Notes under the pieces: generated by a model | What the model was told of the DNA's origin: nothing | Seen by the model: only the letters and a program-made list of their open reading frames with translations | Database searches by the model: none | Shown here: in pieces, positions 1 to 64,000 of the stretch | Layout of the letters: each line of letters opens with the position of its first letter | Position numbering within the stretch: the first letter of the stretch is position 1 | Assembly: GCF_050320075.1 (NCBI RefSeq) | Contig: NZ_CP190018.1 | Strand: one strand, 5' to 3' | Source of the DNA: Escherichia coli | GTDB taxonomy: Bacteria; Pseudomonadota; Gammaproteobacteria; Enterobacterales; Enterobacteriaceae | Length of the DNA stretch: 64,000 nt | Program-made: the position numbers and the translations under genes

Positions 1-1
1 G

Positions 2-448
2 CAATTAGGCTGGACGCCGCTTTATTATTTGAATCAGCATTTTGACCGTAAATTACTGATGAAAATATTCCGCTACTCTGACGTGGGCTTAGTGACGCCA
101 CTGCGTGACGGGATGAACCTGGTAGCAAAAGAGTATGTTGCCGCTCAGGACCCAGCCAACCCGGGCGTTCTTGTTCTTTCGCAATTTGCGGGAGCAGCAA
201 ACGAGTTAACGTCGGCGTTAATTGTTAATCCCTACGATCGTGACGAAGTTGCAGCTGCGCTGGATCGTGCCTTGACTATGTCGCTGGCGGAACGTATTTC
301 CCGTCATGCAGAGATGCTGGACGTTATCGTGAAAAACGATATTAACCACTGGCAGGAGTGCTTCATTAGCGACCTAAAGCAGATAGTTCCGCGAAGCGCG
401 GAAAGCCAGCAGCGCGATAAAGTTGCTACCTTTCCTAAGCTTGCGTAA
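2..448 (+). CDS. otsA: Trehalose-6-phosphate synthase OtsA, 3' end (gene starts upstream of window)
   Basis: Open frame enters from window start; translation matches OtsA C-terminus as I recall it; position upstream of uspC/flhDC as in E. coli. Confidence 0.85.
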   Translation, partial: QLGWTPLYYLNQHFDRKLLMKIFRYSDVGLVTPLRDGMNLVAKEYVAAQDPANPGVLVLSQFAGAANELTSALIVNPYDRDEVAAALDRALTMSLAERISRHAEMLDVIVKNDINHWQECFISDLKQIVPRSAESQQRDKVATFPKLA

Positions 449-454
449 GTGCGG

Positions 455-883
455 TTAATCTCCCGTAAGTGGAACTAACAGCACATCGACCTCACTTGAG
501 GCAATCACTCTTTTCGCCGAGCAGGATGCTCGCGAAAAGAAACTGTGATTGTGATTACCGCAAATCACCAAATCGAAATGATATTTGCGACAAACTTCCA
601 GAATATGTTCGCTTAACTCACCGTAGGCAATAAACGTCTTGTCAACGGGATACCCCGCATCCTGAATTAACTTATCAAGAAAGCTTTGCGTTTCTTCCTG
701 CATCACGCTGCGTAAATCTTCAAGCATCGGCGCAGCTAATTGATTGTACATTTCCGGGTCGGAAGCGAGAGTAATTAAACTGATGTGTCCCTTTACTGGC
801 CTGGCGATAGATACCGCTTTTGCCAGCAGTTGCTGACTTTCCGGTGTAACCGCAACGGCGACAAGAATATTGCTATAGCTCAT
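455..883 (-). CDS. uspC: Universal stress protein C
   Basis: 142-aa ORF, Usp-family sequence; divergent from flhDC as in E. coli. Confidence 0.9.
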   Translation of the reverse strand: MSYSNILVAVAVTPESQQLLAKAVSIARPVKGHISLITLASDPEMYNQLAAPMLEDLRSVMQEETQSFLDKLIQDAGYPVDKTFIAYGELSEHILEVCRKYHFDLVICGNHNHSFFSRASCSAKRVIASSEVDVLLVPLTGD

Positions 884-1385
884 AACCTGTTCCTTATTCT
901 GTGAACTTCAGGTGACATTAAAGCTTTACTCCTAATGGAGAAACGACGCAATCCCAACTCAGTCAAACAGGTAAATATTAGTCTGATTATTAGTAAAGAC
1001 AATTAATCAATCACTCTCGGTGATCATATGATTTCAACTGTAATTATAAGAAAATAATGTACTGATTCTCCATATTAAACAAGTGGTTAATATATGTAAA
1101 ACATTTTATTAACATTAAGTTGATTGTTGCCTTTCTTTGTATTTAATTAGTTTGTTGTGCGGTAAGTGTCTGTTTAAAAATAGCTTATCTGGTATTGCAT
1201 TAAAGCAATTATTTATAGCAGATGATTATTTACGGTGAGTTATTTTAACTGTGCGCAACATCCCATTTCGATTATTCCTGTTTCATTTTTGCTTGCTAGC
1301 GTCGCGAAAAACTTTTTAACAGATTGAAATACACCCAAAACAAAAGTATGACTTATACATTTATGTTAAGTAATTGAGCGTTTTG

Positions 1386-1401
1386 TGTGATCTGCATCAC
1401 A
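1386..1401. promoter_or_regulatory. CRP-binding site in flhDC regulatory region (TGTGA-N6-TCACA)
   Basis: Perfect TGTGATCTGCATCACA palindrome in the AT-rich 770-bp uspC-flhD intergenic region; flhDC is a known CRP-activated operon. Confidence 0.7.
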
Positions 1402-1663
1402 CATTATTGAAAATCGCAGCCCCCCTCCGTTGTATGTGAGTGTAGTGACGAGTAAAGTTGCGTCGATTTAGGAAAAATCTTAGATAAGTGTAAAGAACCC
1501 CTTCTATTTGTAAGGACTTATTAAATCCCAAAAAGGGGCTCTGCCTATTGCAGCTTATCGCAACTATTCTAATGCTAATTATTTTTTACCGGGGCTTCCC
1601 GGCGACATCACGGGGTGCGGTGAGACCGCATAAAAATAAAGTTGGTTATTCTGGGTGGGAATA

Positions 1664-2014
1664 ATGCATACCTCCGAGTTGCTGAAACACATTTATGACA
1701 TCAACTTGTCATATTTACTACTTGCACAGCGTCTGATTGTTCAGGACAAAGCGTCCGCAATGTTTCGTCTCGGCATAAATGAAGAAATGGCGACAACGTT
1801 AGCGGCACTGACTCTTCCGCAAATGGTTAAGCTGGCAGAAACCAATCAACTGGTTTGTCACTTTCGTTTTGACAGCCACCAGACGATTACTCAGTTGACG
1901 CAAGATTCCCGCGTTGACGATCTCCAGCAAATTCATACCGGCATCATGCTCTCAACACGCTTGCTGAATGATGTTAATCAGCCTGAAGAAGCGCTGCGCA
2001 AGAAAAGGGCCTGA
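1664..2014 (+). CDS. flhD: Flagellar master regulator FlhD
   Basis: Translation [25 protein letters not shown]...; ORF-track start at 1655 is an upstream alternative start, ATG at 1664 used. Confidence 0.95.
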
Positions 2015-2016
2015 TC

Positions 2017-2595
2017 ATGAGTGAAAAAAGCATTGTTCAGGAAGCGCGGGATATTCAGCTGGCAATGGAATTGATCACCCTTGGCGCTCGTTTGCAGATG
2101 CTGGAAAGCGAAACACAGTTAAGTCGCGGACGCCTGATAAAACTCTATAAAGAACTGCGCGGAAGCCCACCGCCGAAAGGCATGCTGCCATTCTCAACCG
2201 ACTGGTTTATGACCTGGGAACAAAACGTTCATGCTTCGATGTTCTGTAACGCATGGCAGTTTTTACTGAAAACCGGTTTGTGTAATGGCGTCGATGCGGT
2301 GATCAAAGCCTACCGTTTATACCTTGAACAGTGCCCGCAAGCAGAAGACGGACCGCTGCTGGCATTAACCCGTGCCTGGACATTGGTGCGGTTTGTTGAA
2401 AGTAGATTACTGCAACTTTCCAGCTGCAACTGCTGCGGCGGCAATTTTATTACCCACGCTCACCAGCCTGTTGGCAGCTTTGCCTGCAGCTTATGTCAGC
2501 CGCCATCCCGGGCAGTAAAAAGACGTAAACTTTCCCAGAATCCTGCCGATATTATCCCACAACTGCTGGATGAACAGAGAGTACAGGCTGTTTAA
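2017..2595 (+). CDS. flhC: Flagellar master regulator FlhC
   Basis: 192-aa ORF immediately after flhD, Cys-rich zinc site (CNCCGG...CSLC). Confidence 0.95.
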
Positions 2596-2621
2596 CTTAT
2601 ACGGTGTGGCGCAACATTCCA

Positions 2622-2653
2622 GCAGCGGTAACGACGTACCGCTGCTTTTTTTT
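2622..2653 (+). terminator. Rho-independent terminator after flhDC
   Basis: Stem GCAGCGGTA/TACCGCTGC with 6-nt loop followed by T8 run. Confidence 0.75.
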
Positions 2654-2721
2654 GCCCCAATCGCGCGTTAACGCCTGACGACTGAACATCCTGTCATGGT
2701 CAACAGTGGAAGGATGATGTC

Positions 2722-3605
2722 GTGCTTATCTTATTAGGTTACCTGGTTGTTCTCGGTACAGTTTTCGGCGGTTATTTGATGACCGGTGGAAGCCTTGGAG
2801 CACTCTATCAACCCGCTGAACTGGTGATTATTGCCGGTGCAGGGATTGGGTCGTTTATCGTCGGCAATAATGGCAAAGCGATTAAAGGCACGCTGAAGGC
2901 GCTGCCGTTGCTGTTTCGTCGCTCCAAATACACCAAAGCAATGTATATGGATCTGCTGGCTCTGCTTTATCGGTTGATGGCGAAATCGCGGCAGATGGGG
3001 ATGTTTTCGCTGGAACGTGATATTGAAAATCCCCGTGAGAGCGAGATCTTCGCCAGCTACCCACGCATCCTTGCGGATAGCGTCATGCTTGATTTTATCG
3101 TCGATTATCTGCGTCTGATTATCAGCGGTCACATGAACACCTTCGAAATCGAAGCCCTGATGGATGAAGAGATTGAGACGCACGAAAGCGAGGCAGAAGT
3201 CCCGGCGAACAGTCTGGCGCTGGTCGGGGACTCACTTCCGGCGTTTGGTATTGTCGCTGCTGTGATGGGGGTCGTTCACGCGTTAGGTTCAGCCGATCGT
3301 CCTGCCGCCGAGCTGGGGGCGCTTATCGCACATGCGATGGTGGGGACTTTCCTCGGTATTTTATTGGCTTACGGATTTATTTCCCCATTAGCGAGTGTTT
3401 TACGTCAGAAAAGCGCCGAAACCAGCAAAATGATGCAGTGCGTCAAAGTCACACTGCTTTCTAATCTGAACGGTTACGCACCGCCTATCGCCGTTGAGTT
3501 TGGTCGCAAAACGCTCTATTCCAGCGAACGTCCGTCGTTTATTGAACTGGAAGAGCATGTGCGTGCGGTGAAAAATCCGCAACAACAGACGACAACCGAG
3601 GAAGC

Positions 3606-3609
<4 letters not shown>
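2722..3609 (+). CDS. motA: Flagellar motor stator protein MotA (GTG start)
   Basis: 295-aa membrane protein [17 protein letters not shown]...; overlaps motB start. Confidence 0.95.
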
Positions 3610-6501
<2,892 letters not shown>

Positions 6502-6521
6502 ATGAGTAAAAAGGTAACAAT

Positions 6522-7025
6522 ATGACCGGTATGACGAATGTAACAAAGCTGGCCAGCGAGCCGTCAGGCCAGGAATTTCTGGTATTTACCCTTGGTGATG
6601 AAGAGTACGGTATTGATATCCTGAAAGTGCAGGAGATCCGTGGCTATGATCAGGTAACACGGATTGCGAACACGCCAGCGTTTATCAAAGGCGTCACGAA
6701 TCTGCGCGGTGTTATTGTGCCGATTGTGGACTTACGAATTAAGTTCAGCCAGGTGGATGTGGACTATAACGACAACACGGTAGTTATCGTCCTGAATCTC
6801 GGACAGCGGGTGGTCGGCATCGTGGTTGACGGCGTTGCAGACGTGCTTTCATTGACGGCGGAGCAAATTCGTCCGGCACCGGAATTTGCCGTGACGCTTT
6901 CAACAGAATATCTCACTGGACTGGGCGCACTGGGCGACCGGATGTTGATTCTGGTGAACATCGAAAAACTGCTGAACAGCGAAGAGATGGCGCTGTTAGA
7001 TAGCGCGGCGTCAGAAGTGGCGTAA
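6522..7025 (+). CDS. cheW: Chemotaxis coupling protein CheW
   Basis: 167-aa [14 protein letters not shown]..., immediately after cheA. Confidence 0.95.
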
Positions 7026-7169
7026 TTCTCCCGATTTCCTCAATTGCAATGAACCCGATGACCTGCGCATCGGGTTTTTTATTTCAGTTTCGCGGCGGGT
7101 GGCATCAGCAATAAAGTTTCCCCCTTCCTTGCCGATAACGAGATCAACTTGTTTTCAGGAAGGTGCCTT

Positions 7170-8831
7170 ATGATTAACCGTATCCGCGTAGTCACGCTGT
7201 TGGTAATGGTGCTGGGGGTATTCGCACTGTTACAGCTTATTTCCGGCAGTCTGTTTTTTTCTTCCCTTCACCATAGCCAGAAGAGCTTTGTGGTTTCCAA
7301 TCAATTACGGGAACAGCAGGGCGAGCTGACGTCAACCTGGGATTTAATGCTGCAAACGCGCATTAACCTGAGTCGTTCAGCGGTGCGGATGATGATGGAT
7401 TCCTCCAATCAACAAAGTAACGCCAAAGTTGAATTGCTCGATAGCGCCAGGAAAACATTGGCCCAGGCAGCGACGCATTATAAAAAATTCAAAAGCATGG
7501 CACCGTTACCTGAAATGGTCGCTACCAGTCGTAATATTGATGAAAAATATAAAAACTATCACACAGCGTTAACTGAACTGATTGATTATCTTGATTATGG
7601 CAATACTGGAGCTTATTTCGCTCAGCCAACCCAGGGAATGCAAAATGCAATGGGCGAAGCGTTTGCTCAGTACGCCCTCAGCAGTGAAAAAATGTATCGC
7701 GATATCATCACTGACAACGCAGATGATTACCGATTTGCCCAATGGCAACTGGCGGTTATTGCGCTGGTGGTGGTATTGATTCTGCTGGTGGCGTGGTACG
7801 GCATTCGCCGTATGTTGCTTACACCGCTGGCAAAAATTATTGCTCACATTCGCGAAATCGCCAGTGGTAACCTGGCGAATACCCTGACCATTGACGGGCG
7901 CAGTGAAATGGGCGACCTGGCGCAGAGCGTTTCACATATGCAACGCTCTTTGACTGACACCGTCACTCATGTGCGTGAAGGTTCAGATGCCATCTATGCC
8001 GGTACCCGTGAAATTGCGGCAGGCAACACCGATCTTTCCTCCCGTACTGAACAGCAGGCATCTGCGCTGGAAGAAACTGCCGCCAGCATGGAGCAGCTCA
8101 CCGCGACAGTGAAGCAAAACGCCGATAACGCCCGCCAGGCCTCACAACTGGCGCAAAGTGCCTCTGACACTGCCCAGCACGGCGGCAAAGTAGTGGATGG
8201 CGTAGTGAAAACGATGCATGAGATCGCCGATAGTTCGAAGAAAATTGCCGACATTATCAGCGTTATCGATGGTATTGCCTTCCAGACTAATATCCTCGCG
8301 CTGAATGCCGCTGTTGAAGCAGCACGAGCGGGTGAACAAGGCCGTGGTTTTGCCGTGGTGGCGGGCGAAGTGCGTAATCTTGCCAGCCGCAGCGCCCAGG
8401 CGGCAAAAGAGATCAAAGCCCTCATTGAAGACTCCGTCTCGCGCGTTGATACCGGTTCGGTGCTGGTCGAAAGCGCCGGGGAAACAATGAACAATATCGT
8501 CAATGCTGTCACTCGCGTGACTGACATTATGGGCGAGATTGCATCGGCATCGGATGAACAGAGCCGTGGCATCGATCAAGTCGCATTGGCGGTTTCGGAA
8601 ATGGATCGCGTCACGCAACAGAACGCATCGCTGGTGCAGGAATCAGCTGCCGCCGCAGCTGCGCTGGAAGAACAGGCCAGTCGTTTAACGCAAGCGGTTT
8701 CCGCGTTTCGTCTGGCAGCCAGCCCACTCACCAATAAACCGCAAACACCATCCCGTCCTGCCAGTGAGCAACCACCGGCACAGCCACGACTGCGAATTGC
8801 TGAACAAGATCCAAACTGGGAAACATTTTGA
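7170..8831 (+). CDS. tar: Methyl-accepting chemotaxis protein II (aspartate/maltose receptor) Tar
   Basis: 553 aa from [16 protein letters not shown]...; MCP signalling domain; C-terminal NWETF pentapeptide. Confidence 0.95.
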
Positions 8832-8876
8832 CGAGTATTTACTAACGCGGTCATTGCCGCCTGATGGGGAGCGTTG

Positions 8877-10478
8877 ATGTTTAATCGTATTCGAATTTCG
8901 ACCACGCTGTTTTTAATTTTGATTCTCTGCGGGATCTTGCAGATTGGCAGTAACGGCATGTCTTTTTGGGCATTTCGCGACGATTTGCAACGACTGAATC
9001 AGGTCGAACAGAGCAATCAGCAACGTGCGGCTTTAGCGCAAACTCGGGCGGTAATGTTACAGGCCAGTACCGCGCTGAACAAAGCGGGCACTCTGACGGC
9101 GCTTAGCTATCCGGCGGATGACATTAAAACGTTGATGACGACGGCGCGCGCCAGTCTGACGCAATCCACCACGCTGTTTAAAAGTTTTATGGCGATGACT
9201 GCGGGCAACGAGCACGTCAGGGCGTTGCAAAAAGAGACGGAGAAAAGTTTTGCCCGCTGGCACAACGATCTCGAACATCAGGCGACCTGGCTTGAAAGTA
9301 ATCAACTTTCGGATTTCCTCACTGCGCCGGTGCAGGAATCACAGAATGCGTTTGACGTTAACTTTGAGGCCTGGCAGCTGGAGATCAACCATGTGCTGGA
9401 AGCTGCCAGTGCGCAAAGCCAGCGTAACTATCACATTTCGGCGCTGGTGTTTATCAGCATGATTATTGTTGCAGCGCTCTACATCAGCAGTGCGCTGTGG
9501 TGGACGCGCAAGATGATTGTTCAACCACTGGCCATCATCGGTAGCCATTTTGACAGCATTGCTGCGGGTAATCTGGCGCGTCCGATTGCAGTGTATGGTC
9601 GCAATGAGATCACCGCCATTTTTGCCAGTCTGAAGACCATGCAGCAGGCTTTGCGTGGGACGGTAAGTGATGTGCGTAAGGGAAGCCAGGAGATGCACAT
9701 TGGTATCGCGGAGATTGTCGCAGGCAATAACGATCTCTCAAGTCGTACCGAACAGCAGGCGGCATCGCTGGCACAAACGGCCGCCAGTATGGAGCAATTA
9801 ACCGCCACGGTAGGGCAAAACGCCGATAACGCACGACAGGCGTCGGAACTGGCAAAAAATGCCGCGACAACGGCGCAGGCGGGCGGTGTTCAGGTCAGTA
9901 CCATGACTCACACCATGCAGGAGATCGCCACCAGCTCGCAAAAAATTGGCGACATTATCAGCGTTATCGACGGCATTGCTTTCCAGACCAATATTCTGGC
10001 CCTGAATGCGGCAGTGGAAGCGGCTCGCGCCGGAGAGCAGGGTCGTGGTTTTGCGGTAGTGGCAGGTGAAGTGCGCAATCTTGCCAGCCGTAGCGCCCAG
10101 GCAGCAAAAGAGATCAAAGGGCTGATCGAAGAGTCAGTCAATCGTGTCCAGCAGGGTTCGAAACTGGTGAATAACGCCGCCGCGACCATGACTGATATTG
10201 TCAGTTCGGTGACCCGCGTGAACGACATTATGGGAGAAATTGCTTCGGCCTCGGAAGAACAACGGCGGGGGATTGAGCAGGTTGCGCAGGCTGTCAGCCA
10301 GATGGATCAGGTGACACAGCAGAACGCCTCGCTGGTAGAAGAAGCGGCGGCGGCAACGGAACAACTGGCGAACCAGGCTGACCATCTTTCGTCGCGTGTG
10401 GCGGTATTTACCCTTGAAGAACATGAAGTAGCACGACATGAGTCGGCGCAGTTACATATTGCGCCAGTGGTATCCTGA
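8877..10478 (+). CDS. tap: Methyl-accepting chemotaxis protein IV (dipeptide receptor) Tap
   Basis: 533 aa from MFNRIRISTTLFLILIL...; MCP signalling domain near-identical to tar; no NWETF tail. Confidence 0.93.
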   Translation: MFNRIRISTTLFLILILCGILQIGSNGMSFWAFRDDLQRLNQVEQSNQQRAALAQTRAVMLQASTALNKAGTLTALSYPADDIKTLMTTARASLTQSTTLFKSFMAMTAGNEHVRALQKETEKSFARWHNDLEHQATWLESNQLSDFLTAPVQESQNAFDVNFEAWQLEINHVLEAASAQSQRNYHISALVFISMIIVAALYISSALWWTRKMIVQPLAIIGSHFDSIAAGNLARPIAVYGRNEITAIFASLKTMQQALRGTVSDVRKGSQEMHIGIAEIVAGNNDLSSRTEQQAASLAQTAASMEQLTATVGQNADNARQASELAKNAATTAQAGGVQVSTMTHTMQEIATSSQKIGDIISVIDGIAFQTNILALNAAVEAARAGEQGRGFAVVAGEVRNLASRSAQAAKEIKGLIEESVNRVQQGSKLVNNAAATMTDIVSSVTRVNDIMGEIASASEEQRRGIEQVAQAVSQMDQVTQQNASLVEEAAAATEQLANQADHLSSRVAVFTLEEHEVARHESAQLHIAPVVS

Positions 10479-10496
10479 AGTGATTGAGAAGGCGCT

Positions 10497-11357
10497 ATGA
10501 CTTCATCTCTGCCCTGTGGGCAAACGTCTTTATTGTTACAGATGACCGAGCGCCTGGCGCTTTCCGACGCGCATTTTCGGCGGATAAGTCAATTGATCTA
10601 TCAACGAGCCGGGATCGTCCTGGCCGACCATAAACGCGACATGGTTTACAACCGACTGGTTCGTCGTTTGCGTTCGCTGGGACTGACGGATTTCGGCCAT
10701 TACCTGAACTTGCTGGAATCTAATCAGCACAGCGGTGAGTGGCAGGCGTTTATCAATTCGCTGACCACGAATCTGACGGCATTTTTCCGTGAGGCGCATC
10801 ATTTTCCTCTGCTCGCGGATCACGCCCGGCGTCGTTCTGGCGAGTATCGCGTATGGAGCGCGGCGGCTTCGACCGGCGAAGAGCCGTACAGCATTGCGAT
10901 GACACTGGCTGACACATTGGGCACCGCGCCCGGACGCTGGAAAGTGTTTGCCAGCGACATTGACACCGAAGTGCTGGAAAAAGCCAGAAGCGGTATTTAT
11001 CGCCATGAAGAGTTGAAAAATCTGACGCCGCAGCAACTGCAGCGGTACTTCATGCGAGGGACGGGACCGCATCAAGGGCTGGTACGCGTGCGTCAGGAAT
11101 TGGCGAATTATGTTGATTTTGCCCCGCTGAATTTACTGGCGAAACAGTACACCGTGCCGGGGCCGTTTGATGCGATCTTCTGTCGTAACGTCATGATCTA
11201 CTTCGATCAAACTACCCAGCAGGAGATTTTGCGCCGCTTTGTTCCGCTCCTTAAACCCGACGGATTGCTGTTTGCGGGTCACTCTGAAAACTTTAGCCAC
11301 CTTGAGCGCCGCTTCACGCTGCGTGGTCAGACGGTGTATGCGCTAAGTAAGGATTAA
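10497..11357 (+). CDS. cheR: Chemotaxis protein methyltransferase CheR
   Basis: 286-aa ORF, SAM-dependent MCP methyltransferase sequence. Confidence 0.95.
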
Positions 11358-11359
11358 CG

Positions 11360-12813
<1,454 letters not shown>

Positions 12814-12823
12814 GGATGCGACT

Positions 12824-13468
12824 ATGATGCAACCATCAATCAAACCTGCTGACGAGCATTCAGCTGGCGATATCATTGCGCGCATCGGCAGCCTGACGCG
12901 TATGCTGCGCGACAGTTTGCGGGAGCTGGGGCTGGATCAGGCCATTGCCGAAGCGGCGGAAGCCATCCCCGATGCGCGCGATCGTTTGTACTATGTTGTG
13001 CAGATGACCGCCCAGGCTGCGGAGCGGGCGCTGAACAGTGTTGAGGCGTCACAACCGCATCAGGATCAAATGGAGAAATCAGCAAAAGCGTTAACCCAAC
13101 GTTGGGATGACTGGTTTGCCGATCCGATTGACCTTGCCGACGCCCGAGAACTGGTAACAGATACGCGGCAATTTCTGGCAGATGTCCCCGCGCATACCAG
13201 CTTTACTAACGCGCAGCTGCTGGAAATCATGATGGCGCAGGATTTTCAGGATCTCACCGGACAGGTCATTAAGCGGATGATGGATGTCATTCAGGAGATC
13301 GAACGTCAGTTGCTGATGGTGCTGTTGGAAAACATCCCCGAACAGGAGTCGCGTCCAAAACGTGAAAACCAGAGTTTGCTTAATGGACCTCAGGTCGATA
13401 CCAGCAAAGCCGGTGTGGTAGCCAGTCAGGATCAGGTGGACGATTTGTTGGATAGTCTTGGATTTTGA
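12824..13468 (+). CDS. cheZ: CheY-phosphate phosphatase CheZ
   Basis: 214 aa from [18 protein letters not shown]...; ORF-track start at 12794 is an upstream extension. Confidence 0.95.
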
Positions 13469-13474
13469 TTTGTA

Positions 13475-13540
13475 TTGCCTGATGTGGCGTGACTACGTCA
13501 TATCAGGCGGTCGTATAACGCGATGACGCCGCATCCGACA
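13475..13540. repeat. REP (repetitive extragenic palindrome) elements downstream of cheZ
   Basis: GCCTGATGTGGCG...CGTCATATCAGGCGG palindrome followed by GCCGCATCCGACA REP-type motif. Confidence 0.6.
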
Positions 13541-13669
13541 AACGCATACTATGCTTGATGTGTGGCAGTAAAAGCCCTAAATCCCGCCTGTTTTGCCCCT
13601 TACTCAAACCATTGAACGCTTTGCGCTCTGGCATCATTTACGCTTAATACTCTTTCCAGGATTGGCGAC

Positions 13670-14818
13670 GTGTCTGACGAGAGCGACGACAAAACAGAAG
13701 CCCCCACACCTCACCGACTAGAAAAAGCGCGGGAAGAGGGGCAAATCCCGCGTTCCCGTGAACTGACTTCACTGCTGATTTTGTTAGTGGGCGTTAGTGT
13801 TATCTGGTTTGGCGGTGTGTCGCTGGCCCGTCGATTGTCGGGCATGCTCTCCGCTGGGCTGCATTTTGATCACAGTATTATCAATGACCCGAATCTGATC
13901 CTCGGGCAAATTATTCTGCTGATCAGAGAAGCCATGCTGGCGCTGCTGCCGCTGATTAGCGGCGTGGTGCTGGTGGCGCTCATTTCTCCGGTCATGCTGG
14001 GAGGGCTGGTATTTAGCGGAAAATCCTTGCAGCCGAAGTTTTCCAAACTCAACCCGCTACCGGGCATTAAACGGATATTCTCGGCTCAGACTGGCGCGGA
14101 GTTGCTTAAGGCAATTTTGAAAACCATCCTGGTTGGCAGCGTGACGGGATTTTTTCTCTGGCATCACTGGCCGCAGATGATGCGCTTAATGGCCGAGTCT
14201 CCGATTACCGCCATGGGTAATGCGATGGATCTGGTAGGGCTATGCGCGCTGCTGGTGGTACTTGGTGTTATTCCGATGGTGGGATTTGACGTCTTTTTCC
14301 AAATCTTCAGCCACCTGAAAAAGCTGCGAATGTCGCGGCAGGATATTCGTGATGAGTTCAAACAAAGCGAAGGCGACCCCCAAGTTAAAGGGCGGATCCG
14401 TCAGATGCAGCGAGCGGCCGCACGGCGTCGGATGATGGCCGATGTGCCGAAAGCGGACGTTATCGTCAATAACCCAACTCACTACTCAGTGGCTTTGCAG
14501 TACGACGAAAACAAAATGAGTGCGCCAAAAGTCGTTGCCAAGGGCGCGGGGCTGGTGGCATTACGCATTCGTGAAATTGGCGCTGAAAATAACGTCCCTA
14601 CGCTTGAAGCGCCGCCGCTGGCGCGAGCGCTGTATCGACATGCGGAGATCGGTCAACAAATCCCGGGTCAACTGTACGCCGCGGTGGCGGAAGTGCTGGC
14701 CTGGGTCTGGCAACTGAAACGCTGGCGTCTGGCTGGTGGACAGCGCCCTGTACAACCTACTCATCTTCCGGTGCCGGAAGCCCTGGATTTTATTAACGAG
14801 AAACCGACCCATGAGTAA
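13670..14818 (+). CDS. flhB: Flagellar export apparatus protein FlhB (GTG start)
   Basis: 382 aa MSDESDDKTEAPTPHRLEKAREEGQIP...; NPTH autocleavage motif present. Confidence 0.95.
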   Translation: MSDESDDKTEAPTPHRLEKAREEGQIPRSRELTSLLILLVGVSVIWFGGVSLARRLSGMLSAGLHFDHSIINDPNLILGQIILLIREAMLALLPLISGVVLVALISPVMLGGLVFSGKSLQPKFSKLNPLPGIKRIFSAQTGAELLKAILKTILVGSVTGFFLWHHWPQMMRLMAESPITAMGNAMDLVGLCALLVVLGVIPMVGFDVFFQIFSHLKKLRMSRQDIRDEFKQSEGDPQVKGRIRQMQRAAARRRMMADVPKADVIVNNPTHYSVALQYDENKMSAPKVVAKGAGLVALRIREIGAENNVPTLEAPPLARALYRHAEIGQQIPGQLYAAVAEVLAWVWQLKRWRLAGGQRPVQPTHLPVPEALDFINEKPTHE

Positions 14819-16889
14819 TCTGGCCGCGATGCTGCGCCTGCCTGCAAACCTGAAATCGACACAATGGCAGATCCTTGCCGGACCGATTTTGATCCTGTTG
14901 ATTTTGTCGATGATGGTGCTGCCACTGCCCGCATTCATACTCGACCTGTTGTTTACCTTCAATATTGCCTTGTCGATCATGGTGTTGCTGGTGGCGATGT
15001 TTACCCAGCGCACGCTTGAGTTTGCTGCGTTTCCGACCATTCTATTGTTTACTACGTTGTTGCGTCTGGCACTTAACGTAGCTTCAACCCGCATCATTTT
15101 GATGGAAGGGCATACCGGCGCGGCGGCGGCTGGGAAGGTGGTCGAAGCGTTCGGTCACTTCCTCGTTGGTGGCAATTTCGCTATCGGTATCGTGGTGTTC
15201 GTCATTCTCGTGATCATCAACTTTATGGTCATTACCAAAGGTGCCGGGCGTATCGCAGAAGTGGGGGCGCGCTTTGTTCTCGATGGTATGCCGGGTAAGC
15301 AGATGGCGATTGACGCCGACCTTAACGCCGGATTGATTGGTGAAGATGAGGCGAAAAAACGCCGCTCCGAAGTGACTCAGGAAGCCGATTTTTACGGCTC
15401 AATGGACGGGGCAAGTAAGTTTGTTCGCGGCGATGCCATCGCCGGGATCCTCATCATGGTCATTAACGTTGTCGGCGGGTTGCTGGTCGGCGTGCTGCAA
15501 CATGGCATGAGCATGGGACACGCCGCGGAAAGTTATACGCTATTGACCATTGGCGACGGTCTGGTGGCACAAATCCCGGCGCTGGTGATTTCTACCGCCG
15601 CGGGGGTCATCGTTACGCGTGTCAGCACCGATCAGGATGTTGGCGAGCAGATGGTGAATCAGCTTTTCAGTAACCCGAGCGTTATGTTGTTAAGCGCCGC
15701 CGTGCTCGGTTTACTCGGCCTGGTGCCCGGAATGCCGAACCTGGTATTTTTGCTGTTCACTGCCGGATTGCTTGGGCTGGCCTGGTGGATCCGCGGACGT
15801 GAACAAAAAGCGCCTGCCGAACCAAAACCGGTAAAAATGGCAGAGAATAATACCGTTGTCGAAGCGACGTGGAACGATGTACAACTGGAAGATTCCTTGG
15901 GAATGGAAGTGGGTTATCGACTGATCCCGATGGTTGATTTCCAACAAGATGGCGAGTTGCTGGGCCGTATTCGTAGTATTCGTAAGAAATTTGCTCAGGA
16001 GATGGGGTTTCTGCCGCCGGTGGTGCACATTCGCGACAATATGGATCTGCAACCTGCACGTTATCGCATTTTGATGAAAGGCGTAGAGATTGGCACTGGC
16101 GATGCCTATCCGGGGCGCTGGCTGGCAATTAACCCAGGTACCGCTGCCGGGACGTTACCTGGTGAGGCGACCGTCGATCCGGCATTTGGCCTGAATGCTA
16201 TCTGGATTGAAAGTGCGCTTAAAGAACAGGCGCAGATTCAGGGGTACACCGTGGTTGAGGCCAGCACGGTGGTGGCAACGCATCTTAACCACCTCATTAG
16301 CCAGCATGCCGCAGAGCTGTTTGGTCGTCAGGAGGCGCAACAGCTGTTGGATCGCGTCGCCCAGGAGATGCCAAAGCTGACGGAAGATCTCGTTCCTGGC
16401 GTCGTCACGCTCACCACACTGCATAAAGTGCTGCAAAATCTGCTCGATGAAAAAGTGCCGATTCGCGATATGCGCACTATTCTCGAAACGCTGGCGGAAC
16501 ATGCGCCCATCCAAAGCGATCCACATGAATTAACCGCCGTCGTGCGCGTGGCGTTGGGACGGGCGATTACCCAGCAGTGGTTTCCTGGCAAAGATGAAGT
16601 TCATGTTATTGGCCTCGATACACCGCTGGAACGTTTGTTGCTACAGGCGTTGCAGGGCGGGGGCGGACTGGAGCCAGGGCTGGCGGATCGTTTACTGGCG
16701 CAAACTCAGGAAGCTCTATCCCGTCAGGAGATGTTGGGTGCGCCGCCAGTTTTATTGGTGAACCACGCGCTGCGACCATTATTGTCTCGCTTCCTGCGCC
16801 GCAGCTTGCCGCAGTTAGTGGTGCTGTCGAATCTGGAACTATCTGATAACCGACATATCCGCATGACGGCGACAATTGGCGGTAAATGA
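14811..16889 (+). CDS. flhA: Flagellar export apparatus protein FlhA
   Basis: 692 aa from MSNLAAMLRLPANLK...; overlaps flhB stop; ORF-track start at 14736 is an upstream extension. Confidence 0.95.
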   Translation: MSNLAAMLRLPANLKSTQWQILAGPILILLILSMMVLPLPAFILDLLFTFNIALSIMVLLVAMFTQRTLEFAAFPTILLFTTLLRLALNVASTRIILMEGHTGAAAAGKVVEAFGHFLVGGNFAIGIVVFVILVIINFMVITKGAGRIAEVGARFVLDGMPGKQMAIDADLNAGLIGEDEAKKRRSEVTQEADFYGSMDGASKFVRGDAIAGILIMVINVVGGLLVGVLQHGMSMGHAAESYTLLTIGDGLVAQIPALVISTAAGVIVTRVSTDQDVGEQMVNQLFSNPSVMLLSAAVLGLLGLVPGMPNLVFLLFTAGLLGLAWWIRGREQKAPAEPKPVKMAENNTVVEATWNDVQLEDSLGMEVGYRLIPMVDFQQDGELLGRIRSIRKKFAQEMGFLPPVVHIRDNMDLQPARYRILMKGVEIGTGDAYPGRWLAINPGTAAGTLPGEATVDPAFGLNAIWIESALKEQAQIQGYTVVEASTVVATHLNHLISQHAAELFGRQEAQQLLDRVAQEMPKLTEDLVPGVVTLTTLHKVLQNLLDEKVPIRDMRTILETLAEHAPIQSDPHELTAVVRVALGRAITQQWFPGKDEVHVIGLDTPLERLLLQALQGGGGLEPGLADRLLAQTQEALSRQEMLGAPPVLLVNHALRPLLSRFLRRSLPQLVVLSNLELSDNRHIRMTATIGGK

Positions 16890-17281
16890 TGAGAACCTTA
16901 TTAGCAATATTATTGTTTCCGCTGCTGGTGCAAGCCGCCGGGGAGGGGATGTGGCAGGCGAGTAGTGTGGGCGTTACGCTGAATCACCGTGGTGAGTCGA
17001 TGTCGTCAGCGCCTCTTTCTACTCGACAACCTGCTGCAGGATTGATGACGCTGGTGGCGTGGCGTTATCAGCTTATCGGCCCGACACCTGCAGGACTGCG
17101 GGTTCGCTTGTGTTCACAATCTCGTTGTGTCGAATTAGAAGGGCAGAGTGGAACCACCGTGGCCTTTTCCGGTATACCGGCGATAGAACCGTTGCGATTT
17201 ATCTGGGAAGTGCCTGGCGGTGGGCGGTTAATTCCGCCGCTAAAGGTACAACGGAATGAAGTGATTGTGAATTATCGTTAA
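16886..17281 (+). CDS. flhE: Flagellar protein FlhE
   Basis: 130-aa signal-peptide protein MMRTLLAILLFPLLVQA...; overlaps flhA stop. Confidence 0.9.
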   Translation: MMRTLLAILLFPLLVQAAGEGMWQASSVGVTLNHRGESMSSAPLSTRQPAAGLMTLVAWRYQLIGPTPAGLRVRLCSQSRCVELEGQSGTTVAFSGIPAIEPLRFIWEVPGGGRLIPPLKVQRNEVIVNYR

Positions 17282-17285
17282 TGAT

Positions 17286-17320
17286 AAAAAAGCCGATGTC
17301 TGCCATGACATCGGCTTTTG
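17286..17320. terminator. Bidirectional rho-independent terminator shared by convergent flhE and argS
   Basis: A-tract, stem AGCCGATGTC/GACATCGGCT, T-tract. Confidence 0.8.
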
Positions 17321-17333
17321 CCGTATAACGCGA

Positions 17334-19067
17334 TTACATACGCTCTACTGTCTCAATACCCAGCGTATCCAGACCCAGTTTCAGCGTCTTCGCCGTCAGT
17401 TGTGCCAGTTTCAGACGGCTGTTACGCACTTCTTCGTTTTCTGCGCTGAGGATCGGGCAGTGCTCGTAGAAGCCAGAGAACAGACCAGCCAGATCGTACA
17501 GGTAAGCACACATCACATGCGGCGTGCCTTCACGGGCAACCACGGTGAGGGTTTCTTCAAACTGCAGCAGGCGAGCTGCCAGTTGCGCTTCACGATCTTC
17601 ACGGATGATAACCGGAGCTGCAGCCAGTTGCTCTTCGTCAATTTCTGCTTTACGGAACACGGACAATACACGCGTGTATGCATACTGCATGTATGGCGCG
17701 GTATTACCCTCAAACGCCAGCATGTTGTCCCAGTCGAAGATGTAGTCCGTGGTGCGGTTTTTGGAGAGATCCGCATATTTCACCGCACCAATACCAACTG
17801 CGTTAGCCAGTTTTTCCAGCTCGTCGGCTGGCATATCCGGGTTCTTTTCTGCCACCAGACGACGTGCACGCTCCAGGGCTTCATCCAGCAGATCCGCCAG
17901 TTTCACTGTACCACCCGCGCGGGTTTTGAACGGTTTGCCGTCTTTGCCCAGCATCATGCCGAACATGTGGTGTTCCAGCGGTACGGATTCCGGTACATAG
18001 CCTGCTTTACGGACGATAGCCCACGCCTGCATCAGGTGTTGATGCTGACGGGAGTCGATGTAATACAGCACGCGATCGGCATGCAGTGTTTCATAACGAT
18101 ATTTCGCACAGGCGATATCAGTGGTGGTGTAGAGATAGCCACCATCTTTCTTCTGAATGATCACGCCCATCGGTTCGCCTTCCTTGTTTTTGAACTCATC
18201 AAGGAATACGACGGTCGCGCCTTCACTTTCTACTGCCAGACCTTTGGCTTTCAGGTCCGCCACGATACCCGGCAGCATTGGGTTGTAGAGACTTTCACCC
18301 ATGACGTCATCGCGGGTCAACGTCACGTTCAGACGATCGTAGGTGATCTGGTTCTGCGTCATGGTGATGTCGACCAGTTTGCGCCACATCTCGCGGAAAT
18401 ATTCGTCACCGCTTTGCAGTTTGACTACGTAGTTACGTGCACGCTCGGCAAACTCTTCATCTTCGTCGTAATGCTTTTTCGCATCGCGGTAGAAACCTTC
18501 AAGGTCAGCCAGCTCCATTTCACCGGCGTTTTCTTGCTGCTGCTTTTCCAACCACGCAATCAGCATACCGAACTGAGTACCCCAGTCGCCGACGTGGTTC
18601 GCGCGAATCACTTTGTGACCGAGGAACTCCAGAGTACGCACTGCCGCGTCACCAATAATGGTAGAGCGCAGGTGACCGACGTGCATCTCTTTCGCCACGT
18701 TCGGAGCGGAGTAGTCAACCACAATGGTCTGTTTTTCTGGCGTAGCAACACCGAGACGATCGGACGCCAGCGCCTGCTGAACATGATCAGCCAGGAAGGC
18801 TGGATCAAGAAAAATGTTGATAAAGCCTGGACCGGCGATCTCAACTTTGCTGGCGATACCGTTAAGATCCAGATGAGTCAGCACCTGCTCTGCTAATTGT
18901 CGCGGTGCCATACCCAGTTTTTTAGCAACTGCCATCATGCCGTTAGCCTGATAGTCGCCGAACTGAACTTTTGCTGACTGACGAACCTGCGGTTCGCAAT
19001 CCGCAGGCGCGCCTGCCGCAATCATGGCCTGACGGACTTTTTCTGAGAGAAGAGCCTGAATATTCAC
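17334..19067 (-). CDS. argS: Arginine--tRNA ligase (GTG start)
   Basis: 577 aa [19 protein letters not shown]...; class I aaRS HVGH and KMSKS-like motifs. Confidence 0.97.
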
Positions 19068-19282
19068 CGGAATACCTTACATTGATGAAGCGAGCAAAAA
19101 TTGCCCGCACCAGTTAAAGAAATTAGGGCGGGAGTATACTGCAAATGGCTGTTTTCGTCAGCAACGTGCGCGTGGCGTATTGCCGTTTTCACTATTGCAT
19201 CAGAAGCGGCGTGAAATCAGCGGTTGGTTGGCGCAGGGCAACAGGGTAAATTAACGCTTTTACTGAAAGACGAAGAGTGATT

Positions 19283-19849
19283 ATGGCGAACTGGCAATCT
19301 ATCGACGAGCTGCAGGATATTGCATCGGATTTACCGCGATTTACCCACGCATTAGATGAACTTTCCCGCCGTTTGGGGTTGGATATCACTCCGCTGACTG
19401 CCGATCACATTTCTTTGCGTTGCCATCAAAACGCCACCGCTGAGCGCTGGCGTCGCGGGTTTGAACAGTGCGGCGAGCTTTTGTCAGAAAATATGATCAA
19501 TGGCAGGCCGATTTGTCTGTTTAAATTGCATGAACCGGTACAGGTTGCGCACTGGCAGTTTTCCATTGTGGAGCTACCGTGGCCCGGGGAAAAACGTTAC
19601 CCGCACGAAGGTTGGGAACATATTGAAATCGTTCTGCCGGGCGATCCAGAAACGCTGAATGCCCGTGCGCTGGCATTGCTTTCTGATGAAGGACTCAGCC
19701 TGCCGGGGATCTCAGTGAAAACCAGTTCGCCAAAAGGTGAGCATGAGCGATTACCGAATCCGACGCTGGCGGTCACCGATGGCAAAACAACTATTAAGTT
19801 TCATCCGTGGTCCATTGAAAAGATCGTTGCCAGCGAGCAGTCGGCGTAA
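19283..19849 (+). CDS. yecM: YecM (VOC/glyoxalase-like fold protein)
   Basis: 188 aa from MANWQSIDELQDIASDL...; divergent from argS as in E. coli. Confidence 0.85.
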   Translation: MANWQSIDELQDIASDLPRFTHALDELSRRLGLDITPLTADHISLRCHQNATAERWRRGFEQCGELLSENMINGRPICLFKLHEPVQVAHWQFSIVELPWPGEKRYPHEGWEHIEIVLPGDPETLNARALALLSDEGLSLPGISVKTSSPKGEHERLPNPTLAVTDGKTTIKFHPWSIEKIVASEQSA

Positions 19850-19853
19850 TTAA

Positions 19854-20609
<756 letters not shown>

Positions 20610-20655
20610 TTTTTACCGTTGCATCATGTCGCCCAATATGATGCTTGCTCGTACC

Positions 20656-20688
20656 AGGCCCCTGCAATTTCAACAGGGGCCTTTTTTT
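20656..20688 (+). terminator. Rho-independent terminator after cutC
   Basis: Stem AGGCCCCTG/CAGGGGCCT followed by T7. Confidence 0.8.
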
Positions 20689-20994
20689 ATCCCTGAATAG
20701 TATAAAAAATGAACGATTACCGCGATCTGTTGAGCGGGTGACAGTGCACATAGCGTTGTGCTAAAAATTTTTATATATTCATATTAATTATGTAATTTAA
20801 ATTACTAAAACTGACAAATATGTATTCTAAATAACAACTGGGTTATTCCTTAGCAATTAATGATTACATTGTAATAAATCATATTCTTTATCGATTATTT
20901 CAGGCAGTGTTGTGCCGAATTATGCAAGCGGTCAATTCGTTGTATATTTAATTATACAATGATTTCGGTGTTCTGGAATTAATTAGAGGAATCT

Positions 20995-22095
20995 ATGCGA
21001 GGGAAAAAACGCATTGGGTTAATGTTTTTGCTGATAGCGGTTGTGGTTGGTGGCGGCGGGTTATTGCTGGCGCAAAAAGCCTTACATAAAACGTCGGATA
21101 CAGCATTTTGCCTTTCCTGCCACTCGATGAGTAAACCTTTTGAGGAATATCAGGGAACTGTCCACTTTTCGAACCAGAAAGGGATACGTGCGGAATGTGC
21201 CGATTGCCATATTCCAAAGTCAGGGATGGATTATTTATTTGCTAAATTAAAAGCATCTAAAGATATTTATCATGAATTTGTTAGCGGCAAAATAGACAGT
21301 GACGATAAGTTCGAAGCGCATCGTCAGGAAATGGCCGAAACAGTATGGAAAGAATTAAAAGCCACTGACTCTGCAACGTGCCGTAGTTGCCATTCTTTTG
21401 ATGCCATGGATATTGCCTCGCAAAGTGAATCTGCGCAGAAAATGCATAACAAAGCACAAAAGGGCGGCGAAACCTGTATCGATTGTCATAAAGGCATTGC
21501 TCATTTTCCGCCAGAAATAAAAATGGATGACAACGCGGCGCATGAGCTGGAAAGTCAGGCCGCTACTTCAGTGACTAATGGCGTACATATTTATCCTTTC
21601 AAAACTTCTCGCATAGGCGAGCTGGCTACCGTGAATCCTGGTACCGATCTCATCGTCGTTGATGCCAGTGGCAAACAGCCGATCGTTCTGTTGCAGGGTT
21701 ATCAAATGCAGGGCAGTGAAAACACGCTCTACCTGGCGGCAGGTCAACGGCTGGCACTAGCCACATTAAGTGAAGAAGGTATCAAGGCGCTCACGGTAAA
21801 CGGGGAATGGCAGGCTGACGAATACGGCAATCAATGGCGTCAGGCGTCTTTACAGGGTGCGCTTACCGATCCCGCATTAGCGGACCGTAAACCGCTATGG
21901 CAATACGCTGAAAAACTTGACGATACCTATTGCGCTGGTTGCCATGCCCCTATTGCCTCCGACCATTACACCGTCAATGCATGGCCGTCCATTGCCAAAG
22001 GAATGGGGGCGCGAACCAGCATGAGCGAAAACGAACTGGACATTTTGACGCGGTACTTCCAGTACAACGCCAAAGATATTACCGAGAAACAGTGA
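20995..22095 (+). CDS. torY: Pentahaem c-type cytochrome TorY (TMAO/N-oxide reductase system III)
   Basis: 366 aa with five CxxCH haem-binding motifs (CLSCH, CADCH, CRSCH, CIDCH, CAGCH); NapC/NirT-like. Confidence 0.93.
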
Positions 22096-22119
22096 TCCTC
22101 GTTGATCAGGGAGGAAGTT

Positions 22120-24549
22120 ATGACATTAACAAGACGTGAATTTATTAAACACAGCGGTATTGCCGCTGGGGCGCTGGTGGTGACATCGGCTGCACCGCTA
22201 CCCGCATGGGCAGAAGAGAAGGGTGGCAAAATCCTCACCGCGGGCCGTTGGGGAGCGATGAACGTAGAAGTGAAGGACGGCAAGATTGTTTCTTCAACAG
22301 GCGCGCTGGCGAAAACTATACCGAACTCCTTACAGTCTACGGCGGTGGATCAGGTACACACCACGGCGCGTATTCAGCATCCGATGGTGAGAAAAAGCTA
22401 TCTCGATAATCCACTGCAACCGGCGAAAGGTCGTGGCGAAGATACCTATGTACAGGTGAGCTGGGAACAAGCATTAAAACTGATTCATGAGCAACACGAT
22501 CGTATTCGTAAAGCTAACGGACCATCGGCCATTTTTGCCGGATCTTACGGCTGGCGATCTTCTGGCGTGTTGCATAAAGCGCAAACCTTACTGCAACGTT
22601 ATATGAACCTTGCGGGCGGTTATTCCGGGCATAGCGGCGATTATTCAACCGGGGCAGCACAGGTGATCATGCCGCATGTGGTCGGTTCTGTAGAGGTGTA
22701 TGAACAGCAGACCTCCTGGCCGCTGATTCTGGAAAACAGCCAGGTTGTGGTGCTGTGGGGGATGAACCCGCTGAATACCTTGAAAATTGCCTGGAGCAGT
22801 ACCGATGAGCAAGGGCTGGAATACTTCCATCAGCTGAAAAAATCTGGCAAACCCGTGATTGCCATTGATCCTATTCGCTCCGAAACCATCGAATTCTTTG
22901 GCGATAATGCCACCTGGATCGCGCCGAATATGGGCACCGACGTGGCACTGATGTTAGGGATCGCGCATACCCTGATGACACAAGGCAAACACGATAAAGT
23001 GTTCCTTGAAAAATACACTACCGGATATCCGCAGTTTGAAGAGTATCTGGCAGGCAAAAGCGATAATACGCCGAAGAGCGCGGCCTGGGCGGCGGAAATT
23101 TCTGGCGTACCGGAAGCGCAGATAGTCAAACTCGCTGAACTGATGGCGGCAAATCGCACAATACTGATGGCAGGCTGGGGAATTCAGCGCCAGCAATATG
23201 GTGAACAGAAACACTGGATGCTGGTGACGCTGGCGGCGATGTTAGGGCAGATTGGTACACCGGGCGGCGGGTTTGGTTTCTCTTATCATTACTCCAATGG
23301 TGGCAACCCGACGCGTGTTGGCGGCGTGCTGCCGGAAATGTCTGCGGCGATTGCCGGACAGGCCAGCGAGGCCGCTGATGATGGCGGAATGACGGCGATT
23401 CCTGTTGCCCGTATCGTCGATGCGCTGGAAAATCCTGGCGGCAAATATCAGCATAACGGTAAAGAGCAAACGTACCCAAATATCAAAATGATCTGGTGGG
23501 CGGGTGGCGGTAACTTTACCCATCACCAGGATACTAATCGTCTGATTAAAGCATGGCAGAAACCGGAGATGATCGTCGTTTCTGAATGCTACTGGACCGC
23601 AGCTGCTAAACATGCAGATATCGTATTACCGATCACCACATCGTTTGAGCGCAATGACTTGACGATGACCGGTGATTACAGCAACCAGCATATTGTACCG
23701 ATGAAGCAGGCTGTCGCTGCGCAATTTGAAGCGCGTAACGATTTTGACGTGTTTGCCGATCTTGCTGAATTACTCAAACCTGGCGGAAAAGAGATCTATA
23801 CCGAAGGTAGAGATGAAATGGCGTGGCTGAAATTTTTCTATGATGCCGCTCAGAAAGGTGCGCGTGCGCAACGCGTGACTATGCCGATGTTTAATGCTTT
23901 CTGGCAGCAAAATAAACTGATCGAAATGCGCCGCAGCGAGAAGAACGAACAGTACGTTCGTTATGGTGATTTCCGCGCCGATCCGGTGAAAAATGCGCTG
24001 GGTACGCCAAGCGGCAAAATTGAGATTTACTCCAAAACGCTGGAAAAATTTGGCTATAAGGATTGCCCGGCACACCCAACCTGGCTTGCGCCTGATGAGT
24101 GGAAAGGTTCCGCCGACGAGAAGCAGTTGCAGCTTCTGACCGCACATCCGGCACACCGTTTACACAGTCAGCTTAACTATGCGGAACTGCGTAAAAAATA
24201 TGCGGTTGCCGATCGTGAACCGATCACTATTCACACCGAAGATGCTGCTCGCTTTGGTATTGCGAATGGCGATCTGGTGCGTGTCTGGAACAGACGTGGT
24301 CAGATTCTGACAGGCGCGGTGGTGACTGACGGGATCAAAAAAGGCGTGGTATGCGTGCATGAAGGTGCATGGCCAGATCTGGAAAATGGCTTGTGTAAAA
24401 ACGGCAGTGCGAACGTGTTAACGGCGGATATCCCCAGCTCTCAGCTGGCAAATGCCTGTGCCGGTAACTCTGCGCTGGTGTATATCGAAAAATATACGGG
24501 CAATGCACCGAAGTTAACGGCGTTTGATCAGCCAGCTGTTCAGGCATAA
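22120..24549 (+). CDS. torZ: Molybdoenzyme TMAO/N-oxide reductase TorZ (BisZ)
   Basis: 809 aa from [17 protein letters not shown]... with twin-arginine signal; DMSO-reductase family; ORF-track start at 22102 is an upstream extension. Confidence 0.93.
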
Positions 24550-24554
24550 GACGT

Positions 24555-24583
24555 GAAAAGCGCCCGGAAACGGGCGCTAATCT

Positions 24584-24585
<2 letters not shown>
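24555..24585. terminator. Hairpin terminator between convergent torZ and cmoB
   Basis: Stem AGCGCCCG/CGGGCGCT with GAAA loop; T-run on the cmoB strand. Confidence 0.65.
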
Positions 24586-26731
<2,146 letters not shown>

Positions 26732-26783
26732 ACAAACTCCCTTTAAAATGGCCGATGGCACCTGTCTATGATAGGTGGCAAAT

Positions 26784-27130
26784 TCAGAAAAGAGAAGATT
26801 GCTGTGGAATAGCCGGAACTGCTCCGATCTCTGGAAGCGTTTTACGTAAGTCTTCCCACAGGGTATGTACCAGTTCCGGGGCCTGGGCAATATCTGGCGT
26901 ATGTAAAAAAAGATAAGGCGTAGTGGTCTGATGCCACTGCGCTAATTTTTGTAACCAGACCTGAAATAATTCCCGGTTTTGCGTCATATCATCACTACCG
27001 ATAAAACGGATCAGCGGATTTGTCGCCGTCAGTACAGCATGTACCGGAACTTTAGGTTTTTTTCGTTGAGCGTCGCGAATAGCTTCACTGTGTGGACGTG
27101 CTGCATGAACCGGGCGGCTGTCTAAAATCA
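26784..27130 (-). pseudogene. yecE: yecE 3' fragment (C-terminal ~114 codons), separated from its 5' half by a 12.2 kb insertion
   Basis: Translation ...ILDSRPVHAARPHSEAIRDAQRKK...QQSSLF continues in frame from the 5' fragment at 39369 once the insert is removed; the ORF-track start at 27134 is a TTG artefact. Confidence 0.85.
27124..27130. repeat. attL core (AAAATCA) of the yecE insertion
   Basis: Identical 7-mer at 39363-39369; left flank joined to right flank restores yecE codons ...NRVILDSR... Confidence 0.65.
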
Positions 27131-27189
27131 TCAAGGTCTAAATGCACTACATGGGCACCTAAACATATACATGTGATGTTGAGGTGTTA

Positions 27190-27210
27190 GAAAGGGGGCT
27201 GTTCAGCCCC
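27190..27210 (-). terminator. Rho-independent terminator for the 306-aa leftward gene
   Basis: On minus strand GGGGCTGAACAGCCCC hairpin followed by CTTTCT, immediately after the stop at 27219. Confidence 0.7.
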
Positions 27211-27218
27211 TGATAGAC

Positions 27219-28139
27219 TTAGTAATTATCCCTGACAACTTCATCATATCTTTCAATGAAGGTTAGTTGTTTATTACTTCCATTATAACTATCAACCCAT
27301 TTGTCTACAGCTTCATCGAATAGAAATAAAAAATCCGTATAATTTATATACACTACATTATCATAATATTGGGTTGGGTGACCTCTTTTACATACAGCAA
27401 TACTAAGACGTCTTTCTTTACCCTGAGTAACTTTGTGTGAATTAAGATTAGTCATGTGAAGCAATGAGTTCCTTAATTCATATAATTCGTCGGAAGTTAC
27501 TCCAAGTTTTTGTATATCTGAGTATGTATCTAACCAATTTTGAAAGACTCTTCTTTTGTTTCCAAACTCAATATAAGCTATAGTATCAATAAATGACATT
27601 AATAGCTTGAAGCTTGACAAGTAATGTTTTTTGTTAAACAGAAGCTTTATTGGTTCCATATGGTCATCATTAAGAAGTTCCTTAATGTGAAAACCATCAT
27701 CTTTCATATACTTATCAAGATAGTCTGGCAAGTCTTTTACACCTTCAATGTGATAGTTAGGTGTGTGCTTATTCCTTAATTGCTCTGACATTGATAACTG
27801 AATATCATATTGTAATTTGCCTTTAACAACGGGGGTGACTATAGCTAAAGGGTTTTCAGGTGCATTTTGAGCTTCTAATGCTAATTCAAACGGAGCAAAA
27901 GGATTACCAATCCGCAAATTTGCATTATATCTTTCAAGTGTCAATTTGTCATTTTCTAAAACAGAAGGGTGTATCCCATAAAATAAACGACAAGAAGCTA
28001 AGTCAATCTCCAAATTCCGCTTTAAAAAATCTAATTTTTGCGCATCATCGCCATCATGTTCGTGAGGTACTATTCCGGCATGTGTGATATGAACTCCATC
28101 AGGACTAAAGCAAAATATGTTGTAGATAATCTCTTTCAT
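27219..28139 (-). CDS. Hypothetical 306-aa protein, AT-rich, counter-oriented accessory gene in the element; has one R-x4-H (RNSLLH) motif
   Basis: Uninterrupted ORF with ATG start, own terminator, transcribed opposite to the rest of the element; no family recognised by eye. Confidence 0.6.
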   Translation of the reverse strand: MKEIIYNIFCFSPDGVHITHAGIVPHEHDGDDAQKLDFLKRNLEIDLASCRLFYGIHPSVLENDKLTLERYNANLRIGNPFAPFELALEAQNAPENPLAIVTPVVKGKLQYDIQLSMSEQLRNKHTPNYHIEGVKDLPDYLDKYMKDDGFHIKELLNDDHMEPIKLLFNKKHYLSSFKLLMSFIDTIAYIEFGNKRRVFQNWLDTYSDIQKLGVTSDELYELRNSLLHMTNLNSHKVTQGKERRLSIAVCKRGHPTQYYDNVVYINYTDFLFLFDEAVDKWVDSYNGSNKQLTFIERYDEVVRDNY

Positions 28140-28400
28140 ACCATTCTAACCTTCAGTGAAAATAAAGTTTTAACTATCATTAGATTATGAACAATCACAA
28201 TTGGCCTGTAAATAACAGGGCATAAACAGGTTCGTTTAGCTTGATTTTATCACTATAACTGTCTGATTTAACGGTAACTCACCAAGTATACACACAGTAA
28301 TTACACAATCCTGTTATTATGTAACTTATTGAAATATATAAATAATTTTTACATTCTTTGTTTGGGGTAAGCTGTGTAATGTTAGTCGTCCCTCTCCAGA

Positions 28401-28414
28401 CACTATATATAGTG
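28401..28414. promoter_or_regulatory. Perfect 14-bp palindrome CACTATATATAGTG in the 1.1 kb ORF-free spacer
   Basis: Read directly; embedded in a run of TATATA-containing repeats. Confidence 0.4.
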
Positions 28415-29102
28415 CTATATACAGGACTATATAACGATATATAGATGTTTGGTCACATGGTATAACTATCAAACCACTTAACGATTTCCTACGTGAAAGT
28501 TAGAAAGTGATAGTTATAGTTACCTTGTCAAATCTTCGTAGTCCCTTCTTAAAAAATCGTGAAAGGTAATCTTGTTATCTATACAGAATCTACGTAGATG
28601 CTTCTTAGTGCGCAAAACAGCTATTATGTTAAAAACGCACTGTATACGTATCAGTACTGATTTATAAGGGTTTTGTGTATTGGCTGATAAGAGGCTATAC
28701 AGCACCTTGAGAGCATGTCTTCTAAGTCATTGACATATAAGGTCACAGAAGTTTGTAGCTGTTACAGAGAAAACTGGATAGGACTTCACAGAACTATAAA
28801 ATGTTACAGCTATTGATAGGTGAAATCTTCTTGATAGATGCTTTGAAGTGTGGTGAAGGCTTTTTGAGGTGGGGCTAAACAGATATCATGAAGAAAGTCA
28901 ATAGTTGATTCGGTTTATCGAATAAACCTCATAGATATTTTAAAATTCTGCAAAGGGGGTCACATAGCTGGTGTGACGGGTACTTAGCAGCTACAGACAT
29001 CTATCAGATATTTTTGAAGATTTTTAGAAGGGGAATTTGAAGAGGGGCTACTACGATTTTATAAAAATTTTCAGATTCTGAAAAGTTACTGTACAGAATA
29101 TG

Positions 29103-29127
29103 TACAGATATCTTTAAAGTATCTGTA
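29103..29127. promoter_or_regulatory. Inverted repeat TACAGATA-N9-TATCTGTA (candidate operator) upstream of the MTase gene
   Basis: Read directly; adjacent direct repeats GTACAGA(A/T)AT and GATATCC x2. Confidence 0.4.
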
Positions 29128-29249
29128 AAAACTTTTAAGATAAAAGATAGATATCCCAGAAAGGATATCCGTTTAGAAAACCTATTAAGTATCTCTTAAA
29201 AGAGAGTAAACCTTGTCAAGAGTGATTGCAATAAAAATTTTTATTTCTT

Positions 29250-29912
29250 ATGTCAATTGAGTGTATTTTAATCGGGAAACATCATGGGGGTTCTGATTAC
29301 TGGAGAACTCCATTTTTGTTATTTAAGAACTTACACCGTGAATTTATTTTCAGTCTGGATGGTGCTGCAACTAAGCACGATACGTTATTACCCCGCTTTA
29401 CGGATGATATTCACAATCAGTCATGGGATGGTGAACGGGTATTCTGTAACCCACCATACAGCGACACTAAAACATTCCTCGTAAAAGCGTCTGAGGCAGA
29501 TTTATCGGTATTCCTGATACCGTACCGACCCCAAACCATATACTGGCTTAAGCACATCTTCACAAACCCGCTTTGCCATGAAATCCGTATTCTTCATCGT
29601 GCAGTTAAATACCTTCCACCAGCAGGGCATAACAGGCTTACTATTAGGTCGCCGTTTCCAAGTGCAGTCGTTGTTTTTAAAAAAGAACCACGCAGGCATG
29701 AAATTACGCAGATGGTTTGCTGTGCTGATACATTGCTACCGTTAACCATCATTAACAGAGGAGGCTTGAGAGGAAGGCCCACCATTTACCCACCTGAGAC
29801 GCTCGACAGCTTCATAAAACTATACAGGCAAGGCAAACCCATTAAGTGCATTGCAGATGCTCTCAGAATGCCTCTGAGCACGTCATACAGGATTGCTCAA
29901 AGGTTGAGCTAG
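29250..29912 (+). CDS. Phage-type DNA N6-adenine methyltransferase (Dam family) with C-terminal HTH-like tail
   Basis: SDYWRTPF...FSLDGAA...FCNPPY motifs typical of phage Dam MTases; C-terminal GRP...IADALRMPLSTSYRIAQRL resembles an HTH. Confidence 0.75.
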   Translation: MSIECILIGKHHGGSDYWRTPFLLFKNLHREFIFSLDGAATKHDTLLPRFTDDIHNQSWDGERVFCNPPYSDTKTFLVKASEADLSVFLIPYRPQTIYWLKHIFTNPLCHEIRILHRAVKYLPPAGHNRLTIRSPFPSAVVVFKKEPRRHEITQMVCCADTLLPLTIINRGGLRGRPTIYPPETLDSFIKLYRQGKPIKCIADALRMPLSTSYRIAQRLS

Positions 29913-30052
29913 AATTCTCATAAATATGGTCATTTACAAGACAGGTGATTTAGATATTAAGAGGTATCCCTGTGAACAATAAATGACCAATCAGTAATTA
30001 TCCTGTGAAATAATTGTTGCAATTTATAATCACACATGGTATAGTTTCATAG

Positions 30053-30197
30053 TGGACTGATAAAAAAGTTCATGTCTTGAAGTGGTAACACTTGGGGAGG
30101 TGTCAGATGATTGACGTATATTAACCTCTCATTCATGGTAATACCTCAGCGTTTTAATCATCGTACTGTTTCAGGCATGGACTTCTTTATCAGTCCA
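30053..30197. promoter_or_regulatory. 145-bp segment bracketed by a perfect 12-bp inverted repeat (TGGACTGATAAA / TTTATCAGTCCA) upstream of the initiator gene
   Basis: Read directly at 30053-30064 and 30186-30197. Confidence 0.4.
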
Positions 30198-30276
30198 TCA
30201 ATCCCCCAGATATTTTAATCACACAGGCTAATCGGTTTTATCCGGTTGGCCTTTTCACGTATGAGGTAATTTATGA

Positions 30277-31245
30277 ATGAAAAAAGAAACTAATGCTTTT
30301 ATTATGGTAGATAAACGAGTTGCACAATTCCCTAAAACATTAAAGCCAATTGACCGCTTGGTATATTTCACTATGCTGGATGGTGCTGATTATTACGAAT
30401 CTAAGTTCGGGAGATACGCACCAAGTATTGACTATTTGATGGTTATGTCTGGTGCTACACGTAATACAGTTATTGATTCACTTAAGAGACTTGAGTCACA
30501 CAGACTTATCGAAAAGACCAATGTAAAGGGTCAGCAAAGTATTTTTAAAGTATTCACGTTGGATGAGCGTCCAGAGGTCTTATCAGAACCTACCCTTGAT
30601 GAGCGTCGTAGAGCTAAATTATCAGGTCAACCAGAATCTGACAGTAACCCAACCAAAAATTGGTTACCTACCCAACCAGAATTTGGTTACCTACCTAACC
30701 AGAATTTGGTTACATGTAATACTGAATATAAAGACAAAAATATAAATACTGAAGAAGAAAGACTAAAAGGGAACTTTGAAGAAGAATCTCTTAAGAAGGG
30801 AGCTTCGCTCTGTGATTCACATGAATGTGATATTAAAGAAGATGACTTTCTTTCTTTGGATGAATTAAATGATTTTCTCTCTATGAATGAATCTGGCCTT
30901 GATAGTGAAGCTACTAAAGAGGCTGTTAAAAAGGAAGATAAAATCTCTGATGTGAATATCGATAGTGACCATAAAAACACACAGTGCCCCGCCACTGATG
31001 ATGAGATGGACCCCTTCGATGATTACCTTGATGAAGAGTCAGAGCGTGAAAAAGCCATTAAGAGGGTAGAGAAGAAAAAGAGATTCGAGCTTGCAAGACA
31101 AAAGAACAAAGTATCGGGTTTAGACCCATTCGATGACAGTGACGATGATGACTTTTCTTTCACACCAAGAAAGAAACAAACTCAGGATGACAAGAAGCAA
31201 AAAATTAAACCGAAGATGTATTTTGCTGGTGGAGGTATGCGCTAA
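30277..31245 (+). CDS. Putative replication initiator / replisome organiser (N-terminal winged-helix-like domain, acidic C-terminal tail)
   Basis: N-terminus resembles phage initiator DNA-binding domains; tandem iterons inside the ORF; highly acidic low-complexity C-terminal half. Confidence 0.55.
   Translation: MKKETNAFIMVDKRVAQFPKTLKPIDRLVYFTMLDGADYYESKFGRYAPSIDYLMVMSGATRNTVIDSLKRLESHRLIEKTNVKGQQSIFKVFTLDERPEVLSEPTLDERRRAKLSGQPESDSNPTKNWLPTQPEFGYLPNQNLVTCNTEYKDKNINTEEERLKGNFEEESLKKGASLCDSHECDIKEDDFLSLDELNDFLSMNESGLDSEATKEAVKKEDKISDVNIDSDHKNTQCPATDDEMDPFDDYLDEESEREKAIKRVEKKKRFELARQKNKVSGLDPFDDSDDDDFSFTPRKKQTQDDKKQKIKPKMYFAGGGMR
30641..30714. repeat. Tandem 23-bp direct repeats (iterons) inside the initiator ORF: TTGGTTACCTACC(C/T)AACCAGAAT
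   Basis: Two full units at 30660-30682 and 30683-30705 (1 mismatch) plus flanking partial units. Confidence 0.8.
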
Positions 31246-31541
31246 TGAAAGAATATCACGGTGAAAAGAGATACAAAGATTACCTGTTAAAGCGTTATAG
31301 CATTTCTCGTGAAGGCCACTTAATGAAGGATACTCACGGGGAAGTTTACCGGATTAGACCGAAGAAAGAAGGGAGGGATTATTTCTTTTACGATGGTGTG
31401 ACAGATTTAAAGATTGATGCTTTGAAGTTTGCGGCGCTGTATCATTATGATATCTGGGACTCAGTCCACCAGCTACGATTAAAAGACGGTGACCCCGGTA
31501 ATCTGAGGGCCACCAATATTATCAAGGGAAAGTGCCGGTAA
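31245..31541 (+). CDS. Small HNH_3/NUMOD4-like protein (98 aa), catalytic His not evident
   Basis: YSISREGHLMKDTHGEVYRIRPKKEGRDYFFYDG...LKDGDPGNLRATN resembles NUMOD4/HNH_3 layout; overlaps initiator stop. Confidence 0.45.
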   Translation: MKEYHGEKRYKDYLLKRYSISREGHLMKDTHGEVYRIRPKKEGRDYFFYDGVTDLKIDALKFAALYHYDIWDSVHQLRLKDGDPGNLRATNIIKGKCR

Positions 31542-31864
31542 GTCCACCAGCTATTTATTTATTGAAATCTCTATCTCAACACGAAGAAGTTTAAGTCGAA
31601 TTGTAAGCTTTGTCTTTTTTGTAATGACTCGATTCATAACGCAAAACACCAATAGCACAATAAATACCGCAAAGCCCAACGAGCTAAAACGATGAGATTC
31701 AATAATTGCTGTGAAAAAATCATGCATTAATTTTCCTTTTGCGAAAGGAAACAGCACCTGTATCAGCCCCTATAACCATAATATCATGTAAATGAGATGT
31801 TGACAATATGTTAAATAAATGTTATGATTGTAGTATGAGTAAGAGATTTAAGGAGATTTTTACA

Positions 31865-32155
31865 ATGACTCACACAGTTACGCGCCTTTTGCCAGAGGCA
31901 TTTGAACGACTGGCAGCAATCAAAGCCAAATATCCCGATATGAAGCACACAGCGCTTGTTGGAGAGCTTTTAAAAGAGTCGGTAACCCTGACCCCTTTCG
32001 ATAACGTTAAGGGCGTTGCAGAGGGTTCTAAGGCCATCAGAATCACAACGGACCAACTGGAACTACTCAAAGCACAGTCCGCAGTAGCAGGTTGCTCAAT
32101 GATTCAGGTGTTAAGCGCAAAGGTCCATCAATTAGCGGATAGGCTGGGGGTTTAA
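31865..32155 (+). CDS. Hypothetical small protein (96 aa)
   Basis: AAGGAG RBS 8 nt upstream of ATG at 31865; ORF-track start at 31808 is probably an extension; stop overlaps next gene (TAATG). Confidence 0.5.
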   Translation: MTHTVTRLLPEAFERLAAIKAKYPDMKHTALVGELLKESVTLTPFDNVKGVAEGSKAIRITTDQLELLKAQSAVAGCSMIQVLSAKVHQLADRLGV

Positions 32156-32580
32156 TGCTATGCACATTTGATTATCATGCGTTTTATCGCCATAGAGGCC
32201 ACCTTGTCCGTGAGAATAGCGGAACATGGAAAGATTTAACTCGTAATGCTGAACCCTTCACACACCAGCAATTAAAATCCCGCTTCTCCAGATGGAAGAA
32301 TGCACCAGCAGATACTGGTGATTTTGAGATTATCCATACCTTCGATTATGCCTCAGAAGATGACCTTCACGATGCAATTAAGCTGATTGAAGACTTCAAT
32401 ACCTCAGAAGATGTGGATGGTGACAAATATAAATCCCGTGGTAACCGCTATAACCGTGATGATATCACTCAGGCCATAAATGCTGGTCAATCTCAGCGAT
32501 ACATTACAGAAAAATATGGTATTTCACGGAGACAGTATTTCTACGTTAAATCATTGATTAATAAAGACAATTCAAAATAA
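32155..32580 (+). CDS. Hypothetical protein (141 aa) with C-terminal HTH-like segment
   Basis: Translationally coupled to upstream gene; C-terminus ...QSQRYITEKYGISRRQYFYVK resembles a Hin/resolvase-type HTH. Confidence 0.5.
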   Translation: MLCTFDYHAFYRHRGHLVRENSGTWKDLTRNAEPFTHQQLKSRFSRWKNAPADTGDFEIIHTFDYASEDDLHDAIKLIEDFNTSEDVDGDKYKSRGNRYNRDDITQAINAGQSQRYITEKYGISRRQYFYVKSLINKDNSK

Positions 32581-32741
32581 CCATCTCAGTAACGGTAGAA
32601 TGCACTTTACAGGCAGAGTTGCACCTTAATTTGATAAATTACCTTACCAGCCAGTGCAACTCCCTCTGTAACCCGCATGATTACTGGTCTCAGAATGGCT
32701 ATTTTAAGAGGTCTGAGATGTGTTTTGTAGGAGATTTAAAA

Positions 32742-33065
32742 ATGAACAACTTCCCATTACAGATTTTCGTTGATAACGACACCGCTATGATGGTGCAAAG
32801 CTTCAGTGATGCAGGTATTAGCATTGATTTTGACAGGCTGTTAAAGCTAATGGCTGATAATGAAGAAAACGTCTCTGACTTTATTCACTCGGTGGAGTTT
32901 AACGAGCCTCGAATGATGTTACCAATTACAGACAGTAATATGAAAAGATTGGTTATTGAGCAAACGAACAAATACAGTATTTCCCCAGAGCAATTTTTGA
33001 AAGGTGCTGTGACAATCCTGTACAGCGATAATATTTTGGTTACGGATTCCGTGAGGGTTCACTAA
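32742..33065 (+). CDS. Hypothetical small protein (107 aa)
   Basis: GGAG-type RBS before ATG at 32742; ORF-track start at 32619 is probably an extension. Confidence 0.45.
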   Translation: MNNFPLQIFVDNDTAMMVQSFSDAGISIDFDRLLKLMADNEENVSDFIHSVEFNEPRMMLPITDSNMKRLVIEQTNKYSISPEQFLKGAVTILYSDNILVTDSVRVH

Positions 33066-33359
33066 TGGGCTTAATAATTGCTTGGACGTTGCTTGGCTTA
33101 TTTGTTGGTTGCTGGGTAGGCAGCACAGTAAATAGAAATTGATGTTACCAATCTGTTAAAAAGCTGTTGACAAATAACCTTAAGCATGAGATGATGGTAA
33201 TAGGGGAGAGCAACTCTCTCTTATTTTTCTTTCAAAATAATCCGATGGATGGATATTCTGAATTGGAAAGGTGCAATGCTTTTCGTCATGGCCTTTCAGT
33301 TTAGTCTGAGAGGCTATCTCAAAAAGTGCTTAATCATTCATTGAACCCTTTACAGCTTT

Positions 33360-33387
33360 GCCCTAACTCATGATTAGGGCTTTCTTT
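33360..33387 (+). terminator. Rho-independent terminator-like hairpin
   Basis: Stem GCCCTAA/TTAGGGC with 7-nt loop followed by TTTCTTT. Confidence 0.55.
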
Positions 33388-33456
33388 AAGAGTTTTTAAA
33401 CAGAGCTTTTAAAGAAAGTTTTTCCTGAAACTTCGTTAACGTTAAAGCAAACCTTC

Positions 33457-33520
33457 AAAGCCCTTCACAGATGAGGATGATTCCATGAATATCCGAATCA
33501 CCTATGTTTAGGGCTTTTTT
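33457..33520 (+). ncRNA. Long-loop hairpin with U-tract (candidate small RNA 3' end or attenuator)
   Basis: Outer stem AAAGCCCT/AGGGCTTT enclosing inner GGAT/ATCC stem, followed by T6. Confidence 0.3.
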
Positions 33521-33636
33521 CAGCTTTTAAAAAGCATACTTGGCAAACGCCTTTTAAGCCTCTTCTAAGTTCGAGGATGTCAGGTGTGCTTTTTAAAAAC
33601 TGAAACATAAATTATCTTAGAAGAGGAAAGGTATTA

Positions 33637-34341
33637 ATGGCTATCCGTGATGAAAATGAAATGATTATTGAAAACAAACCAAGTGCACTTGATATTCACG
33701 AATTAAGTTTGCGTGAATCTTTTGATAGAGCTTGGCGGGAATCACACGAAGTAAATAAAGGTCCATATATTCCACCAGAACCACTCGAGATTCCAAGAGT
33801 TGAAATTGATTTTTCTATGAACGAACGGTGTGAACTTGATTTGAAGTTGAAGCTACAACGCCGATATTTCCAAGCTATTAAAGACTCTCAAGAAGCAATG
33901 AGAAGTGTTTATGAGAAAATTCAGTCCAAGCTTGAAGACGAAATTGACGAAATGGCTATTTTGATGGAGCTTCAAACCAATCCTTATGCTTATTTCTCTC
34001 GACTAGACCGTGACGGTTGGGGGTATGACCCTGTAGAGATTGGTAAAGTGATTGCAGATTTACCAGAAGGTCAAAGGGTTATTCGTACGGAAAGGGCCAT
34101 CAGAGCGCCACATCAACTGTCTCTAATTGTTGCTGATAAATCACAAGCTGAGCTTGAAGAAATTGCCAAAGAGAAACTGATGAAAGCAAGAGAAAATGAG
34201 ATTAATTTGCTGAAATCAAGACTGGCTAAGCTGATTAGTGACCATCAAGCGCTGGCTAAGGAGTACCGTCAAGAGTTGGCACAGATTATCAGCTTCAATG
34301 ATTTTCTGAGTGTTCCACGAGAATTTAGCAAGGCTGTTTGA
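33637..34341 (+). CDS. Hypothetical protein (234 aa), charged coiled-coil-rich
   Basis: ORF with ATG and GAGG-type RBS; no family recognised. Confidence 0.55.
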   Translation: MAIRDENEMIIENKPSALDIHELSLRESFDRAWRESHEVNKGPYIPPEPLEIPRVEIDFSMNERCELDLKLKLQRRYFQAIKDSQEAMRSVYEKIQSKLEDEIDEMAILMELQTNPYAYFSRLDRDGWGYDPVEIGKVIADLPEGQRVIRTERAIRAPHQLSLIVADKSQAELEEIAKEKLMKARENEINLLKSRLAKLISDHQALAKEYRQELAQIISFNDFLSVPREFSKAV

Positions 34342-34364
34342 TTATGAATTAAAAGAGGTGATTA

Positions 34365-34583
34365 ATGTATGAAGACCGTTTGGAAACTATCAAGGCAGTT
34401 TGTGAAAAACTTAAAAACCAACCACGTAAACCAAAAACGGTAAAGAGTAAGCATCAGCCTGTCACCTCAAACAGCAAAATAAAGATTCGCAAAATTCCTT
34501 CGTGGTGCATTGACCGTATTCCGGTTGGTTCAAGAATTATTCGTGAAGATGGTGATTATCATTGGGTATCAGTTGTTGGTTAG
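34365..34583 (+). CDS. Hypothetical small basic protein (72 aa)
   Basis: RBS GAGGTG before ATG; gene-dense context. Confidence 0.45.
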   Translation: MYEDRLETIKAVCEKLKNQPRKPKTVKSKHQPVTSNSKIKIRKIPSWCIDRIPVGSRIIREDGDYHWVSVVG

Positions 34584-34671
34584 TTAGTAAAAATCTACGG
34601 GAGAGATTATCGAGTGATATCGGTAGCTCTCCCTTTTTCGTATATGAACACTTAAGAGGTGAAAAATATGA

Positions 34672-36804
34672 ATGAGCAAATTCACAGTTGATAGTTTTAT
34701 CGTTGAATTAAGCTTCAATGAAAACATTATTAAGGGCTTGCAAAGAGTTGAAAAGGCAGCTTTGCAGTCAGCACAAAGAATTGAAAAGAACCTAAATAAA
34801 GGTTTCAGGATTAATACAAAGCAGCTTGATAGTAATTTAACGGCTTCTTTAGGGCAGCTTGAAAGGAAGTTTAATAAGGCCTTTGACAAGATTGAACAGA
34901 GAGCAAGAAATACTAAAGCTTTCCAGTTTACCACCAGATTTAATGACACTGTTAATCCTCCAAAACAACCGAGACAGCCACGAATTAGCGGCAACAGAGC
35001 AATCACAGCAGCTTACTCAGCGAATATGAGCAAGCTAAAAGGCTTTGACCCTATTTTGCAGAAATACATCAAATCTCAGTTTTACGGGCTATCTGCTAAA
35101 GCCGGTTCAATGGATTCTTCAAAATTCAATGAGAAGTTAGCTCAGTTAAACGCTTCAGTCAGAGAAGCAATTGCTAAAGCCAGAGGTCATACATCCACCA
35201 GCATTAATGGTGACAGAGCAGCTAATAGTCTTGATAACCTGTCTTCAGCAGCAGTTAAAACAGCAGGTGCATTTATCTCAATGCAGGCTGTATTAGCCAG
35301 TTATCAGAAGATTATGGAAATTGGTTTACAGCGTGCAAGTGCTGAACGTTCAATTGATTTCGTATTTGATAAAGATGCAGGTCAAGTAAAAGAGTTCACA
35401 AAGTCATTAGCTCAAACAACGGGTTTAGATATCGCTGAACTGCAATCACAGTTTGCTGGTTTTGGTGCTTCAGCTAAAGAGTCTATGGGCATTCAAGGTT
35501 CTGAAGAACTTTTTAAAAATATGATTGGCTATGCTCGTCTGATGGGGAGAAGTGAAGAAGAGATTAAGCGAGCACTGACAGCATTATCACAGATGGCTGG
35601 TAAGGGTCAGGTTATGGCTGAAGAGCTTAAGGGGCAATTAGCTGAAGCTGTTCCTGGTATGGTTCAGGTATTCGCTAAAGCAACCGGAAGGAATGAACAA
35701 GAGCTATTTGATGCCATGAAGAAGGGGGCTTTAAAATCTGCCGATACTCTTCAGAAGGTCACTCAGGAACTGAATAAACAAATCACCGCTAAAGGTGGCT
35801 GGAAAGCTATTTCAGAAAGTACACAGGCACAACTAGGGAACCTGAAAAACTCTTGGAATACCACGCTTGATAGTATCTTCAGAGGTTCTGAAGATGGTCT
35901 GCAAGATTTTACAAGAAGCTTAACAACGCTTTTAAACGCTCTTGGTGGAAGTGGTAAAAGTCTTGGTGAATCTCTTGGTAGTCTCATGACTTCTATGTCA
36001 CATGGTGTCGATTCATTGACTGATATCAGCTACAGGGTAAGAGCATTCTTCGATGAGGTGACATTAGCTTACCGTTCACTAAATGACACTCAGAAAAAAA
36101 TTGTTGATGGTTTATCTGATGGGTTAATTGATGGTTTGAAGATGCTTGCCGTAGCTGTTACTGCTCAAAAGGCTGCAAATGTAGCTGGAGGCTTGTTAAA
36201 CCTTGCAAATGCTGTTACTTCATTCGGTGATGCTGTTAATAAAGCTAAAGCTGGCAAGGCTGGTTCTTCAGGTGGTGCGCTAAATAAAGTTGGTAGAGTT
36301 GTTCTTTATGCTGAGTTGGTGAACTTTGCTCTTGATAATTTAAACCCTGAAGCGGCTAAGAATCCGAACTTACACCAATCAGGTATTGGAACAGAGACAA
36401 ACTTCAACCCTGAATACAAAGGCGATTCATCTAAACCAAACCAAATTAATGATGGATGGGCTAAGATTGGTAGTTCTATCGCTGACTGGTTTAATGGTGC
36501 GGCTAATAAAATTGCTAACTTCCAAGACCCGATGAATAACTTTGTTAATAACACACAATCAACTCCACCAGCTATCACAGGTGACATGGTTAATAGCAAT
36601 GCTCAACTTGCTATGGCTGTATCAGAGTTAGGAAGAAAGGTAGACGCTTTAACAGTAGAAGCTAAGAAGCCTTTATCAGTTAATATCAAAGGTGAAGCAA
36701 TTGTTAGACCGGATGAACCAGCTTTCTTTACTTTCAATCAATCAGCTAATGACCAGTTCACGCAGGATATGCTCTTAAGTTCAAGCTATCCAGAGGAAGA
36801 ATGA
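34672..36804 (+). CDS. Tape-measure-domain-like protein (710 aa)
   Basis: Central segment ...MAEELKGQLAEAVPGMVQVFAKATGRNEQELFDAMKKGALKSADTLQKV... resembles the conserved phage tape-measure domain; Ala/Gly/Ser-rich low-complexity C-terminal part. Confidence 0.55.
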   Translation: MSKFTVDSFIVELSFNENIIKGLQRVEKAALQSAQRIEKNLNKGFRINTKQLDSNLTASLGQLERKFNKAFDKIEQRARNTKAFQFTTRFNDTVNPPKQPRQPRISGNRAITAAYSANMSKLKGFDPILQKYIKSQFYGLSAKAGSMDSSKFNEKLAQLNASVREAIAKARGHTSTSINGDRAANSLDNLSSAAVKTAGAFISMQAVLASYQKIMEIGLQRASAERSIDFVFDKDAGQVKEFTKSLAQTTGLDIAELQSQFAGFGASAKESMGIQGSEELFKNMIGYARLMGRSEEEIKRALTALSQMAGKGQVMAEELKGQLAEAVPGMVQVFAKATGRNEQELFDAMKKGALKSADTLQKVTQELNKQITAKGGWKAISESTQAQLGNLKNSWNTTLDSIFRGSEDGLQDFTRSLTTLLNALGGSGKSLGESLGSLMTSMSHGVDSLTDISYRVRAFFDEVTLAYRSLNDTQKKIVDGLSDGLIDGLKMLAVAVTAQKAANVAGGLLNLANAVTSFGDAVNKAKAGKAGSSGGALNKVGRVVLYAELVNFALDNLNPEAAKNPNLHQSGIGTETNFNPEYKGDSSKPNQINDGWAKIGSSIADWFNGAANKIANFQDPMNNFVNNTQSTPPAITGDMVNSNAQLAMAVSELGRKVDALTVEAKKPLSVNIKGEAIVRPDEPAFFTFNQSANDQFTQDMLLSSSYPEEE

Positions 36805-36967
36805 TTTCTTATATATCCGTGTGCTACGTGATTTCTTCTGAACAGATATACCCACTAAAAATTATTTTTTACGTAGCTCACGCTTAACAGAGAAAATACT
36901 TATATATCAAAGGCTTGGTTAAAAATGATTAAAATACACTAAGCCTTTGAAATCAAAGGAGAATTTA

Positions 36968-37741
36968 ATGATTTACTCTAATCAGATTCGTTACAGTGGT
37001 AAAGATGGCGTTTACTTTCATCTACAAGGCCAGCCAGATAATTTCTTGTCACTATCAGCTACTGAGAACATGGAATTTGACAGCCCTATGATGGTTACCA
37101 CTCAAAATATGCAATCAGGGCAGACTGTCACAGATAATGTAATGCGTTCACCCAGAACTATTTCAATCAGTGGTGTGGTTGTAGTTGGTGAATCCGGTAG
37201 TATCCTTATCTCAAGAGATAATAAGCTGGTGGAAAACTTCATAGACACTCTTGAAAACTGGCGTGACCAGAAGCAAATTATCTCAGTTGTCTGTAAAGAT
37301 GGTATTAAGATTGACGACTCAATTATTACAAACTTTAAAGCCTCTAAAGATGTTGGTATTGCCAATGGTCTTAGAATCCAATTAACTTTTCAGGAAATTA
37401 ACTTTAAAGCTATTGTGGGTCAGACTGATATCTCGGCTGCGACCGGAAGGACTTCTACCACAAGTGATGGTGGTGCTACCAGTAAAAAGAATACAGGGAA
37501 CACTACGACAAGCTTAGGTAACGGTATGTTGATGTGTCAGGAGCTATATAATCGCTCTACGAGTGAACTTACTAATGAGCAACTTCAAGCCCGTATCAAT
37601 TGTGGTAAAAATGTCAGAGTTAAGAACGGAAAAAGCACCTTCTCAGATGCCGCTAATGAGCAAGCTTCAAAGGTGCTTAATAATGCTGGTACAGGTAGTA
37701 CTTTGAAGAAGTATTCTGTTAATCCTAACAAGCGATACTGA
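36968..37741 (+). CDS. Hypothetical protein (257 aa), possible virion/tail-associated
   Basis: AAGGAG RBS before ATG at 36968 (ORF-track start 36947 is TTG); directly follows the tape-measure-like gene. Confidence 0.45.
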
Positions 37742-37755
37742 CGATAGAATCTCAA

Positions 37756-39279
37756 CTATATGATAACCTCATCAACATCTATTAAACCCCTCTCAGTGAC
37801 TTCAGAAAGCGACTGTATAGCCTCTGTAACGTTGTCTGAGGGGTTTTCTGTTATTGGTAAGGTGATTGCTTTACCGTTGTGAAAAGTTACTTTACAGCGA
37901 CGTTTAGCAGTATTTAAAACGACCTCTTTAACAGCACTTTTGATTATCAGTTGTGCTTCAATCCTTCCCGCCTTTGTAGTCAAGTCACAATCAGACAAAC
38001 AACCCACATCAATAGATTTAAGGCGTTGTGTCTCCTTCTCGATATCCGCATCAACTTGTGATAGCTCATTCTTTAGTTGTCTTAGTTTGCTGGTAATAGC
38101 GGACAAGTCTTCAATTTCAAGTGATAGCTGTACCAGCTTTTCAATATTGCTTGAGATGTGTTCACGGTGTAGCTTCAGTGTGTCTATGGTATTCGTCATA
38201 TCGCTATCAAATCGGTCAAGACGAGATAGCAGGGCAAGCAATGTACCATCGGTTTGCTTACGTGAAAGTCCTTTAGCACTACAACGGTTTTCATTACGAA
38301 GAGGACAACGATAAATCCCGTTTCTTGTATCGCTAAAGCCTGTGATAATCAAAGCATGACCACATTCAGAACAACGGATAACACCTTTGAAAAGATTCAC
38401 AGCCATTGGCTTATCTGAAGCAGGTTTTCTACCGTAACGAGCATATGATAGTTGTTGAACTTTGTAGAATGTTGTTTCATCTATAATTGCAGGATAATAA
38501 CCAGATATCTCCTCACAGCCTTTAGGTGTGAAGTAACCAATTACAGAGCGATTCTTCAAAAGGTCTTGCACTGAGGTTTGACCAAACTTACCTGCTTTGT
38601 ACTGGTTAAGCGTCTGGTGACCTTCAGCATTAAGAGTTCTGACAATCTCCCAGATAGACTTACCCTCTAACCGTAGCTGAAAGCACCTCTTCACAGTCTC
38701 CACTTTCTCAGGTATCACAGAGAAGCTTTTACGGTCATCATTAAGCTTAAGCCATGCAGGACAACGCCTAGAAATCTTGATACCAGCTTTAGCAGCTTCT
38801 TTCTTTGCATCCCATGCAGCTTGTATACGCTCAGCCTTACGTAATGATTCCTCATGCGCCCTTTGCATTATCAAAATGCTTTTAATCAGAGCTAACGGGT
38901 CTTTAAGAGATTCCCTTGTGTAATGTTCACCATCGGACAGGGTGACTACATCTACACCAGAGCGAAGAATGTTTCTGAGTAGCTCACTTGCTTGGTCTAC
39001 GTCCTGACGTGAGAGACGGTCTAAACTCTCGATTAGTAGTGTATCACCAGCTTTAACAAGCCCTTTCTCGATAGCGGTTAAAAAGTCACCTAAGCCACCT
39101 TTCAAGTGCTTACCAGTGAACCCGCTAACGCCTAAATCACGAAAAGTAAGGGATTCATCCAGATAGTACTCAGGATGAGCCTTAAGCCAATCAGTGACCA
39201 TCTTAGCCTGTCGTCTTAATGAGTCGCCTCTGGATTGCTTCTCAGATGAAAACCGGATGTAACTGATTGCACGTTTCAT
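37756..39279 (-). CDS. Large serine recombinase (integrase)
   Basis: 507 aa; N-terminal resolvase-type catalytic domain (YIRFSSEKQ with catalytic Ser), recombinase domain, Cys-rich zinc ribbon (CSECGH...YRCPLRNENRC), C-terminal coiled coil; adjacent to attR. Confidence 0.9.
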   Translation of the reverse strand: MKRAISYIRFSSEKQSRGDSLRRQAKMVTDWLKAHPEYYLDESLTFRDLGVSGFTGKHLKGGLGDFLTAIEKGLVKAGDTLLIESLDRLSRQDVDQASELLRNILRSGVDVVTLSDGEHYTRESLKDPLALIKSILIMQRAHEESLRKAERIQAAWDAKKEAAKAGIKISRRCPAWLKLNDDRKSFSVIPEKVETVKRCFQLRLEGKSIWEIVRTLNAEGHQTLNQYKAGKFGQTSVQDLLKNRSVIGYFTPKGCEEISGYYPAIIDETTFYKVQQLSYARYGRKPASDKPMAVNLFKGVIRCSECGHALIITGFSDTRNGIYRCPLRNENRCSAKGLSRKQTDGTLLALLSRLDRFDSDMTNTIDTLKLHREHISSNIEKLVQLSLEIEDLSAITSKLRQLKNELSQVDADIEKETQRLKSIDVGCLSDCDLTTKAGRIEAQLIIKSAVKEVVLNTAKRRCKVTFHNGKAITLPITENPSDNVTEAIQSLSEVTERGLIDVDEVII

Positions 39280-39346
39280 TGTTCACCTCACCAATAGCAG
39301 TTGGGCTTGTACCAACCCCTAGATTGTATCGCTTTAGATGGTGTAT

Positions 39347-39841
39347 TTAAACGTGTCTAATAAAAATCACCCGATTAACGCCGCGCTGATGTAAACCGCG
39401 ATTAAGCGTTTGTTCCTCTTCCCCTTTGGCGAAAAACTGTGGATGGCGGACTTCCACACCATAATTAAATTCGCCGGGAAGGGAATCGAGAAAATGCCAA
39501 AGCGCAGGCAGATCCCGTGGGCCAAATGTGGCAGGCAGTTGCAGCCAGTATTGCCCAATGCGCGGCGCTAACGGTGACATGCGGGTCAAAAATTCAGTCA
39601 CTAAATCATCGCAATGCCGTAATGCTGCCTGATGCGAAATGGTCGCCGGAAACTTAAAACAGAAGCGAAAATTATCTGTGGTCTGCTCACGCCAGCGCAG
39701 GACAACCTCGGATTTCGGCAGGGCGTAAAGCGTGGTGTTGCCCTCCACACAGTTAAAGTGGCGGGCATACTCTTCAAGGCTGGTGATCCCCAACCGCACC
39801 CATTTAGGATGCGACCATTGCGGCAGACCGATGTAAATCAT
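39347..39841 (-). pseudogene. yecE: yecE 5' fragment (N-terminal ~158 native codons, reads 6 codons into the insert before a stop)
   Basis: Translation [29 protein letters not shown]... (DUF72); 158 + 114 codons reconstitute a 272-aa protein. Confidence 0.85.
39363..39369. repeat. attR core (AAAATCA) of the yecE insertion
   Basis: Identical 7-mer to 27124-27130. Confidence 0.65.
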
Positions 39842-40404
39842 AATGCGTTGAGGATCTCTTCCACACTGCGCACACGGGCGATGCGTGGGTAGATATGGTT
39901 GATGCTGTTATTGTGCTGCTCGGCGCTGGCGGCGCTGCAGGCGTCTTCGGCAATCACCAGATTAAAACCGAGTTCCCAGGCATTGCGGGCGGTGGATTCA
40001 ACACCGATATTGGTCGAGATCCCACATAATACTATTGTATCGATACCCCGGCGGCGTAATTGCAACTCCAGATCTGTACCGTAAAACGCCCCCCACTGAC
40101 GTTTGATGATTTCGATATCACTGTCAGTTGCACCTAATGCAGCAGGATGTTGCCACCAGTTTTCGGGCAACACTTTAGCGGGGGAAGGGGCATCAACCGG
40201 CTGTTTTAATGCTTCGGCGTAATCGGCAGACCAGCCAACGCGCACCAGAAACACGGGCTGACCGCTGGCGCGAAATTTCACCGCCAGCTTCCCGGCGCGA
40301 TTAACCACCTCATCGGCAGTATGTGGACCTCCGGCAAAAGGTAAGATGCCTTCTTGTAAATCAATCACCACCAGCGCGGTGGTTTTAGCATTAAGTTCAA
40401 GCAT
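39838..40404 (-). CDS. yecD: Isochorismatase-family hydrolase YecD
   Basis: 188 aa from [20 protein letters not shown]...; overlaps yecE start (ATGA). Confidence 0.9.
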
Positions 40405-40713
40405 GATGACTCCTGACAAAACAAAATCGTGCCTCTCACCTTAATGCGATTAGCCGATGGCGGAACGACAAATTTTGTTAATTTTTATGAGTTCGGGCAA
40501 CACCTTTATAGCAAACTGGCGTAGAGTCTGATTTCAGGCCCGATATAAAGTGGTAACGAGGCGTTCCAGCGCGGGCCAGACTCTTACGGTGCGGCAGAAT
40601 TTCCAGTATAATAGCCGCCTTTTTTCATTCAGTTGTGACATACAGCTAACGCTGCGACTTGGTCACCTGCGCAGCAGGGGGCATCCGCCGGCAGCTAAGT
40701 TAAGGGATATCTC

Positions 40714-42486
40714 ATGCGTACAGAATATTGTGGACAGCTCCGTTTGTCCCACGTGGGGCAGCAGGTGACTCTGTGTGGTTGGGTCAACCGTCGTCGTGAT
40801 CTTGGTAGCCTGATCTTCATCGATATGCGCGACCGCGAAGGTATCGTGCAGGTATTTTTCGATCCGGATCGTGCGGACGCGTTAAAGCTGGCCTCTGAAC
40901 TGCGTAATGAGTTCTGCATTCAGGTCACGGGCACCGTACGTGCGCGTGACGAAAAAAATATTAACCGCGATATGGCGACTGGCGAAATCGAAGTACTGGC
41001 GTCCTCGCTGACTATCATCAACCGTGCAGATGTTCTGCCGCTTGACTCTAACCACGTCAACACCGAAGAAGCGCGTCTGAAATACCGCTACCTCGACCTG
41101 CGTCGCCCGGAAATGGCTCAGCGCCTGAAAACCCGCGCTAAAATCACCAGCCTGGTGCGCCGTTTTATGGATGACCACGGCTTCCTCGACATCGAAACTC
41201 CGATGCTGACCAAAGCCACGCCGGAAGGCGCGCGTGACTACCTGGTGCCTTCTCGTGTGCACAAAGGTAAATTCTACGCACTGCCGCAATCCCCACAGTT
41301 GTTCAAACAGCTGCTGATGATGTCCGGCTTTGACCGTTACTATCAGATCGTTAAATGCTTCCGTGACGAAGACCTGCGCGCTGATCGTCAGCCTGAATTT
41401 ACTCAGATCGATGTGGAAACTTCTTTCATGACCGCGCCGCAAGTGCGTGAAGTGATGGAAGCGCTGGTGCGTCATCTGTGGCTGGAAGTGAAGGGCGTGG
41501 ATCTGGGCGATTTCCCGATAATGACCTTTGCGGAAGCAGAACGCCGTTATGGTTCTGATAAACCGGATCTGCGTAACCCGATGGAACTGACTGACGTTGC
41601 CGATCTGCTGAAATCTGTTGAATTTGCAGTATTTGCAGGTCCGGCGAACAATCCGAAAGGGCGCGTTGCCGCTCTGCGTGTTCCGGGTGGCGCATCGCTG
41701 ACCCGTAAGCAGATCGACGAATACGGTAACTTCGTTAAAATCTACGGCGCGAAAGGTCTGGCTTACATCAAAGTTAACGAACGCGCGAAAGGTCTGGAAG
41801 GTATCAACAGCCCGGTAGCGAAGTTCCTTAATGCAGAAATCATCGAAGCCATCCTGGATCGTACTGCCGCGCAAGATGGCGATATGATTTTCTTCGGTGC
41901 CGACAACAAGAAAATTGTTGCCGACGCGATGGGCGCACTGCGCCTGAAAGTGGGTAAAGACCTTGGTCTGACCGACGAAAGCAAATGGGCACCGCTGTGG
42001 GTTATCGATTTCCCGATGTTTGAAGACGACGGTGAAGGCGGCCTGACGGCAATGCACCATCCGTTCACCTCACCGAAAGACATGACTGCTGCAGAACTGA
42101 AAGCTGCACCAGAAAATGCGGTGGCGAACGCTTACGATATGGTCATCAATGGTTACGAAGTGGGCGGTGGTTCTGTGCGTATCCATAATGGTGATATGCA
42201 GCAGACGGTGTTTGGTATTCTGGGTATCAACGAAGAGGAACAGCGCGAGAAATTCGGCTTCCTGCTCGACGCCCTGAAATACGGTACTCCGCCGCACGCA
42301 GGTCTGGCATTCGGTCTTGACCGTCTGACGATGCTGCTGACCGGCACCGACAATATCCGTGACGTTATCGCCTTCCCGAAAACCACGGCGGCGGCGTGTC
42401 TGATGACTGAAGCACCGAGCTTTGCTAACCCGACTGCACTGGCTGAGCTGAGCATTCAGGTTGTGAAGAAGGCAGAGAATAACTGA
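40714..42486 (+). CDS. aspS: Aspartate--tRNA ligase
   Basis: 590 aa [31 protein letters not shown]...; class II aaRS. Confidence 0.97.
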
Positions 42487-42603
42487 TATGACTCAAATAC
42501 ACGAAATCATTCGCGTTGCATCGAGGCGGCAACTGAGTGAACTCCCATGAGCATAGATAACTATGTGAATGGGATGAGCGAAGGCAGTCAACGAAGAGGC
42601 AGC

Positions 42604-43056
42604 GTGAAGGATAAAGTGTATAAGCGTCCCGTTTCGATCTTAGTGGTCATCTATGCGCAAGATACGAAACGGGTGCTGATGTTGCAGCGGCGTGACGATC
42701 CCGATTTCTGGCAGTCGGTAACCGGCAGCGTGGAAGAGGGTGAAACCGCGCCGCAAGCTGCCATGCGCGAAGTAAAGGAAGAGGTCACCATCGATGTTGT
42801 CGCTGAACAACTGACCTTAATTGACTGTCAGCGCACGGTAGAATTTGAAATTTTTTCACATTTACGTCATCGCTATGCGCCGGGCGTGACGCGTAATACG
42901 GAATCATGGTTCTGTCTTGCGCTCCCGCACGAACGCCAGGTCGTCTTCACTGAACATCTGGCCTACAAGTGGCTTGATGCGCCTGCTGCGGCGGCGCTCA
43001 CTAAGTCCTGGAGCAACCGGCAGGCGATTGAACAGTTTGTAATTAACGCTGCCTGA
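42604..43056 (+). CDS. nudB: Dihydroneopterin triphosphate diphosphatase NudB (GTG start)
   Basis: 150 aa from (V)[19 protein letters not shown]...; Nudix box [21 protein letters not shown]. Confidence 0.9.
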
Positions 43057-43084
43057 ACAGGCAGGGCTATCTGGAGATATTTTT

Positions 43085-43825
43085 ATGGCAGGTCATAGTA
43101 AATGGGCCAACACCAGACATCGTAAAGCTGCGCAGGATGCTAAGCGCGGTAAAATCTTCACTAAAATCATTCGTGAGCTGGTAACCGCGGCTAAGCTGGG
43201 CGGTGGTGACCCGGACGCTAACCCGCGTCTGCGTGCAGCAATTGATAAAGCATTGTCTAACAACATGACCCGTGACACTCTGAACCGCGCAATTGCACGT
43301 GGTGTGGGCGGTGATGATGATGCAAACATGGAAACCATCATCTACGAAGGTTACGGTCCTGGCGGCACGGCAATCATGATTGAATGTCTGTCTGACAACC
43401 GCAACCGTACCGTTGCTGAAGTGCGTCATGCATTCAGCAAATGTGGTGGTAACCTCGGTACTGATGGTTCCGTAGCCTATCTGTTCAGCAAAAAAGGCGT
43501 GATCTCCTTCGAGAAAGGCGATGAAGACACCATCATGGAAGCAGCTCTGGAAGCGGGTGCTGAAGACGTTGTGACCTATGATGACGGCGCGATTGACGTC
43601 TACACTGCATGGGAAGAAATGGGTAAAGTACGCGACGCTCTGGAAGCGGCAGGTCTGAAAGCAGACAGCGCGGAAGTTTCCATGATCCCGTCCACCAAAG
43701 CTGATATGGATGCTGAAACCGCACCGAAACTGATGCGTCTGATCGATATGCTGGAAGATTGCGACGACGTGCAGGAAGTCTACCATAACGGTGAAATCTC
43801 CGATGAGGTTGCAGCGACTCTCTGA
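43085..43825 (+). CDS. yebC: YebC/PmpR-family transcriptional regulator
   Basis: 246 aa [27 protein letters not shown]... Confidence 0.95.
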
Positions 43826-43859
43826 TGGGGCCTGCTAAACAGCAAAACGGAGACGCGTG

Positions 43860-44381
43860 ATGGCTATTATTCTCGGCATTGACCCGGGTTCGCGCGTGAC
43901 CGGCTATGGCGTCATCCGCCAGGTAGGCAGGCAACTCTCCTACCTGGGTAGCGGATGCATACGCACCAAAGTGGATGATTTACCGTCTCGTCTGAAGCTC
44001 ATCTATGCGGGCGTGACGGAAATCATCACCCAGTTCGAGCCTGATTATTTCGCCATTGAACAAGTCTTTATGGCGAAGAACGCTGACTCAGCCCTGAAAC
44101 TGGGTCAGGCGCGCGGCGTGGCGATTGTGGCGGCGGTGAATCAGGAATTGCCGGTATTTGAATATGCGGCACGTCAGGTAAAGCAAACGGTGGTAGGTAT
44201 TGGTAGTGCTGAAAAAAGCCAGGTGCAGCATATGGTCCGCACCTTGCTGAAACTGCCCGCTAATCCACAGGCGGATGCTGCCGATGCATTAGCTATCGCG
44301 ATTACCCATTGTCACGTCAGTCAGAATGCGATGCAGATGAGCGAATCGCGGCTGAACCTGGCGAGAGGGCGACTGCGTTAA
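43860..44381 (+). CDS. ruvC: Holliday junction resolvase RuvC
   Basis: 173 aa from [18 protein letters not shown]... Confidence 0.95.
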
Positions 44382-44382
44382 G

Positions 44383-44985
44383 TTATACCGCCTCGGTCAG
44401 TTCCGGCTGAGGCGTTTCCACTCCCTCCGCATGAATCAACACCAAACCCGGATGATGCCACAAACTGGCTGGCGTGACGGTTTTACGCTCCCACGGAATA
44501 GAACCCAGGAACCAGAATTTCCAGAAAGTGAGTTTTGCATTCGGATTGCTATTTAACAATTCTCCAAACGTCTCTATTTCACCCACCGGAATACATAGCG
44601 CCTCTTTATAAATATCAAAAACAAATTTTGAACAGAACTGGCGCGAAGATTCGTATTTAAAACCGGTGTGGTAAAGTTTGCGTAGCCGGGAGGGAACCTG
44701 TTCAACAATTCGTTGTTTTTGTTGTTCTGTCAGCCCAGCGTCTAATCGCTTTATAGCATAGCGTTGATTAGACGAACGTTTAATAAAACGAGATAGCGTG
44801 GTGATGGTTGAAAGGGGAACCCGGCTTTCTGCAACCAGGAAGTCTTCACCGTTATGACCGATAATGATCCCGACGTGATTACTCCAGCAATTTGATGCAG
44901 CTGATATTTGACCAAATAAGGCAGCACCTATACATGTAAAGACGATATCTCCAATTTCATATTCAGCAGGGTAATTAATATTCAC
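44383..44985 (-). CDS. yebB: YebB (DUF830 family), GTG start
   Basis: 200 aa from (V)[19 protein letters not shown]...; ORF-track start at 45084 is an upstream extension. Confidence 0.8.
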
Positions 44986-45192
44986 GTTGTCATTCCATTG
45001 AAATAGATACGAATATACGTAATAGCATAAAAAATTTATTTTTTCAGGAGGCGCAATGTATATTTTTATTACGCATTTCTTCACTGAATATGTAATATTA
45101 AAATATTTGCTTCCAATATAACCTGTAGAACAAATTATACTGTGCCATTTTTCAGATCATCGGGACACCTCGCAAGTTTTCTTCATCCTTCG

Positions 45193-45208
45193 CTGGATAT
45201 CTATCCAG
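45193..45208. promoter_or_regulatory. LexA (SOS) box upstream of ruvAB: CTG-N10-CAG
   Basis: CGCTGGATATCTATCCAGCA, palindromic, ~55 bp upstream of ruvA start; ruvAB is SOS-regulated. Confidence 0.8.
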
Positions 45209-45259
45209 CATTTTTTTATCATACAGCATTATCTTTGATTCATTACGCAGGAGCGTCAT

Positions 45260-45871
45260 GTGATAGGCAGACTCAGAGGCATCATCATTGAAAAACAACC
45301 CCCGCTGGTGTTAATTGAAGTGGGCGGCGTAGGCTATGAAGTGCATATGCCGATGACCTGTTTTTATGAACTCCCTGAAGCGGGTCAGGAAGCGATCGTT
45401 TTCACCCACTTTGTGGTGCGTGAAGACGCGCAACTGCTGTACGGTTTTAACAATAAACAAGAGCGCACATTGTTCAAAGAGTTGATCAAAACCAACGGCG
45501 TCGGCCCGAAGTTAGCGCTGGCGATCCTCTCCGGAATGTCAGCGCAGCAGTTCGTTAATGCCGTTGAGCGTGAAGAAGTGGGGGCACTGGTGAAACTGCC
45601 GGGTATTGGCAAAAAAACCGCCGAACGCTTGATTGTTGAAATGAAAGACCGATTTAAAGGTTTGCATGGCGATCTCTTTACGCCAGCCGCCGACCTGGTA
45701 CTCACGTCTCCTGCCAGCCCGGCGACCGACGATGCTGAACAAGAAGCGGTTGCCGCGCTGGTGGCGCTGGGCTATAAACCACAAGAAGCAAGCCGCATGG
45801 TGAGCAAAATCGCTCGCCCTGACGCCAGCAGTGAAACATTAATTCGCGAAGCCCTACGCGCCGCGTTATGA
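45260..45871 (+). CDS. ruvA: Holliday junction branch migration protein RuvA (GTG start)
   Basis: 203 aa [28 protein letters not shown]... Confidence 0.95.
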
Positions 45872-45876
45872 GGTAA

Positions 45877-46890
<1,014 letters not shown>

Positions 46891-46894
46891 GTCG

Positions 46895-47035
46895 GATCGG
46901 TCGCTCGCGGCGCATCCGACACTGGCAGTGTTGCCTGATGCGCCGCTATTCGCGTCTTATCAGGCATATACCAGAGATAGCGAACCACAGGTCGGATAAG
47001 GCGCTCGCGCCGCATCCGACAAATGTGTTCAGCGA
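46895..47035. repeat. REP/BIME cluster between ruvB and znuB
   Basis: Multiple copies of GCCTGATGCG / CGCATCCGACA-type REP palindromes. Confidence 0.75.
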
Positions 47036-47039
47036 AAGA

Positions 47040-47825
47040 TTAGCTGGCCTGTTTTTTCATCATACTGAGAATAAATAACAGTGCCGCGCATAGCACCACC
47101 GACGGGCCTGCTGGTGTATCGTAAAATGCGGAAAAGGTTAAACCGCCAGTCACTGCCACCATCCCCACCAAAACAGCGACACCTGCCATCTGTTCCGGCG
47201 TGCGGGCAAAGCGACGTGCAGTAGCAGCAGGAATAATTAGCAACGAAGTAATAATCAACGCGCCGACAAATTTCATCGCTACACCAATCGTCAATGCCGT
47301 CACCAGCATCAACAACAATTTCACGCGCTGTAATTTCACACCATCAACAAACGCCAGATCCGGGCTAATCGTCATCGACAGCAAATTGCGCCATTGCCAG
47401 AACAAAATCGCCACCACGATGACCACGCCAATTGCAATAGAGATGAGATCTTCTGGCGTCACTGCCAGCAAATCACCGAACAGGTAAGCCATCAAATCAA
47501 CACGAATATTAGACATCAGACTAACGACCACCAGGCCCAGCGACAGGGCACTGTGCGCCATTATCCCTAATAACGTGTCGATCGCCAGCTGTGGACGCTT
47601 CTCCAGCCATACCAGACCGCCCGCCAGCAGCAGCGTAACTGCAATCACCGCATAGAATGGATTCACGTCCAGCAACAAACCAAACGCGACACCAAGTAAT
47701 GAGGCATGGGCCAGCGTATCACCGAAATAAGACATACGACGCCAGACCACAAACGAACCCAGCGGACCCGCGGCACAGGCGAGCATGATCCCGGCTAACC
47801 AACCGGGAAATAATAATTCAATCAT
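47040..47825 (-). CDS. znuB: Zinc ABC transporter permease ZnuB
   Basis: 261-aa polytopic membrane protein; overlaps znuC stop. Confidence 0.93.
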
Positions 47826-48577
47826 GAGCGATCATTTCCCCGACGCAAAACAATTCGTCCCTGTAAATCGTGACGATGATTATGATGATGGCGATAGATA
47901 CCCAGTTGTTCAGCACCACGAGGACCAAACATAGAAATAAACTCCGGATGCAGGGAAACAACTTCCGGTGTACCGGAACAACAAATGTGGTGATTCAGGC
48001 AAAGCACTTCATCGGTTTTTGCCATTACCAGATGCAGATCGTGAGAGACCATTAAAACGCCACAATCCAGTTCGCGACGCAACTGGTCAATAAGGTCATA
48101 TAACGCCACCTGACCATTCACATCCACGCCCTGAGTGGGTTCATCCAGCACTAATAATTGCGGTCGATTTAACAATGCTCGCGCTAACAATACACGCTGT
48201 GTTTCGCCACCCGAGAGCTTTTGCATCGGTGCGTTAATCAGATGCCCGGCCTGGACACGTTTCAGTGCAGGCAAAATATCTTCTTTATGTGTGCCAGGGC
48301 GTAAGCGTAAAAAACGGTTTACGGTAAGTGGCAACGTGGTGTCGAGATACAGCTTCTGCGGTACATAGCCGATGCGCAGTTTTCCGTTGCGCTTGATAAC
48401 CCCTTCATCGGGTGTTACCAGCCCGAGCACTACCCGTACCAGTGTCGACTTACCTGCGCCATTTGGCCCAAGTAAAGTCAAAATTTTTCCAGGTTTAAGT
48501 TCCAGCGACACATCAGAGAGGACGCGGCGTTGGCCAAAAGAAACCGAGACATTTTCCAGGGAAACCAGACTTGTCAT
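47822..48577 (-). CDS. znuC: Zinc ABC transporter ATP-binding protein ZnuC
   Basis: 251 aa; Walker [10 protein letters not shown] and ABC signature LSGGETQR. Confidence 0.95.
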
Positions 48578-48602
48578 GTTAATTTTAGTCTTGCAGTAGT
48601 CA

Positions 48603-48625
48603 TGAAATGTTATAATATCACACTT
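48603..48625. promoter_or_regulatory. Zur box in the divergent znuC/znuA promoter region
   Basis: TGAAATGTTATAATATCACACTT, palindromic AT-rich motif matching the Zur operator between znuA and znuCB. Confidence 0.8.
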
Positions 48626-48655
48626 CTCATATTCATTACGATGATTGGTCGCATT

Positions 48656-49588
48656 ATGTTACATAAAAAAACGCTTCTTTTCGCAGCATTATCCGCCGCT
48701 CTCTGGGGCGGTGCAACACAGGCCGCAGATGCTGCCGTTGTCGCTTCGCTTAAACCCGTTGGGTTCATCGCTTCTGCCATTGCTGATGGGGTAACAGAAA
48801 CGGAGGTTTTACTACCTGACGGCGCTTCAGAACATGATTATTCACTGCGTCCATCAGATGTAAAACGCTTACAGAACGCGGACTTAGTCGTTTGGGTTGG
48901 CCCGGAGATGGAAGCGTTCATGCAAAAACCGGTAAGTAAATTACCTGAAGCGAAACAGGTAACGATTGCGCAGCTAGAGAATGTGAAACCGCTGCTGATG
49001 AAAAGTATTCACGGCGATGATGATGATCACGACCACGCGGAAAAAAGTGACGAAGATCACCATCACGGCGATTTCAACATGCATCTTTGGCTTTCCCCAG
49101 AGATAGCGCGGGCTACAGCGGTTGCAATCCATGGAAAATTAGTGGAACTTATGCCGCAAAGTCGAGCCAAACTTGACGCCAACCTGAAGGATTTTGAGGC
49201 ACAATTAGCCTCAACCGAAAAGCAGGTTGGTAACGAGCTCGCGCCGCTCAAGGGGAAAGGTTATTTCGTTTTTCACGATGCTTACGGCTATTTCGAAAAA
49301 CAGTTCGGACTGACACCGCTTGGTCATTTTACCGTTAACCCTGAGATTCAACCTGGCGCGCAGCGTTTACATGAAATAAGAACACAGTTGGTTGAGCAAA
49401 AAGCAACCTGCGTTTTTGCTGAGCCACAGTTCAGGCCAGCGGTCGTTGAGAGCGTCGCACGAGGGACATCCGTTCGTATGGGAACGTTGGATCCCCTGGG
49501 GACGAATATCAAACTGGGTAAAACAAGCTATTCAGAATTCCTGAATCAATTAGCCAACCAGTATGCGAGCTGCCTGAAAGGAGATTAA
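48656..49588 (+). CDS. znuA: Zinc ABC transporter periplasmic binding protein ZnuA
   Basis: 310 aa from [23 protein letters not shown] (signal peptide); His/Asp-rich loop; ORF-track start at 48530 is an upstream extension. Confidence 0.93.
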
Positions 49589-49603
49589 TGAGGAAGTGAT
49601 TAC

Positions 49604-50926
49604 GTGCAACAGATAGCCCGCTCTGTCGCCCTGGCGTTTAATAATTTACCGCGACCACACCGCGTTATGTTGGGGTCGCTCACCGTTCTTACTCTGGCCG
49701 TCGCTGTCTGGCGGCCCTATGTTTATCACCGCGATGCCACGCCAATTGTCAAAACCATTGAGCTGGAACAGAACGAAATTCGTTCGCTCTTACCTGAAGC
49801 CAGTGAGCCGATTGATCAAGCTGCACAAGAAGATGAAGCCATTCCCCAGGATGAACTGGATGACAAAATCGCCGGTGAAGCGGGCGTGCATGAATATGTT
49901 GTTTCCACTGGCGATACGCTAAGCAGCATTCTCAATCAGTATGGTATTGATATGGGTGATATCACCCAACTGGCTGCTGCCGACAAAGAATTGCGTAACC
50001 TGAAAATCGGTCAACAACTCTCCTGGACATTAACCGCGGACGGCGAACTGCAGCGCCTCACCTGGGAAGTGTCTCGTCGTGAAACCCGAACCTATGACCG
50101 TACTGCCGCTAACGGTTTTAAAATGACCAGCGAAATGCAGCAAGGAGAGTGGGTCAACAATCTGCTGAAAGGTACCGTCGGGGGAAGCTTTGTTGCCAGC
50201 GCCAGAAACGCCGGTTTAACCAGCGCCGAAGTGAGCGCAGTGATTAAAGCCATGCAGTGGCAAATGGATTTCCGCAAACTGAAAAAAGGCGATGAATTTG
50301 CGGTGTTAATGTCACGAGAAATGCTTGATGGTAAACGTGAGCAAAGCCAACTGCTGGGCGTACGTTTGCGTTCAGAAGGTAAAGATTATTACGCAATCCG
50401 CGCTGAAGATGGCAAATTCTATGATCGTAACGGTACTGGTCTGGCGAAAGGATTCTTGCGATTCCCGACGGCGAAACAGTTCCGTATCTCGTCTAACTTT
50501 AACCCGCGTCGTACTAATCCGGTGACTGGTCGTGTTGCGCCACACAGAGGTGTTGATTTCGCCATGCCACAGGGTACGCCGGTGCTTTCAGTGGGTGACG
50601 GTGAAGTGGTGGTTGCCAAACGCAGTGGCGCAGCAGGTTATTATGTGGCTATTCGTCATGGTCGCAGCTACACCACGCGTTATATGCACTTGCGCAAGAT
50701 TCTGGTGAAACCGGGACAGAAGGTGAAACGTGGCGACCGTATCGCGCTTTCCGGTAATACCGGACGTTCAACCGGGCCGCATCTGCACTATGAAGTATGG
50801 ATAAACCAGCAGGCCGTAAACCCGCTGACGGCAAAACTGCCGCGTACCGAAGGGCTGACCGGCTCCGATCGTCGCGAATTCCTGGCGCAGGCCAAAGAGA
50901 TTGTGCCGCAGCTACGGTTTGATTAA
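49604..50926 (+). CDS. mepM: Murein DD-endopeptidase MepM (YebA), M23 peptidase with LysM (GTG start)
   Basis: 440 aa; LysM-like segment and M23 motifs (HRGVDFA...[14 protein letters not shown]). Confidence 0.93.
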
Positions 50927-51045
50927 TTAACATCCATTCGCAGCCGGTACGCAGTCAGTACCGGCTTTTTTTATTTGGTGCGGGGCAAGTTGCGCCGCTA
51001 CACTATCACCAGATTGATTTTTGCCTTATCCGAAACTGGAAAAGC

Positions 51046-52017
51046 ATGGAAACGAAAAAAAATAATAGCGAATACATTCCTGAGTTTGATAAATCCTTTC
51101 GCCACCCGCGCTACTGGGGAGCATGGCTGGGCGTAGCAGCGATGGCGGGTATTGCTTTAACGCCGCCAAAGTTTCGCGACCCCATTCTGGCACGGCTGGG
51201 ACGTTTTGCCGGACGCCTGGGAAAAAGCTCACGCCGTCGTGCGTTAATCAATTTGTCGCTCTGCTTTCCAGAACGTAGTGAAGCTGAACGCGAAGCGATT
51301 GTTGATGAGATGTTTGCCACCGCGCCGCAAGCGATGGCAATGATGGCTGAGTTGGCAATACGCGGGCCGGAGAAAATTCAGCCGCGCGTTGACTGGCAAG
51401 GGCTGGAGATTATCGAAGAGATGCGACGTAATAACGAGAAAGTGATCTTTCTGGTGCCGCACGGTTGGGCCGTCGATATTCCTGCCATGCTGATGGCCTC
51501 GCAAGGGCAGAAAATGGCAGCGATGTTCCATAATCAGGGCAACCCGGTTTTTGATTATGTCTGGAACACGGTGCGTCGTCGTTTTGGCGGTCGTCTGCAT
51601 GCGAGAAATGATGGTATTAAACCATTCATCCAGTCGGTACGTCAGGGGTACTGGGGATATTATTTACCCGATCAGGATCATGGCCCAGAGCACAGCGAAT
51701 TTGTTGATTTCTTTGCCACCTATAAAGCGACGTTGCCCGCGATTGGTCGTTTGATGAAAGTGTGCCGTGCGCACGTTGTACCGCTGTTTCCGATTTATGA
51801 TGGCAAGACGCATCGCCTGACGATTCAGGTGCGCCCACCGATGGATGATCTGTTAGAGGCAGATGACCATACGATTGCGCGGCGGATGAATGAAGAAGTC
51901 GAGATTTTTGTTGGTCCGCGACCAGAACAATACACCTGGATATTAAAATTGCTGAAAACTCGCAAGCCGGGCGAAATCCAACCGTATAAGCGCAAAGATC
52001 TTTATCCCATCAAATAA
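51046..52017 (+). CDS. lpxM: Lipid A myristoyltransferase LpxM (MsbB)
   Basis: 323 aa [27 protein letters not shown]... Confidence 0.93.
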
Positions 52018-52107
52018 AAAAAGCCTCTCGCGAGGAGAGGCCTCCGCCTTGTGATAAGTTCAAGTTTGCTTCAGAAGATTCGAAATCTGTTGAACTATAA
52101 TTGAACT

Positions 52108-52143
52108 GTAGGCCGGATGAGGCGTTTTCGCCGCATCCGGCAA
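52108..52143. repeat. REP element between lpxM and pykA
   Basis: GTAGGCCGGATGAGGCG...CGCCGCATCCGGCAA palindrome. Confidence 0.75.
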
Positions 52144-52148
52144 CGTAC

Positions 52149-53591
52149 TTACTCTACCGTTAAAATACGCGTGGTATTAGTAGAACCCACGGTACTCATC
52201 ACGTCGCCCTGGGTGACAATCACCAGGTCACCAGACATCAAGTAACCTTTATCGCGCAGCAGATTAACCGCTTCGCTGGCAGCTGCTACGCCGTCATTAG
52301 CGCTATCAAAGTGCACCGGCGTAACGCCGCGATAGAGAGCAGTCAGGTTCAGCGTACGTTCATGGCGTGACATGGCGAAAATTGGCAGACCAGAGCTGAT
52401 ACGGGAGGTCATCAGCGCCGTACGACCCGATTCGGTCATGGTGATGATCGCCGTAACGCCTTTCAGGTGGTTAGCCGCGTACATTGCTGACATGGCAATA
52501 GCTTCTTCCACATTGTCGAACTGCACGTCCAGACGGTGTTTAGAAACGTTGATGCTCGGGATTTTTTCCGCACCCAGGCAAACGCGCGCCATGGCTGCAA
52601 CAGTTTCTGAAGGATACTGACCAGCAGCAGTTTCTGCAGAAAGCATCACAGCGTCAGTACCATCCAGAACGGCGTTTGCTACGTCCATGACTTCTGCACG
52701 CGTCGGCATCGGGTTAGTAATCATTGACTCCATCATCTGGGTCGCCGTGATTACTGCGCGGTTAAGCTGACGCGCACGACGGATCAACGCTTTCTGAATG
52801 CCGACCAGTTCCGGGTCGCCAATTTCCACACCGAGGTCGCCACGTGCAACCATTACCACGTCAGAGGCGAGGATGATGTCATCCATTGCATCCTGGCTGC
52901 AAACGGCTTCCGCACGTTCAACCTTGGCAACAATTTTCGCATCACAGCCTGCATCGCGTGCCAGGCGACGGGCATAGTTCAGATCTTCGCCGCAGCGTGG
53001 GAAGGAGACAGCCAGGTAATCTACGCCAATTAACGCCGCAGTCTTAATGTCTGCTTTGTCTTTTTCGGTCAGCGCTTCAGCCGACAAACCGCCGCCAAGT
53101 TTGTTGATACCTTTATTGTTGGAGAGGGGACCACCGACGGTGACTTCGGTGAACACTTTCATGCCCTGAACTTCCAGTACTTTTAACTGGACGCGACCAT
53201 CGTCCAGCAGCAGGATGTCACCAGGCACGACGTCAGCAGGCAGGCCTTTGTAGTCGATACCGACTTTTTCTTTGTCGCCTTCACCTTTACCCAGGTTGGC
53301 GTCGAGCAGGAATTTATCCCCAATATTGAGGAAAACTTTGCCTTCTTTAAAGGTGGATACACGAATTTTGGGCCCCTGGAGGTCACCCAGAATAGCCACA
53401 TGACGCCCCAGTTTTGCGGCAATTTCACGAACTTTATCCGCGCGCATTTTGTGATCTTCAGGCGAGCCGTGAGAAAAGTTCATACGTACAACGTTGGCAC
53501 CCGCTGCGATAACTTTTTCAAGATTATTATCGCGATCTGTTGCTGGGCCTAACGTGGTAACGATTTTTGTTCTGCGAAGCCTTCTGGACAT
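52149..53591 (-). CDS. pykA: Pyruvate kinase II
   Basis: 480 aa from [19 protein letters not shown]...; ORF-track start at 53615 is an upstream extension. Confidence 0.95.
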
Positions 53592-53718
53592 GTAATACTC
53601 CGTTGACTGAAACAACCAGGTGTTGCTTGAACATGAAATCCGAATGAAATAACGCCGCGATGGCTATAAATTAATCTCATTCGGATGTCGTATAAGATTA
53701 GGACAGTGACAGTCGTTT

Positions 53719-54588
53719 TTAGCGATCGTCACTTAAATTAAGTAACTGCTTATCAAAACGCGATTCCTTCAGCGCTTCCTTGACCCGCTTCAAGTTATCT
53801 CTGAATTTTGCACCGCGTCGCAAAGTAAATCCTGTCGCCAGCACATCTATCACGGTCAGCTGTGCAAGTCGAGAAACCATGGGCATATAAATGTCAGTAT
53901 CTTCCGGTACGTCGAGGGTAATTGCTAGCGTGGCTTCCCGGGCGAGCGGGGTACCTGCAGAGGTGAGGGCAATCACCATGGCGTCGTTTTCGCGTGCCAG
54001 CTGCGCCAGCTCGACCAGATTTTTTGTTCTTCCCGTGTGAGAAATCAGCACCACCACGTCTCCGTCGCTACAATTCATACAACTCATGCGTTGCAGCACA
54101 ATATCATCGGAGTACACCACCGGAACATTAAAACGAAAGAACTTATTCATCGCATCGTGGGCAACAGCGGCAGAAGAGCCTAATCCGAAAAAGGCGATTT
54201 TTTTTGCCTGAGTGAGTAAGTCGACGGCGCGGTTGATGGCAGATTTATCCAATGAATGACGGACATGATCGAGCGTTGCCATTGCGGACTCAAATATTTT
54301 CCCCGTGTATGATTCAACGCTGTCATCTTCATTGACGTTGCGATTAACATAGGGAGTGCCATTCGCCAGACTTTGTGCCAGATGAAGTTTAAAATCAGGA
54401 AAACCGCGCGTGTCCATGCTGCGACAGAAACGATTCACCGTCGGTTCGCTAACATTGGCTTCCAGCGCCAGAGCAGCAATACTCGAATGGATCGCGTTAT
54501 CGGGCGAAGCCAGAATGACCTCGGCAACTTTGCGCTCTGATTTGCTCAAATGTTCCAGCTGAGACTGGATTTTTTCCAGCATATTCAT
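53719..54588 (-). CDS. hexR: RpiR-family transcriptional regulator HexR (YebK)
   Basis: 289 aa with N-terminal HTH and SIS domain; divergent from zwf. Confidence 0.9.
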   Translation of the reverse strand: MNMLEKIQSQLEHLSKSERKVAEVILASPDNAIHSSIAALALEANVSEPTVNRFCRSMDTRGFPDFKLHLAQSLANGTPYVNRNVNEDDSVESYTGKIFESAMATLDHVRHSLDKSAINRAVDLLTQAKKIAFFGLGSSAAVAHDAMNKFFRFNVPVVYSDDIVLQRMSCMNCSDGDVVVLISHTGRTKNLVELAQLARENDAMVIALTSAGTPLAREATLAITLDVPEDTDIYMPMVSRLAQLTVIDVLATGFTLRRGAKFRDNLKRVKEALKESRFDKQLLNLSDDR

Positions 54589-54925
54589 GATGTAAAGAGA
54601 CTCACGGGTAATGACGATTTCCGCACTGAAAGAAATCGAAATGCAGTTTTGTCAGATATTACGCCTGTGTGCTGTGTTAATGACAAAAGCAGATAAAAAA
54701 GTTGTTATTTTTTTTCATAACATGATCAGTGTCAGATTTTTACCCAATGGAAAACGATGATTTTTTTATCAGTTTTGCCGCACTTTGCGCGCTTTTACCG
54801 TAATCGCACGGGTGGATAAGCGTTTACAGTTTTCGCAAGCTCGTAAAAGCAGTACAGTGCACCGTAAGAAAATTACAAGTATACCCTGGCTTAAGTACCG
54901 GGATAGTTAACTTAAGGAGAATGAC

Positions 54926-56401
54926 ATGGCGGTAACGCAAACAGCCCAGGCCTGTGACCTGGTCATTTTCGGCGCGAAAGGCGACCTTGCGCGTCGTAAA
55001 TTGCTGCCTTCCCTGTATCAACTGGAAAAAGCCGGTCAGCTCAACCCGGACACCCGGATTATCGGCGTAGGGCGTGCTGACTGGGATAAAGCGGCTTATA
55101 CCAAAGTTGTCCGCGAGGCGCTCGAAACTTTCATGAAAGAAACCATTGATGAAGGTTTATGGGACACCCTGAGTGCACGTCTGGATTTTTGTAATCTCGA
55201 TGTCAATGACACTGCTGCATTCAGCCGTCTCGGCGCGATGCTGGATCAAAAAAATCGTATCACCATTAACTACTTTGCCATGCCGCCCAGCACTTTTGGC
55301 GCAATTTGCAAAGGGCTTGGCGAGGCAAAACTGAATGCTAAACCGGCACGCGTAGTCATGGAGAAACCGCTGGGGACGTCGCTGGCGACCTCGCAGGAAA
55401 TCAACGATCAGGTTGGCGAATACTTCGAGGAGTGCCAGGTTTACCGTATCGACCACTATCTTGGTAAAGAAACGGTGCTGAACCTGTTGGCGCTGCGTTT
55501 TGCTAACTCTCTGTTTGTGAACAACTGGGACAATCGCACCATCGATCATGTTGAGATTACCGTGGCAGAAGAAGTGGGGATCGAAGGGCGCTGGGGCTAT
55601 TTTGATAAAGCCGGTCAGATGCGCGACATGATCCAGAACCACCTGCTGCAAATTCTTTGCATGATTGCGATGTCTCCGCCGTCTGACCTGAGTGCAGACA
55701 GCATCCGCGATGAAAAAGTGAAAGTACTGAAGTCTCTGCGCCGTATTGACCGCTCCAACGTACGCGAAAAAACCGTACGCGGGCAATATACTGCGGGCTT
55801 CGCCCAGGGCAAAAAAGTGCCGGGATATCTGGAAGAAGAGGGCGCGAACAAGAGCAGCAATACAGAAACCTTCGTGGCGATCCGCGTCGACATTGATAAC
55901 TGGCGCTGGGCCGGTGTGCCATTCTACCTGCGTACTGGTAAACGTCTGCCGACCAAATGCTCTGAAGTCGTGGTCTATTTCAAAACACCTGAACTGAATC
56001 TGTTTAAAGAGTCGTGGCAGGATCTACCGCAAAATAAACTGACTATCCGTCTGCAACCTGATGAAGGCGTGGATATCCAGGTACTGAATAAAGTTCCTGG
56101 CCTTGACCACAAACATAACCTGCAAATCACCAAGCTGGACCTGAGCTATTCAGAAACCTTTAATCAGACGCATCTGGCGGATGCCTATGAACGTCTGCTG
56201 CTGGAAACCATGCGTGGTATTCAGGCACTGTTTGTTCGTCGTGATGAAGTGGAAGAAGCCTGGAAATGGGTAGACTCCATTACTGAGGCGTGGGCGATGG
56301 ACAATGATGCGCCGAAACCGTATCAGGCCGGAACCTGGGGACCCGTTGCCTCGGTGGCAATGATTACCCGTGATGGTCGTTCCTGGAATGAGTTTGAGTA
56401 A
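54926..56401 (+). CDS. zwf: Glucose-6-phosphate 1-dehydrogenase
   Basis: 491 aa [26 protein letters not shown]... Confidence 0.97.
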
Positions 56402-56480
56402 TATCTGCGCTTATCCTTTATGGTTATTTTACCGGTAACATGATCTTGCACAGATTGTAGAACAATTTTTACACTTTCAG

Positions 56481-56513
56481 GCCTCGTGCGGATTCACCCA
56501 CGAGGCTTTTTTT
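56481..56513 (+). terminator. Rho-independent terminator between zwf and edd
   Basis: Stem GCCTCGTG/CACGAGGC followed by T7. Confidence 0.75.
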
Positions 56514-56635
56514 ATTACACTGACTGAAACGTTTTTGCCCTATGAGCTCCGGTTACAGGCGTTTCAGTCATAAATCCTCTGAATGAAGCGCGTTGTGAAT
56601 CATCCTGCTCTGACAACTCAATTTCAGGAGCCTTT

Positions 56636-58447
56636 ATGAATCCACAATTGTTACGCGTAACAAATCGAATCATTGAACGTTCGCGCGAGACTCGCTCTGC
56701 TTACCTCGCCCGGATAGAACAAGCGAAAACTTCGACCGTTCATCGTTCGCAGTTGGCATGTGGTAACCTGGCACACGGTTTCGCTGCCTGCCAGCCAGAA
56801 GACAAAGCCTCTTTGAAAAGCATGTTGCGTAACAATATCGCCATCATCACCTCCTATAACGACATGCTCTCCGCGCACCAGCCTTATGAACACTATCCAG
56901 AAATCATTCGTAAAGCCCTGCATGAAGCAAATGCGGTTGGTCAGGTTGCGGGCGGTGTTCCGGCGATGTGTGATGGTGTCACCCAGGGGCAGGATGGAAT
57001 GGAATTGTCGCTGTTAAGCCGCGAAGTGATTGCGATGTCTGCGGCGGTGGGGTTGTCCCATAACATGTTTGATGGTGCGCTGTTCCTCGGAGTGTGCGAC
57101 AAGATTGTTCCGGGTCTGACTATGGCAGCCCTGTCGTTTGGGCATTTGCCTGCGGTGTTTGTGCCGTCTGGACCGATGGCAAGCGGTTTGCCAAATAAAG
57201 AAAAAGTGCGTATTCGCCAGCTTTATGCCGAAGGTAAAGTGGACCGCATGGCATTACTGGAGTCAGAAGCCGCGTCTTATCATGCGCCGGGAACATGTAC
57301 TTTCTACGGTACTGCCAACACCAACCAGATGGTGGTGGAGTTTATGGGGATGCAGTTGCCAGGCTCTTCTTTTGTTCATCCGGATTCTCCGCTGCGCGAT
57401 GCTTTGACCGCAGCCGCTGCGCGCCAGGTTACACGCATGACCGGTAATGGTAATGAATGGATGCCGATCGGTAAGATGATCGATGAGAAAGTGGTGGTGA
57501 ACGGTATCGTTGCACTGCTGGCGACCGGTGGTTCCACTAACCACACCATGCACCTGGTGGCGATGGCTCGCGCGGCCGGTATTCAGATTAACTGGGATGA
57601 CTTCTCTGACCTTTCTGATGTTGTACCGCTGATGGCACGTCTCTACCCGAACGGTCCGGCCGATATTAACCACTTCCAGGCGGCAGGTGGCGTACCGGTT
57701 CTGGTGCGTGAACTGCTCAAAGCAGGCCTGCTGCATGAAGATGTCAATACGGTGGCTGGTTTTGGTCTGTCTCGTTATACCCTTGAACCATGGCTGAATA
57801 ATGGTGAACTGGACTGGCGGGAAGGGGCGGAAAAATCACTCGACAGCAATGTGATCGCTTCCTTCGAACAACCTTTCTCTCATCATGGTGGGACAAAAGT
57901 GTTAAGCGGTAACCTGGGCCGTGCGGTTATGAAAACCTCTGCCGTGCCGGTTGAGAACCAGGTGATTGAAGCGCCTGCGGTTGTTTTTGAAAGCCAGCAT
58001 GACGTTATGCCGGCTTTTGAAGCGGGTTTGCTGGACCGCGATTGTGTCGTTGTTGTCCGTCATCAGGGGCCAAAAGCGAACGGAATGCCAGAATTACATA
58101 AACTCATGCCGCCACTTGGTGTATTATTGGACCGGTGTTTCAAAATTGCGTTAGTTACTGATGGACGACTCTCCGGCGCTTCAGGTAAAGTGCCGTCAGC
58201 TATCCACGTAACACCAGAAGCCTACGATGGCGGGCTGCTGGCAAAAGTGCGCGACGGGGACATCATTCGTGTGAATGGACAGACAGGCGAACTGACGCTG
58301 CTGGTAGACGAAGCGGAACTGGCTGCTCGCGAACCACACATTCCTGACCTGAGCGCGTCACGCGTGGGAACAGGACGTGAATTATTCAGCGCCTTGCGTG
58401 AAAAACTGTCCGGTGCCGAACAGGGCGCAACCTGTATCACTTTTTAA
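56636..58447 (+). CDS. edd: Phosphogluconate dehydratase
   Basis: 603 aa [28 protein letters not shown]... Confidence 0.97.
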
Positions 58448-58483
58448 GACGACAAATTTGTAATCAGGCGAGAGAAAACTCTG

Positions 58484-59125
58484 ATGAAAAACTGGAAAAC
58501 AAGTGCAGAATCAATCCTGACCACCGGCCCGGTTGTACCGGTTATCGTGGTAAAAAAACTGGAACACGCGGTGCCGATGGCTAAAGCGTTGGTTGCTGGT
58601 GGGGTGCGCGTTCTGGAAGTGACTCTGCGTACCGAGTGTGCAGTTGACGCTATCCGTGCTATCGCCAAAGAAGTGCCTGAAGCGATTGTGGGTGCCGGTA
58701 CGGTGCTGAATCCACAGCAGCTGGCAGAAGTCACCGAAGCGGGTGCACAGTTCGCAATTAGCCCGGGTCTGACCGAGCCGCTGCTGAAGGCTGCTACCGA
58801 AGGGACTATTCCTCTGATTCCGGGGATCAGCACTGTTTCCGAACTGATGCTGGGTATGGACTACGGTTTGAAAGAGTTCAAATTCTTCCCGGCTGAAGCT
58901 AACGGCGGTGTGAAAGCCCTGCAGGCGATCGCGGGTCCGTTCTCCCAGGTCCGTTTCTGCCCGACGGGTGGTATTTCTCCGGCTAACTACCGTGACTACC
59001 TGGCGCTGAAAAGCGTGCTGTGCATCGGTGGTTCCTGGCTGGTTCCGGCAGATGCGCTGGAAGCGGGCGATTACGACCGCATTACTAAGCTGGCGCGTGA
59101 AGCTGTAGAAGGCGCTAAGCTGTAA
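58484..59125 (+). CDS. eda: KHG/KDPG aldolase
   Basis: 213 aa [36 protein letters not shown]... Confidence 0.97.
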
Positions 59126-59129
59126 AAGT

Positions 59130-59162
59130 CAAAATGCCCGATCCTCGATCGGGCATTTTGGT
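59130..59162. terminator. Bidirectional terminator between convergent eda and purT
   Basis: A-tract, stem ATGCCCGATC/GATCGGGCAT, T-tract. Confidence 0.8.
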
Positions 59163-59179
59163 AGCGTTTTTCGCCGGGG

Positions 59180-60358
59180 TTAAGCTTGTACTTTTATCTG
59201 TGCTGCGGCGTGCTTTGCGCGCTCAATCGCTTCATCAACACTCTCAGCGGTCGCCAGCGCAACACCCAGACGACGGCTGCCATCAATTTCCGGCTTACCA
59301 AATAAACGAATCTGTAGGCCTGCGCCTACGGCATTCTGCACATTATCAAACGTGACATTCTCACTGGTCAGTTGTGGCAGGATAACGGCAGAAGCTGCAG
59401 GACCATACTGACGGATCCCGCCAACCGGAAGTCCGAGAAAGGCTCGCACATGCAGGGCAAACTCCGAGAGATCCTGAGAAATTAACGTCACCATCCCGGT
59501 ATCATGTGGGCGAGGGGAGACCTCACTGAAAATCACCTCATCACCACAGACAAACAGCTCGACACCAAACAGCCCATAACCGCCCAGTGCCAGCACCACT
59601 TTACGGGCAATTTCTTGCGCACGTTCCAAAGCCAGCTGGCTCATTTGCTGTGGTTGCCAGGATTCACGATAGTCGCCATCTTCCTGGCGATGACCTACCG
59701 GTGCACAGAAATGGACGCCATCCACCGCGCTGACGGTTAGCAGGGTAATTTCGAAATCAAACTTGACGACGCCTTCAACAATTACGCGGCCCGCTCCGGC
59801 GCGACCGCCTTGCTGAGCGTACTCCCATGCATGAGCAAGTTGCTCTGCAGAACGAATAAACGTCTGCCCCTTGCCGGAGGAACTCATCACCGGTTTAACA
59901 ATGCAGGGATAGCCGATTTCAGCAACCGCCTTGCGGAAAAGGTTTTCGTTATCGGCAAAACGATAAGTGGAAGTGGGCAGCTGCAGCTCTTCTGCCGCCA
60001 GGCGACGGATACCCTCGCGATTCATCGTTAATTTCGTTGCGCGCGCGCAGGGGACAACATTCAGTCCTTCCTCTTCAAGTTGGATCAGCATATCGGTGGC
60101 AATAGCTTCGATCTCCGGCACGATATAATGTGGTTTTTCCAGTTCAACCACACGGCGTAATGCATCACCATCAAGCATATTAATGACATGGGAGCGATGC
60201 GCGACATGCATAGCTGGCGCGTCGGCATAGCGATCGACGGCAATCACCTCTACGCCGAGACGCTGACACTCGATTGCCACTTCTTTACCCAGTTCACCGG
60301 AGCCTAATAACATCACGCGAGTTGCTGCCGGACGCAGCGCAGTGCCTAATAACGTCAT
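59180..60358 (-). CDS. purT: Formate-dependent phosphoribosylglycinamide formyltransferase PurT
   Basis: 392 aa [27 protein letters not shown]...; ATP-grasp. Confidence 0.95.
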
Positions 60359-60456
60359 AACGAATATCCCCTGATTAATTCCGCGCGCAGTATAAACGAA
60401 AACGTTTGCGCGTGTCTTTATTGCTGATATTGATTTTCCAACCGAAAAGAAATATA

Positions 60457-60472
60457 CTGTATAAAATCACAG
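60457..60472. promoter_or_regulatory. LexA (SOS) box upstream of yebG: CTG-N10-CAG
   Basis: TACTGTATAAAATCACAGTT ~20 bp upstream of yebG start; yebG is an SOS gene. Confidence 0.8.
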
Positions 60473-60491
60473 TTATTATGAGAGGCTGCAA

Positions 60492-60782
60492 ATGGCGGTT
60501 GAAGTTAAATACGTAGTCATTCGTGAGGGCGAAGAGAAAATGTCGTTTACCAGCAAAAAGGAAGCCGATGCTTATGACAAAATGCTTGATACGGCGGATC
60601 TGCTTGACACCTGGCTGACAAATTCTCCAGTGCAAATGGAAGACGAGCAACGTGAAGCCCTTTCGCTATGGCTGGCAGAACAAAAAGATGTGCTGAGCAC
60701 CATTCTGAAAACCGGCAAATTACCGTCCCCACAGGTCGTCGGTGCTGAATCCGAAGAGGAAGATGCCTCACACGCGGCCTGA
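60492..60782 (+). CDS. yebG: SOS-induced protein YebG
   Basis: 96 aa MAVEVKYVVIREGEEKMSFTSKKEADAYDKML... Confidence 0.9.
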   Translation: MAVEVKYVVIREGEEKMSFTSKKEADAYDKMLDTADLLDTWLTNSPVQMEDEQREALSLWLAEQKDVLSTILKTGKLPSPQVVGAESEEEDASHAA

Positions 60783-60800
60783 AGCAACTTGCGCTCCTGA

Positions 60801-61205
<405 letters not shown>

Positions 61206-61531
61206 TGGCTTCTGATAATTCGATTGACCGTTGGCGGATGCGGCGCGAGTGCCTTATCCGCCCCACAACGCACCACAATCGTAGGCCTGAGAAGACGCAA
61301 CAGCGTCGCATCGGGCAATCAGCATCAAACAGTGCTACTCAAAACGTCAAACTACTTTCACCTAAAATACCCTTATCATCTGATATACAGTGAACACCTT
61401 ACCTGGCGGGAATTTCTTTGAATAACGGCCAACCGCCCCGCTTATTTGCGCATCTTTTGTCTCGATATACATTTTCTGACATCCTCATCCGCTATGCTAC
61501 AGGCACTAAAAATGGTTATTGAGGAGCAAAT

Positions 61532-62191
61532 ATGGCTAACTGGTTAAATCAACTGCAATCCCTGCTTGGGCAAAGCAGTTCTTCTGCCTCCTCGTCTGCG
61601 GATCAGGGATTGGGCAAACTTTTAGTGCCGGGCGCATTAGGCGGACTGGCTGGGCTGCTGGTCGCAAATAAATCAGCACGTAAACTTCTTACGAAATATG
61701 GCACCAACGCGTTGCTGGTTGGCGGCGGAGCGGTAGCGGGTACGGTGCTGTGGAATAAATACAAAGATAAAATTCGCGCGGCGCATCAGGACGAACCGCA
61801 GTTTGGCGCGCAAAGTACGCCGCTGGATGAGCGTACTGAACGTTTGATCCTTGCGCTGGTCTTTGCCGCTAAAAGTGATGGTCATATTGATGCCAAAGAA
61901 CGTGCGGCAATCGATCAGCAATTGCGTGAAGCCGGCGTGGAAGAGCAGGGGCGTGTACTCATTGAGCAGGCAATCGAACAACCGCTGGATCCACAACGCC
62001 TGGCTACCGGGGTCCGCAATGAAGAAGAGGCGCTGGAAATCTATTTCCTGAGCTGCGCGGCTATTGATATTGACCATTTTATGGAACGCAGTTACCTGAA
62101 TGCACTGGGTGACGCGCTGAAAATCCCCCAGGACGTTCGTGAAGGCATTGAACGCGATCTCGAACAACAAAAACGCACTTTGGCGGAATAA
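61532..62191 (+). CDS. yebE: Inner membrane protein YebE (DUF533)
   Basis: 219 aa [28 protein letters not shown]... Confidence 0.9.
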
Positions 62192-62199
62192 TTCCGCTC

Positions 62200-62238
62200 T
62201 CTGGATAGCCTGAAGTTGACTATTTCGGGCTATCCAGA
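62200..62238. repeat. Subterminal imperfect-palindrome hairpin of the IS end (TCTGGATAGCC-N17-GGCTATCCAGA)
   Basis: 11-bp perfect stem, no flanking U-tract on either strand, so an IS-end structure fits better than a terminator. Confidence 0.5.
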
Positions 62239-62354
62239 ACCGCACAGCCATTTGAGCAGGCTGATTTTCTCTGTCTGCATAACATTCGATATCCGCGCCA
62301 TTACCTGTCATCATGTGACTGCTCCCCGCCCTGTCGGGCGAGGCTTCCCACTTC

Positions 62355-63524
62355 TTAAGCCGCAACCGTCTGTGTGACGGATTTACGCTGGCCTCCATGG
62401 GCAGAAACGACGAGTCCCGCCGCTTGTAATTCCAGTATGCCCTTGCGTTTGATGTTGAGCGCCGCGTTGATATCGCGGTCATGTTCAACTCCACACTCTG
62501 GACACTGCCAGATGCGCTTATGTAATGGCATCTCCGACATTTTGTGACCGCAGCAGTGGCAGGTCTTCGAACTGGCGAACCATTGATCCAGTTTCACCAG
62601 ATGCACACCTTTCTCTGTTGCTTTGTATTCCAGTTTTGTGATGAATCCAGACCATCCAGCATCGCCTATCGCACGAGCCAGATGGTGATTTTTCATCATA
62701 TTTGCCATTTTCAATGTCTCGACAATTACCGCTTGGTTTTCGTCAACAATTGCGCGAGATAACTTGTGCTGGAAATCGGCACGGGCACCGGCTACCCGTT
62801 CGTGAACGGCTGCAAGTTGTATTCTGGCTTTGCGCCTGTTTGCGCTCCCTTTTTTCTTACGGGACAGTGCTTTCTGCTTCCGGCGCAGGTTGCGACTTGC
62901 ATTGATTAGGTGGCGGGGACTGGCAATTTTATTGCCGTCCGATTTGATGACAAAATGCGCCAGCCCCATATCCAGCCCTGTCACATTTGATATCAGTGCG
63001 GGCTTTGCCGGCGCTTCCATCCCGTCGTCACAGAGTAACGACGCGTAGTATTTCCCGGTTGCGCTGCGGCTCAACGTGATACTTTTCAGCATTCCCGTAA
63101 TTTCACGATGTAAACGCGCTTCAATCGGCAAGATTTTCGGTATTTTTATCGCAGCATCAAGGACTTTTATGCCAACACAATGGTAGCTCGATTGTCTGCC
63201 GTGTTTACTTTTAAAGGTAGGTTTACCTGCTTTCAGTTTCGGATTGAAAAAGTTAGAAAAAGCCACGTCGAGGTTAATTACCGCCTGCTGCAACGCAATA
63301 GAATCATATTCTTTAAGCCATCCATACCGGCGGGATTTCTTCGCCACTGCAAGCAGTGGTTTGAGGTCTTTACGCGGGTTTAAATTTACGCGGTGCCGCT
63401 GGTAAGAATGTTTCTTGATATGCAGAGCTTTGTTGTACGCAAAACGCACTGCACCGAACTGGGCGTTGATAAATTCAGCCTGTTCTGGTGTCGGGTAGAT
63501 GCGTACTTTTGTTGCTCTTAACAT
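62355..63524 (-). CDS. tnpB: TnpB (IS200/IS605 OrfB; RuvC-like RNA-guided nuclease family)
   Basis: 389 aa; N-terminal MLRATKVRIYPTPEQAEF..., RuvC-like motifs and C-terminal zinc finger CHCCGH...CPECG. Confidence 0.85.
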   Translation of the reverse strand: MLRATKVRIYPTPEQAEFINAQFGAVRFAYNKALHIKKHSYQRHRVNLNPRKDLKPLLAVAKKSRRYGWLKEYDSIALQQAVINLDVAFSNFFNPKLKAGKPTFKSKHGRQSSYHCVGIKVLDAAIKIPKILPIEARLHREITGMLKSITLSRSATGKYYASLLCDDGMEAPAKPALISNVTGLDMGLAHFVIKSDGNKIASPRHLINASRNLRRKQKALSRKKKGSANRRKARIQLAAVHERVAGARADFQHKLSRAIVDENQAVIVETLKMANMMKNHHLARAIGDAGWSGFITKLEYKATEKGVHLVKLDQWFASSKTCHCCGHKMSEMPLHKRIWQCPECGVEHDRDINAALNIKRKGILELQAAGLVVSAHGGQRKSVTQTVAA

Positions 63525-63640
63525 AATCAGCGCTCATTGATATAATGCTTTTATTTTAACACTTTAGGTAAATATATCAATTGAGTAATCATGATGATTT
63601 ACTGGCGGGATTTCTCCGCAAACGACACAGTGTCAGTAAG

Positions 63641-64000
63641 CTGGTTGTGCACCTTATTTTTACGACAAAGTATCGACGCAAACTATTCGACAGTCAGATG
63701 ATCGCTCAGTTGCGTGAGGCTTTTGGCTCCGCTGCGGCAAAGCTTGAATGCGAAATTATTGAGATGGACGGGGAGCCAGACCATGTACACCTGCTGGTTG
63801 CCTACCCGCCAAAACTGGCGGTCAGTGTGATGGTCAATAATTTAAAATCGGTATCATCACGTTTGCTACGCCAGCAGAACGCGCATTTACGCATGCAGAG
63901 TAAAACGGGGCTTTTGTGGTCGAGATCGTACTTTGTCTGTAGCACCGGAGAGGCAACGATTGAAACGCTCAGAGCCTACGTTCAGAGTCAGTCAACACCT
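63641..64000 (+). CDS. tnpA: IS200-type Y1 transposase TnpA, partial (3' end beyond window; start codon unclear)
   Basis: Frame translates to ...LVVHLIFTTKYRRKLF...DHVHLLVAYPP...WSRSYF... (HUH motif and catalytic Tyr); no in-frame ATG between the upstream stop at 63569 and the HUH domain. Confidence 0.7.
   Translation, partial: MVVHLIFTTKYRRKLFDSQMIAQLREAFGSAAAKLECEIIEMDGEPDHVHLLVAYPPKLAVSVMVNNLKSVSSRLLRQQNAHLRMQSKTGLLWSRSYFVCSTGEATIETLRAYVQSQSTP

Follow-up and report, generated by a model that had tools for sequence, protein, structure and literature searches.

A large serine recombinase as the probable integrase of a 12.2-kb element that splits yecE in Escherichia coli

Introduction

Which enzyme placed a 12.2-kb element in the middle of the yecE coding sequence of Escherichia coli, and what kind of element is it? 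The locus lies in a stretch of 64,000 nucleotides of contig NZ_CP190018.1 (hereafter the window), where a recombinase gene adjoins one end of the insertion. An earlier note, made from the sequence alone, had proposed that this gene encodes a large serine recombinase (LSR) targeting a site inside yecE, that the two attachment sites share a minimal core of only 7 bp, and that the enzyme and its sites could be a portable integration tool. The end coordinate given there, 39369, is the final base of the right-hand core copy. The element is present in about 5% of complete E. coli genomes, and the RefSeq record of the recombinase (WP_001685055.1) is labelled merely "recombinase family protein". The features discussed below are collected in Table 1.

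Table 1. Positions in the window of the element, its genes, and its attachment sites
Feature	Position	Strand	Basis or remark
Integrated element	27131..39369		12,239 bp counting one core copy; identical in NZ_CP123240
yecE 3' fragment	26784..27123	-	Without its own start codon or promoter
attL core copy AAAATCA	27124..27130		K-12 comparison
attP P' arm TCAAGGTCTAAATGCACTA	27131..27149		Metagenome contig L010 has it linked to the P arm
Non-coding stretch upstream of the methylase gene	28934..29189		Resembles two Felix O1 intergenic regions
Dam-type N6-adenine methyltransferase gene, C-terminal helix-turn-helix (HTH)	29250..29912	+	Protein profile searches
HTH protein gene	30277..31245	+	Weak: PHROG 270/428/678 phage replication initiators, E 2e-7 to 3e-6
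Tape measure protein gene, 710 aa	34672..36804	+	Felixounavirus tape measure homologue, ~28-39% aa identity
Dit-like tail/baseplate gene	36968..37741	+	Felix O1 ORF68: 70-73% aa, 80% nt identity
LSR (integrase) gene	37756..39279	-	507-aa ORF, ATG to stop
attP P arm CCTAGATTGTATCGCTTTAGATGGTGTATTTAAACGTGTCTAATA	39318..39362		Common to 13 element copies
Promoter-like site TTTAAA-17-TACAAT	39323..39351	-	Consensus scan only; function inferred
attR core copy AAAATCA	39363..39369		K-12 comparison; empty-site genomes match from 39363
yecE 5' fragment, codons 1-157 and part of 158	39370..39841	-	ORF stop codon ends at 39347, inside the element

Results

The recombinase has the domain composition of a large serine recombinase. 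Pfam searches identified the Resolvase domain (PF00239; 3e-21, 76 bits versus a cut-off of 23), the Recombinase domain (PF07508; 1e-15, 58 bits), and the zinc ribbon (PF13408, Zn_ribbon_recom; 4e-7, 31 bits), the latter two also above their cut-offs, and the C-terminal part matches the C-terminal domain of the A118 integrase by sequence. The catalytic residues Y7, R9, S11, Q15, D87, R88, and R91 are invariant among 19 homologues with identities down to 29%, as are the zinc-ribbon cysteines C303, C306, and C325; C333 is conserved in at least 90%. The AF2 model (pLDDT 77.7) predicts a catalytic alpha/beta domain, the long helix E, the recombinase domain, the zinc ribbon, and a coiled coil. The latter is modelled as two helices (359–386 and 393–422) within residues 359–422 and would be placed between the zinc-ribbon strands and the C-terminal sheet. 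The best PDB matches of the model were full-length serine integrases in complex with att DNA (PhiC31, Bxb1, and A118-type; E-values from 1e-18 to 1e-11), and the fold of the catalytic domain resembles the catalytic domains of gamma-delta, Sin, and TP901-1. Domains, catalytic residues, and predicted fold agree with the class assigned in the earlier note, and the protein is an ordinary member of the large serine integrases.

Judged by a dN/dS of 0.15–0.22, the LSR gene is maintained. An uninterrupted single match at a coverage of at least 80% was found in 191 of the 296 genomes with the gene. In about one carrier in three the gene is broken or incomplete, so that some copies are decaying. The literature searched contained no mention of WP_001685055, the N-terminal peptide of the LSR, or the attB string. 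The LSR had no match in the supplements of the LSR catalogue by Durrant et al., files that are possibly incomplete, which makes this absence weak evidence.

The junctions were defined by aligning both ends of the island to the uninterrupted yecE gene of K-12 MG1655. The K-12 attB reads ...GGCGGCTGTCT AAAATCA CCCGATTAACG..., attL reads ...GGCGGCTGTCT AAAATCA TCAAGGTCTAAATGCAC..., and attR reads ...AAACGTGTCTAATA AAAATCA CCCGATTAACG.... Identity between attL and attR is confined to exactly these 7 bp, with mismatches immediately on either side. The same alignment was inspected for a longer repeat common to both junctions, as expected for a tyrosine-integrase-like core, and none was found; the minimal serine-integrase-like core of the earlier note thus holds. 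The core corresponds to nucleotides 473–479 of yecE and lies inside the coding sequence, as had been proposed, and the LSR gene indeed abuts attR, with its start codon 84 bp from the core at the right end of the element. The disruption of yecE was also correctly recognised, but it is really a split, at codon 158 of 272, and not the truncation that had been described. The 5' piece continues for five foreign codons before a stop codon, and in the identical genome NZ_CP123240 both pieces are annotated by the NCBI pipeline PGAP as DUF72 pseudogene fragments. Precise excision would reverse the split.

We searched 5,426 complete E. coli genomes with a 120-bp probe spanning attR. The probe matched end to end in 279 genomes (~5%), and its yecE attB segment was present in 5,415. 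In genomes with an empty site, the match begins at probe base 54, which is window position 39363 and the first core base (all nine listed genomes of a spread sample); the attR junction is no chance alignment. Thirteen copies of the element have an identical attR, with LSR proteins 92–95% identical where measured. The element recurs at this single site, is patchily distributed in E. coli, and leaves an exact empty site elsewhere. Its distribution outside E. coli was taken from the protein database only; a scan of species-representative genomes with the LSR protein returned only a contaminant-like contig of 548 bp and one match of 26%.

A metagenome contig of 11,473 bp (L010) is a full-circle permutation of the element. 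Its P and P' arms, the element-derived sequences at the right and left ends, are joined as predicted with one core copy between them; the LSR is intact and no yecE DNA is present. L010 is the only attP-containing sequence found, and a tandem array would yield the same junction. The Logan contig L029 (11,550 bp), a candidate for a second full circle, turned out to be the integrated form, ending on both sides after about 30 bp of yecE. A search of IMG/VR for the exact 30-nt attP junction gave no match, and of the loci that the LSR protein retrieved from IMG/VR, the nine checked contain the integrated attR junction with its yecE flank and are not free forms.

A sister element with an unchanged gene order and the core CTGA resides in mdtG. 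Its LSR is 67.6% identical overall, with 81% in the catalytic domain versus 62% and 52% in the DNA-binding domains; recombinase and target change together. As read from these sequences, related elements have apparently moved the same chassis to mdtG. The architecture of 11.5–12.2 kb is kept in E. coli, in Citrobacter, and at two target genes, and more distant LSR elements of Klebsiella occupy the same yecE position. The cores of the related elements comprise 4 bp (mdtG) and 3 bp (Klebsiella). Many sister copies carry a small serine recombinase near attL and have the same junctions as the copy studied here. IS insertions are also present in relatives of the element.

The reconstructed attP of about 50 bp is TGGTGTATTTAAACGTGTCTAATA-AA-AATCATCAAGGTCTAAATGCACTA (predicted 50 bp in full, TGGTGTATTTAAACGTGTCTAATAAAAATCATCAAGGTCTAAATGCACTA). 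Among element variants the P arm is kept and divergence sets in beyond it, toward the LSR start codon; the Citrobacter copy matches the arm as far as GTGTCT. The inner ~24 bp of the P arm presumably constitute the left half-site. The P' arm and core bases 3–7 make up a right half-site of ~24 bp, and variants differ beyond 27150. Conservation of attP stops about 24 bp on each side of the centre, and the two arms are inverted-repeat partners at 15 of 24 positions, with the dyad centred on AA. The putative promoter in Table 1 falls within the P arm and precedes the LSR start codon by 44 bp.

Because the attP dyads of three systems all have their centre on core bases 1 and 2, the crossover most probably takes place here at AA, core positions 1–2 (39363–39364 and 27124–27125). 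The dyad scores are 15/24 about AA for the E. coli yecE element, 16/24 about CT for the E. coli mdtG element, and 18/24 about AG for the Klebsiella yecE element. All three dinucleotides are non-palindromic, and the Klebsiella core AGG aligns with positions 1–3 of the E. coli core. Locating the crossover by the symmetry of attB failed: the strongest dyad of the yecE attB (15/24) has its centre 2 bp left of the core and not on AA, about which 6 of 9 inner positions match (hand count from the sequence), and the mdtG attB has no dyad. The predicted crossover therefore rests on attP geometry and the comparison across systems.

The element has a GC content of 38.6% versus 51.1% in its flanks. PHROG and Pfam protein searches found no capsid, terminase, portal, or lysis genes in it, and its cargo is not a prophage. 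Neither a tyrosine integrase (PF00589) nor a DDE transposase was found among the element proteins, and there is no second recombinase gene in this copy. We also considered whether the island could be the end of a larger prophage and rejected this, the left flank being ordinary core genome from flhDC to cmoAB and the right flank, inspected up to ~42.5 kb, yecD-aspS. Most of the element genes are ORFans. Eight other element proteins, concatenated, gave no tblastn match in 50,697 phage records; PADLOC detected no defence system on the element, the orphan methylase aside, and Rfam no RNA family in 26500–40000.

Two cargo genes and a non-coding stretch resemble phage Felix O1. The ends of the tape measure gene (dN/dS 0.21–0.30) show DNA-level similarity to Felix O1, and the Dit-like gene (dN/dS 0.08–0.16) is its neighbour, as in Felix O1, where ORF68 comes next after the tape measure gene. 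At dS values reaching 1.2, these ratios indicate that the LSR, tape measure, and Dit-like genes are under purifying selection. The stretch upstream of the methylase gene matches Felix O1 positions 21578–21633 over 58 nt at 86% identity and positions 13289–13452 over 171 nt at 70%. The HTH protein encoded at 30277–31245, with an HTH_36 match below the Pfam cut-off, presumably serves replication of the excised element.

Discussion

The 507-residue protein is very probably a functional LSR, whose catalytic activity we infer, and the integrase of a circularisable element of 12.2 kb. The assignment as the integrase follows from the lack of any other recombinase in this copy and from the sister LSR, which differs along with its target. 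A recombinase dimer would bind the ~50-bp attP on the circular element and a second dimer attB in the middle of yecE, ...CGGGCGGCTGTCT-AA-AATCACCCGATTAACG.... The two dimers would synapse and cleave all four strands, staggered by 2 nt and most probably at AA (core positions 1–2), and the ends would be religated after rotation of the subunits. The expected products are attL and attR with only the 7-bp core in common and yecE split at codon 158. Excision should require a recombination directionality factor, which could come from an infecting phage by analogy with the Vibrio PLE.

Could the LSR instead have some other role, as a YbcK-like recombinase, invertase, or resolvase carried along as a passenger in an element that another enzyme inserted? 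Its closest homologues in sequenced phages are indeed YbcK-like, with generic or hypothetical records and none labelled as an integrase, and the small serine recombinase near attL in many sister copies could be taken for the responsible enzyme. However, the copy studied here has no second recombinase and yet the same junctions as copies having one, and it contains no tyrosine integrase or DDE transposase. Moreover, the yecE and mdtG elements differ both in the DNA-binding domains of their LSRs and in their target sites, the size and dyad geometry of attP are of the LSR type and centred on the core, and the gene adjoins the att site in the usual arrangement of integrases. We regard a passenger role as very unlikely. 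It is only slightly less unlikely that the island has lost its mobility and is the relic of a degraded prophage, with an inactive recombinase and fixed in certain lineages. There are just two structural genes and several ORFs without homologues, the LSR gene is damaged in about a third of the carriers, and relatives have acquired IS insertions. Against such decay stand the architecture conserved between E. coli and Citrobacter and at two target genes, the purifying selection on three genes, the attP-joined full-circle contig, and the patchy occurrence (~5% of genomes, an exact empty site elsewhere). Nor is the island simply left over from Felix O1-type phages, which are virulent and by annotation lack an integration module.

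The 7-bp direct repeats around the insertion formally look like a target-site duplication left by a transposase, a reading to which we attach hardly any credence. The identical position is occupied in 279 genomes by elements that have diverged, the joined form has exactly one core copy between its arms, the cores of related elements measure 4 and 3 bp, and the element has no transposase; the attP contig and the single-site distribution effectively refute a duplication.

The element combines the features taken here as marking a satellite: a length of 12.2 kb, an LSR, a replication-initiator-like HTH protein, and virion genes that are mostly absent. The identity of the Dit-like protein, the homologous tape measure protein, the synteny of the pair, the two similarities in non-coding DNA, and the GC content, which is alike in Felix O1 (39.0%), are suggestive of a helper link and no proof of dependence. 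The element is possibly a new satellite, a hitch-hiker of Felix O1-type phages. Somewhat short of even chances, we tentatively consider that it represents an undescribed satellite family of ~11.5–12 kb in Enterobacterales that exploits or blocks virulent Felix O1-like myophages, an E. coli counterpart of PLE. Such a satellite would excise when a phage infects the cell, perhaps aided by a directionality factor that the phage encodes, and replicate through its own initiator. Its own tape measure and Dit-like proteins and the Felix O1-like cis sequences might then act on the helper, whose tail assembly and gene expression would be redirected or sabotaged. The cargo retains, under purifying selection, a pair of tail genes from a phage that is strictly virulent. 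If satellite or anti-phage behaviour is the reason, satellites of lytic phages could be studied in E. coli with this element as a tractable model, and there would be consequences for typing, biocontrol, and therapy with Felix O1-like phages.

The portable tool suggested in the earlier note is plausible because attB is present unmodified in K-12. An attP plasmid together with the LSR could give marker-free, single-copy integration in wild-type E. coli, at a candidate site other than the classical att sites of phages. The close LSRs of the yecE and mdtG elements might also serve as a natural pair for studying how the specificity of DNA-binding domains changes.

Among known systems, the integrases of PhiC31, Bxb1, TP901-1, and A118/LI have the same architecture of catalytic domain, recombinase domain, and zinc ribbon with a coiled coil embedded, as far as our model predicts the latter. 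Phage serine integrases likewise use a short att core and an attP dyad of ~50 bp about a non-palindromic dinucleotide, without arm-type sites or long repeats. The LSR is, however, only 13–19% identical to them in structural alignments, its host is E. coli, and what it integrates is not a temperate phage but a 12-kb element that lacks virion genes. The closest homologues in sequenced phages, the YbcK-like recombinases of lambdoid coliphages, are of the same size and 36% identical over 97% of the length. One of their records is labelled "Large serine recombinase", the others being generic or hypothetical. YbcK itself is of DLP12 origin, and YbcK-like proteins are not known to be the integrases of their lambdoid phages.

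Insertion of LSR elements into genes is familiar from Bacillus, in which the skin element has the LSR SpoIVCA. SPbeta, with SprA acting in spsM, is a gene-splitting LSR element described in PMC5499854. Like SPbeta and skin, the element studied here represents an LSR-type insertion within a coding sequence that could be restored by precise excision. The gene yecE is a recognised prophage hotspot (PMC3603311; PMC8112680). Stx and lambdoid prophages with tyrosine integrases target the same gene through 21-bp identical att sequences at nucleotides ~78–96, a site distinct from the 7-bp core at nucleotides 473–479. The region of this classical site (39744–39764) is uninterrupted in the window.

A further parallel is the PLE of Vibrio cholerae, of which McKitterick and Seed reportedly found in 2018 that the integrase is an LSR and that the excision factor, PexA, comes from the lytic phage ICP1. 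The relationship between PLE and ICP1 is described in PMC9638900 and PMC9410903. As in PLE, an LSR integrates a small island without capsid and terminase genes, most of whose genes are ORFans, and the element appears from its sequence to be tied to a virulent myophage, here of the Felix O1 type. Unlike PLE, the element targets a protein-coding gene instead of an integron repeat, and it carries phage tail genes.

Insertion site and junctions

The island region of the window (26000–40500) is 100% identical to the corresponding region of E. coli strain YZLc1-3 (NZ_CP123240). The left flank is ordinary core genome (otsA, flhDC to che, flhBAE, argS, torYZ and cmoBA to yecN), and the right flank, inspected to ~42.5 kb, carries yecD and aspS. 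Compared with the uninterrupted yecE of K-12, the insertion is a 12,239-bp block of low GC content (38.6% vs. 51.1% in the flanks). The interval highlighted in the earlier note comprises the final gene of this insertion, which encodes the large serine recombinase (LSR), and the spacer up to the right end.

Alignment of both junctions with K-12 yecE gives AAAATCA as the only core: the common identity is exactly 7 bp, the adjoining bases mismatch on each side, and no longer identical repeat flanks the element. The 7-bp core proposed from inspection of the sequence was thus correct. The core occupies nt 473–479 of yecE, at codon 158 of 272. The 5' fragment of yecE continues into five foreign codons before a stop, and the 3' fragment lacks its own start; PGAP annotates both pieces as DUF72 pseudogene fragments.

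Features of the yecE element and its attachment sites (window positions)
Feature	Position	Strand	Description
attB (K-12)			...GGCGGCTGTCT-AAAATCA-CCCGATTAACG...
attL (core)	27124–27130		...GGCGGCTGTCT-AAAATCA-TCAAGGTCTAAATGCACTAC...
Insertion	27131–39369		
attL-proximal ORF	27219–28139	-	306 aa, no family match
Non-coding region	28934–29189		upstream of methylase gene
Palindrome	29089–29107		CTGTACAGAATATGTACAG, perfect 7-bp stem
Dam-type methylase	29250–29912		with C-terminal HTH
HTH protein			weakly similar to phage replication initiators
Tape measure protein	within 34672–37741		710 aa
Dit-like tail protein	within 34672–37741		
LSR gene	37756–39279	-	ATG-initiated ORF, 507 aa
Promoter-like site	39323–39351		within conserved P arm of attP
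attR (core)	39363–39369		...TTTAAACGTGTCTAATA-AAAATCA-CCCGATTAACG...
Classical yecE site region	39744–39764		

Once the element is integrated, yecD and the yecE 5' fragment lie immediately upstream of the LSR gene on the same (-) strand (39279–39841), and only ~70 bp separate the stop of the yecE fragment from the start of the LSR. This arrangement suggests that the integrase could be expressed by read-through from the host operon, and the P arm also contains a promoter-like site.

The gene yecE is a recognised prophage hotspot (PMC3603311), which Stx and other lambdoid phages enter via a 21-bp identical att sequence (PMC8112680). Phage records with a duplicated host segment place this classical site at yecE nt ~78–96. 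The LSR site lies ~380 bp deeper into the gene, and the classical region sits within uninterrupted yecE sequence in the window. Two independent attachment sites, each used by a different recombinase class, are thus present in yecE.

The recombinase

The Pfam domains Resolvase, Recombinase and Zn_ribbon_recom were each detected above the curated cut-off. Across 19 aligned homologues, down to 29% identity, the catalytic signature residues Y7, R9, S11 and Q15 are invariant, as are D87, R88, R91 and three zinc-ribbon cysteines, with the fourth cysteine nearly so. The AlphaFold2 model (mean pLDDT 77.7) shows a catalytic alpha/beta domain, the long helix E (128–164) and a helical recombinase domain, followed in the C-terminal half by zinc-ribbon strands (301–324), a two-helix coiled coil (359–422) and a small C-terminal sheet, which is the domain order expected for an LSR. 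A Foldseek search of the PDB placed full-length serine integrase-att complexes at the top (E 1e-18), followed by PhiC31, Bxb1 and an A118-type LSR-DNA complex, with small resolvases ranking below all of these; sequence searching also reached the A118 integrase C-terminal domain. Domains, invariant residues, predicted fold and structural matches together confirm the assignment made in the earlier note, and membership of the LSR family is well supported, with activity being predicted. LSRs with predicted att sites have already been catalogued computationally by the thousand (PMC10083194), so the recombinase by itself is modestly novel, adding a new but uncharacterised member to a well-known class.

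Four observations argue that this LSR is probably the integrase of the yecE element. Among the genes of this element copy, we found no other recombinase, tyrosine integrase or DDE transposase. The LSR gene abuts attR, as had been noted, with an 84-bp spacer to the junction, the typical position of an integrase gene. A sister element (NZ_CP083263; 5146–16566 of locus L005, with a degraded copy in L004) sits in mdtG with the 4-bp core CTGA and shares the order of small recombinase, HTH/replication-like gene, small ORFs, tape measure, Dit-like and LSR genes. The mdtG LSR, whose protein cluster has 954 member sequences, is 67.6% identical overall to the yecE LSR; identity reaches 81% in the catalytic domain and 94% in the C-terminal tail, but falls to 62% in the recombinase domain and 52% in the zinc-ribbon/coiled-coil region. 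Low identity in the DNA-recognition domains together with a different target fits an enzyme that chooses the site. Finally, the predicted 25-nt attP junction, searched in metagenome assemblies, was found in one contig of 11,473 bp (ERZ1090866 NODE_760), a full-circle permutation of the element whose ends meet within the replication-like gene. It joins the P and P' arms via a single core copy precisely as reconstructed, contains no yecE sequence and carries an intact LSR gene (92.7% amino-acid identity). Three origins fit such a contig (excised circle, concatemer or tandem array), and all of them require site-specific recombination at this core.

Position of the crossover

Dyad symmetry was scored at every candidate dinucleotide. 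In attP, the best dyad is centred on AA at core positions 1–2 (15 of 24 matching; the runner-up has 10). The attP of the mdtG element gave CT (16/24), the pair that opens its 4-bp core, and that of a Klebsiella element whose LSR is 48% identical gave AG, the first two bases of a 3-bp core, within a strong inverted repeat (18/24). Both E. coli attP sites share an outer motif, ATTTnTGT, in the left arm at positions 14–21 from the centre. The Klebsiella element (~10.7 kb; L015/L016 9967–20672) occupies the homologous yecE position with reversed orientation; when the cores are aligned, its AGG falls on positions 1–3 of the E. coli core. In Citrobacter freundii (L013 8196–11600), an LSR element is again found in yecE; its LSR is 85% identical, and its attR sequence through position 2 would allow the same crossover. 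The P arm there has GTCC for AATA beside the crossover, which lengthens the apparent identity with the local attB, and a tyrosine-integrase prophage directly adjoins the element. Among variants, conservation reaches ~24 bp on the right side of the centre and ~45 bp on the left, where the extra stretch holds a promoter-like TTTAAA-17-TACAAT directed at the LSR gene.

The yecE attB itself has its best dyad centred on CT, two bases to the left of the core. attP does not share this dinucleotide, which therefore cannot be the crossover; the off-centre dyad may be a coincidence in coding sequence or might reflect a real asymmetry of attB binding. On the basis of the attP dyad and the geometry of the related systems, we assign the crossover with moderate confidence to AA (27124–27125 and 39363–39364).

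Distribution of the element

Of 5,426 complete E. coli genomes, 279 match a 120-bp attR probe over its full length; among the listed genomes with an empty site, matching starts at probe base 54, the first core base. Thirteen readable element copies have this attR junction in common, and their LSR proteins, where measured, are 92–95% identical to that of the window; one metagenome-derived copy differs in four P-arm bases adjoining the core. The LSR gene is chromosomal in all 296 genomes that carry it, and a single match spans at least 80% of the probe in 191 of them. An LSR with 90% identity is present in E. albertii, relatives of the same architecture occur in Citrobacter, and an LSR of 50% identity is found together with a tape measure gene on a 12-kb contig of a public sequencing run.

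Cargo and possible phage relationship

The cargo is not a prophage: capsid, portal, terminase and lysis genes are all missing among the element genes. Eight further ORFs matched neither 50,697 phage records nor known defence systems. The methyltransferase, classed by PADLOC as an orphan methylase, is unusually fused at its C terminus to a resolvase-type HTH (HTH_7/HTH_23, neither reaching the Pfam cut-off). The attL-proximal slot is variable, and most relatives carry there a small serine recombinase of ~190 aa (e.g., L003 4591–5166).

Both tail genes point to one phage group. ORF68 of Felix O1, a virulent Salmonella myophage, and of its coliphage relatives is 70–73% identical in amino acids and 80% in DNA to the Dit-like gene. 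The element's tape measure protein is homologous, more distantly, to that of Felixounavirus, and both ends of its gene retain similarity in DNA sequence. Felix O1 (L007 5882–8907) carries the pair side by side, in the same order as the element. The Klebsiella yecE elements have no tape measure gene. Comparison of element variants shows purifying selection on all three of the LSR, tape measure and Dit-like genes (dN/dS 0.08–0.30, dS up to 1.2). Upstream of the methylase gene, the non-coding region shows similarity to two intergenic regions of Felix O1: 58 nt at 86% to 21578–21633, with a hairpin that contains GATATC, and 171 nt at 70% to 13289–13452. Candidate functions for the region are those of a shared promoter, operator, origin or packaging signal. 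The palindrome at its edge has a similar string in Felix O1 (25708–25726, 17/19). The GC contents, 38.6% for the element and 39.0% for Felix O1, can be called equal.

The observation and interpretation of the earlier note were borne out overall by the junctions, the protein class and the att sites. LSR-mediated insertion into yecE stands, refined in that the cargo is not a prophage and the site is separate from the classical one. The case rises above the routine through its precisely defined att sites with several independent lines of evidence, its natural yecE/mdtG specificity pair, and a cargo suggesting an undescribed phage-associated element in ~5% of complete E. coli genomes. The syntenic, selected tail-gene pair and the matching GC content suggest a satellite or anti-phage relationship, and the most economical hypothesis is that the element depends on, or antagonises, Felix O1-like virulent phages. 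Our literature search found no paper that connects phages of the Felix O1 type with satellites. On this hypothesis, the element would be similar in outline to the Vibrio PLE, a satellite element that is tied to a virulent phage and also uses an LSR.

Follow-up and report, generated by a model that had tools for sequence, protein, structure and literature searches.

Closest described systems

The mechanisms of TnpA and TnpB are already established in two elements, ISDra2 from Deinococcus radiodurans and IS608 from Helicobacter pylori. Solved structures are available for both proteins of ISDra2, TnpB (PDB 8exa, 8h1j, 8bf8) and TnpA (2xm3); its RNA scaffold is 116 nt long, with four stems and a pseudoknot that pairs positions -5 to -3 with -103 to -105 (PMC10097598). 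A further study describes the TnpBs of the IS605 family as homing endonucleases, which cleave vacant sites (PMC10690162). IS608 (PDB 2vhg, 2a6o) represents the mechanistic model for TnpA. Each of its ends has a subterminal hairpin, the two lying on the same strand, and it inserts 3' of a tetranucleotide with no duplication of the target. This tetranucleotide is TTAC, and the distance between hairpin and cleavage site is larger at the left end than at the right.

The element described here is located between yebE and ptrB in the window, i.e. the whole stretch of 64,000 nucleotides of Escherichia coli DNA that was analysed, which cuts one of its ends. From position 62315 onwards it is, very probably, an intact copy of the catalogued ISEc46, with a TTG-started TnpA, TnpB, an omega-RNA and a TTAG target. 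ISEc46 is itself already known: the listed papers that name it are all unrelated to its mechanism, being mostly genome surveys, and the literature searched gave nothing on its expression or activity, nor was a study of ISEc46 found in the literature on TnpB with TTAG. What is gained here is a corrected and complete annotation, which comprises the exact ends, the TTAG target (the predicted TAM), the TTG start, and a model of the omega-RNA and its guide at base resolution.

ISEc46 resembles ISDra2 closely. The TnpB proteins are homologous over their full length (E = 4e-73) and have the D-E-D triad and the zinc finger in common; the scaffold, of about 111-116 nt, likewise covers the 3' end of tnpB and the right end, it contains equivalents of stems 1, 2, 3a/3b and 4 that agree with the ISDra2 scaffold almost position for position, and its candidate pseudoknot is found at the same place. 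ISDra2 TnpA is also a Y1/HUH homologue of the ISEc46 enzyme; the target, however, is TTAG in ISEc46 and TTGAT in ISDra2. With IS608, ISEc46 shares a homologous TnpA (E = 5e-19), the same-strand subterminal hairpins, the insertion 3' of a tetranucleotide without duplication and a similar asymmetry of the cleavage sites, whereas the target (TTAG instead of TTAC) and the sequences of the end hairpins are different.

Identity, ends and target of the element

Positions 62100-64000 of the window have 100% nucleotide identity to many RefSeq E. coli chromosomes, in which the insertion occupies the same yebE|ptrB position. On this identical DNA, RefSeq gives the tnpA product the name "IS200/IS605-like element ISEc46 family transposase" and lists next to it an "RNA-guided endonuclease InsQ/TnpB family protein"; the identity as ISEc46 is this RefSeq/PGAP name, as distinct from an alignment to the ISfinder reference, and no difference was found between the window copy and the RefSeq-annotated ISEc46. 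The first-pass annotation, which had proposed an IS200/IS605 element whose tnpA and tnpB are divergent, is borne out in this respect. The coordinates of all features are collected in Table 1.

Table 1. Features of ISEc46 and of its host flank, in window coordinates.
Feature	Position	Strand	Description
ISEc46	62315-64077 (window part 62315..64000)	top strand = window minus	1763 bp; vacant/occupied comparison and RefSeq name
tnpA	63581..64000 (stop 64004-64006 outside window)	+	141-aa Y1/HUH transposase; WP_000064873.1, TTG start
Promoter-like site for tnpA	63518..63546	+	TTAACA-17-TATAAT; 11/12 plus TG extension; consensus match only
tnpB	62355..63524	-	389-aa RNA-guided endonuclease by ISDra2 TnpB homology and NF040570
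Promoter-like site for tnpB	63553..63580	-	TTGATA-16-TAAAAT; 10/12 plus TG extension; consensus match only
Right-end subterminal hairpin	62324..62343	-	CCTCGCCC-GACA-GGGCGGGG; conserved, covaries across the family
Omega-RNA scaffold	62315..62430	-	about 111-116 nt; RNAalifold and pair counts, 51 relatives
Omega-RNA stem 1	62425-62419 with 62411-62405	-	
Omega-RNA stem 2	62401-62397 with 62351-62347	-	
Omega-RNA stem 3a	62393-62387 with 62363-62358	-	
Omega-RNA stem 3b	62380-62376 with 62370-62366	-	
Omega-RNA stem 4	62343-62336 with 62331-62324	-	same as the right-end DNA hairpin
Omega-RNA candidate pseudoknot	62416-62413 with 62320-62317	-	
Predicted 16-nt omega-RNA guide	62299..62314	-	5'-ATGATGACAGGTAATG-3'; lies in host DNA, next to the right end
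Host hairpin downstream of the yebE stop	62200..62238	+	outside ISEc46; same sequence in IS-free K-12 MG1655

The ends are established directly from the vacant site of K-12, which sets both junctions unambiguously (...catcat|GTGACTGC... and ...GTTTTTCG|ctaagc); the left end lies past the end of the window, and the right boundary, which had been placed at about 62195 at first pass, is at 62315. The comparison of the vacant with the occupied site also shows that the insertion caused no duplication of the target, and that, on its top strand, the element directly follows TTAG. A second E. coli insertion, within an IclR-family gene, has identical ends and the same CTTAG flank, and TTAG precedes every left end found across Gammaproteobacteria by a search based on the hairpin only, with no flank motif imposed. 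A regex tally of the flanks, which required TTAG and is circular for this motif, was used only for the preceding base, which is T in 18/33 flanks. At the other end, the terminus ...GCAGTCAC is conserved, with the guide region immediately 3' of it; it closes with AGTCAC in nearly all the relatives and with AGTTAC or AGTCAT in two, and the relatives' flanks diverge straight after it.

The left-end subterminal hairpin, CCCTCGCCC-AATGC-GGGCGGGG, is located just beyond the window (L001 4941-4962); it is near-identical to the right-end one and on the same strand, and both hairpins are conserved in the relatives. The cleavage site is 16 nt from the hairpin at the left end versus 9 nt at the right end. 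The right-end hairpin is the predicted binding site of TnpA as single-stranded DNA, and it is predicted to double as stem 4 of the omega-RNA. A repeat search found neither terminal inverted repeats nor target duplications, as expected for IS200/IS605; the element combines a Y1/HUH TnpA, same-strand subterminal hairpins with no terminal inverted repeats and insertion 3' of TTAG without duplication, which are the features of this family.

The transposase, its start codon and the host hairpin

TnpA matches the Pfam Y1_Tnp profile from position 1 to 121 of 121 in a single frame (E = 5e-39) and scores 141.8 bits against NF033573 (cutoff 55), which bears out the divergent Y1/HUH frame that had been noticed earlier. 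H68-V-H70 forms the HUH motif and Y133 is the catalytic tyrosine, and both are intact; the TnpA structures solved for IS608 and ISDra2 are homologous to the protein and align from residue 15. The TTG at 63581 is also the start annotated by RefSeq for this protein. The first ATG in frame is codon 40 (63698), so an ATG start is impossible, as it would fall inside the catalytic domain; the absence of a usable in-frame ATG had been correctly pointed out at first pass. In 24 relatives tnpA is matched over its full length, one of these matches being a decayed remnant, and the codon equivalent to the TTG is TTG in 7, GTG in 14, ATG in 1 and GTT in 1. Downstream of it, the N-terminal peptide MS.H..LL.G(F/Y)LRKRHSVSKLVVHL is conserved in the relatives, and at the protein level the conservation of residues 2-24 extends to Photorhabdus, Serratia, Rahnella, Idiomarina, Vibrio and others. 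Judging from this sequence conservation, tnpA starts at TTG 63581 and is not frameshifted, and the gene should not be labelled a pseudogene. The terminator scan did not identify the hairpin found after tnpA as a canonical intrinsic terminator.

Two features of the sequence lend themselves to a different reading, one for the start of tnpA and one for the right end of the element. The first-pass annotation had left open a non-ATG start or a frameshift: the former stands, with the TTG, while the latter is contradicted by the open frame and by the conserved N-terminus. A frameshifted pseudogene, translated from the ATG at 63591 and then shifting into the HUH frame, could be envisaged since this ATG, rightly described as being off the tnpA frame, comes only 10 nt after the start of the gene, whereas codon 40 is the first ATG of the tnpA frame. 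However, the ATG falls within the codons CAT GAT GAT, the ORF in its frame has only 36 codons, and the tnpA frame is open from the TTG to the stop, encoding what RefSeq reports as an intact 141-aa protein, with the Y1_Tnp profile spanned in one frame. The start codons of the relatives and the N-terminal peptide conserved across genera refute the frameshift, which is thus scarcely credible. Similarly, the hairpin at 62200-62238 had been taken as the subterminal hairpin of an IS abutting the yebE stop. It is indeed a very stable stem-loop, as had been perceived (as RNA, dG -29.1 kcal/mol and z = -6.95, with 0/200 shuffles folding as well), and it is on the tnpB 3' side; but IS-free K-12 has the hairpin, together with the 76 nt that follow it, in essentially unchanged form, hence this is host DNA, lying 77 nt outside ISEc46. 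Moreover, the family-wide right-end terminus ...AGTCAC is at 62315, away from the hairpin, which also lacks the motif of the real end hairpins, CC(C)TCGCCC-loop-GGGCGGGG. The chance that it forms the IS end is practically nil, being refuted by the K-12 sequence. It has no T-run and was not flagged by the terminator scan, and it is not called a terminator here.

TnpB and the omega-RNA

The minus-strand ORF, which had been assigned to a 389-aa TnpB at first pass, contains the Pfam domains OrfB_IS605, Cas12f1-like_TNB and HTH_OrfB, and it reaches 341 bits with the NCBIfam model NF040570 (cutoff 100). Residues 4-380 match the ISDra2 TnpB structures 8exa and 8h1j with the E value given above; the RuvC triad D185/E269/D351 aligns with D191, E278 and D361 of ISDra2, and C331, C334, C351 and C354 of ISDra2 are the aligned counterparts of its zinc-finger cysteines C322, C325, C341 and C344. 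A domesticated, nuclease-dead TnpB was considered and is excluded by the intact RuvC triad and by its location in a complete IS.

The omega-RNA had been expected across the 3' end of tnpB and the right end of the IS, and a covarying scaffold is indeed found there; the proposed span of 62200-62450 was too wide, as 62200-62298 is host DNA. In 51 relatives, analysed by RNAalifold and pair counts, compensatory changes occur in 17/30 pairs and six helices are supported. The proportion of paired cells is 97.5%, while no slid control exceeds 53.5%; for covariation the score is 0.437 versus at most 0.129, and 0/500 shuffles attain the observed score. All the stems are intact in the window copy, and the many G-U pairs agree with the tnpB-sense strand. 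In the candidate pseudoknot, GACU (-102 to -99) can pair with AGUC (-6 to -3) in 96.5% of cells; these columns are near-invariant and show no covariation. Stem 4 is also, by prediction, the DNA hairpin bound by TnpA, so its covariation cannot separate constraints on the RNA from those on the DNA.

When 60000-64000 was compared with Rfam at E <= 1, no omega-RNA family was identified, and no family at all on 62299-62430; the only matches in the region were sub-threshold naRNA4/REP-like ones and a chance mir-4662 (E = 0.94) on the host hairpin. The ISEc46 RNA represents an omega-RNA family that is supported by covariation and has no Rfam model.

The length of the predicted guide, 16 nt, was taken from ISDra2 (PMC10097598). 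In silico, the top strand of the vacant K-12 site reads TTAG|ATGATGACAGGTAATG, i.e. the predicted guide sequence comes directly after TTAG, and TTAG is the TAM predicted from the insertion target.

Proposed mechanism and possible homing

From what is established for ISDra2 and for IS605-family elements, a possible cycle can be outlined. TnpA, a Y1/HUH single-strand transposase translated from the TTG start, would bind both subterminal hairpins and move the top strand by excision and insertion, with no target duplication. TnpB would act as an RNA-guided RuvC nuclease, whose scaffold would come from the final ~70 nt of tnpB, stop codon included, together with the 40-nt right end; transcription, if the RNA is expressed as in ISDra2, would run on into the host flank and produce the guide (62314-62299). 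After excision, the rejoined site would consist of TTAG and of the sequence matching the guide, and it would be cut by TnpB, with TTAG as the TAM; ISEc46 would then be regained by recombination with a sister copy that carries the IS.

We suggest, tentatively and as something short of an even chance, that in E. coli ISEc46 may function as a natural TnpB homing system, with a yebE-side guide and cleavage of the vacant TTAG|ATGATGACAGGTAATG allele. If so, homing would explain how a single-copy element with a weak TTG/GTG start of tnpA has lasted at one site across diverged lineages, and ISEc46 could convert vacant alleles after DNA transfer. Its TnpB, being native to E. coli, could also be a handy system for studies of TnpB homing in this species.

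Distribution and mobility

A full copy of ISEc46 is present in 455/5426 complete E. coli genomes, with one copy per genome in most carriers, while the vacant site is found in 5025 of the same 5426 (~93%). Seven of the eight full-length chromosomal copies retrieved sit at yebE|ptrB, and only two E. coli insertion sites were seen among the sampled loci. Transposition is therefore rare at best, since the element is single-copy and confined to these two sites among the E. coli loci sampled. The copies differ by at most 13 nt, and in every one sampled both ORFs remain open, free of stops and frameshifts. The flanks diverge by ~1-1.5% between copies and the IS by 0.4-0.7%, which is suggestive, and not decisive, as to vertical descent versus repeated homing.

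These same data might indicate that the copy is an immobile relic, vertically inherited at one site, with a tnpA and a tnpB that no longer work as transposon or homing system. The single copy in most carriers and its presence in a minority of genomes would agree with such a fate, as would the recurrence at yebE|ptrB and the weak start codon of tnpA, and the differences among copies, of up to 13 nt, fit a long vertical descent. Nevertheless, a relic appears unlikely: both ORFs are open in all the sampled copies, the catalytic motifs are intact and so are the two ends, as well as the omega-RNA stems in the window copy, and a second E. coli site is known. Furthermore, an ISEc46 fragment, 99% identical, is found at a different, third site in Kluyvera, which points to mobility on a recent timescale.

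Identity and Location of the Element

The last genes of the window follow the E. coli order purT-yebG-yebF-yebE, and downstream of them lies an already-known, catalogued IS with textbook IS200/IS605 anatomy. Indeed, NCBIfam NF040570 (TnpB family) scores 341 bits against the 389-aa ORF (cutoff 100) and NF033573 (IS200/IS605 transposase) 141.8 bits against tnpA (cutoff 55); many RefSeq E. coli chromosomes are 100% identical to window 62100-64000, and the genes, located between yebE and ptrB, are named there "RNA-guided endonuclease InsQ/TnpB family protein" and "tnpA: IS200/IS605-like element ISEc46 family transposase". Together with the Pfam domains, these names and matches bear out the element type proposed by the first-pass annotation; the present analysis adds a precise annotation, comprising ends, TTAG target, TTG start, omega-RNA model and predicted guide. 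A full ISEc46 copy was found in 455 of 5426 complete E. coli genomes, while the yebE-ptrB site is without insertion in 5025 of them. The matches listed in a literature search on ISEc46 were mostly genome surveys, and none dealt with its mechanism.

Features of the ISEc46 region, in window coordinates
Feature	Position	Strand	Basis or sequence
yebE	61532-62191	+	DUF533/TerB-family protein
tnpB, 389-aa ORF downstream of yebE	62355-63524	-	Pfam OrfB_IS605, Cas12f1-like TNB, HTH_OrfB, E = 1e-19 to 1e-25
tnpA, Y1-transposase frame, runs off window	start 63581	+	Pfam Y1_Tnp, E = 5e-39
Promoter-like site for tnpA	63518-63546	+	TTAACA-17-TATAAT, consensus match only
Promoter-like site for tnpB	63580-63553	-	TTGATA-16-TAAAAT, consensus match only
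Stem 1	5' arm 62425-62419, 3' arm 62411-62405	-	RNAalifold
Stem 2	5' arm 62401-62397, 3' arm 62351-62347	-	RNAalifold
Stem 3a	5' arm 62393-62387, 3' arm 62363-62358	-	RNAalifold
Stem 3b	5' arm 62380-62376, 3' arm 62370-62366	-	RNAalifold
Stem 4	5' arm 62343-62336, 3' arm 62331-62324	-	RNAalifold
Right-end subterminal hairpin	62343-62324	-	CCTCGCCC-GACA-GGGCGGGG
Left-end subterminal hairpin	other ISEc46 end	-	CCCTCGCCC-AATGC-GGGCGGGG

Ends and Target Site

The boundaries were set by comparing the occupied yebE-ptrB locus (L001) with the IS-free locus of K-12 MG1655. Host DNA is unchanged up to window 62314 (...cattacctgtcatcat); the insert starts at 62315 (GTGACTGCTCC...) and stops at L001 4978, corresponding to window 64077 (...GGCGTTTTTCG), beyond which host DNA is found again from ctaagcaatgac. 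The element measures 1763 bp, both junctions are unambiguous, and no target duplication emerged from this comparison. A repeat search found no terminal inverted repeats, and the subterminal hairpins of both ends share one strand. On the top strand, defined as the tnpB sense strand, 5'-CTTAG precedes the left end and the right end closes ...GCAGTCAC. At a second E. coli site, within a gene of the IclR family, an independent insertion shares both ends and the left-end CTTAG, but its right-end flank is unrelated.

A TnpB protein scan of 100,044 species genomes provided 80 related loci (63-99% amino-acid identity) from Photorhabdus, Serratia, Rahnella, Idiomarina, Vreelandella, Vibrio, Shewanella and others. 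Their right-end terminus is AGTCAC nearly throughout (two have AGTTAC or AGTCAT), and directly past it the flanks differ; a hairpin search with no flanking motif imposed gave the junction TTAG-C(A/G)AA at all left-end hairpins found. Since TTAG is present at all left ends so found and the base 5' of it is variable (T in 18 of 33 flanks), the target is TTAG; ends and target are standard IS200/IS605 anatomy. In one Idiomarina loihiensis copy (L087, positions 926 and 969) the left-end hairpin is tandemly duplicated.

The first-pass annotation had placed the IS boundary directly past yebE, with the hairpin 62200-62238 as the subterminal IS hairpin. This hairpin and the following 76 nt are also present in IS-free K-12, where the hairpin is identical, an observation that the annotation itself had named as counting against its proposal; this places it in host DNA, 77 nt away from ISEc46, and the same comparison moves the first IS base to 62315. 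The hairpin is unusually stable (-29.1 kcal/mol, z = -6.95, 0/200 shuffles as stable; 17 pairs counting G-U) and unannotated in the K-12 record; it has no T-run, and a terminator scan does not call it an intrinsic terminator. Between yebF and yebE (61187-61335), sub-threshold matches to Rfam naRNA4 (32.5 and 28.3 bits, gathering score 59.5) look like REP/BIME-type palindromic repeats.

Transposase and TnpB

The tnpA frame is open since the stop at 63569-63571 and contains TTG at 63581, the RefSeq start of a 141-aa protein (WP_000064873.1); no ATG occurs in frame before codon 40 (63698), which lies beyond the catalytic domain's first beta-strand (VVHLIFTTKYRR). Among the loci retrieved by tblastn, 24 with a full-length match plus one decayed remnant, the equivalent start is GTG in 14, TTG in seven (the E. 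coli-type copy in contig L014, Photorhabdus, Serratia plymuthica) and ATG in one (Pantoea); one Alteromonas tnpA has GTT there and ATG eight codons upstream. There is conservation at the protein level in the N-terminal peptide S-(N/V)-H-x-x-L-L-x-G-(F/Y)-L-R-K-R-H-S-V-S-K-L-V-V-H-L. The tail ahead of residue 15, where the alignment to solved TnpA structures begins, has an ordinary length, and the protein has both the HUH motif (H68-V-H70) and Y133. The open frame, the conserved start position and peptide and the catalytic residues indicate that tnpA is intact with a non-ATG start, as the annotation had suspected; on these sequence comparisons, a weak non-ATG start is a family trait. The frameshift that it had offered as an alternative is refuted by the open frame and conserved peptide, the ATG at 63591 being merely part of CAT-GAT-GAT (His-Asp-Asp) when read in the tnpA frame.

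The tnpA/tnpB spacer is 56 bp long and, on a consensus scan, its promoter-like sites are divergent. Past the tnpA stop, outside the window, is a hairpin, AAAGCCC-TGC-GGGCTTTT (L001 4912-4930, window 64011-64029), which the terminator scan did not call. Only 85 nt separate the left end from the start codon of ptrB downstream (L001 4978-5064), and tnpA points towards ptrB, so the insertion may alter ptrB expression.

TnpB residues 4-380 align with ISDra2 TnpB (PDB 8exa, 8h1j, 8bf8; E = 4e-73): the catalytic D191, E278 and D361 of the latter correspond to D185, E269 and D351, and its zinc-finger cysteines to C322, C325, C341 and C344. The ISEc46 copies sampled in E. coli are 0-13 nt apart, and none has a disrupted ORF.

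The Omega-RNA and Its Predicted Guide

The final 200 nt before the right-end terminus were aligned for 51 non-identical family members. RNAalifold predicted six helices over the final ~111 nt of this alignment, with compensatory double changes in 17 of 35 predicted pairs, and a single-sequence fold gave the same helices. The 30 core pairs show standard pairing in 97.5% of cells (slid partners 32.6-53.5%) and double changes in 17 (slid partners 5-6); the covariation score is 0.437, with slid controls at <=0.129 and 0/500 shuffles as high. G-U pairs are frequent, which fits an RNA in the tnpB sense. Stem 4 doubles as the DNA hairpin for TnpA, and covariation there may reflect either RNA or DNA constraint; stems 1-3, within tnpB's coding sequence at its 3' end, provide the RNA-specific evidence.

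In the cryo-EM structure of the ISDra2 omega-RNA (PMC10097598), the scaffold is 116 nt long and contains four stems plus a pseudoknot (-5..-3 with -103..-105); a 16-nt guide comes after the scaffold. The ISEc46 layout agrees with this structure almost position for position, and this likeness, with the covarying stems, upholds the omega-RNA proposed earlier at the tnpB 3' end, for which Rfam gave no match. In a candidate pseudoknot, AGUC (-6..-3) can pair with GACU of the stem-1 loop (-102..-99) in 96.5% of cells; these columns barely vary, so covariation speaks neither for nor against it.

If ISEc46 behaves like ISDra2 and other members of the IS605 family, its transcript would run on past the right end and take up ~16 nt of flank as guide, predicted for the window copy as 5'-ATGATGACAGGTAATG (62314-62299, minus strand). 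The top strand of the vacant K-12 site reads TTAG followed by ATGATGACAGGTAATG; this would make the vacant site, and not the occupied one, TAM plus target for the copy's own ribonucleoprotein. PMC10690162 describes a homing/retention logic for IS605-family TnpB, and ISEc46 would fit it, with expression, cleavage and TAM as predictions.

Mobility and Related Copies

Most carriers have a single ISEc46 copy, the sampled loci show just two E. coli insertion sites, and copies diverge by up to 0.7%, as might be expected of a mere relic; however, all ORFs and ends are intact, as are the catalytic motifs and the RNA stems, and further sites exist, the second in E. coli and a third in Kluyvera, which makes a relic quite improbable. 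The Kluyvera cryocrescens copy (L069, NZ_BCTM01000057.1, 1501-2317) is a 5'-truncated tnpB (residues 132-389), 99% identical to ISEc46, with an intact right end and a different flank; a third site in another genus points to recent horizontal movement. Between carrier strains, divergence is ~1-1.5% in the flanks and 0.4-0.7% in the IS, values that do not tell vertical descent and homing apart.

In many Photorhabdus copies (L021, L023, L025, L028, L030, L057) tnpB and the right end, with the omega-RNA region, are intact, and of tnpA there are fragments or nothing; tnpB seems to persist in these copies after tnpA is lost. E. coli plasmids (matches H65-H73, e.g., L012 1541-2710; H78-H80; H83-H90) carry solo tnpB of ~79% nucleotide identity without tnpA, tnpB fragments beside a shufflon recombinase, and 38-bp right-end-only remnants (e.g., L013 1501-1538) equal to window 62315-62352, for instance between hokD and an IS3 element. 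Contig L014 (JAIJJM010000608.1, 1960 bp in all), filed as "MAG: Collinsella sp.", consists of ISEc46 and the E. coli yebE-side flank ATGATGACAGGTAATGGCGCGG; judging from this sequence, an Actinobacteria MAG appears to have picked up E. coli DNA through mis-binning.
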